Positions 1 through 32,000 of a stretch of DNA of 32,000 bases are shown here, in pieces; within the stretch, counting starts at the first letter, position 1; each line of letters starts with the position of its first letter. Origin of the DNA: Wolbachia endosymbiont of Cimex lectularius (GTDB taxonomy: Bacteria; Pseudomonadota; Alphaproteobacteria; Rickettsiales; Anaplasmataceae); NCBI RefSeq assembly GCF_000829315.1, contig NZ_AP013028.1, positions 1,140,001 to 1,172,000 of the forward strand, given 5' to 3'. The translations under genes and the position numbers were made by a program. The notes beneath the pieces are model-generated. The model had not been told where the DNA came from, did not search any database, and saw only the letters and a list, made by a program, of their open reading frames with translations.

Positions 1-57
1 ACAGATGATAGTCCTCTCCTTCATTTCTCTCCTGTTACGAAGATTTTAAACAGGTTC
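1..57 (+). mobile_element. 3'-terminal 57 bp of an IS5-family insertion sequence (fourth copy, opposite orientation to the other three), cut by the window edge
   Basis: Bases 1-57 are the exact reverse complement of 8513-8569 (end of the transposase ORF plus the 18-bp terminal inverted repeat GAACCTGTTTAAAATCTT). TAA follows at 58-60, the same T(T/A)A triplet type that flanks the complete copies. Confidence 0.85.
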
Positions 58-275
58 TAAGAAAGAAGGGGAAATAGAAAAAACAACTAATAAAATAGGA
101 ACTTCAACTGAAAAAGCTACAAGGAATAATAGTGAAAAGCCGGAGCCAGGTAATAACCAAATTTGTGGCGATGCAACTGCTAAACTTATGGAAGAAAGGA
201 ACTCAGCAAACCAAAAGAAAAGTTTTACAAGAGGTTAGTATGGTCTCCCACCCCAGCGTTACCAAGCGCTGGGCG

Positions 276-1307
276 TTACTTCCATTTACACTCGTCAGCT
301 ATCATAACAGCTTCGAGCAGGTGTTCTTCAAGTTTGCTGAGAGGCAAGTCACTTTGTGGGTAACTCCCCCAAGATTTTAATATGTCAGAAGTTTCGACAC
401 CTTCAACAATAGGATATTCCTGATTTTTTTTAGCATATAGTTCTTGAGCTTGCTTGCTTACTAAAAATTCCAGCAAAGTTATAGCGTTTTCTCTGTTTTT
501 TGCGTTTTTTGTTACCGCTGCTCCACTAATATTCACCATTACGCCATTATCATTTTGATTAGGGAAGAAAACCCCCAGCTTGTCTATAATATTCCTTTTA
601 TTTCCATACCCTGATGAAAGAATCCTTGCAAAATAATAGCTATTTACTATTGCAACATCTCCTTCACCAGCAGCTACAGCGTGAATTTGGTCAGTATCGC
701 CACCACTTGGTTTTCTTGCCATATTGCTCACAATTCCACAGACCCATTCTTTTGCCTTTTCAAAACCATCGTTTGCAATCATAAAAGCAATCAATGATCG
801 GTTATATGGACTCGTAGAAGAGCGTACTAATATTCTTCCTTTCCACTTTTCATTTGCTAAATCTTCATAAGTACTTAAATCTTTAGGGTTTGCTGATTCT
901 TTATTATAAACCAATATTCTAGTTCTTTTTGTGAGGCCAAACCAATAATCTTCATTATCTCTAAATTTTGCAGGTATAGCATTTTTTAAAACCTCTGAGT
1001 CTACTTGGGACAGAAGGTCTCTTTTTTTTGCTAAAATCAAATTCACTGCATCTGCAGTCAAAAATAAGTCAGCTTCACCACCATTTTCCATGCGTGAGAG
1101 CAACTGAGAATAATCATCAATAATATAACGTACCTTGATGCCCGTATCTTTTGTGAATTCGTCAAATAAAGTGCGTACTAACTCCTCTTTACGTGATGAA
1201 TAAACATTCACCACTTGTGAATTGTCAGTTTCGCTGTTCTTGTACAAATAAGTAACGACTATTAATACAACTGCTATTAGAAATGTGAATATGAAAGCTC
1301 TTTTCAT
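276..1307 (-). CDS. Periplasmic Fe(III)-binding protein of an ABC transporter (FbpA/AfuA/IdiA-like)
   Basis: 343-aa ORF with an N-terminal hydrophobic signal/anchor (FIFTFLIAVVLIVVTYL). Overall resemblance to iron(III) substrate-binding proteins (VYSSRKEEL..., ADLFLTADA, WFGLTKRTRILVYNK). Recognised by eye only. Confidence 0.75.
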   Translation of the reverse strand: MKRAFIFTFLIAVVLIVVTYLYKNSETDNSQVVNVYSSRKEELVRTLFDEFTKDTGIKVRYIIDDYSQLLSRMENGGEADLFLTADAVNLILAKKRDLLSQVDSEVLKNAIPAKFRDNEDYWFGLTKRTRILVYNKESANPKDLSTYEDLANEKWKGRILVRSSTSPYNRSLIAFMIANDGFEKAKEWVCGIVSNMARKPSGGDTDQIHAVAAGEGDVAIVNSYYFARILSSGYGNKRNIIDKLGVFFPNQNDNGVMVNISGAAVTKNAKNRENAITLLEFLVSKQAQELYAKKNQEYPIVEGVETSDILKSWGSYPQSDLPLSKLEEHLLEAVMIADECKWK

Positions 1308-1455
1308 ATTGAATAGAATAATTTCTCTTAGTTAGAAATATTCAAATGGCAAGGTCTTGGCAAGTGTAAATCTTCAAAATGTTGCACTATCCCAGTTTGC
1401 AGTACTAGGATAGTGATGAAAAGAAGTGCAAGCCAGAAAATATGTTTTCCATAAT

Positions 1456-2250
1456 TTAATTAACAATATAAGTAATATCTGGGTGACCACATGGTTCAGC
1501 AACTACTTGTAACAACTTTGAACTAACATCCTTCTGACTTTCTTTCACAACTTCGATAAACGTTGTGTTAAGTTCTTTACCGCTAGCCTCTTGTTTATGT
1601 AATAACAAATAATCTTTAAAATCAGTTTTGTTCCAATGATGAAGGGCACAAACTACAGTGAAAAGCAGTAGAGTACATGAAATTGCAACGACTGGCCAGT
1701 AAACGGTAGGATTTGTGTATAAATTTACTATATTACTCAAACCACCTGTTGAATATAGTGTTAAAGGAAAGGTTATGCTTCCAGTAATAAGCACTGTGCT
1801 TAAAATAGGAAGCCATAGTCTATCATTGACTAATGAATTTACTTTACTCTTGTAACAGATTGGCTGTCCTATAAGTTCTACAATATTTGTATTATTTTTT
1901 TCTTGTCCTTGAAGAGAATGAAACGTAAAATAAATGCGGTTACCGTTACTATACTTTAATACCAAGGACTTGATGCATTTGTCTTCTGGAAGTGTACTTA
2001 ATACTTCATCTAAAACTTTTTGAGTATCTCTTTCTTTAATCTTATGTTCCTTAGTACGAACTGCTTGCATAAGTTCCCACATAATTCCCAAGACTAAACA
2101 AGATGCTAATACCCCACCAAATATAGTGACAGGATTTACGCTGCTAATGAATCCAATAAATCCCCTTTGTTGCACACTCGAGGCGATTGCCGTAATACAA
2201 CACGCCGTAACAAGACCTGAAAGAGGCATTGTAACTTTTTTCTTCTGCAT
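1456..2250 (-). CDS. Hypothetical integral membrane protein (about 4 predicted TM segments); possibly the detached C-terminal half of the upstream ORF
   Basis: 264-aa ORF with hydrophobic stretches (LVTACCITAIA, IFGGVLASCLVLGIMW, WLPILSTVLITGSITFPLTL, YWPVVAISCTLLLFTVVCAL). Its first 115 nt overlap the 3' end of ORF 2136..3245 in another frame. Confidence 0.6.
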   Translation of the reverse strand: MQKKKVTMPLSGLVTACCITAIASSVQQRGFIGFISSVNPVTIFGGVLASCLVLGIMWELMQAVRTKEHKIKERDTQKVLDEVLSTLPEDKCIKSLVLKYSNGNRIYFTFHSLQGQEKNNTNIVELIGQPICYKSKVNSLVNDRLWLPILSTVLITGSITFPLTLYSTGGLSNIVNLYTNPTVYWPVVAISCTLLLFTVVCALHHWNKTDFKDYLLLHKQEASGKELNTTFIEVVKESQKDVSSKLLQVVAEPCGHPDITYIVN

Positions 2251-3245
2251 ATAACATACTTTACTTTCTGTAAAAATCTGTTTGTTTTTTTACCATCTGA
2301 GAGCAAAGACTTTTCAGAGCCATCTTCGCTCGTATACGATGGTGGAGGAGTTGGAACCATACCTAAATCTTCAATATCCTGATGATTCTGTATAGGTTCT
2401 TTAATCCATTTTTCTACTTCGTCTAAATAACCATCATTCGCTGTTCTGTCTGTTTCTGTTGTCAGCTTACTAGATATATTAATCCCCTTAAATGTGATAT
2501 TCTCTAATTCTTCTTTACTAATATCAACTTCCGCTATTCCTTGATCTATATTTTCTAAGAGACTCTTCATATTTTTTTTTAACAATTCCTTTATGTTTCT
2601 ATGAAAGTCATCAACAGGATTAGTGTTCCGCATATTACCATCAACTAACATTACTTTTTGCGGTAACATACCTTTGTCTTTTTTATGTGCTTTTAAAAGA
2701 TATAAAACGCGTAGATGTTTTTCGATTTGTGGATCTTGAGACTTAGTCATTTTTTCAGCTATTTTTGCTGAATCTTCAATTTGTGGGGGTTGACGCTTAG
2801 TTGTTCCTTTAAATACTTTAATACTTTGTGCCTGCTCTTCTGTTAAATCTAAATAATTTTTCACTATATGTTCTACTGATTTGGGATATGCAAGTGATAC
2901 AATAACAACTTCTGCTCCGCTTGAAAGTGCAGATTGTAATACAGACTTTAGTTTTTTTTTATTTTTGATTCCTGAATTTTGAAAAAATTCTTCTATTTTT
3001 TCTTTAGTTACTGCATTGTTTTGGCCAGAATTATAATCATTATAATTTTGGGATGCAAAGAGATTGCACATGGAGCTCTTGACAATTGTTTGATCAAAAT
3101 CAAATATTAACATAGAACCTTTCTTTTTCTCTTGATATGCATCCTCTGCCATATCATTTAACAATGCTTGTACATCATTTTGCACATTGTCCTTTTCTGT
3201 AACAGCTACTCTAAGTATTGATATAGGCGTTGTTGATCCATGCAT
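2136..3245 (-). CDS. Hypothetical protein with a possible HAD-like phosphatase signature (DxDxT); the last ~45 codons look out of frame
   Basis: 369-aa ORF. Contains LIFDFDQTIV (DxDxT-type motif I), VVIVSLAYP (motif II-like) and MLVDGNMRN (motif IV-like). The Arg/Lys-rich tail RRKKLQCLFQVLLRRVVLRQSPRV overlaps the start of ORF 1456..2250. Confidence 0.55.
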   Translation of the reverse strand: MHGSTTPISILRVAVTEKDNVQNDVQALLNDMAEDAYQEKKKGSMLIFDFDQTIVKSSMCNLFASQNYNDYNSGQNNAVTKEKIEEFFQNSGIKNKKKLKSVLQSALSSGAEVVIVSLAYPKSVEHIVKNYLDLTEEQAQSIKVFKGTTKRQPPQIEDSAKIAEKMTKSQDPQIEKHLRVLYLLKAHKKDKGMLPQKVMLVDGNMRNTNPVDDFHRNIKELLKKNMKSLLENIDQGIAEVDISKEELENITFKGINISSKLTTETDRTANDGYLDEVEKWIKEPIQNHQDIEDLGMVPTPPPSYTSEDGSEKSLLSDGKKTNRFLQKVKYVICRRKKLQCLFQVLLRRVVLRQSPRVCNKGDLLDSLAA

Positions 3246-3330
3246 ACTACTCTCCGAAATTAATTACCAATGCTGTGTTGATTACACCATAGTTGTTAAT
3301 ATGTAGTAAATACTAATTTAAGGATAAGTG

Positions 3331-4125
3331 TTAATATAAGAACTGCCTATCAAAGATTCTTTCGTCTAATGAATAATCTCTGTCAAAAAGTAGAGTGACT
3401 GTGTTCTCGTGGTCTTTCTGCATTTTTATCTGTGATATGTGATGAAACTCTTTGTAATCTGATACTACAAGTGCTGGACGATTTTCCACGTCGTTAATGT
3501 CAATTTGTACTACTGTATCACTTGAGATTAACGCTCCGTTCCAATGCCTTGGGTGATAGCTATTAATAGAGGTCAGTGCAAGTAAGTTTGAGTTTAATGG
3601 TAAGATTGGGCCTCCGGCAGAAAAGTTATATGCAGCGCTACCGGTTGGGGTAGACAATATTATTCCATCCCCTCTAAATTTTTCTACTTTTAGCTTGTCA
3701 TTGATAGTAATATTCATTTCTACTATTTGATTCGCTTTTCTGAAAACATATACCTCGTTTACTGCTATGTAATGGTATTTCTTGCCACCTATATCTGTAG
3801 CTTCCGTTTTTAACAAAGTGAGCTGAGTTGGGACTGTGTATTCTATGTTATCAATTAGATCTTCGCTGCGGCTAAAGCACTTATTCATCAAAAATCCAAC
3901 GTTACCAGTATTTACTCCATATACATGTATGTTTTTATTTCCTATCACGTAATTATGCAGGGTGCGTAGCATGAAGCCATCACCGCCAACAACTATGAGC
4001 AGATCAATTTCGGATTTATTTTCCTCTGTTATATTGATAAAATTAAATTTTTGTAACAGTTTGGATACTTCCTGCGATTTTGGTGACTCAGAAGCAACGT
4101 AGGCTATATTTTTATATTTATGCAT
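3331..4125 (-). CDS. nadK: NAD kinase
   Basis: 264 aa. Has the diagnostic GGDGFMLRTLH motif and the TPTGSAAYNFSAGGPILP motif of the NAD+ kinase family. Confidence 0.9.
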   Translation of the reverse strand: MHKYKNIAYVASESPKSQEVSKLLQKFNFINITEENKSEIDLLIVVGGDGFMLRTLHNYVIGNKNIHVYGVNTGNVGFLMNKCFSRSEDLIDNIEYTVPTQLTLLKTEATDIGGKKYHYIAVNEVYVFRKANQIVEMNITINDKLKVEKFRGDGIILSTPTGSAAYNFSAGGPILPLNSNLLALTSINSYHPRHWNGALISSDTVVQIDINDVENRPALVVSDYKEFHHISQIKMQKDHENTVTLLFDRDYSLDERIFDRQFLY

Positions 4126-4149
4126 GCTTCACTCAGAAAGAAGCAAAAA

Positions 4150-4362
4150 CTAGAAGATACCTCCATATTTATCATTAAACTTAGCTATTTTGCTAGTTTT
4201 GCTTGCCGATCCACTTGTCAAACTTCCAGTCCATGCAGGGTGGGTTAGAGGATCTCTATCAAGTTTTACCTTATCACCTTCCTTTCCATAAGTGGAACGA
4301 GTTTCAAACTCTTGACCATTTGTCATGATTATAGTAATTTTATGATAATCAATTTCTGCCAT
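4150..4362 (-). CDS. rpmE: 50S ribosomal protein L31
   Basis: 70 aa. The size and the pattern YHKITIIMTNGQEFETRSTYGKEG...LDRDPLTHPAWTG are typical of L31. Confidence 0.85.
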   Translation of the reverse strand: MAEIDYHKITIIMTNGQEFETRSTYGKEGDKVKLDRDPLTHPAWTGSLTSGSASKTSKIAKFNDKYGGIF

Positions 4363-4490
4363 TGCTACCTATAAACTTCCAGTTAGTTAATATTCTAGTG
4401 GATTCGATTCACTAAGTCAATTATTATTCTAAAATATTGACAAAAAATAAATAAAGTAGTATACTTGATGAAGAATAAATAATAATTATT

Positions 4491-5471
4491 ATGATTTTTG
4501 CTTTCCCTGGTCAGGGCTCTCAGTTTGTAGGAATGGGAAGGAGCTTATATAGTGAGTTCTCTGTTGCAAGACAGGTATTTTATGAAGTAGATAGTGTACT
4601 AAGTAGAAAGTTATCTAGTTTAATTTTTGACGGCCCTATTGAAGAGTTGACCATCACAGAAAATGCTCAGCCAGCTATAATGGCAGTGTCAATTGCAATG
4701 CTACGTGTTATGGAGCATGTGTTTGGCAGATCTCTTTTCTCTGATTGCAACGTTCAGTATGTTTGTGGGCATTCAGTTGGCGAGTATACAGCACTATGTG
4801 CTGCAGGAGCATTGACTCTTGAGTCTGCGGTCAAACTGCTGAAAGTTCGCGGTGAAGCGATGCATGAAGCCTCTTTGAAATGTAAAGGCGGAATGGTTGC
4901 ATTGCTTGGAGCAGAGATAAGCGAAGTAGAAGATATATTGAAATCAGCCAAAATTGACGGGGTTTGTGAAGTTGCAAACGATAATGGTGGTGGACAGGTA
5001 GTGGTAAGCGGCACTGCAGAAACTCTTGAGGTGTTGCCCGATTTATTCAAAAACTCAAGTGTGAGGAAACTAATTAAATTACAAGTTAGTGGGCCTTTTC
5101 ATTCATCTCTTATGAAACCCGCTGATGAAAAACTCTTGGAATTTTTGGAAAACATTACAATAACTCGACCCCTAATTCCCTTTGTATCAAATGTTACAGC
5201 CAAAGAAGAAAGTGACCCAGAAATAATAAGAGATTTGCTTGCTAAGCAAATCATAAGCAAAGTAAGGTGGAGAGAGATGGTTTTATATATGGTAAACTGC
5301 GACGTTAACAAATTCGTTGAAATTGGGCCTAATAAAGTTTTATCTAATTTAGTCAAAAGAATTGATCAATCCATCAGTACAAAAAATATAGGTAGTATTG
5401 GTGATATTGATAATTTTCTTAATGAATCGTTAGTATTGACAGCAGAAAATTTAGAAGTTAGTTTAAGTTAA
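4491..5471 (+). CDS. fabD: Malonyl-CoA:ACP transacylase
   Basis: 326 aa. N-terminal FAFPGQGSQFVGMG and active-site GHSVGEY motifs. Confidence 0.9.
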   Translation: MIFAFPGQGSQFVGMGRSLYSEFSVARQVFYEVDSVLSRKLSSLIFDGPIEELTITENAQPAIMAVSIAMLRVMEHVFGRSLFSDCNVQYVCGHSVGEYTALCAAGALTLESAVKLLKVRGEAMHEASLKCKGGMVALLGAEISEVEDILKSAKIDGVCEVANDNGGGQVVVSGTAETLEVLPDLFKNSSVRKLIKLQVSGPFHSSLMKPADEKLLEFLENITITRPLIPFVSNVTAKEESDPEIIRDLLAKQIISKVRWREMVLYMVNCDVNKFVEIGPNKVLSNLVKRIDQSISTKNIGSIGDIDNFLNESLVLTAENLEVSLS

Positions 5472-5535
5472 AGCGTATAGCTAGCACGAATAAGGCTGAT
5501 TGTTAGTTCTACCAATTAAGGGAGGGGTGAGAAGT

Positions 5536-6297
5536 ATGACAAATATTAACACTAAAGAGTACGACCTAACATTAGGCAGTACCACAGTTAAACTTTTTAT
5601 TGAAAGTGATGACATAAGTGGAATTAATTTTATTAACGTACATCAAAATGAGGTAACTTCAAAAGAGGCCGGCAAGCGCATAATCCAACAATTTGGCGGC
5701 AGGATGTTGTATATTATTCATGGCGATGGTACTTCACGTAATGTGGAATTTAATTTAAATGGTGAAAAGTATGAGTTTGATCCCAATCGTATATTTGACG
5801 ATGTGGGTGCAGAGGCTAGTTTAAAAAAATTTGGCAATTTCTCAGAAGGTGCTTTGAAAGCAGTTAGAAATTTTGCAGAAAAAATTTTAGATTTCTTGCT
5901 TCCCGATCAAGACTATGTCATCGCTCTGCATAATAACTACAACTCTCCTAGCTACTCATTCAAAAGCTATTTTTCTCCACCACTTTCCCGTGATGTACTG
6001 AAGATTTATCCAGAAGTATGTCCAGAAAGCGGAACGGGTGAGTTTTTCTATACGACAGTTGAAGATTGGTTTGAGGCTTTAAAACAGAAGGAAGTTTTTA
6101 ATATAATATTGCAAAACAACAAAGCGGTTGAAGACGATGGTTCTTTATCTGTATCTGTATATGCTGGAGAAAACAATATTCGGTACTCTAATGTGGAAGC
6201 AGAGCATGGTCATTTAGAGCAGCAAATAGATATGCTACCTGCTTTACACAGTGTTTTATTTCCAAATGCAAATCAATCCCCGACGGTAGAATTATAA
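5536..6297 (+). CDS. Hypothetical protein, possibly a zinc-dependent amidase/carboxypeptidase-like hydrolase (HxxE ... H pattern)
   Basis: The ORF track starts at 5500, but the ATG at 5536 sits 8 nt after AAGGGAGGGG (5518-5527). NVHQNEVTS and, about 95 residues later, IALHNNYN resemble the metal ligands of M14/AstE-type enzymes. This is a weak by-eye call. Confidence 0.5.
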   Translation: MTNINTKEYDLTLGSTTVKLFIESDDISGINFINVHQNEVTSKEAGKRIIQQFGGRMLYIIHGDGTSRNVEFNLNGEKYEFDPNRIFDDVGAEASLKKFGNFSEGALKAVRNFAEKILDFLLPDQDYVIALHNNYNSPSYSFKSYFSPPLSRDVLKIYPEVCPESGTGEFFYTTVEDWFEALKQKEVFNIILQNNKAVEDDGSLSVSVYAGENNIRYSNVEAEHGHLEQQIDMLPALHSVLFPNANQSPTVEL

Positions 6298-6319
6298 TAA
6301 CATAAAGCATACTGGCTGC

Positions 6320-7825
6320 TTATACAATCAATGAACTACCTGTTATTTCGTCTGGTTTTTTAATTCCAAGTAACTGTAAAATAGTGGGAGCGATATCAGA
6401 TAACTTTCCATCTCTCAGCTTCAGATTGTTATAAGAATCAAAGCATACGATGAATGGAACTGTATTCAAAGTATGTGCTGTATGGGGTGTGTTGTTTTCT
6501 TCATCGAACATGCACTCAACATTGCCGTGATCTGCCGTAACAATGAGCACAGTGTTACCTACTTCTTTAACAGCATCGAGCACTTTCATAAGGCAATTAT
6601 CTATAGCTAGCACAGCCTTCTGAGCTGCTTTCATGTTACCTGTATGACTTACCATATCAGGATTAGCGTAATTTATAACTATCAGTGCGAATTCTTGGGA
6701 ATAAATTTTTTCTACAAGCTTTTCTGTGAGCTCAAAGGCTGACATTTCAGGCTGCAAATCATAAGTTTTAACTTTTGGTGAGGGAATGAGAATTCTTTCT
6801 TCACCAGGGAAAGGTTCTTCTTTGCCGCAATTGAAAAAGAAGGTTACATGAGCGTATTTTTCAGTTTCAGCAATACGCAACTGTCGTAATTTATTATCCG
6901 CTATTGCCTGTCCTAGAGTGTTGGCAAAGGATCTAGAAGGAAAAAGACAGGGAATTTTTAAGCCCGCTTTGTATTGCATCATACTTAAAATTGAAGAGAA
7001 TTTTGCTACTTCAATGTAGTCTGTTTTACCAAGCAAAATACTCGCCAATTGTATCATTCGATCGGCACGAAAGTTAGCCAGTAACACCCCATCTTCTGGC
7101 TTTATACCTTGATAGTTACCTATTACTGCAGGTCTGATAAACTCATCAGTTATGTTGCTTTGGTAGTTACTATCAATCAACGACATCATACTATCGTGAC
7201 AAGGTGCCTTTGCAAATGCGATAGCTTCGTAAGCTTCAATTGTTCTTTCCCATCTGTTATCACGGTCCATAGCGTAATAACGTCCAGAAACAGTAGCAAT
7301 TCTTATGTCATTGCCCTTTATACTCTCTTCAAATTCTTGAATGCATTTTTTCCCCGAATTTGGCGATGTATCTCTGCCATCTAAAAATGCATGTATCACC
7401 ACCTTAATTCCGTGTTGCGATATTTTATTTGCTAGAGTTGAAATATGTTTTTGATGCGAATGAACACCACCGTCTGACACTAATCCCATTATATGGCATA
7501 CGCCACGCTTACTTTTTAAATTGCCAATAAAGTTTTGTAGATTTGCATTGCTTTCTATTGTTCCTATTTCTTGATTAATACGCTGTAGGCTTTGCATCAC
7601 TACTCTGCCACTGCCAATATTCATATGGCCAACCTCTGAATTGCCTATCTGACCATCTGGTAGCCCAACATCGGTTCCACAGGCAGATAAACTGCATTTT
7701 GGGTAATTAGAGCTAATATACTGCCAACAGGGTGGATTTGCATTGCTAATAGCATTATATTCACTATTCTCTATTCCATTTCCCCAACCATCTAATATAC
7801 ATAAAACAACCGATTTAAAGTTCAT
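6320..7825 (-). CDS. gpmI: 2,3-bisphosphoglycerate-independent phosphoglycerate mutase
   Basis: 501 aa. [26 protein letters not shown] and TADHGN motifs of cofactor-independent PGM. Confidence 0.92.
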
Positions 7826-7952
7826 ACGGTGCTAGAATTCTATAGATATAACACGATACCAAGAACAAACTCTTTCCACAATCTCAATATTGCGTGACAT
7901 AAAGTTTGTAAAGGAGGAATTATCAAATATCACATAGGTGTGTCAGAACAGC

Positions 7953-8509
7953 GTTAGATCTCTCGCATATCAAACCAGCTTTGGCATATGCGAAAAAACT
8001 ACTTGACAAATCTCACCAGCCCCATTATTATAAAGTTGGAGGTATTTAGTTATCTTCATCTGTGCAGATTAAACGACAAGAGTATTATGGTTAGCGTTTT
8101 ATGTTTAATTTTTTGCACTATGTGCACTTCATGTCTTTATTAATTTTACCTAGATTTCTAGGTTTTTCCCTATACAAGCTGAAACGCGCTTATAAGTCGT
8201 TTAAGACAGTATAGTACGCCAATTTGCAGGATTAGAGAGTGAGCAACTTCTACCACGGGGCTCTTTTGTCTTTTTTTCTGCTTAGTAAGTTTCTTAGCGC
8301 TTAAGCTAAGGGTCTGTTGCAGTTTAAAAGTCGCTAAATTGCAGCGTTTAAGACTTAAAAAAACGCCAATACTGAAAATAGACAATGACCAGGGCTTCTT
8401 TTGCTTTTTTTCAGCCTTGAAACTCGTTAGCGCCGCATTAGCTATATCACATGGGATTGTGCAATGGATGCAGCTTAACATAAAAAGTTTGACTTTTTGA
8501 AATTTTTGG
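7953..8509 (+). repeat. R element copy R1: non-coding repeat with an internal sigma70-type promoter and two ~147-bp tandem subunits; its 3' side abuts IS copy 1
   Basis: Alignable by eye with 14924-15425 (same orientation), 10771-11106 (inverted) and 29143-29187 plus 30050-30470. Shared blocks: ACTACTTGACAAAT, TATCTTCA.TCTGTGCAGAT, CATGTTTAATTTTTTGCACTATGTGCAC, CAAGCTGAAACGCGCTTATAAGTCGTTTAAGAC, AAAAACGCCAAT, GGGGCT.CTTTTG.CTTTTTTT. Subunits begin at 8198 and 8345 (CGTTTAAGAC). Confidence 0.8.
8003..8031 (+). promoter_or_regulatory. Predicted sigma70 promoter inside R1 (TTGACA-N17-TATTAT), firing toward IS copy 1
   Basis: TTGACA at 8003-8008, exactly 17 nt spacer, TATTAT at 8026-8031. The -35 box and spacing are the same in all four R copies. 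Confidence 0.6.
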
Positions 8510-8512
8510 TTA

Positions 8513-9373
8513 GAACCTGTTTAAAATCTTCGTAACAGGAGAGAAATGAAGGAGAGGACTATCATCTGTAAGCTAGTGTTGAGCTTCCGCTCGCAATTTT
8601 TCCACAATCGCCTGCACTTTTCTAACCAGGCAAAAGAGCGTTCAACAACCCATCTTTTTGGCAATACGACGAAAGTGTGTAACTCACTTCGCTTTATTAC
8701 TTCAACAGTCGCACCAATGATAGCTTTTATTTGTGTTGCAAAATTTTCTCCTGTGTAGCCAGCATCAACCAGTATGTTTTTAACTTCAGAGAGGTTTGCT
8801 TTAGCATTTTCGACCATTTTCACAGCACTGCTACGGTCAGTTGCTTCTGCCGTTGTTACATAAATTGCATGTGGCAAACCTTGTGTATCAACTGCAATAT
8901 GGCGCTTTATCCCTGAAATCTTTTTACCTGCATCATAGCCTTTTTTTTTCAGCAGTATCTGCGTTTTTAACGCTTTGAGAATCAATTATACAAAAGCTAG
9001 TTTTCTCTTTCCGACCATTGCTGATACGGACCTCTCCAACTAATTTTTTTTAAGACTAATTCCAACAAGCTTGGCTCTTCTCCATTCTTTTTACTCCACA
9101 CTCGAAAATAGTAATATACGCTTTCCCATCTTGGAAAACCCTTTGGTAACATCCTCCACTGACAACCACTTTTTAAGACGTACAACACCCCACAAAATAC
9201 GTCATACAAATCAAGTTTTCTTGGTTTTGTTTTCTGCTTGCTACTCTCCAAAATTGGCCTGATTTTTTCAAACTGCTCTTGACTTATATTACTTGGATAA
9301 CTTTTCTGCATAGACACCTCATTATTAATCTATGCTTACTTTACCTCACATTTCCAAGATTTTAAACAGGTTC
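8513..9373 (-). mobile_element. IS5-family insertion sequence, copy 1 (861 bp; ISWpi1-like by recollection)
   Basis: Perfect 18-bp terminal inverted repeats GAACCTGTTTAAAATCTT (8513-8530 and 9356-9373). Direct TTA duplication at 8510-8512 and 9374-9376. Internal DDE transposase frames. Confidence 0.92.
8521..9317 (-). pseudogene. IS5-family DDE transposase of copy 1; the orfB frame is additionally broken by a 1-nt expansion of a homopolymer
   Basis: orfA (8997..9317, 106 aa) is identical to the other copies. The coding-strand A-run at 8941-8949 is A9 here versus A8 in copies 2 and 3. The frame that encodes IIDSQSVKNADTAEKK therefore ends as ...AEKKRL-stop, separated from GYDAGKKISGIKRHIAVD. 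Confidence 0.75.
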
Positions 9374-9415
9374 TTACGCTCAGGTATAGTTTACTATTAA
9401 TAAGGGGTAGTTGCC

Positions 9416-10174
9416 ATGAATAGAGAGAAAGCTTTAGAAATTTTGGGAATAGCAAATGATCTTTCTAATCCTGACATTGTTTATCAAGTTAAACAACAAC
9501 TTGAGGGATTGCATAATGATAATACAGGGAAACTCTCAGAGAAAATAGAAGCATGCAAATTGCTTACTAAAAGTCAACCAGAGGTTTTCTCGAATTTTGT
9601 AATATCGGTTATCAAAGATAATAAGCCAGACTTTTTGGAGTTGTTATTAAAAACAGTAAAAAATGATGATAAGTTTAATTATTTGAATACAGAGAGCGTA
9701 GATGGTGAAAGACCATTAAGCTTTGCACTTGGAAATGATAAATGGAGTAAAGAAGTTAAAGTTGTAAATTTACTGTTGGAACATGGTGCTAGCGCTCATA
9801 CAAGAGGTAAGGGAGACAAGTCAGTATTCCATTATATTTTCGATGGTTATGGTGATTTTGATTGCTATGAAGGTATAGTAAAATCACTTCTGGATAAAGG
9901 TGTTAGTCCTAATATACAGGATGATCGAGGTAGGGCGCCGTTGCATTACTTGTGTGAACACGGCTATCGCAAGGGTAGTGTTGAAATTGTAAAATTGCTT
10001 TTGAGGAGAGGTGCTGATCCAGACCTGAAGGATAAAGATGGCAAGAAACCAGTAGATCTTGTTAATTCTGGCAGTGATGTTGGAGAAATGTTTGGTGCTA
10101 TTAACTATGAGAAAGCAGCTATACTCGGGATTGCTGCACTATTAGCTACGGTGTGCAGTATTGCTTTGGTTTAA
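9416..10174 (+). CDS. Ankyrin-repeat protein with a C-terminal hydrophobic segment
   Basis: 252 aa. ANK-like repeats (GERPLSFALGNDKWSKEVKVVNLLLEHGAS, RGRAPLHYLCEHGYRKGSVEIVKLLLRRGADPD, DGKKPVDLV). C-terminal AAILGIAALLATVCSIALV. Confidence 0.8.
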   Translation: MNREKALEILGIANDLSNPDIVYQVKQQLEGLHNDNTGKLSEKIEACKLLTKSQPEVFSNFVISVIKDNKPDFLELLLKTVKNDDKFNYLNTESVDGERPLSFALGNDKWSKEVKVVNLLLEHGASAHTRGKGDKSVFHYIFDGYGDFDCYEGIVKSLLDKGVSPNIQDDRGRAPLHYLCEHGYRKGSVEIVKLLLRRGADPDLKDKDGKKPVDLVNSGSDVGEMFGAINYEKAAILGIAALLATVCSIALV

Positions 10175-10367
10175 TCTAGCTATGAGCATTAGTATCAACA
10201 TAGCCCAAATTTCGTGTTTTGCTTTTGCAGCAGTTATGGCCACTGCTTTATTATGTTGTGCGTGTTACGCAATAAAAACTCTATTTTTTTCACCAGGACC
10301 ATCGTCTGAGTTTACTGAAGCTAGGGCAGAGTTTCTTAATAGTCAGAAAATCGCAGGAACAGTATAG
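10161..10367 (+). CDS. Small hydrophobic ORF, probably the frame-shifted second TM/tail of the preceding ankyrin gene
   Basis: Starts at TTG and overlaps the ANK stop by 14 nt. Encodes ISCFAFAAVMATALLCCACYAI, which matches the two-TM tail architecture of the ANK gene at 20271..20777. Confidence 0.4.
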   Translation: MLWFNLAMSISINIAQISCFAFAAVMATALLCCACYAIKTLFFSPGPSSEFTEARAEFLNSQKIAGTV

Positions 10368-10388
10368 GAGTAATTTGTACCCAACGTC

Positions 10389-10616
10389 CACAACTGTACG
10401 AATATTGTGATTTGAGCCTACCACTAGGGTGTCATGCAAGTAGCTGGCACTGGCATCCAGGAATTTTATTAAGTTGGTGAGTATAAAAGTAGCTGTTTTA
10501 TGTTAAAATACGACGTTTTGATGATTATAGAAAGGCTGGATCCCAGTGTCGGAGCACTGGGATGACACCGTCTGTTACGCAAATTACCTGCTAATTGCAA
10601 TGTTCGTACAGTTGTG
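10389..10616. mobile_element. MITE-like non-autonomous element (228 bp) with terminal inverted repeats and a target-site duplication
   Basis: Left end CACAACTGTACGAATATTG. The right end reverse-complements to CACAACTGTACGAACATTG (18/19). Direct repeat CCAACGTC at 10381-10388 and 10617-10624. The interior is an extended imperfect palindrome with no ORF. Confidence 0.65.
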
Positions 10617-10632
10617 CCAACGTCCAAGTAGC

Positions 10633-10765
10633 TTAGCTGTACGAGGGTTGTAATATGTAAACGATGTCGTTCCAGCGCGTGACGCTGGAATCTAGGAATT
10701 TTATCGAGTAGGTGAGCATAAAAGTTATGTTAAAATGCACCATTTTTATGGAAAGCTGGATCCCA
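10633..10765. repeat. Second, partial copy of the MITE-like/palindromic element
   Basis: GCTGTACGAGGGTTGTAAT resembles the left TIR. CTAGGAATTTTATCGAGTAGGTGAGCATAAAAGT...TATGTTAAAATGC...GAAAGCTGGATCCCAG parallels 10458-10545. Contains the palindrome TCCAGCGCGTGACGCTGGA. Confidence 0.55.
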
Positions 10766-10770
10766 GATAC

Positions 10771-11106
10771 AAGGCAAAAGAAGCCCCGTGGTAGCTAGTT
10801 ATTCACTATCTATCTTATAACATTGGCGTTTTTGATGTCTTAAACGACTTATAAGCGCGTTTCAGCTTGTATAGGTAAAAAAACAGAAGTTTTAAAAAGA
10901 CATGCAATGCACATAGTGCGAAAAATTAAACATGAGACGGCAAATATGCTAAGTTTTTTTGTCATTTAATCTGCACAGACTGAAGATAAATAATAACTCC
11001 AGTCTCATTATAAGGGGGTTGAAGGAATTTGTCAAGTAGTTTTTTTTGTTTCCATTGAATATATGCTTGGCGCTGCCAAAACTGATTTGTTATGCGAGAG
11101 ATCTAG
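10771..11106 (-). repeat. R element copy R2 (inverted orientation, one subunit only)
   Basis: The reverse complement aligns with R1, R3 and R4 from the head (TAGATCTCTCGCATAACAAATCAG...) through the promoter, the GCACTATGTGCA block and CAAGCTGAAACGCGCTTATAAGTCGTTTAAGAC to GGGGCTTCTTTTGCC. Confidence 0.8.
11007..11035 (-). promoter_or_regulatory. Predicted sigma70 promoter inside R2 with full consensus (TTGACA-N17-TATAAT), firing leftward, away from the folate operon
   Basis: The minus strand reads TTGACA (11035-11030), then 17 nt AATTCCTTCAACCCCCT, then TATAAT (11012-11007). Confidence 0.6.
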
Positions 11107-11127
11107 TGAAAATCGGCATAATATCTC

Positions 11128-11156
11128 TTGACATCTAATAAGTCTATGAATAGTAT
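11128..11156 (+). promoter_or_regulatory. Candidate promoter of the folate operon (TTGACA-N17-TAGTAT)
   Basis: TTGACA at 11128-11133, 17-nt spacer, TAGTAT at 11151-11156. AAGGAG at 11178-11183 lies 8 nt before the ATG at 11192. Confidence 0.45.
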
Positions 11157-11191
11157 GAAATAGTTTTGTGTTAACTTAAGGAGTTATTATA

Positions 11192-11848
11192 ATGTTTATT
11201 CAATTACTTAATAGAGAACTAGATAGTTTGCATTTATTAAAACATCAGTTTTACCAATCATGGAATGAAGGAAATTTGAGTCTTGAAGCCCTACAAATTT
11301 ACGCTAAGGAATATTATCATCATGTTGCCGCATTTCCTCGTTATATTAGTGGTATACATTCTTTGTGCCCAAATCTGAAAATGCGACAAGTTTTGCTTGG
11401 TAATTTAATAGAAGAAGAACAAGGCGATGAAAACCATCCAGAGTTATGGCAACGTTTTGCTGAAGGGCTTGGTGTCTCACGATCCGATCTTCGTGAAGAT
11501 GCACAAATTAACGAGACACAAGAATTAGTTGATGGTTACTTTGATATTGTACGATCAGGCTTTGCAATGGGTCTTGGAGCTCTTTATGCTTATGAACGTC
11601 AAACTCCAGAGGTTTCTAAGTCTAAAATTGAAGGTCTGAAAAAGCATTATTCAATAGATGATGAGCGCTCTCTCCAATTTTTTACTGTTCACATGGATGC
11701 TGATGAATGGCACTCTGAGGAGTGTGCAAACCTTATTGCGGATTTAAATGAAGAAGAACAAGGGAAAGTTATGCAAGGTGCTAAAAAAGGAGCAAAGCTT
11801 TTATGGGGTTTTCTTGATGGAATGATGAACGCATATGCACATTGCTGA
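11192..11848 (+). CDS. CADD / PqqC-like haem-oxygenase-fold di-metal protein (CT610/NE1434-type pABA synthase candidate)
   Basis: 218 aa. LLKHQFYQSWNEGNLSLEALQIYAKEYYHHVAAFPRYIS, NLIEEEQGDENHPELWQRFAEGLG and DADEWHSEE resemble the TENA/THI-4/PqqC-CADD family. It is the first gene of a folate operon. Confidence 0.75.
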   Translation: MFIQLLNRELDSLHLLKHQFYQSWNEGNLSLEALQIYAKEYYHHVAAFPRYISGIHSLCPNLKMRQVLLGNLIEEEQGDENHPELWQRFAEGLGVSRSDLREDAQINETQELVDGYFDIVRSGFAMGLGALYAYERQTPEVSKSKIEGLKKHYSIDDERSLQFFTVHMDADEWHSEECANLIADLNEEEQGKVMQGAKKGAKLLWGFLDGMMNAYAHC

Positions 11849-11940
11849 GGGGTTTTCATCAATAAAGGGGGAAAATTTCTCTTGAGTAATTTGGTAAACT
11901 TCAGAAACATGTGGGTTTTTGTAAGCTAGAGAGTATAAAG

Positions 11941-12354
11941 ATGGGACTAGGTACAAAACTGTTATGTAACCTCCTTATCCAGGATTTACGGCTTTGGGTT
12001 CATTTAGGCTGTAGTACAGAAGAGAAGTTTCATTCCCAATTAGTGAGTATTAATGTTGATTTTACCTTTAAGTCTCCTCCTGTAGGGCTTATAACTGATC
12101 GGCTTGAAGACACTATCTGCTATCTGGAGGTAGTGCAGAGTATACAATCGCTTGCTCGAAGCAAGCAATTCAATTTAATCGAGCGTTTCACTCATGATGT
12201 ATATGTAACCATTAGTAACCTTTTGATGCAGAAAAGGCATATTATTTCTTCTATAAGAGTGACTACTCACAAAGTTGCACCACCCGTTCCCGATGTACAT
12301 GGGGGTGTTCTCTTCACCTATTACAATGCACTGCAAGAACAGGAAGATAACTAA
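11941..12354 (+). CDS. folB: Dihydroneopterin aldolase/epimerase (FolB/FolX family)
   Basis: The ORF track begins at GTG 11911; ATG 11941 gives a 137-aa protein of typical FolB size. IQDLRLWVHLGCSTEEK, ICYLEVVQSI and LIERFTHDV match the FolB pattern. The stop overlaps the next start (TAATG). Confidence 0.75.
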   Translation: MGLGTKLLCNLLIQDLRLWVHLGCSTEEKFHSQLVSINVDFTFKSPPVGLITDRLEDTICYLEVVQSIQSLARSKQFNLIERFTHDVYVTISNLLMQKRHIISSIRVTTHKVAPPVPDVHGGVLFTYYNALQEQEDN

Positions 12355-13652
12355 TGATTTATATTTCTATTGGCTCAAATATAGGAAATCGCCTTTCTAA
12401 TTTACAAAAGGCTGCTCAGTTACTAAAGGAGCGCTATTTTAAAGATCTAAAATCTTCGATTGTCTTAGAAACTAAGGCTATTTTACCAAATGGTGCTCCA
12501 ATTGAGTGGGACAAGCCATTTTTTAACATGGTTGTGTATGGAAATTGCTCTGTTTCTCCTGAAGAGTTATTAAAGGGCCTAAAACAAATCGAATGTGACA
12601 TTGGTCGTCCACAGATTCATGAAAAGTGGGCACCTCGTATTATCGACTTGGATATTTTATTATGGGATGATTTGACACTCGATACACCCTACCTTAAGGT
12701 TCCTCACCCAGAATTGTTGAGCAGACCATTTTTGCTTCACTTGATGGCAATGCTCAGCCCCATGGGTGATATTCCAACGACCAACAAAACGTTTGGTACT
12801 GTTGCTCACAACACTCCTAGCGTTCAAGACTGCTTTTTAAAGAGTTTTACGCTTTCACCAGAGCTTGTGGGAATTGTCAACGTCACTCCTGATTCATTTT
12901 CAGATGGTGGTCTCTATTATGAGACAGATCAAGCAACTAAGCAGGCATTGCAACTGGTATCAGATGGTGCAAGCGTAGTTGATCTTGGTGCTCAATCAAC
13001 AAGGCCTAGATCTTCGATGCAAACCCCAGAGGAGGAATATGCACGTTTAAAACCAGTACTTGATAATCTTAGTCATTATATGAAAGCTGGCGATATTAAA
13101 GTCAGTATTGATAGTTTCTGGCCGGATGTTATTTTAAAAGCTTTGGAATATTACAACATTGCTTGGATAAACGATGTTAAAGGAGATCTAGATGATAATA
13201 CCTTAAAAGCAATTGCTAGCGGTGAGTGTAGCATCGTTATTATGCATTCACTTTCCATACCACCACATAAAGACAACATTATTCCAGGTAACACTGACCC
13301 CATCAATACCATAAATCACTGGGCAGAGAAAAGCGTTGATAGATTACTAGCTCTAGGTTTTAATAAAAGCTCAATAATTATTGATCCTGGTATAGGTTTT
13401 GGAAAATCCCTATATCAGAATATCTGGATTTTGCGCAATATAGAAGCATTGCAAAGTTTCGGCTGCAAGGTTCTAGTGGGTCATTCTAGAAAGTCATTTA
13501 TTTCTTCTTTTTCTTCAGAATCTGCCTTTAACCGAGATTTAGAAACAATTTCTATGTCATCTGTATTACACAATAAGGTTGATTTCCTTCGAGTGCATAA
13601 TGTGCGCGATCACATGCGATTTTTTGTAGCCCAAGCTGCCTTACAGGGATGA
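12354..13652 (+). CDS. folKP: Bifunctional HPPK / dihydropteroate synthase (FolK-FolP fusion)
   Basis: 432 aa. The N-terminal half carries HPPK motifs (IGSNIGNR, PRIIDLDILLWD, VPHPEL). The C-terminal half carries DHPS motifs (GIVNVTPDSFSDGG, DLGAQSTRP, IIIDPGIGFGK, VGHSRKSF). Confidence 0.9.
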   Translation: MIYISIGSNIGNRLSNLQKAAQLLKERYFKDLKSSIVLETKAILPNGAPIEWDKPFFNMVVYGNCSVSPEELLKGLKQIECDIGRPQIHEKWAPRIIDLDILLWDDLTLDTPYLKVPHPELLSRPFLLHLMAMLSPMGDIPTTNKTFGTVAHNTPSVQDCFLKSFTLSPELVGIVNVTPDSFSDGGLYYETDQATKQALQLVSDGASVVDLGAQSTRPRSSMQTPEEEYARLKPVLDNLSHYMKAGDIKVSIDSFWPDVILKALEYYNIAWINDVKGDLDDNTLKAIASGECSIVIMHSLSIPPHKDNIIPGNTDPINTINHWAEKSVDRLLALGFNKSSIIIDPGIGFGKSLYQNIWILRNIEALQSFGCKVLVGHSRKSFISSFSSESAFNRDLETISMSSVLHNKVDFLRVHNVRDHMRFFVAQAALQG

Positions 13653-14143
13653 TGATTATCGGAGTTATGGCCGTTGATCCAAACGGGGTAATTGGAATAA
13701 ATAATGGATTGCCCTGGCATTATCCAAGTGAGCTGGAGCATTTTCGCCAGGTGACTGACAAACAAGTTATAGTTATGGGAAGAAAGACATTTGAAACCAT
13801 GCCTCAAAGCATATTGAAGGATCGTGTTCCTGTTGTTTTTTCTCGTAACAAGCTAAGTTTGTGTTTTAATAGAGGTATAAAATGTACTGTTGTTTCTTCT
13901 ATGCAAGAATTTCTATCAATTCAGAATAGTTGGAATTACTCCAAAATCTTCATGGTTGGTGGAGCACAGATAGCGCACCTTTTTTTAGAGCATAATCTAA
14001 TCTCAGAATTTATCATAACAGAAATCCACAAACCTTATAAAGGTGAAGTATATTTCAACTTAGCACTCCTTGATGGGTGGAATAAAACTATTCTCACCGA
14101 AACAAAAGATTATACTATATGCAGGCTAATATATGCAAGTTGA
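13649..14143 (+). CDS. folA: Dihydrofolate reductase
   Basis: 164 aa. GLPWHYPSELEHFRQVT, VIVMGRKTFE and MVGGAQI motifs. ATGA overlap with folKP. Confidence 0.88.
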   Translation: MMIIGVMAVDPNGVIGINNGLPWHYPSELEHFRQVTDKQVIVMGRKTFETMPQSILKDRVPVVFSRNKLSLCFNRGIKCTVVSSMQEFLSIQNSWNYSKIFMVGGAQIAHLFLEHNLISEFIITEIHKPYKGEVYFNLALLDGWNKTILTETKDYTICRLIYAS

Positions 14144-14876
14144 AGCAATTTACACCCACCGCGTTGAATGCGGTGAAACATTAGAGAAGATTCTTGATCG
14201 CTATGTTTCAAAATTATTGAGGGAGGAGGTTGTGCTTGCTATCACATCAAAAATCATTTCCGTTTGCCAAAAGCAAGTAGTTCACAAAACTGCCTGCTCT
14301 AAAGAAGAGCTGGTTAAAAGAGAAGCTGATGCGGTTGTTGATGTAGATTGCAATCCACATGGCATCTATTTGACAATTAAAGATGATATTTTAATTCCAT
14401 CTGCCGGCATTGACGAATCAAACGGTGATGAGGTGTATATTCTATATCCAAAAGATGTTCAGAAAACAGCTATATCAGTATGGAACTACCTAAGGACAAA
14501 ATTCTGCATAAAGCATCTTGGTATTTTGATTACAGATAGCAATATAGCACCTATGCGCCTTGGGGTTACAGGAATTGCTCTTGGTTGGTGTGGATTTGAG
14601 CAGCTTTATTCCTATGTAGGCAAGCCAGATCTTTATAGTAGGCCACTCCAGGTAACACAAATCAATCTTCTTGATGCGCTGGCAGCATCCGCTGTTTTAG
14701 TCATGGGAGAAGGGGCAGAACAAACGCCAATGGCAGTCATTAGAGATGTACCAAAAATCCGCTTCCTTACTCGTCCACCGACTATAGAAGAAGAGAGAAG
14801 TGTTAAGATATCGGTGGAAGAGGACCTTTATTCTCCTCTACTCATGAAAGCCCGATGGTTGAAGAACGTGGGATAA
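14133..14876 (+). CDS. CofE-like (F420-0:gamma-glutamyl ligase family, COG1478) protein; candidate non-canonical folylpolyglutamate/dihydrofolate synthase (FolC2, CT611-type)
   Basis: 247 aa. ITSKIISVCQ, LIPSAGIDESNG, ILITDSN and GIALGWCGF resemble the CofE family. Overlaps folA by 11 nt as the last gene of the operon. Confidence 0.7.
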   Translation: MQVEAIYTHRVECGETLEKILDRYVSKLLREEVVLAITSKIISVCQKQVVHKTACSKEELVKREADAVVDVDCNPHGIYLTIKDDILIPSAGIDESNGDEVYILYPKDVQKTAISVWNYLRTKFCIKHLGILITDSNIAPMRLGVTGIALGWCGFEQLYSYVGKPDLYSRPLQVTQINLLDALAASAVLVMGEGAEQTPMAVIRDVPKIRFLTRPPTIEEERSVKISVEEDLYSPLLMKARWLKNVG

Positions 14877-14923
14877 ATTTATAAAGCTAGAGCATGCAGC
14901 CTAACTTTTCCTTTTATATCATA

Positions 14924-15425
14924 CGTTAGATCTCTTGCACAGCAAACCAATTTTGACACGCCATAAAACAAAAAAAACTACTTGACAAATTCTTTCAACC
15001 CCCTCATAATGAGATTGAGGCTATTATTTATCTTCAGTCTGTGCAGATAAAACGACAAAAAACTCAATGTATTTGGCGTCTCATGTTTAATTTTTTGCAC
15101 TATGTGCACTCCATGTCTTTATAAAACTTCTAGGTTTTTACCTAATATAAGCTAAAATGCGCTTGCTAAAGCATTTAAGACAATAAAAAACGCCAATTTA
15201 AAAGATAGATAGTGGATAACTAGCTAGCGGGGTTTCTTTTGCCTTTTGTCTGTTTAGTAAATTTCTTAACGTTTAAATTTAGATCAGTTGCGGTTTAAAA
15301 GCAGCTAGATTAGACGTTTAGAATAAAAAAACGCCAATTTATAAAGTTAATATAAATAACTAGCCACCAACGGGGCTCCTTTTGCTTTTTTTTCTATTTA
15401 ATAAATTTCTTAAATATTTATAACT
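14924..15425 (+). repeat. R element copy R3 (two ~141-bp subunits), directly upstream of the terminase start
   Basis: Aligns with R1, R2 and R4. Subunits begin near 15171 and 15313. A short palindromic element (15436-15490) follows and runs into the terminase RBS. Confidence 0.8.
14982..15010 (+). promoter_or_regulatory. Predicted sigma70 promoter inside R3 (TTGACA-N17-CATAAT)
   Basis: TTGACA at 14982-14987, 17-nt spacer AATTCTTTCAACCCCCT, CATAAT at 15005-15010. Confidence 0.55.
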
Positions 15426-15570
15426 AAAGTAGTATCTTGGATTCCAGTGTCCGCTACTTGGATGACAAGAAAAGGCTACTTGGATAACAGGAGGCTAATA
15501 TGGAAAACATAAACTTTCTAAAATTCATTGAGTTATGCTTTAAAACAGTGATGCCGGGGTGTGAGTATAA

Positions 15571-16430
15571 GAACCTGTTTAAAATCTTCGTAACAGGAGA
15601 GAAATGAAGGAGAGGACTATCATCTGTAAGCTAGTGTTGAGCTTCCGCTCGCAATTTTTCCACAATCGCCTGCACTTTTCTAACCAGGCAAAAGAGCGTT
15701 CAACAACCCATCTTTTTGGCAATACGACGAAAGTGTGTAACTCACTTCGCTTTATTACTTCAACAGTCGCACCAATGATAGCTTTTATTTGTGTTGCAAA
15801 ATTTTCTCCTGTGTAGCCAGCATCAACCAGTATGTTTTTAACTTCAGAGAGGTTTGCTTTAGCATTTTCGACCATTTTCACAGCACTGCTACGGTCAGTT
15901 GCTTCTGCCGTTGTTACATAAATTGCATGTGGCAAACCTTGTGTATCAACTGCAATATGGCGCTTTATCCCTGAAATCTTTTTACCTGCATCATAGCCTT
16001 TTTTTTCAGCAGTATCTGCGTTTTTAACGCTTTGAGAATCAATTATACAAAAGCTAGTTTTCTCTTTCCGACCATTGCTGATACGGACCTCTCCAACTAA
16101 TTTTTTTTAAGACTAATTCCAACAAGCTTGGCTCTTCTCCATTCTTTTTACTCCACACTCGAAAATAGTAATATACGCTTTCCCATCTTGGAAAACCCTT
16201 TGGTAACATCCTCCACTGACAACCACTTTTTAAGACGTACAACACCCCACAAAATACGTCATACAAATCAAGTTTTCTTGGTTTTGTTTTCTGCTTGCTA
16301 CTCTCCAAAATTGGCCTGATTTTTTCAAACTGCTCTTGACTTATATTACTTGGATAACTTTTCTGCATAGACACCTCATTATTAATCTATGCTTACTTTA
16401 CCTCACATTTCCAAGATTTTAAACAGGTTC
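15571..16430 (-). mobile_element. IS5-family insertion sequence, copy 2 (860 bp), inserted in codon 24 of the terminase gene
   Basis: The same 18-bp terminal inverted repeats. TAA duplication at 15568-15570 and 16431-16433. Confidence 0.92.
15579..16374 (-). CDS. IS5-family DDE transposase (orfA 16054..16374 plus orfB frame to 15579); the fusion needs a +1 change of frame at an A8 run
   Basis: orfA reads ...LVLKKISWRG...EREN-stop. The +1 frame from the A8 run (T8 on the plus strand, 16101-16108) reads LVGEVRISNGRKEKTSFCIIDSQSVKNADTAEKKGYDAGKKISGIKRHIAVD...LVDAGY...VVERSFAWL with no stop to 15579. This gives the full D, D, E triad regions. Confidence 0.8.
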
Positions 16431-17080
16431 TAACGACTATCAGTATGTAAAAGTCATAGCAGACAGGCTTGAAGCAGCAAATGTTGGCAAAATGAGGCGA
16501 ATAATATTCAATATGCCTCCGCGCTCAATGAAATCCCTGTGCGTCAGTGTTGCATGGCCGCATGGATACTTGGCAATCAGCTAACCGCGAGAATAATAGT
16601 TGCAAGCTATTCTCAGCGGCTGAGCGAAAAACACTCGCTCGATACAAGGTGCGTGATGCAATCGGATTGGTATAGAGAGCTGTTTCCAGAGGTAGAGCTA
16701 CCCACAGAACAAAACACTAAATACAAATTTCAAACAGTGCAGAGAGGATACAGAATCGCAACATCTGTTGGTGGAACATTAACCGGCGAAGGTGGTGATT
16801 TCATTATTGCGGATGATCCACTGAGCTCCACTCAAGCTTTGAGTGAAACTCTTAGAAAACGTGCTACAAACTGGTTCGACCAGACTTTAGTAAGCAGATT
16901 CAACAATAGAAAAAAAGGAGTCATCGTTCTTGTGATGCACAGACTTCACTTGGAAGACTTAACTGGGCACCTCCTCTCCAAACCGAAAATCATATGGCAC
17001 CATATTAGTTTACCAATGATATATGAAAATAAGGAGATCATTTATTCAATCAAAAAACCAGCGCCTACTTTTCTTGTTCC

Positions 17081-17148
17081 GGTCATCCAAGTAACTAAAG
17101 ATGGGCACACCAGCAATAAACCAGTATCAGCTACTTACATGACACCAC
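17081..17148. repeat. Short palindromic element embedded in frame inside the terminase reading frame
   Basis: GGTCATCCAAGTAAC ... CAGCTACTTACATGACACCAC. The second arm matches AGCTACTTACATGACACCAC at 30565-30584 over 20 nt. Both arms are inverted versions of the GGTGTCATGCAAGTAGCTGG motif at 10428-10447. Confidence 0.55.
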
Positions 17149-17812
17149 CTGCAAGGATATACTCAAGAGAAGAAGGTCAGCCGCTATACCCCCTAGATGG
17201 AGGAAGGGAAGAAGTTGAGATGATAAAGGCTGAACTTGGAAGCTATGCTTTTGCTGCGCAATATCAACAAAACCCTCTGCCGCTTTCAAGTGGTATAATC
17301 AAGCTAGAGTGGCTGAAGCGCTATAGAAATTTTCCTGATGACCTCTCGCATGTAACCTAGAGCTGGGATACTGAGGTTTCAACGAGCAACTCTAGCAACT
17401 TCAGCGTCTGCACCACTTTGGCAAAAGTGGGCAATAAGTTTTATTTACTCGATGTATATCGTGCAAAACTTGAGTATCCAAAACTTAAAGAGCAAGTTCT
17501 GTCACTAGCTGCAAGATGGACACCACACGCAGTTTTAATTGAAGCAAAAACAAGCGGTCAGCAATTGGTACAAGAGCTGAAGGCAAACAGTGATTTACCC
17601 GTTATTGAAATAGTACCGCATGATGACAAATTCGCTCGATTCCATCAGATTGTTCCGATTATAGAGTCTGGAAAAGTTTTTCTGCCGCACCAAGCGATAT
17701 GGCTCAATGATTTTGAGTATGAAATTTTAATGTTCCCAGAAGCACATCACAATGACCAAGTCGACAGCACCGTGCAATATCTGCAGTGGATGAGAGAAAG
17801 TACCTCCAGGGT

Positions 17813-17871
17813 CGCAACTATACGAACATTGTGATTTGAGCCTGCCAGGAGGATGTCATCCAAGTAGTTGG
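17813..17871. repeat. Left-end fragment of the MITE-like element, supplying the last codons and the stop of the terminase ORF
   Basis: CGCAACTATACGAACATTGTGATTTGAGCCTGCCAGGAGGATGTCATCCAAGTAGTTGG parallels 10389-10447 (CACAACTGTACGAATATTGTGATTTGAGCCTACCACTAGGGTGTCATGCAAGTAGCTGG). Confidence 0.6.
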
Positions 17872-17873
17872 TA

Positions 17874-19262
17874 TTAACATTTACCAATTGGATAATCACC
17901 AGTGAAACAAGCATCACAGTATTGCGGTGCTATGTTATTGCGCTTCTCTTCCTTAACAGCCTGATATAGCCCATCAATACTTAGGAAGGTCAAACTATTC
18001 ACTCCTATACTTGCCTTTATTTCCTCTATGGATTGATTTGCAGCAATTAAATCCTTGCGCTCTGGCGTGTCGATTCCATAAAAGCAAGAGTATTTGATTG
18101 GTGGACTTGAAATTTTTAAGTGAATTTCTCTTACTCCTGCATCTTTTAGCATAACTATTATGCTTCTGAGTGTACTGCCACGTACTATACTGTCATCTAT
18201 TAAAACTATGTTTTTACCCTTTAGAATGTGCTTATTAGCGTTGAATTTTAACTTTATTCTGACTTTACGTACTTCAGCGGTTGGTTGTATAAAAGTTCTT
18301 CCTATATAATGATTACGAATTATTCCCAGTTCCATAGGTAACCCTGAATGCTTTGCATATCCAATGGCTGCAGGTATTCCAGAATCAGGTATTGGTACAA
18401 TCATATCCACATTGTTTTTTGCTGGACTCTCCTCTGCAAGCGTTTTCCCTATTTCTTTTCTCATATCGTATATAGACCTACCTTCCATTATGCTATCTGG
18501 TCTTGAGAAATAAACGTATTCAAAAATACAAAAGCTCGATTTTTGCTGCGCAAAAGGAAATGCTGAAGTTAGGTGGCCATTACGATCAATAGTGACTAAT
18601 TCACTTGGTTCTATTTCTCTAATAAACTCTGCATTTACTATATCAAAAGCACAAGTCTCAGATGCAAGCACGTAAGAGCCGTTTAACTTTCCTAAAGCAA
18701 GGGGTCTGATTCCTGCTGGATCGCGCACTCCGATCACTACTTCTTGGTTAATTGCAACAAAGGAATAAGCGCCTTGTATCTGCTTTAATGAACATATAAA
18801 ACTCTCTAGAAAGCTATCTTTTGTATTGGTTTCTACTAAACGTACTACCACTTCTGTATCGATATCCGATTGAAAAACGCACCCCTGTTTAATTAATTGC
18901 TCGCGTATTGGAAAAATATTAATTAAATTACCATTATGTGCTATAGCAAAATCTCCAAACTTACTGCTTTTGCCAAGCATGGGTTGTGCTCCGACATTAC
19001 TGCCACTTGTTGAGTATCGAACGTGGCCTATTGCATAATCTCCAGGCAAGGATTTCTTTATTGCATCTACGTCATCAAACACACTGCTCACTTGACCTTG
19101 AAAATGGTAAGAATGCAACTTATCGTTATAACTTGTCACTACACCAAAAGACTCCTGACCTCTATGTTGCAAAGCATGAAGACCTAATATGGAGTCAAAA
19201 GCAGCGTCTTTATTGTAGCTTATACCAAATACTCCGCACTCTTCGTGCATTCCATCAAGCAT
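17874..19262 (-). CDS. purF: Amidophosphoribosyltransferase
   Basis: 462 aa. N-terminal ECGVFGI (catalytic Cys after a short leader), a PRPP-binding VLIDDSIVRGST loop, and Cys-rich C-terminal ligands (CFYGIDTP, YCDACFTGDYP). Confidence 0.92.
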   Translation of the reverse strand: MLDGMHEECGVFGISYNKDAAFDSILGLHALQHRGQESFGVVTSYNDKLHSYHFQGQVSSVFDDVDAIKKSLPGDYAIGHVRYSTSGSNVGAQPMLGKSSKFGDFAIAHNGNLINIFPIREQLIKQGCVFQSDIDTEVVVRLVETNTKDSFLESFICSLKQIQGAYSFVAINQEVVIGVRDPAGIRPLALGKLNGSYVLASETCAFDIVNAEFIREIEPSELVTIDRNGHLTSAFPFAQQKSSFCIFEYVYFSRPDSIMEGRSIYDMRKEIGKTLAEESPAKNNVDMIVPIPDSGIPAAIGYAKHSGLPMELGIIRNHYIGRTFIQPTAEVRKVRIKLKFNANKHILKGKNIVLIDDSIVRGSTLRSIIVMLKDAGVREIHLKISSPPIKYSCFYGIDTPERKDLIAANQSIEEIKASIGVNSLTFLSIDGLYQAVKEEKRNNIAPQYCDACFTGDYPIGKC

Positions 19263-19434
19263 AAAAACTATTTAGTAAAGTTTAATTCTACTTTAGCATA
19301 GGCAAAGCACAAGCATTTTATTTACTAGATGTTAAGAAGAGCTGTAAAACGCAAAAATTTCCTATACTTTCCTTCTTGTACAGTTCCAGGTATGATAAAG
19401 TATGAGACCATCACATTTTGGGACTGTACAACTG

Positions 19435-20121
19435 CTACGTTTTCTTTATTTTGCTTATAGCTTCTACAAGCAATGCAAATATCAATGAAGAATATAAGTA
19501 TTCTTTCGGTAATTCTATGTGAAGTCCTTCAAGGATTAGATATGCACCAACAAATAAAATAAATAGAATGGCGATTGTTTTTAAGCTAGGGCTAGATTTA
19601 ATTAACTGAGCGGTATGGCTTGATAAAAATATCATCGCTAGTATGAAAAACGTGTATGCCATAGCAATTATTATCATGTTGTGAGTTAATGCTATAGCGG
19701 TTAATAAAGAATCGACCGAAAAAATTAAGTCTATTAATATGATTTGCAGTATAACTGAAAACAATTGCGATTTGATATCTATTTTTTTTTCGGTTTGCTT
19801 GTATAAAAAAATGTTATTCCATAGCTCCATAGAGTTTTTAACAATGAGAAATAATCCTCCCGCTATCATAAGTAGATCTTTTACTGAGATGTCGAGCGAT
19901 ATAGCGTGAAATATAGGTTTTTGCATTGACAATATATGCGATGTAAAAAACAGTGTCACAAAACGCATCAATAGCGCTAGTCCAAGACCTATAAGGCGTA
20001 CCCTTTCTTTCAGCGTGGTTGGTACTTTATCTATCGCTAGAGAAATAAAGATTAAATTGTCTACGTTAAGTATAGTTTCAAGTAGTGTAAGTATCAGTAA
20101 AGTCTACGCTTCAGCTAACAT
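19435..20121 (-). pseudogene. TerC-family integral membrane protein with a premature stop at codon 6
   Basis: ATG at 20121-20119, then MLAEA, then TAG at 20106-20104. The frame continues TLLILTLLETILNVDNLIFISLAIDKVPTTLKERVRLIGLGLALLMRF into the listed 178-aa ORF. The conserved TerC N-terminus usually has Trp at the stop position (TGG to TAG). Confidence 0.7.
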
Positions 20122-20270
20122 TTTCGTTCCCGTTCTAGCTTCTTTACTTTACAATAGATATGTAAAAATTAAGTGACTTCACTTAGGCAGAGCGTGGCTT
20201 TTTATCAAGGAGAGGAATGATGGCCTCTTTGAATAGGTAGAGAGAGTACTATAGCAACGAAATGACGGAA

Positions 20271-21019
20271 TTATACAGGTGATTTTGGCATATCCCCAGG
20301 TGCAACCTGCTTTACTCCCATTTCAGTTTTAGGCTTTGACATCATGTATATGCCAGCACCAACAACAGTACTTGCTATAAGCGCAGATCCTGCAACTAGC
20401 CCAATCATTGTTGGTATAGATAAGGTAGTAGCAAATGTGAGTGCAGTAGCAACTATTGCTGCGACTACAAAACCCACAACAATGCCTTTTACAATCGCAT
20501 TTTTTATAAGGTGCGTTTCTTCTGCTTTCTTGAGAGGTTGTATCTCACTACGATCTGCTCCTTTTTCCAATAGAGTTTTTACTATACTCATATAGCCGTT
20601 TTTGCGGGCAATAAGTAAAGGAGTCAATCCAACATTAGATTTTGCATCAATATTTGCTTTATTTTCAATCAAAATATTTACTATATCTATGTGATTATTG
20701 AGAACAGCAAAATGCAAAGGAGTCCACCCACAAGGTGCTTCATTAACATTTGCTTTCTTCTCAATTAAAGTATTCACTACATTTACACAGTTGTTTGCAA
20801 CAGCAATACTTAAAATGTGTTTTGTGTTGTAGCTCCATATTTATTGGTAATAAGCTCAGCAAAAGGGTAATCAACACTAAAACCCTCCTTTTCCCACTTT
20901 TCGTATGTTTCTTTATCTTTTTGTAGCTTAGTCTTTATTTGCTCGATTACATTACCCGCACTTAAATCTGGAAGAGCGTTTAATTTTTTAAGTATTTCTG
21001 CAAGTTTTCCTTGTGCCAT
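20271..21019 (-). pseudogene. Ankyrin-repeat protein with a two-TM C-terminal tail, split by a frameshift into a 69-aa and a 168-aa ORF
   Basis: ORF 20810..21019 ends ...ELITNKYGATTQNTF-stop. The downstream ANK frame is already open from 20840 and reads YNTKHILSIAVANNCVNVVNTLIEKKANVN, so the first ANK repeat spans the break (shift between 20813 and 20840). The tail carries IVVGFVVAAIVATALTFA and MIGLVAGSALIASTVVGAGIYMM. Confidence 0.65.
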
Positions 21020-21201
21020 AACTTTCTCCTATCCAGTTCAATTATCGCATATTTTGGCAAAAAAGTCAAGAATTTAGAATTCTCTACCTCTCAATTTGAC
21101 AGAGTTTATCGAACATTTCCTCAGAGCACTGGATATAAATTTATAGGGGTAGGGCCATTATTATCTTTCATTAAAAAATCACTTAAGCTATACTGCAGAT
21201 C

Positions 21202-21726
21202 ATGAACCTTAGGCAAAAAATCAAATTTTTTTCTCTGTCTTTTATAATATTGTTTTTCTTATGGATTGTATTGTCTGGTTATTTTGAGCCGTTTTTTGTT
21301 TTTTGTGGAGTATTTTCCTCTATATTCACGTTGTTTATCTTTAAACGATTGATAGATGCTGAAAGTGCCTTTAGTCAAATCCTAAATGGTACGAGTAGAT
21401 TGTCATTTTGTAAGTTGCTGGTAAGTTATATACCATGGTTAATATACCAAGTCATTCTGTCAAGTATCTATGTAGCAAAAAAAGTGCTACAGACCGAGCT
21501 TAAACTTGAGCCAATCACCATCCTAAAGAAGTGTAAAGGACATAACGACGAAAGCATCACATTGTTTGCAAATTCAGTCGCGATTACTCCTGGCACTTTA
21601 ACTATCAATGTTGTAAGAAAACGGCAAACTTACCTGTCTACCATATATTTGATAGATAAAAGTCTTGAAAGCGGCGTTTCCGAAATAGAGAATAGAGTCT
21701 TGGAAACGCTGCGTTCAATCAGGTAA
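21202..21726 (+). CDS. mnhE: Multisubunit Na+/H+ antiporter subunit E (MnhE/MrpE)
   Basis: 174 aa. N-terminal FLWIVLSG...FFVFCGV TM pair and the ITPGTLTINV motif typical of MnhE. Confidence 0.7.
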   Translation: MNLRQKIKFFSLSFIILFFLWIVLSGYFEPFFVFCGVFSSIFTLFIFKRLIDAESAFSQILNGTSRLSFCKLLVSYIPWLIYQVILSSIYVAKKVLQTELKLEPITILKKCKGHNDESITLFANSVAITPGTLTINVVRKRQTYLSTIYLIDKSLESGVSEIENRVLETLRSIR

Positions 21727-22135
21727 TTGCCTTAAATAAGTTAACAGCATCCTTATATTCTCTTACTAGGCTTTCAAGCATTTCTTTTGGAAGGCTATTG
21801 CCAACAACAGAGCATAAATAATTGTATAAATCTTCTAACTTTGATATGTTGTTTTTCTTCTTACTGTTGAGCTTATGTGGAAAAATATCTTCCATAATTT
21901 CAATAGCAGCAGCCTTATTTAAAAACACATTTTCACTTGTCACACTTATTCTTGCCAGGATGGTGTTGATTTCAGGTTCATCACTCGCATAAAAATCTGA
22001 CAGCCGAGCCATTTTAATGACGTATAGATTTACTATTTTTGACAGGCAATTATCAGCATATTCACAATTTTTTATTACTTCCCACTGAGTAACCTGAGAT
22101 TTACTTATTTTTGCATTGTGTGGTAATTTGCTCAT
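21719..22135 (-). CDS. Hypothetical protein (138 aa, no recognisable domain)
   Basis: Clean ORF. It converges on mnhE with an 8-nt overlap. The sequence looks helical and soluble. Confidence 0.5.
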   Translation of the reverse strand: MSKLPHNAKISKSQVTQWEVIKNCEYADNCLSKIVNLYVIKMARLSDFYASDEPEINTILARISVTSENVFLNKAAAIEIMEDIFPHKLNSKKKNNISKLEDLYNYLCSVVGNSLPKEMLESLVREYKDAVNLFKAIT

Positions 22136-22410
22136 TCAATTTTCTCCGTTTAATCCAGTGAATAGATTATATTAATACTTTGTTAAATAAATAATAACGC
22201 GATTACAAAAATGTATGCTTATATTAATATACTAGCCCAGGTGCTTCAACATCAGAGCTAATTTTAGCTGAATGCTGTCTAGCAAAACCTAAAATTAGAA
22301 GGCTCACTTATAACGGAGAAAGCTGTACGCACCCTTTTCGCTATAAAATAGGTTTTCCTTTTGAGCTGTTTTGTTAATATTGAATTTCACACTAAATTAA
22401 CTGTGCTACA

Positions 22411-23004
22411 ATGAAAAAAATAAAGCTCGGAATACTCATTTCAGGCAGAGGATCAAACATGCAGTCATTGATAAAAGCATGTCAAGATCGCAGTTTTCCT
22501 GCAGAAGTTGTGTGCGTTATCACAGATAATGGTGAGGCTGCTGGCTTGAAAATAGCAAAGCAAGCAGGAATCTCAGCATTTGTTGTTGAAAGTAAAGCTC
22601 TTGATGCTAATAAAATTCACGAAATACTCGTTCAACATAAGGTTGATTTGGTTTGCCTTGCAGGGTTTATGAGAATTCTAAAAGCTGACTTTCTGAGTAA
22701 ATGGCACGACAAGGTTATAAATATTCATCCCTCTTTACTTCCATCTTTTAAGGGCCTCAATGCTCAAGAGCAAGCTCTAAAAGCAGGCGTAAAAGTTACA
22801 GGTTGTACTGTACATTACGTTACTTCTGAGGTTGATGCTGGAGCCATAATCGCTCAAGCTGCTGTGCCAGTGTTACCAAACGATAACATTCAAAGCCTTT
22901 CAGAACGTATTCTAGCTGAGGAACATAAGTGCTACGTGGAAGCAGTGAGGTTAATAGCAGAAGGATTAACTTTTAGCGTTCCTTCCAACTTCAACAAAAA
23001 ATAA
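22411..23004 (+). CDS. purN: Phosphoribosylglycinamide formyltransferase
   Basis: 197 aa. GILISGRGSNMQSLI, LAGFMRIL, NIHPSLLPSFKG and GCTVHYV motifs. Confidence 0.9.
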   Translation: MKKIKLGILISGRGSNMQSLIKACQDRSFPAEVVCVITDNGEAAGLKIAKQAGISAFVVESKALDANKIHEILVQHKVDLVCLAGFMRILKADFLSKWHDKVINIHPSLLPSFKGLNAQEQALKAGVKVTGCTVHYVTSEVDAGAIIAQAAVPVLPNDNIQSLSERILAEEHKCYVEAVRLIAEGLTFSVPSNFNKK

Positions 23005-24282
23005 ATTTTCAGGATCTAATAAAGAACTTGCCAATTTGTTTACTTCCTCTAATTTAACGTCATTAATAATGTTCGTATAATTATTTATACGATTAACATC
23101 ACGATCATTTATCTGTATATCATCCAGCAGTATTGCTGTATTTGTATTATTGGATAGAAAAAAGGCAAGGTTATTCACTAAACTGGTTTTTGTATCATTA
23201 AACAATTGTTCGTCAATTCCCTCTTTTTTTACCTTACTCAATACGTCCTTTACTGCTGATATAGCTTTGCTAGCAGTAGAACTATCAGTACTCATAAATC
23301 CCAATATAGCACTTCCATGTTTTTTGGGAATAATGCTTGCACTAATACCATAAGTAATGCCCAGATTTTGTCTCAATTCTTTCATTAGTATTGAATTTAG
23401 CCCCATGCCACCAAGCGCATCAATTAAGACACTAGCGTTATAATAATTGGGGTCTTCATATGCCATACCTTTCTGAGCAAAAATTATGACACTCTGTGGT
23501 ATATCCATAAAAATGTTCTTACTTTCTGCGGGACCAAAATCATTTTTTACAGGTATTTTTTTAACTTTTGATCTTTTTGATGGTAATTTAGATAAATATT
23601 TATCCAGTAGCTTACTAATTTCTTCCTTTGTTGCGCAACCAACAACACTGATAACCATGTTGTCTTTAGCAAAATTGCGCTTTATGTATGTCAAAATATC
23701 ATCTCTAGTAATGCTCATTACAGTATCAAGAGTTCCATATCCACTTTTTGAGTAAGGATGCTTTTTAAACAACAACGTCTCTAGTTCTTTTCCAGCAACA
23801 AAATAAGGATTTTTTTCAAGATTATTAAAAGTAACTTTTGCTTTTTCGAAAACTCTATTCAACCCTTCAGAATCAACTTTAGGACGCATTATAGCGTCAC
23901 TTAGTAACGAAACTGCGTCCTCTAAATTCTCAGACAGAATATTTAATGAAACCCTAAATGCTTCTAAATCGGCAATAAAACCTAAACTAATCCCTTTATC
24001 TTCAAGCTTTTTTGCAAAATCTTTGGCATCATTTTTTCCTGCCCCCTCTTGAATTACAAGAGAAGTAAACCAAGTAAGCCCCTGTTTTTCCGCGTTTTCA
24101 TACGCGTAGCCTGCATCCTTGAATGATATATTCAGTGAAACTTTTGGTAAATCGCAATTTTCAACAAATAAAAACTTAAATCCTTTACGGGTAGTAACCT
24201 CCTCTATATTTAGATTACCGCTTGCTTGTAAGTTAAAGCCTAGACAGAAAAAAAGTATAAATACAAGTTTACTTATCTTCAT
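22966..24282 (-). CDS. M16-family (insulinase/PqqL-like) peptidase, non-catalytic-type subunit
   Basis: The ORF track starts at 24312. ATG 24282 (MKISKLVFILFFCLGFNLQA signal peptide) is the likely start. It has the M16 fold pattern but no HxxEH motif, and pairs with the upstream M16 gene. Confidence 0.75.
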   Translation of the reverse strand: MKISKLVFILFFCLGFNLQASGNLNIEEVTTRKGFKFLFVENCDLPKVSLNISFKDAGYAYENAEKQGLTWFTSLVIQEGAGKNDAKDFAKKLEDKGISLGFIADLEAFRVSLNILSENLEDAVSLLSDAIMRPKVDSEGLNRVFEKAKVTFNNLEKNPYFVAGKELETLLFKKHPYSKSGYGTLDTVMSITRDDILTYIKRNFAKDNMVISVVGCATKEEISKLLDKYLSKLPSKRSKVKKIPVKNDFGPAESKNIFMDIPQSVIIFAQKGMAYEDPNYYNASVLIDALGGMGLNSILMKELRQNLGITYGISASIIPKKHGSAILGFMSTDSSTASKAISAVKDVLSKVKKEGIDEQLFNDTKTSLVNNLAFFLSNNTNTAILLDDIQINDRDVNRINNYTNIINDVKLEEVNKLASSLLDPENLFFVEVGRNAKS

Positions 24283-25609
24283 TATTACCTCCTTTTGGTA
24301 GCAAACGACCAACTAATTTGTTAGTAGAAAAGATAGTGCGAATTTTGTTATTTACATTCTCTAAATTAACATCATTGATTTTACTATATGAAATATCTAT
24401 CTCATCAAGTGGAATATCAAGTGCTAGATGTGGTATGTAAAACATTGCTATACTAGTTAAGTCAGATAGCTTATCAAACTGTGCTGCTTTGTATTTAGAC
24501 TTTGCACTTTGCAACTCCTCATTCGTTATTCCTTCAAAGATAAAGTTATTAATAGCATTATCTAGCTCTCTTTCAATAACGTTCAACTTCATTCCGCTTT
24601 TTGGAGTTACCTCAATATCAATGTAGCTATCGCTAAAGGCTAAACTGCTATAATAAGTAGATACTGATACTGCCACACTTTTACCCAGAACCAAATCTTT
24701 ATATAGTTTACTAGATTTGCCACCCCCTAACACTTCAACTGCCAAGTTAACAGCAGAGGTTTCATCCATGTTCTTGAATAAAGGAACACGATAACGAAAA
24801 TATAAAACTGGTTCTTTTACTTCAGTGCTTTCTAAAGTTACCGATAGATCTGCATTATGTGCTGGATCCTGATTTGGGTAATGCCTAATTGTAGGCTTAG
24901 CTTTAATTTCCCCATATTTTTCTCTTGCTAGTTCCACTACTTCATCGAATTCCACATCACCAACAATCAGCAGGATTGCGTTGTTTGGATGGTAATAGTT
25001 GTCATGAAACCTTATTATATCATCTTGATTATAAGTTCTAATATCGCTTTCCCAGCCGATAACAGATCTGCCGTAGCCAGTACGGTAAAATGCACTATTC
25101 ATTTCTTCCCATAGCAAATTGTTAAGATTATTATCAAACCTCATCTTCCTTTCTTCTAATACAATATTTTTTTCCCTATCTATTTTGTCTTGAGTAACAT
25201 TAAAATTGCCCATTCTATCTGCTTCAACTTCCATTGCTAGTGGTAAGTCGCCCTTGAGGACTAATTCGTAGTAACAGGTATATTCTCTAGTGGTAAATGC
25301 GTTGAATTGCGCTCCAATGCTACTCATAGTCGATTCTATGTCTTTAAATTTTCCTGTAGTTTCAAATATTAAATGCTCAAAGTAGTGAGCCAATCCTGCT
25401 TTGCCGATTGGATCATCCATTCCCCCAACTTTATATATTACTGCATGTAAAACGGCCGGAATCCGATGATTAGGTACAATATAGATATCTAGCCCATTAC
25501 TGAGTTTAGCGTGCTTTATACTGTGTTCTATATTTACAGCTTTCAGAGAGATTGGATAAGTAAAAAACAATAAAGGTAATATAAAGAAACTAAAAAACCT
25601 GTGGAGCAT
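24269..25609 (-). CDS. M16-family zinc peptidase (catalytic subunit)
   Basis: 446 aa. Signal peptide, then the inverted zinc motif HYFEHLIFE (HxxEH) and a downstream EERK region. Confidence 0.85.
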   Translation of the reverse strand: MLHRFFSFFILPLLFFTYPISLKAVNIEHSIKHAKLSNGLDIYIVPNHRIPAVLHAVIYKVGGMDDPIGKAGLAHYFEHLIFETTGKFKDIESTMSSIGAQFNAFTTREYTCYYELVLKGDLPLAMEVEADRMGNFNVTQDKIDREKNIVLEERKMRFDNNLNNLLWEEMNSAFYRTGYGRSVIGWESDIRTYNQDDIIRFHDNYYHPNNAILLIVGDVEFDEVVELAREKYGEIKAKPTIRHYPNQDPAHNADLSVTLESTEVKEPVLYFRYRVPLFKNMDETSAVNLAVEVLGGGKSSKLYKDLVLGKSVAVSVSTYYSSLAFSDSYIDIEVTPKSGMKLNVIERELDNAINNFIFEGITNEELQSAKSKYKAAQFDKLSDLTSIAMFYIPHLALDIPLDEIDISYSKINDVNLENVNNKIRTIFSTNKLVGRLLPKGGNNEDK

Positions 25610-25647
25610 TGTCCTAACCTAATACAATTGAATTCGAAACAACAATT

Positions 25648-26124
25648 TTATTCCTCATTTTGTTTAGAAATGAGTTTGTCATATATGTACCACTTATACA
25701 GCAATACAAACATCCCGCAAGCTATATATATATCTGCTAGATTGAAAGCTGGCCAGTACCAACTGCCAATATGAAAATATATGAAATCATATACAGCTCC
25801 CCAGTAGATCCTGTCAACTACATTACCGATTGCTCCACCAATCATCAGAGAAAAACCAAAACAAGTTAATTTATCGCTAGATTTGTATATCAAGTATGCG
25901 AATATGCTAATTATTAGTGTTGAAAATGTTGAAAAAAAGAGATCACTATATGGTAAAGTGCTAAACATTCCAAAACTAATCCCCGAATTCCATACTTCAA
26001 CTAGCTTTATAAAGCTAGCAACTTCGATTGACTCTCCTTCATCAATTAATGAGTTTATGTACAATTTGCTCATCTGATCAGTTAATACTATAACTAGTAT
26101 AACAATTAAGCATAGTTTTTTCAT
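25648..26124 (-). CDS. lspA: Lipoprotein signal peptidase (signal peptidase II)
   Basis: 158 aa, four TM segments. NSGISFGMF, GGAIGNVVDR and FNLADIYI motifs. Confidence 0.9.
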   Translation of the reverse strand: MKKLCLIVILVIVLTDQMSKLYINSLIDEGESIEVASFIKLVEVWNSGISFGMFSTLPYSDLFFSTFSTLIISIFAYLIYKSSDKLTCFGFSLMIGGAIGNVVDRIYWGAVYDFIYFHIGSWYWPAFNLADIYIACGMFVLLYKWYIYDKLISKQNEE

Positions 26125-27053
26125 AAATTTGTCCTCAACTGATAAGCCTCAAGTATATCATAATTTATCTGTTTTGTTAATTCGTCAATACTATGGAATC
26201 TTTTTTCTGACCTTATAAATTTTAAAAGTTGTATATTAACCTTATAGTCGTATACATCTTTATTAAAATCGAATATGTGCATTTCTACTATAGGCTTTTT
26301 CAAATCCTTAAAAGTAGGTCTCATACCAATGTTGACTACTCCGTATAGCCAATTTGGATTATTGTCAGAAAATGCTGCCTTAGCATAATATGTACCAAAC
26401 TTGGGTTTTATTATGCAGTTTTCTATCGGAATGTTTATAGTTGGAAATCCTATTTCTCTACCTCTACATGCGCCTTTTATTACAATACCAGAGACTTGAT
26501 AAGGTCTGCCGAGCAATTTATTAGCAATCTCTATTTCGCCCTTCTGTAAATACTCTCTGATTGAAGAAGAAGAGCAAATCTCTCCATCGATTATCAATGG
26601 TTCTAATTCAGTTAAAGAATATCCATACGTTTCGGAATATTTCCTTAGGGTCGATGTATTGCCCAATCGTTTGTGACCAAAAGTACAACTTTCTCCAACG
26701 ACTATGTGTTTAGCGCTATATTTGCCTATCAAGATCTTACTAATGAAGTCATTGCAGCTGATTTGAGAAAAACCTTCATTGAAATTGATAATATATAAGT
26801 GATCTATACCATAGCTGCTAATCAGTTCCTTTTTTCGTTCTTGGTTTATCAATCTAAAGTTGTTTCTGCCAAATAAGACTGTTGATGGGTGGGGCTCAAA
26901 AGTTAAAATTGCAAAGGGTAATCCTCTTTCTTGCGCTACTTTCTTTAGAGTAGAAATCGCAAGTTCATGCCCTAAATGAACGCCATCAAAATTTCCAAAG
27001 GTTAATGCTACGTTATTTTTTATCTCCTGCTCACAATTATAAATAATTTTCAT
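26121..27053 (-). CDS. ribF: Bifunctional riboflavin kinase / FMN adenylyltransferase
   Basis: 310 aa. GNFDGVHLGH (FAD synthetase nucleotidyltransferase motif) and C-terminal GFPTINI...VEMHIFDF riboflavin kinase motifs. 4-nt overlap with lspA. Confidence 0.9.
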   Translation of the reverse strand: MKIIYNCEQEIKNNVALTFGNFDGVHLGHELAISTLKKVAQERGLPFAILTFEPHPSTVLFGRNNFRLINQERKKELISSYGIDHLYIINFNEGFSQISCNDFISKILIGKYSAKHIVVGESCTFGHKRLGNTSTLRKYSETYGYSLTELEPLIIDGEICSSSSIREYLQKGEIEIANKLLGRPYQVSGIVIKGACRGREIGFPTINIPIENCIIKPKFGTYYAKAAFSDNNPNWLYGVVNIGMRPTFKDLKKPIVEMHIFDFNKDVYDYKVNIQLLKFIRSEKRFHSIDELTKQINYDILEAYQLRTNL

Positions 27054-27120
27054 ACAATTTGATATCTTATATATATTTCTATATATAATAATTATATTTT
27101 ATAAACTACGGAGATAAATC

Positions 27121-27489
27121 ATGAAAAATATTAAAGGAAAGGTTATAGTATATGTAAAGCAGTACTGTCCTTTCTGTAAGAGAGCAAAGGAGTTGCTGGA
27201 TGGAAAAGGTGTGGAATATGAAGAAATTGATGTGCTTAAAAGCCCGGATTTGTTTAATGACATAAAGTCAAAATATAACGTTAGAACAGTTCCGCAAATT
27301 TTTATTACTGATGAAAATGGCAATTATATACATCATATTGCTGGATGTGACAAATTGATGGACCTTGAAAGAGAAGGGAAGTTAGATGATATATTAAGTA
27401 GCAATTATGATAAAACTGATGTAACAACTTACCCGAGCAACAATGATGAATATGAAGAATGTGTAGCATCACATGATGATTTTATTTGA
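27121..27489 (+). CDS. grx: Glutaredoxin with a ~29-aa acidic C-terminal extension
   Basis: The CPFC active site (YVKQYCPFCKRAKELL), TVPQIFI and GCDKLMDL motifs end near residue 93. The tail is SSNYDKTDVTTYPSNNDEYEECVASHDDFI. Confidence 0.85.
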   Translation: MKNIKGKVIVYVKQYCPFCKRAKELLDGKGVEYEEIDVLKSPDLFNDIKSKYNVRTVPQIFITDENGNYIHHIAGCDKLMDLEREGKLDDILSSNYDKTDVTTYPSNNDEYEECVASHDDFI

Positions 27490-27605
27490 TTTTCCTTACT
27501 TTTACTGTCATGTAATGCACGAATGAAGGGCTGGTATGCTCATTTTAAACAAATTTTAATGGATTAAAAATACAATTCATTTAGTTAGTTTTTTAGTGAG
27601 CGAAA

Positions 27606-28478
27606 ATGACACAAAATATTTCAATTGTTAGCAAGGACTTAATTAGTATTGAACTAATCGACAAGCAAGATTTAGAGAATTTCATCAAAATTTTTACAGT
27701 ACTTGATAAGCACGTAGCAGCAAAAACACTTTTTACAGAGGAGGTGAGAATAGAGTATAAACAACACAACAACGTGGAGGGTGTTGATTTACTGAAAAGT
27801 TCAGGCTTTACGTATCATGATGTTGAAAATGTATTACATCACTTGAGTAAACATGGAATGAAGGTGCCAAGCAACGTCATAGCACACACTCTCTTTTCTG
27901 CATATAATAATGCACTTGAATCTAAGGATATAGCGTTTTCCCTTTTTGAGGGCTCTCCACAGTATAATATTAGAGTAAATAAGAACAACTTCATAATAAC
28001 TTCTATGAGTGAAAAGGATTTGGAGCTAAGTTCTCAAAATAGCAGAGTGTTCATAGAGTTGCTAAAGAGCGAGAAAAGTATTTATAATTGCATAGTAGAA
28101 GAAAATACTATTAATGTTGTGGTACATTCTGAGATACATCAGGCTATAAATTTGGTTATAAAATCACTGATAAAATCTAGCCTTTTAGCACAAGAGGAAG
28201 AAGCAAAACTCAAAGAAAAATTGAGACAACTTGCTTTTAAGGATCAAGCTTTTGTTGAGTATTCCAGCATCAAAACTATTAATAGATATCCACACAATCA
28301 TCCTTTGAGAAAGTATGAAAACATTACTAAGGGTATAGAAAACATTCTATGTGATTTTATAACAAACGAGAATAGTGAGTCTGCTATAGAGCAAATAAAT
28401 AGGCTTAATTCGAAAGTTTCTCCAGATACTCCAAGAATCATTACTAAGACTATAGATAAACTTGTTAAGTTCCACTAA
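27606..28478 (+). CDS. Hypothetical protein (290 aa, no recognisable domain)
   Basis: Long clean ORF in an AT-rich, stop-rich background. No motif recognised by eye. Confidence 0.55.
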   Translation: MTQNISIVSKDLISIELIDKQDLENFIKIFTVLDKHVAAKTLFTEEVRIEYKQHNNVEGVDLLKSSGFTYHDVENVLHHLSKHGMKVPSNVIAHTLFSAYNNALESKDIAFSLFEGSPQYNIRVNKNNFIITSMSEKDLELSSQNSRVFIELLKSEKSIYNCIVEENTINVVVHSEIHQAINLVIKSLIKSSLLAQEEEAKLKEKLRQLAFKDQAFVEYSSIKTINRYPHNHPLRKYENITKGIENILCDFITNENSESAIEQINRLNSKVSPDTPRIITKTIDKLVKFH

Positions 28479-28526
28479 GGTATTTTGCATGTTATTCTCG
28501 TGCTGCACACGGGAATAACATCAAAA

Positions 28527-29039
28527 TTAGAAAACCTTAAATCGCCAAAATTTCTCTTTGCCTTTACTAATTCCGATTCTTGGGGTGCAAATATAATCTG
28601 GTTTGAGGTGAGATTCGTAAACACAAAATTTGTGGCTTATAGTGAGGTCTTGTTTGTTGTGTTCTTTGGTAATATTCAACCTTTTGCACAGTGTTCCTGG
28701 CCCACCTAGATTTGCTTCAAGCGGTTCAGTGAGCTTCAATCCCCTTATCAATACTGCTGCTGGAAACCCTTCTGTTTCTGTTACGATGTTTAAACAGTAA
28801 TACATTCCATATATGAAGTATACGTACGAAAACCCCGGCATACCAAACATTACCGAGGTTCGATCAGTATAGCCTCGCGCTGCATGACAAGCTGGATCAT
28901 CCACTCCAATATAGGCTTCAACTTCAGTTATTATTCCACTAAAGTTGGAAAATTTGAGGACTTTTCCCAATAACTCTCCAGCTACAACCAAAGTCGGCCG
29001 CTCGTAGAAATTTCTTGGTAGTATTGTATTGTTCATCAT
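28527..29039 (-). CDS. mpg: DNA-3-methyladenine glycosylase (MPG/AAG family)
   Basis: 170 aa. [34 protein letters not shown] and [17 protein letters not shown] are typical of the family. Confidence 0.85.
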
Positions 29040-29142
29040 AGAAGTATAAGTTACTTACATTTGCAAGCAACTTATACTGATACCAACTCCACTACACAGA
29101 AGGCGGACAGACGTAAAGTGGAAAAAAGCTATAACGTCATCC

Positions 29143-29187
29143 AACAGAAACAAAAAAACTACTTGACAAATCTCACCAACCCTCTTA
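29143..29187 (+). repeat. R element copy R4, 5' part (promoter -35 and spacer), separated from the rest by IS copy 3
   Basis: AAACAAAAAAACTACTTGACAAATCTCACCAACCCTCTTA. TTGACA at 29163-29168 and a 17-nt spacer. The IS starts after the first two bases (TA) of the expected -10 box. Confidence 0.75.
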
Positions 29188-29990
29188 GAACCTGTTTAAA
29201 ATCTTCGTAACAGAGAGAAATGAAGGAGAGGACTATCATCTGTAAGCTAGTGTTGAGCTTCCGCTCGCAATTTTTCCACAATCGCCTGCACTTTTCTAAC
29301 CAGGCAAAAGAGCGTTCAACAACCCATCTTTTTGGCAATACGACGAAAGTGTGTAACTCACTTCGCTTTATTACTTCAACAGTCGCACCAATGATAGCTT
29401 TTATTTGTGTTGCAAAATTTTCTCCTGTGTAGCCAGCATCAACCAGTATGTTTTTAACTTCAGAGAGGTTTGCTTTAGCATTTTCGACCATTTTCACAGC
29501 ACTGCTACGGTCAGTTGCTTCTGCCGTTGTTACATAAATTGCATGTGGCAAACCTTGTGTATCAACTGCAATATGGCGCTTTATCCCTGAAATCTTTTTA
29601 CCTGCATCATAGCCTTTTTTTTCAGCAGTATCTGCGTTTTTAACGCTTTGAGAATCAATTATACAAAAGCTAGTTTTCTCTTTCCGACCATTGCTGATAC
29701 GGACCTCTCCAACTAATTTTTTTTAAGACTAATTCCAACAAGCTTGGCTCTTCTCCATTCTTTTTACTCCACACTCGAAAATAGTAATATACGCTTTCCC
29801 ATCTTGGAAAACCCTTTGGTAACATCCTCCACTGACAACCACTTTTTAAGACGTACAACACCCCACAAAATACGTCATACAAATCAAGTTTTCTTGGTTT
29901 TGTTTTCTGCTTGCTACTCTCCAAAATTGGCCTGATTTTTTCAAACTGCTCTTGACTTATATTACTTGGATAACTTTTCTGCATAGACAC
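29159..29990 (-). CDS. IS5-family DDE transposase of copy 3 (orfA 29670..29990 plus orfB frame), with an altered C-terminus from a 1-nt deletion
   Basis: Identical to copy 2, except that CGTAACAGGAGAG is CGTAACAGAGAG at about 29206-29217. The last residues LLLRRF-stop become CYEDFKQVLRGLVRFVK-stop, and the ORF runs out through the inverted repeat into flanking DNA (stop at 29159). Confidence 0.65.
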
Positions 29991-30046
29991 CTCATTATTA
30001 ATCTATGCTTACTTTACCTCACATTTCCAAGATTTTAAACAGGTTC
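29188..30046 (-). mobile_element. IS5-family insertion sequence, copy 3 (859 bp), inserted into the -10 hexamer of the R4 promoter
   Basis: The same 18-bp terminal inverted repeats. TTA duplication at 29185-29187 and 30047-30049. Joining the flanks restores TTGACA-N17-TATAAT. Confidence 0.92.
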
Positions 30047-30049
30047 TTA

Positions 30050-30470
30050 TAATGATACTAAAGCTATTTGTTTATCTTCGCAATCTGTGCAGGTTAAAGA
30101 CAAAAAACTTAGGGTATTTGGCGTCTCATGTTTAAATTTTTGCACTATGTGCACCTCACGTCTTTTTAAAACTTCTGGTTTTTACCTATACAAGCTGAAA
30201 CGCGCTTATAAGTCGTTTAAGACAGTATAGAACGTCAAATAGACAAGGGAGAATTTGAATACTAGCTGCCCTAGAGTTTTTTTGCCTTTTTTTCCGCTCA
30301 GTAAAATTCTTAACGTTTACAGTTTTGGTTAGTTGCATTTAAAAGTAGCTGAATCGTAGCGCTGAGAATAAAAACGCCGATATTTGAGGTACATATAAAT
30401 AATTAGCCACCAACGGGGCTTCTTTTGCTTTTTTCTCCATTTGGTAAGTTTCTTAAATATTAAAGCAATT
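30050..30470 (+). repeat. R element copy R4, 3' part (conserved blocks plus two subunits)
   Basis: TAATGATACTAAAG...TATCTTCGCAATCTGTGCAGGT...CATGTTTAAATTTTTGCACTATGTGCAC...CAAGCTGAAACGCGCTTATAAGTCGTTTAAGAC...GGGGCTTCTTTTGCTTTTTTC aligns with R1-R3. Confidence 0.8.
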
Positions 30471-30499
30471 CATGAACGAACATTTATTTTTACAACAAG

Positions 30500-30585
30500 T
30501 GGTGTCATTCCAGCGTCACGCGCTGGAATGACAAAAAAAGGAGGCGCTGGGATGACAAGAAAAGGAGCTACTTACATGACACCAC
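30500..30585. repeat. Cluster of short palindromic elements
   Basis: Perfect 12-bp-arm palindrome GTCATTCCAGCG-TCACG-CGCTGGAATGAC (30504-30532), followed by GCGCTGGGATGACAAGAAAAGGAGCTACTTACATGACACC. Related to 15436-15490, 10535-10569 and 10668-10691. Confidence 0.7.
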
Positions 30586-30695
30586 TTTTGCTTCAATGTT
30601 TACCACGCCCCTTATATGTTAAGAACAAGCAATTTTCTCATAGTAACAGTAGAGGCAATTTTATATGGTTCTTTATGTTGATTATATAATAAAGA

Positions 30696-31154
30696 TCATC
30701 CTTCGCAAAAAGCGGGAAGGAAGGCTAAAAGACAGCTAACCATAACATTGGAAAGACATCTAGCTGGTAGGCCTCTCAATAAATCAATTATTTCCTTATT
30801 CTTAGCAAAAGAAAGCGGTTTTTTACCATTATTATCTTTTATGTTAGTTTTAGCTTCTGCTTCGAGAAGAAGTTCAACCATATCAGTGTTATTGAAACAA
30901 GTAGCATAGTGCAATACAGTTCTCCCCAGATTGTCTTGGGCATCAATGTCTGCTCCTGCTCTGAGAAGAAGTTCAACCATATCAGTATCATTGAAATAAG
31001 CAGCATAATGTAAAGCAGTTCTTTTCATATCATCTTTGGCATTAATGTCTGTATGCTTGCCCATTAGACGCTCATGGCCTACTGGTCCAACTTCATTATT
31101 ACGGTACTCCTTTAAAATTTTATATAAATCATAACCTCTGGTACCATTTAGCAT
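30696..31154 (-). CDS. Ankyrin-repeat protein with a C-terminal hydrophobic tail
   Basis: The ORF track starts at TTG 31187. ATG 31154 (MLNGTRGY...) lies 7 nt after GGAGG. Two near-identical ANK repeats (RTALHYAAYFNDTDMVELLLRAGADIDAQD and RTVLHYATCFNNTDMVELLLEAEAKTNIKD). Tail VMVSCLLAFLPAF. Confidence 0.8.
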   Translation of the reverse strand: MLNGTRGYDLYKILKEYRNNEVGPVGHERLMGKHTDINAKDDMKRTALHYAAYFNDTDMVELLLRAGADIDAQDNLGRTVLHYATCFNNTDMVELLLEAEAKTNIKDNNGKKPLSFAKNKEIIDLLRGLPARCLSNVMVSCLLAFLPAFCEG

Positions 31155-31249
31155 AATTTTACCTCCATATACACTAACGATTGACAAGTATTTTTATAAA
31201 GCTCAACATATTGCATTTATAGAAGAGTTGCAAGATATCTTTTAAGCAT

Positions 31250-32000
31250 TTATTTTTTATTCTTAATTAACTCTAAAGCTTTTTTCAAATCTATACTTTC
31301 AATGTCTGCATTTTTGCCTAAGGCAACATTTGTTTTACCGCATTTTATATAGAATCCATACTTACCGTTGCAGATGAAAACTTCTTTTCCCTTGTCATTA
31401 AAACCGAGGGATTTTAGCTCTTTACGTGGGCTTTTTGCAATAATTTGCACAGCTTCATCCAATTGCGTGTCCAATACCTCCTTGGAGCTCTTCTTAAGAG
31501 AAAAGTATCTACCATCATAGAAAATATAGTACCCAAATCTTCCAAGGCCTATTTTTACTTCCTTCCCGGTTTCTGGGTGTTCTCCGATTACTTTTGGCAA
31601 GGAAAGTAACTGAATAGCGGTATTCAGATCAATATCATTAACATTTATATCTTTTGGTATGGAAACCGTTTTTTTCTTTTTCGACTCGTTATTGAATTCC
31701 AGGTAAAGCCCAAAAGGGCCTTTTTTGATCATCACCTCTTGCCCTGTCACATCGTCTATACCCAAACTTTTTGGGTATTCTGAGTTGTCATTACTACCTG
31801 TAATTTCTTTTGTATGGCTGCATGCAGGGTAGTTAGAACATCCAAGAAATACTCCCGCTCTTCCAAAATTCAATTTCAATATACCATCAGAACAATCAGG
31901 ACATTTTTTGCCTATTTCTTCCTTTCCTTCTTCTGAACAAAACCAATCGACTACCAAGCTGTAAATGCCGCTAAAAATCTCATCATGCGTCATTTGCTTG
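31250..32000 (-). CDS. topA: DNA topoisomerase I, C-terminal part (the gene continues beyond the right window edge)
   Basis: Zinc-ribbon motif CPDCSDGILKLNFGRAGVFLGCSNYPAC plus repeated FGLYLEF / FGYYIFY / YGFYIKCG C-terminal topoisomerase I repeats. The frame is open to the window end. Confidence 0.85.
   Translation of the reverse strand, partial: KQMTHDEIFSGIYSLVVDWFCSEEGKEEIGKKCPDCSDGILKLNFGRAGVFLGCSNYPACSHTKEITGSNDNSEYPKSLGIDDVTGQEVMIKKGPFGLYLEFNNESKKKKTVSIPKDINVNDIDLNTAIQLLSLPKVIGEHPETGKEVKIGLGRFGYYIFYDGRYFSLKKSSKEVLDTQLDEAVQIIAKSPRKELKSLGFNDKGKEVFICNGKYGFYIKCGKTNVALGKNADIESIDLKKALELIKNKK

Follow-up and report, generated by a model that had tools for sequence, protein, structure and literature searches.

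Within 32 kb of the Wolbachia genome analysed here (the whole stretch is called the window hereafter), a non-coding repeat, R, occurs several times, each time built around what looks like a complete sigma70 promoter. This raises the question of what kind of element R is, and of whether its promoter is a working part of it or a leftover. The original prediction, made from the sequence of the window, was that R is either a multicopy non-coding RNA or a mobile promoter cassette. Mobility signatures, a family-wide distribution, recombination between copies and site-specific conservation of the promoter hexamers are established for R. Our preferred reading, which we regard as likely, is that R is a Wolbachia family of non-autonomous DDE transposons (MITEs) with an inward sigma70 promoter that is predicted to be active and to be kept by selection.

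The window has four R copies, essentially at the coordinates first noted and with small boundary shifts (Table 1). A four-way alignment gives the same block order in all of them, and the conserved blocks listed at the outset are present, in that order, in every copy. One correction concerns copy 1, drawn originally as 7953-8509: the part up to 8412 stood, and 8413-8509 proved to be a tail outside the family consensus, reaching up to an IS at 8513. The leftmost block of R (TAGATCTCTCGCATA...) had been taken for diverged flank and is actually a transposon terminal inverted repeat (TIR). The left TIR is kept in copies 1-3 and the right TIR is absent from all four copies; the window copies are therefore old, immobile relics. 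The single subunit of copy 2 is truncated within its T-run, and the subunits of copy 3 end in S-blocks, with no right TIR after them; the flanks of copy 3 resemble those of two other loci, L080 on the left and L052 on the right. Copy 4 begins with an alternative "class B" block (TACCAACTCCACTACACAG...) instead of the TIR, has its -35 at 29163-29168 and is split within the promoter by an IS, around which TTA is duplicated (29185-29187 and 30047-30049). Removal of this IS and of one TTA restores TTGACA-17-TATAAT, so that the expected sigma70 promoter with a 17-nt spacer is found in all four copies. The promoters of copies 1, 2 and 3 are the top three sigma70 matches within 7800-16600 (11-12 of 12 positions), a region where promoter-like sites occur at chance frequency (25 found vs 26.2 +/- 4.9 expected).

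Table 1. Coordinates of the R copies, their parts and the interrupting IS in the window.
Feature	Position	Strand	Description
R copy 1	~7955-8412	+	One-ended relic MITE: left TIR, promoter, head, two subunits
Copy 1, left TIR	7956-7971	+	AGATCTCTCGCATATC; family consensus AGACCTCTTGCATAAC
Copy 1, promoter	8003-8031	+	TTGACA-17 nt-TATTAT, 11/12 match; predicted start ~8038
Copy 1, head block	8100-8127	+	(T/C)ATGTTTAATTTTTTGCACTATGTGCAC, holds dyad TGCAC-TAT-GTGCA
Copy 1, T-block 1	8256-8277	+	GGGGCTCTTTTGTCTTTTTTT; U-rich end of subunit 1
Copy 1, T-block 2	8391-8412	+	Right TIR missing after it; adjoins right TIR in intact elements
R copy 2	10766-11105	-	Left TIR 11089-11104, promoter, head, one subunit
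Copy 2, promoter	11007-11035	-	TTGACA-17 nt-TATAAT, 12/12 match; predicted start ~11000
R copy 3	14927-15413	+	Left TIR 14928-14943, promoter, head, two subunits
Copy 3, promoter	14982-15010	+	TTGACA-17 nt-CATAAT, 11/12 match; predicted start ~15017
R copy 4, 5' part	29081-29187	+	Class B left block, A-tract, -35, spacer, first two -10 bases
IS splitting copy 4 promoter	29188-30046	-	859 bp, IS5-family, NCBIfam transpos_IS5_3 type
R copy 4, 3' part	30050-30456	+	Remaining -10 (TAAT), head, two subunits, S-block end

The IS that splits copy 4 has identical copies at 8513-9373 and 15571-16430. A general link between the IS of the window and R was considered and rejected, being unsupported elsewhere (8 IS ends near 198 R heads). 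The neighbours of R in the window include housekeeping genes (iPGM, PqqC-like, folB, folK-folP, DHFR, F420-ligase-like and MPG glycosylase), an ankyrin gene and a terminase fragment, and two R copies bracket the folate operon. Exact matches to the iPGM and ankyrin proteins were found in assemblies belonging to one project with the cimicid (bed-bug group) Wolbachia representatives C61_2 and C44_Paracimex, which places the window in a wCle-like strain.

Intact copies in other Wolbachia measure 455-599 bp, with one complete copy of 819 bp. Twelve complete copies with TIRs of 15-16 nt were identified, bounded by AGACCTCTTGCATAAC ... GTTATGCAAGAGGTCT, and in these the last U-rich block directly adjoins the right TIR. 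The order of parts in an intact element is left TIR, A-tract, inward near-consensus sigma70 promoter, head, junction block, subunit(s) and right TIR; the A-tract and promoter lie ~30 nt inside the left TIR, the head is ~190 nt, and each subunit of ~145 bp closes with a U-rich block (GGGGYTTCTTTTGCC-T7). The one or two tandem subunits predicted from the window hold across the family, 25 copies having one, 29 having two and none more. With this ceiling and the fixed order, R is a defined unit that contains an internal duplication, and the idea of an expandable satellite was discarded. Neither a transposase nor any other coding capacity was found in R: no reading frame is conserved and the longest ORFs are no better than those of shuffled sequences, in agreement with the original description of the repeat as non-coding. 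One candidate in the head block, a 13-aa ORF (MFNF(L/S)HYVH...), was rejected, as its variation extends to every codon position and divergent subfamilies lack it.

The insertion sites carry the signatures of transposition. TA stands next to the left end in 11 and next to the right end in 10 of the 12 complete copies. Where AWT is found on both sides, the 3-bp A(A/T)T flanks are matching direct repeats in six of seven copies, a duplication that is weak evidence by itself, being short and AT-rich (one-sided p ~0.06). At each empty site, A(A/T)T occurs once. The empty site of locus L010 reads TAATAC-AAT-ACACAAAATT, and the filled orthologous site of L056 reads TAATAC[AAT]AGACCTCTTGTATAAC...GCTATATAAGAGGTCC[AAT]AACAAAATT. 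The same pattern is seen between L030, which is filled, and L039 and L054, which are empty, and a third comparison (L106 filled, L094 empty) has a less clean junction. A 3-bp A(A/T)T duplication around an element with termini A...T fits both clean empty sites. An IS630/Tc1-mariner-type MITE with a TA-only duplication was rejected because both of these sites need three further duplicated bases and because the related IS, described below, codes for an IS5-type and not an IS630-type transposase. In addition, there are mini-elements of 126-134 bp with the ends of R, an unrelated interior and no promoter. The suggestion that R is mobile in origin was thus correct as far as it went; the TIRs, the target-site duplication, the filled and empty sites and the relation to the IS5 family had not been recognised.

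The distribution of R was surveyed by a genome scan anchored on an internal block and not on the promoter, so that promoter conservation is not built into the sample. The scan gave 111 loci, all in Wolbachia or Rickettsiales MAGs, covering ~12 species-level Wolbachia genomes with 1 to ~35 copies each, and insertion polymorphism between strains was found. The same search pattern gave 41 R loci in host-associated metagenomes. There was no match to R in the phage and plasmid collections, which indicates that the deposited WO phages and plasmids do not include R. The upstream flanks of R are unique or common to only two or three genomes. The possibility that R is the end of a larger element was set aside in view of these unique flanks and because the sole large downstream cluster consists of IS and palindromic repeats. 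Many R copies are located at contig ends, as would be expected of dispersed repeats.

The candidate relative of R is an IS5-family IS of 884-905 bp with HTH_Tnp_4 and DDE_Tnp_4 (NCBIfam transpos_IS5_4; for example L013:791-1695). Its termini (AGACTTCTTTCAAAAT) begin AGACYTCTT, the L013 copy is surrounded by a perfect AAT duplication, and the IS also occurs in wCanCry, the genome where intact R copies are most numerous. R and this IS have in common the 3-bp A(A/T)T duplication, the genomes in which they are found and 12 of 16 TIR positions; they differ in that R has no transposase and an interior unrelated to the IS. These likenesses suggest that R was probably mobilised in trans by an IS5-family transposase (transpos_IS5_4), inserting with a 3-bp A(A/T)T duplication. 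No IS with exactly the TIRs of R was found in ~1.08 Mb of sequence.

The R family is also a mosaic. In front of the promoter stands one of several left modules, namely the TIR, the ~70-nt class B block, palindromic repeats or, at two loci, the 3' end of a tRNA, and all of them converge ~25 nt before the -35. On the right, 11 copies end in the TIR and 62 in an S-block without TIR, and a recognisable TIR is kept in only about one quarter of R copies. The copies recombine: the haplotypes of the spacer and of the downstream part often differ between "orthologous" copies, and the crossovers fall around the invariant A-tract/-35 block. Because the core from the promoter to the T-block also stands behind other left modules, it could be a captured cargo of the MITE and not an original part of it.

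With anchors placed outside the promoter, 82 of 89 copies have TTGACA and 86 of 89 have a spacer of exactly 17 nt. Conservation over 126 distinct copies is 94-100% at the -35 positions, and the six -10 positions are conserved at T.91, A.90, T.78, N.57, A.92 and T.90, giving the pattern TA(T/C)NAT. The spacer is hypervariable (mean conservation.69) and C-rich, with 53% GC vs 31% in the flanks. A functional-looking promoter, that is, a -35 matching at least 5/6 plus TAnnnT at 17 nt, was found in 102 of the 126 copies. The promoter block is intact in 110/126 and the left TIR recognisable in 35/126, a contrast that is partly inflated by the copies with other left modules.

For a comparison of rates, copies from different genomes with an orthologous flank in common were grouped, which gave 22 clusters, and the minimum number of changes per site was counted. 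The -35 hexamer changed least (0.038 changes per site), followed by -10 positions 1, 2, 5 and 6 (0.10), the orthologous flank (0.142), the transcript body (0.175), the spacer (0.39), -10 position 3 (0.41) and -10 position 4 (0.64). The key promoter positions together show 0.064 changes per site, significantly fewer than the spacer (OR 0.10, p ~1e-20), the transcript body (OR 0.32, p = 3e-6) and the orthologous flank (OR 0.41, p = 0.001), although, owing to exchange between copies, part of what these clusters record is divergence among subfamilies. The claim that the promoter is better kept than the surrounding repeat therefore survived a test set in advance and applied over many genomic copies. 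The accompanying statement that the remaining sequence has diverged between copies holds in that the hexamers are the slowest-evolving part of R, but several downstream blocks are ~90% conserved too. At the level of sequence, the profile fits RNAP contacts: hexamers and spacer length are kept, and spacer sequence is free.

This profile suggests that the R promoter is active and selectively kept. The predicted transcript would be non-coding and weakly structured, with a length of ~235 nt if it reaches T-block 1 or ~380 nt if it reaches T-block 2, and would end in or near these U-rich blocks. Look-ups in run-level assemblies gave genomic contigs and no R transcript. By analogy with QMITE1 of Coxiella, selection may see either the RNA or the act of transcription. 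A stronger version, which we consider doubtful, holds that the core is a selected RNA gene riding on MITE ends, which stays active through the function of its transcript after the vehicle has died. One possibility, raised by the complementarity between the T-blocks and an A-rich stretch of the IS5_4 element, its orfA/orfB frameshift window, is that such a transcript might damp this putative partner IS; another is that it might act on host or bacterial targets, as has been proposed for other small RNAs of Wolbachia. Among the Wolbachia RNAs already named, ncrwmel01/02 and the WsnRNAs, are single-copy loci of wMel. If the core were such a gene, the discrete, C-rich hypervariable spacer haplotypes would be promoter-strength alleles shuffled by recombination. 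Trans-antisense pairing with transposase mRNAs was searched for and rejected, the only matches being low-complexity T-run/A-run stretches of 12-14 nt, within the range of shuffled sequences.

A different view of the conserved promoter is that R represents dispersed genes for a structured regulatory non-coding RNA, in which the fold is selected and the mobility features are incidental. The promoter itself, a 5' stem-loop predicted at the transcript start in single copies, the U-rich blocks ~235 and 380 nt downstream and the ~90% conserved internal blocks all agree with it. We nevertheless consider this view unlikely, because the RNA part of the original prediction found no backing in a consensus fold, significant covariation, an Rfam match or a canonical terminator. 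RNAalifold on 74 non-redundant copies gave only -4.2 kcal/mol in sense and -1.9 kcal/mol in antisense, single-copy folds are unremarkable (z = -1.3 and -0.9), and the only pair that looks compensatory, located in the 5' hairpin, does not reach significance (OR 1.96, p = 0.17). Rfam returned 0 hits at gathering score, the best permissive match having E = 3.2, far below gathering, and no tRNA or tmRNA was found in R. The terminator scan gave no stem followed by a T-run at any T-block, its only call inside R being an internal hairpin at 8148-8163 in copy 1. Moreover, the TIRs, the target-site duplication and the empty sites mark R as a transposon.

It could also be argued that R is inert, decaying debris, whose promoter-like site is a leftover that appears conserved through youth or gene conversion. 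Between the window and the syntenic Nx346 contig, two R cores differ by 9.5% and 16.3% and fourfold-degenerate sites by 10.7%, which shows that the element as a whole is not slow-evolving and diverges at about the neutral rate; the mosaic copies with crossovers around the invariant -35 block and the missing right ends of the window copies point in the same direction. Against this, within the -10 only positions 3 and 4 vary freely, the other four (1, 2, 5 and 6) being kept, the 17-base spacer is the most variable stretch of R and its length is nonetheless fixed, and the TIRs decay while the promoter does not. Gene-conversion tracts would cover hexamers and spacer alike and cannot yield such a pattern; judged from the sequences, neither youth nor gene conversion accounts for it, and we hold the debris explanation to be quite improbable. 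Finally, R as a mobile promoter cassette that switches on or boosts the gene downstream of its insertion is very improbable: the inward promoter is predicted to be strong, the T-blocks are not canonical terminators, so that read-out is possible, and the downstream ORF is co-oriented in 21 of the 60 copies with an identifiable one, but convergent ORFs are commoner (39), in 80 of 140 copies a repeat or contig end follows, R is typically found ~33 nt behind the stop codon of an upstream gene in the same orientation, and in the window copies 2 and 3 face away from the folate operon, copy 1 reads into an IS in antisense and copy 4 is disrupted.

If the promoters of this MITE family fire, these Wolbachia genomes would have tens of unannotated extra transcription units, a plausible source of orphan starts and small RNAs in Wolbachia transcriptomics. 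Repeat-derived reads map to more than one place, and such signals are therefore usually thrown out. R copies are also recombination substrates that break synteny. The family offers a test case for whether the host preserves a promoter in a dead transposon or the promoter is a mere leftover, and strains that differ in having the orthologous site filled or empty are already available.

MITEs that affect transcription are known from other bacteria. The Correia repeat-enclosed elements of Neisseria are abundant MITEs of ~100-155 bp that duplicate TA, affect transcription and carry or create promoters, which are located at or near the ends and fire outward. In R, by contrast, a complete internal promoter fires inward across ~400 nt. 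In Wolbachia, the one MITE with a name, wDam-MITE-1 of the Simulium symbiont (217 nt, 24-nt ITRs and a 9-nt duplication; PMC5447182) belongs to a different family and is structurally unrelated to R. A prokaryote-wide MITE census places Wolbachia at the highest MITE density (PMC11602168), and the accessible text of that census describes neither R nor its promoter; our own search found no published description of the R family. The BrickBuilt MITE of Porphyromonas gingivalis resembles R in being intergenic and in having small inverted-repeat ends, internal tandem repeats and promoter elements; it differs in its variable 23-nt minisatellite and bidirectional promoter activity (Klein et al. 2015, PMC4596501), where R has a fixed one or two subunits of 145 bp and a single inward promoter.

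The promoter-bearing MITE is a kind already known from QMITE1 of Coxiella burnetii, and the R family adds to that kind; the principle is unchanged by R, the precedent having been set in Coxiella. According to Wachter et al. (2018, PMC5896051), QMITE1 is 300-400 bp long, is flanked by 2-3-nt repeats, occurs in ~50 copies and has sigma70 promoters; it is transcribed, the sRNAs CbsR3 and CbsR13 having been shown experimentally, and is suggested to give rise to sRNAs and to influence nearby genes. On that description, R resembles QMITE1 as a MITE of a few hundred bp with tens of copies and short direct repeats in an obligate intracellular bacterium, in carrying a sigma70 promoter, and in that the element is conserved and linked between strains. 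For QMITE1 transcription has been shown by experiment, for R it is predicted; R is longer (455-599 bp), has the internal ~145-bp duplication and is intergenic, whereas QMITE1, in the same account, often overlaps ORFs.

The 17-nt spacer of the R promoter is rich in C (44%), and its rate of divergence exceeds that of every other part of this MITE family by more than twofold. Its sequences fall into a few discrete and highly divergent haplotypes, for example CCTTCGCCGTTACCCTT, ATTCTTTCAACCCCCTT and ATCTCACCAAACCCATT, which are shuffled relative to the remainder of the element. Downstream of the promoter, the subfamily to which copy 1 belongs has gained an additional insertion, and this forms a perfect hairpin with T5 after it (ACCTAGATTTCTAGGT TTTTC), the sole terminator-like call within R. 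Other subfamilies have TAGGT-TTTT-ACCTA at the equivalent position.

The left ends of R are associated with several other modules. Mini-MITEs of 55-134 bp share the terminal ~25 nt of R, with an unrelated interior that lacks the promoter, and in one locus (L040) a left part of the mini-MITE type lies immediately 5' of an R core. The 'class B' left block (TACCAATTCCCAYTACAYAG...) seems to be the end of a distinct repeat family; it has seven R-free occurrences (L009, L021, L029, L037, L046 and L075). In two genomes, a tRNA gene has its 3' end ~35 nt before the start of the R core (L067, minus strand, ~5266; L095, plus strand, ~5047).

Coordinates of R-associated features (window positions unless a locus from another Wolbachia genome is named)
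Feature	Position	Strand	Remarks
17-nt promoter spacers (examples)	8009-8025; 11013-11029; 14988-15004
Hairpin + T5	8148-8163		in copy 1; terminator-like call
Mini-MITEs	L007 4099-4224; L017 4525-4650; L154 14418-14551; L052 7584-7638
'Class B' left block	29081-29150
transpos_IS5_3-type IS, full copies	8513-9373; 15571-16430; 29188-30046		TTA/TAA duplications
transpos_IS5_3-type IS, fourth copy	1-82	opposite	partial, cut by window edge
Folate operon	within 10766-15413		PqqC-like gene, folB, folKP, DHFR, F420-ligase-like gene

Two types of IS5-family element adjoin R. The transpos_IS5_3 type, of ~860 bp, has three full copies in the window that are 100% identical to each other; all three sit inside an R copy or no more than ~150 nt from one, with the transposase running antisense to the R promoter, and the insertion at 29188-30046 has destroyed the promoter of copy 4. 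In other genomes this association was not general. The second type, IS5_4, abuts or interrupts an R-type terminal inverted repeat in wCanCry, the genome with most intact R copies (L013 1679-1713, ...GTTATGCAAGATAAATAAT/AGACTTC...). The T-blocks that end the R subunits (TTTTGCC-T7; for instance, 15372-15393 in the window) are complementary to positions ~437-480 of IS5_4, a low-complexity match within the range of shuffled sequences. The complementary region, the A-rich orfA/orfB overlap (AGAAAAAAAGGCA), resembles a frameshift window.

Other repeats are present in the window. GC-rich short palindromic repeats (e.g. GTCATTCCAGCGTCACGCGCTGGAATGAC) are grouped beside R copies at 10400-10760, 15430-15500 and 30490-30570, and a second repeat, CAACTGTACGAA..TTGTGATTTGAGCC, is also found beside them (10391-10465 and 17815-17889). 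Two 99-nt tandem repeats, 81% identical, occupy 30853-31050 within a minus-strand ORF (30696-31187), and because of this period the ORF is suggested to encode ankyrin-type 33-residue repeats.

On a larger scale, the inverted copies 2 and 3 (together spanning 10766-15413) bracket the folate operon, each firing outward from it. Both the syntenic contig Nx346 (L062) and sister strains keep this layout at ~91% identity. The flanks of copy 3 (14315-17837) are orthologous to two different wTis contigs, L080 on the left and L052 on the right, a split orthology that apparently reflects rearrangement by R-R recombination.

Follow-up and report, generated by a model that had tools for sequence, protein, structure and literature searches.

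An intact folate-synthesis operon with a probable CADD-type p-aminobenzoate synthase in the Wolbachia endosymbiont of Cimex lectularius

Overview

[quoted passage not shown] We consider it very likely that these genes constitute a single folate operon in which p-aminobenzoate (pABA) is derived from CADD, FolC2 serves as a ligase, and the product is used in the bacterium's own one-carbon metabolism. The cluster itself is not new, as its proteins are already named by NCBI and the Wolbachia version was drawn by de Crécy-Lagard et al. 2007 (Fig. 5A) and Adams et al. 2014 (Fig. 2). The additional details reported here are small, namely that the metal-selector positions of CADD hold a Tyr/Phe hybrid, that the gene order comes in three variants, that CADD has decayed in three lineages of Wolbachia, and that the operon is flanked by a 290-bp inverted repeat.

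Operon organization and conservation

The five encoded proteins are exact matches to consecutive wCle entries, including the wCle dihydrofolate reductase (DHFR). An earlier sequence-only reading had described five tightly packed or overlapping folate genes, and all of them were recovered together with their junctions: a 92-bp spacer separates the CADD gene from folB, the last base of the folB TAA codon is also the A of the folKP ATG codon, and the overlaps amount to 4 bp between folKP and folA (ATGA, 13649-13652) and 11 bp between folA and folC2 (14133-14143). Family profile scores exceeded the curated cut-offs for all five genes in HMM searches, and the family assignments previously made by eye for the first and last genes hold. 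Pairwise comparison with seven Wolbachia genomes gave dN/dS values of 0.09-0.35 across the operon, with the CADD gene being the most constrained (0.09-0.16), and all five genes are thus under purifying selection. The open reading frames, family membership, catalytic residues, fold, selection and synteny were observed directly, and the enzymatic activities of the wCle proteins are assigned by analogy with their homologues.

Table 1. Features of the wCle folate locus, with positions numbered from the start of the window
Feature	Position	Strand	Remarks
Left copy of a ~290-bp dispersed Wolbachia repeat	10764..11051	-	inverted pair with 14966-15252
Candidate sigma-70-type promoter, TTGACA-17-TAGTAT	11128..11156	+	10/12 consensus matches; predicted from sequence
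Shine-Dalgarno AAGGAG	11178..11183	+	8 nt before the CADD start codon; conserved in Wolbachia alignment
CADD, probable self-sacrificing p-aminobenzoate synthase	11192..11848	+	218 aa, BAP00454.1; TIGR04305, AF2 fold
FolB, dihydroneopterin aldolase	11941..12354	+	137 aa, BAP00455.1; PF02152, TIGR00526; annotated start ATG at 11941
FolK-FolP fusion	12354..13652	+	432 aa, BAP00456.1; TIGR01498 + TIGR01496
FolA, dihydrofolate reductase	13649..14143	+	164 aa, BAP00457.1; PF00186
FolC2, COG1478-type folate gamma-glutamate ligase	14133..14876	+	247 aa, BAP00458.1; TIGR04132
Right copy of the ~290-bp dispersed repeat	14966..15252	+	inverted pair with 10764-11051

The CADD-type p-aminobenzoate synthase

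The first gene product, previously described as CADD/PqqC-like, belongs to the CADD subfamily (TIGR04305, 333.8 bits with the cut-off at 200; full-length alignment, 2-212 of 212) and matches the Chlamydia trachomatis protein CT610 (PDB 1rcw) with E = 2e-45. Structure prediction and a residue check, both proposed by the sequence-only reading, yielded a CADD fold with the six dimetal ligands and the conserved Tyr and Lys. The AF2 model (pLDDT 93.7) is a heme-oxygenase-like helical bundle that superimposes on 1rcw and 8vag with a TM score of 0.93 and an rmsd of 1.5 A, and its best PDB match is CT610, ahead of PqqC. The ligands E75, H82, E135, H167, D171 and H174 correspond to E81, H88, E142, H174, D178 and H181 of CT610, while Y21, Y37 and K145 align with Y27, Y43 and K152; each of these residues is shared by 119 or 120 of the 120 closest homologues, and Y21, Y37 and K145 are invariant among them. 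In the CADD family, a Tyr/Tyr pair at the metal-selector positions is associated with a Mn/Fe center and a Phe/Phe pair with Fe/Fe. The wCle protein carries a hybrid pair, Tyr134/Phe163, that 119 of the 120 homologues and every proteobacterial locus retain, whereas Chlamydiae have Tyr/Tyr.

In CT610, which complements pabA, pabB and pabC mutants (PMC4161248), Tyr27 and Lys152 are sacrificial and Tyr43 is essential, and the sacrificial role of Tyr and Lys in both CADD and NePabS was established by mutagenesis and LC-MS/MS (PMC11965152). By analogy, the wCle protein probably makes pABA from its own Tyr and Lys. No pabA, pabB or pabC was found among the open reading frames of at least 90 aa in the 32-kb window, a scan that set aside only IS5 transposase halves and reading frames nested in or overlapping known genes.

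Other enzymes of the operon

FolB exceeds the cut-offs of PF02152 (60.9 versus 31.8 bits) and TIGR00526 (55.1 versus 45.05) but misses that of the TIGR00525 equivalog (60.9 versus 72.15), and the FolX model gives only 32.6 bits. Its residues E28, Y61, E81 and K111 align with Glu22, Tyr54, Glu74 and Lys100 of Staphylococcus aureus DHNA, which are the catalytic residues of that enzyme. The corresponding chlamydial gene, CT614, complements folB (PMC4161248). In the FolKP fusion, both equivalog models are passed within one open reading frame, by the FolK domain at residues about 3-135 (TIGR01498, 100.3 versus 54.1 bits) and by the FolP (dihydropteroate synthase) domain at about 172-425 (TIGR01496, 236.1 versus 162.6 bits), and the protein matches the bifunctional HPPK-DHPS structures 4pzv and 3mcm over its full length (E about 1e-49). 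The FolK half of the Chlamydia fusion did not complement E. coli folK (PMC4161248). FolA is a clear DHFR (PF00186, 110.4 versus 25 bits).

The last gene had been called COG1478/CofE-like, and its score of 399.3 bits on TIGR04132 (cut-off 350; residues 1-243 against 241 profile positions) indeed places it in the folate-linked subfamily of COG1478, with matches to the CofE structures 2g9i and 2phn at E = 1e-15. Of the 80 loci fetched, roughly 40 have this gene in a cluster with fol genes. The family assignment of the sequence-only reading stands, although its wording that such a protein is proposed to replace FolC was too cautious, as an E. coli folC mutant was rescued by CT611 in a complementation test (PMC1971073). 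Since a separate folC has been reported in Wolbachia (PMC8116671, PMC4674097), FolC2 is perhaps not the sole glutamate ligase of wCle and may share or split this role.

Transcription and flanking repeats

Because the genes overlap and one conserved promoter-like site precedes them, they are probably transcribed as one message, pabS(CADD)-folB-folKP-folA-folC2, from the candidate sigma-70-type promoter, whose first base is the position at which the sequence-only reading began the locus. In 10 of 12 Wolbachia loci, the -35 hexamer and the spacing are retained upstream of CADD. Promoter-like sites of this type are no more frequent in the region than expected from shuffled sequence. No terminator-like site was found 3' of folC2.

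The repeats on either side of the locus are regarded as context rather than as an established part of the operon. The two copies share 86% identity over 291 nt, and each contains an outward-facing promoter-like site (TTGACA-17-TATAAT at 11035..11007 on the left and TTGACA-17-CATAAT at 14982..15010 on the right). The same pair is present at five other loci (L001, L005, L014, L003, L004).

Proposed pathway

It is plausible that FolB converts 7,8-dihydroneopterin to 6-hydroxymethyl-7,8-dihydropterin, which would be pyrophosphorylated by the FolK domain and joined to pABA by the FolP domain to give dihydropteroate. FolC2, a CofE-fold ligase apparently recruited to folate metabolism, would then add glutamate to form dihydrofolate and probably polyglutamates, and FolA would reduce dihydrofolate to tetrahydrofolate. 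The pABA would be supplied not from chorismate but by CADD, acting as a heme-oxygenase-like dimetal oxygenase that uses O2 and a reductant. The enzyme is predicted to cleave its own Tyr21 side chain (Tyr27 in CT610) to provide the aromatic scaffold and to take the amine from its own Lys145 (Lys152 in CT610), and therefore one CADD molecule would be spent per pABA.

As noted in the sequence-only reading, neither folE nor a canonical folC occurs among the scanned open reading frames of at least 90 aa, and no source of dihydroneopterin is encoded in the window. Wolbachia was described as lacking both folE and folE2 (PMC1971073); folE is listed as present in the annotation of a flea Wolbachia (PMC12211885). 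The operon most likely serves the one-carbon metabolism of Wolbachia itself, and a purN gene is located 8 kb away.

Alternative interpretations

A role of the operon mainly in the provision of folate (vitamin B9) to the bedbug, in the manner of the wCle biotin and riboflavin pathways, appears unlikely. The relevance to nutritional provisioning suggested in the sequence-only reading fits the status of wCle as a B-vitamin mutualist (PMC4659472) and the intact, constrained state of the operon, and one paper asserts, from genome content alone, that a related bedbug Wolbachia provides folate (PMC7662661). The link to the host is nevertheless weak, as cured bedbugs fed only riboflavin and biotin performed much like those given all B vitamins in published experiments (PMC4659472), which speaks against the bedbug needing folate from its symbiont. 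The same operon is retained in reproductive-parasite and nematode Wolbachia, and it is therefore not specific to nutritional mutualists. In addition, a single-turnover synthase costing one 218-residue protein per folate would be a poor basis for bulk export, and the front end of the pathway is unaccounted for. It is highly improbable that the operon is instead a decaying remnant without current function in wCle. Folate genes are eroding in Rickettsia (PMC5615194), and CADD is degraded in three Wolbachia, namely that of Onchocerca ochengi (L010), isolate C61_2 (L001), with frameshifts and Tyr21 replaced by Cys, and wStur (L009), with a single stop codon and the loss of two ligands. FolC2 is truncated beside IS copies at another locus (L021). 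However, the five wCle open reading frames all retain their full length and their catalytic residues, and their dN/dS values are well under 1.

There is hardly any likelihood that the terminal genes act outside folate synthesis, the first as an oxidase of the PqqC type or of another heme-oxygenase-like kind, or as an apoptosis effector such as CADD was first described to be, and the last as a true F420 CofE. Such functions are suggested by the original GenBank name of BAP00454.1 (pyrroloquinoline-quinone synthase), by the name coenzyme F420:L-glutamate ligase given to some Wolbachia homologues of the last gene, and by Pfam, which assigns both only to broad families. Yet the folate-specific subfamily models are passed, whereas the PqqC equivalog (TIGR02111, 50 bits against 240) and the CofE equivalog (TIGR01916, 103.3 against 180.65) fall below their cut-offs; the sacrificial Tyr and Lys are invariant among the nearest homologues, both genes are embedded among fol genes, overlapping or closely spaced, across many phyla, and no pqq or cof genes occur among the scanned open reading frames of the window. 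A recent horizontal transfer of the cluster from Chlamydiae into wCle is extremely improbable, even though the gene set equals that of C. trachomatis ct614-ct610 and the locus lies amid IS5 copies, dispersed repeats and remnants of phage terminase. The GC and GC3 contents of the operon equal those of adjacent housekeeping genes, identity to the chlamydial proteins is low (40-43% for CADD and 49-55% for FolC2), and the gene order differs. The close relatives L001 and L005 have no IS5 copies at the corresponding sites. In neighbor-joining trees of FolC2 and CADD, a comparison of the kind that the sequence-only reading called for with each gene, the Wolbachia proteins form single clades beside uncultured Alphaproteobacteria and separate from Chlamydiae.

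Comparison with known folate clusters

The wCle operon is the same cluster as that published for Wolbachia in 2007 and 2014, in another strain and with no essential difference; wCle, the catalytic residues and the flanking repeats were not analysed in those studies. The description of the operon as Chlamydia-type is apt for its content, as C. trachomatis has the same five families, including the FolK-FolP fusion, in one same-strand cluster, folB(ct614)-folKP(ct613)-folA(ct612)-folC2(ct611)-ct610(CADD), and the catalytic residues and fold of CADD are shared. It does not extend to gene order, with CADD being last in Chlamydia, as also at the chlamydial loci L060 and L062, but promoter-proximal in wCle. 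The order CADD-folB-folKP-folA-folC2 was found at 14 Wolbachia loci, including those of nematode strains, among the 80 loci fetched. The second metal-selector position also differs (Phe163 in wCle versus Tyr170 in CT610), CADD identity is only about 36-45%, and the wCle cluster resides in a member of the Alphaproteobacteria.

In Rickettsia and Tisiphia, the cluster comprises the same families (59-68% identity for CADD and 55-68% for FolC2) in the order folB-folKP-folA-CADD(pqq)-folC2, with CADD located between folA and folC2 rather than first, and some loci lack CADD or folB. NE1434 of Nitrosomonas europaea (NePabS) is a self-sacrificing Fe/Fe pABA synthase and, with CT610, one of the two proteins for which pABA formation and rescue of pabABC mutants were demonstrated. 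It shares all six ligands with wCle CADD, as well as the Tyr and Lys that are sacrificed; unlike the latter, it is not clustered with fol genes and has a Phe/Phe selector pair (F148/F177). PDB entry 9pj4, the third 4-aminobenzoate synthase match of wCle CADD (E = 4e-44), is taken to be this enzyme from its Tyr25/Lys159 register. Finally, CofE of Archaeoglobus fulgidus (2phn/2g9i) shares the Pfam family PF01996 and a conserved C-terminal core with wCle FolC2, from which it differs in its equivalog family and in a context of F420 rather than folate.

Operon organization and promoter-like site

All five open reading frames (ORFs) that the sequence-only reading had placed at 11192-14876 are present on the plus strand in the Wolbachia endosymbiont of Cimex lectularius (wCle). 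Their proteins are exact matches, in five of five cases, to the consecutive wCle GenBank entries BAP00454.1-BAP00458.1, the first and last of which are named 'CADD family putative folate metabolism protein' and 'putative folate metabolism gamma-glutamate ligase' in RefSeq. Only the first gene stands apart, with a 92-bp spacer after it; FolB and FolKP have base 12354 in common, and the FolKP/FolA and FolA/FolC2 pairs overlap by 4 and 11 bp, respectively. A TTGACA-17-TAGTAT site begins at base 11128, which the sequence-only reading gave as the start of the operon; the -35 hexamer and spacing of this site are kept 5' of the CADD orthologue in 10 of 12 Wolbachia loci; an AAGGAG ribosome-binding site recurs with this conserved promoter-like site in Wolbachia loci. 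Promoter-like sites are not enriched across the region as a whole, and neither a tRNA nor an Rfam riboswitch was found 5' of the operon.

Assignment of the five proteins

The first gene, assigned by eye to the CADD family, indeed belongs there (TIGR04305, 333.8 bits against a cut-off of 200); identity with PqqC was rejected, as the PqqC equivalog model gave only 50 bits against a cut-off of 240. Over its full length the protein aligns with crystallized CT610/CADD from Chlamydia trachomatis and with another 4-aminobenzoate synthase of known structure (E = 2e-45 to 4e-44), and its AlphaFold model (pLDDT 93.7) superposes on CT610 with a TM-score of 0.93 and an rmsd of 1.5 Å, better than on PqqC. 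When the essential residues, as defined in PMC11965152, were mapped onto the wCle protein, the sacrificial Tyr27, the essential Tyr43 and the amine donor Lys152 were found as Tyr21, Tyr37 and Lys145, respectively, and the six metal ligands as E75, H82, E135, H167, D171 and H174; among the 120 nearest homologues, no more than one departs from wCle at any of these positions. CT610 and its Nitrosomonas europaea counterpart NE1434 (NePabS) substitute for pabABC, using a Tyr and a Lys of their own chains to make pABA (PMC4161248, PMC11965152). At the two positions reported to decide between Fe/Fe and Mn/Fe use, CADD has Tyr/Tyr and NePabS has Phe/Phe (PMC11965152). This selector pair is Tyr134/Phe163 in wCle, as in all proteobacterial homologues that were examined, and Tyr/Tyr in Chlamydiae MAGs; given the hybrid pair, the metal preference of the wCle enzyme is therefore not readable from its sequence.

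For the fifth gene, described previously as CofE-like, membership in COG1478 was upheld by the folate-linked model TIGR04132 (399.3 bits, cut-off 350), but the CofE equivalog score was below its cut-off (103.3 versus 180.65). The FolK and FolP equivalog models are both passed inside one ORF, and FolA passes the DHFR model. FolB is above the Pfam and domain model cut-offs and below the equivalog cut-off; its FolB model score is twice its FolX model score, and at the positions of the catalytic Glu, Tyr, Glu and Lys of the S. aureus aldolase it has the same four residues. Complementation has been reported of folB by CT614, of folP by the C. trachomatis operon (both PMC4161248) and of folC by CT611 (PMC1971073). 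By analogy, the enzymes of the wCle operon most likely have the activities of CT614, CT611, CT610 and NE1434, and, judging from these tested homologues, the operon would turn 7,8-dihydroneopterin, self-made pABA and glutamate into tetrahydrofolate.

Genomic neighbourhood

The remaining gene content of the window is consistent with Wolbachia, with ankyrin genes, nadK, fabD, gpmI, purF, purN and ribF, and the window also holds insertion sequences and phage remnants. An inverted pair of copies of a ~290-bp dispersed Wolbachia repeat (86% identity) brackets the folate operon. Each repeat copy has a near-consensus TTGACA-17-TATAAT promoter-like site at its start, directed away from the operon, and a T-run at its end. 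The pair also flanks the operon in loci L001, L003, L004, L005 and L014, and was not found in more distant Wolbachia loci. A structured RNA gene was rejected as a reading of this repeat, since it had no Rfam match at gathering or at E <= 1 and no conserved structure, RNAalifold returning only a 4-bp hairpin.

Where 300-nt blocks of the three IS5-family copies were compared, they were 100% identical; the transposase is split into two ORFs in each copy, and the first two, in direct orientation, bracket an ankyrin gene together with the folate operon. An old composite transposon formed by these two copies (~8.5 and ~15.6 kb) was rejected: in the related L001 and L005 the copies are absent at the corresponding sites and the gene neighbourhood is the same, and the copies are therefore recent insertions. 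Just 3' of the operon, a phage terminase large subunit is split in two ORFs and resembles a prophage remnant; L001 and L005 have fragments of it at the corresponding position. The intergenic DNA to either side of the operon also contains scattered short GC-rich palindromic units of the type ggatcccagtg...cactgggatgaca.

Coordinates of the operon genes, of surrounding elements in the window and of degraded genes in other Wolbachia loci
Feature	Position	Strand	Remarks
CADD	11192-11848	+	
FolB	11941-12354	+	
FolKP	12354-13652	+	
FolA	13649-14143	+	
FolC2	14133-14876	+	
~290-bp repeat, left copy	10764-11051	-	
~290-bp repeat, right copy	14966-15252	+	
~290-bp repeat, further copies	7993-8288; 30046-30290		
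~290-bp repeat, partial copies	15326-15404; 30370-30431		
IS5-family copies	about 8488-9350; 15545-16400; 29160-30000	-	
IS end-like match	1-82		
Terminase large subunit ORFs	16539-17360; 17418-17834	+	
GC-rich palindromic units	10391-10465; 17815-17889; 10520-10570; 15430-15470		
Degraded CADD, L001	5060-5712		C61_2, close wCle relative; frameshifts, sacrificial Tyr to Cys; MAG assembly errors possible
Degraded CADD, L010	5324-5761		Wolbachia of Onchocerca ochengi (wOo); 35% identity, stop codon, Tyr and Lys lost
Degraded CADD, L009	4270-4917		wStur; one stop codon, two ligands lost
Rearranged fol genes with truncated FolC2, L021	7214-10006; 8001-8567		Wolbachia of Psylliodes chrysocephala; FolC2 residues 56-244 only

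Pathway completeness and proposed host provisioning

No FolE or canonical FolC was found among the scanned window ORFs of 90 aa or more, in agreement with the sequence-only reading, and pabABC is likewise missing from them. Among the 82 fetched loci, the FolC motif had no match, and a motif scan for FolE-like ORFs gave a single match, in a Chlamydiales locus. Wolbachia were reported to be without folE and folE2 (PMC1971073), and folE is listed in a flea-Wolbachia annotation (PMC12211885). Two papers report a folC gene in Wolbachia, also for strains without the operon (PMC8116671, PMC4674097), which suggests that canonical FolC coexists with FolC2.

A tentative and rather unlikely reading is a folate pathway shared between host and symbiont, with no bacterial GTP cyclohydrolase I, in which host 7,8-dihydroneopterin would be taken up and pABA would come from a suicide enzyme with a Rickettsiales-specific Tyr/Phe selector, the independent decay of CADD, and of no other gene of the operon, in wOo, C61_2 and wStur then marking lineages that draw on outside pABA as well. 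Uptake from the host is proposed because insects and nematodes make the triphosphate of dihydroneopterin with their own GCH1. If such a shared pathway were real, the folate pathway that symbiosis surveys score as 'incomplete' would actually work.

The suggested relevance of the operon to host nutrition fared poorly, as riboflavin and biotin alone matched all B vitamins in cured bedbugs (PMC4659472). The operon is retained also by Wolbachia other than nutritional mutualists, and bulk folate export would be costly with a single-turnover pABA synthase, with which folate output is paid for stoichiometrically in protein.

The folate operon finding is correct and mainly a re-discovery of what was already known: CT610 homologues clustering with folABKP in Chlamydia and Wolbachia were described, and the cluster drawn, by de Crécy-Lagard et al. 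2007 (PMC1971073), the Wolbachia organization is included in Figure 2 of Adams et al. 2014 (PMC4161248), and Stone et al. 2025 count Wolbachia as one of the bacteria that have putative self-sacrificing pABA synthases (PMC11965152). In practice the finding is useful because it connects insect-symbiosis surveys with the folate-enzymology literature, wCle being a model nutritional mutualist. The wCle folate pathway was scored incomplete by the authors of the bedbug-feeding study (PMC4659472) and Wolbachia folate synthesis was scored complete in PMC7662661; both surveys rest on the classical fol genes only, and folate enzymology already accounts for the pABA step (CADD) and the glutamylation step (FolC2). 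The operon also offers plausible anti-Wolbachia drug targets: DHPS and DHFR, together with an enzyme family that animals lack.

Selection, gene order and ancestry

In pairwise comparisons of wCle with seven other Wolbachia, dN/dS is 0.09-0.35 for all five genes, with the strongest constraint on CADD (0.09-0.16). In three other Wolbachia lineages CADD alone is degraded, with FolB, FolKP, FolA and FolC2 full length in each (see table). A truncated FolC2 is present in the Psylliodes chrysocephala symbiont, where two IS copies part it from the remaining four genes, themselves inverted.

A one-genome-per-species scan gave 363 loci with FolC2 relatives, 80 of which were fetched. Some 35 more loci, ranging from Cardinium to Patescibacteria, have FolC2 without another fol gene within 8 kb, and the FolC2 family extends well beyond the five-gene operon. 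Lone FolC2-family genes that are 46-67% identical (L016-L030, L065, L069 and L075-L079, none with another fol gene within 8 kb) occur in lineages including Cardinium, Francisellaceae, Legionellales and Patescibacteria.

A recent transfer of the operon from Chlamydiae was rejected on base composition and neighbour-joining (NJ) trees. GC and GC3 of the operon are the same as in the adjoining housekeeping genes, and Wolbachia FolC2 and CADD each form one clade adjoining uncultured Alphaproteobacteria; the Chlamydiae clade is separate, and such a transfer is therefore not supported. Three gene orders were seen in the fetched loci. CADD-folB-folKP-folA-folC2 is common to 14 Wolbachia loci, nematode (wOo, Dirofilaria) and insect strains among them. 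CADD follows folA and precedes folC2 in Tisiphia and Rickettsia-like MAGs, as it does in several further Proteobacteria, and it is last in Chlamydiae. The description of the wCle operon as Chlamydia-type thus holds for the gene set but not for the gene order: the Chlamydia operon comprises the same five families, with CADD last there and first in wCle.
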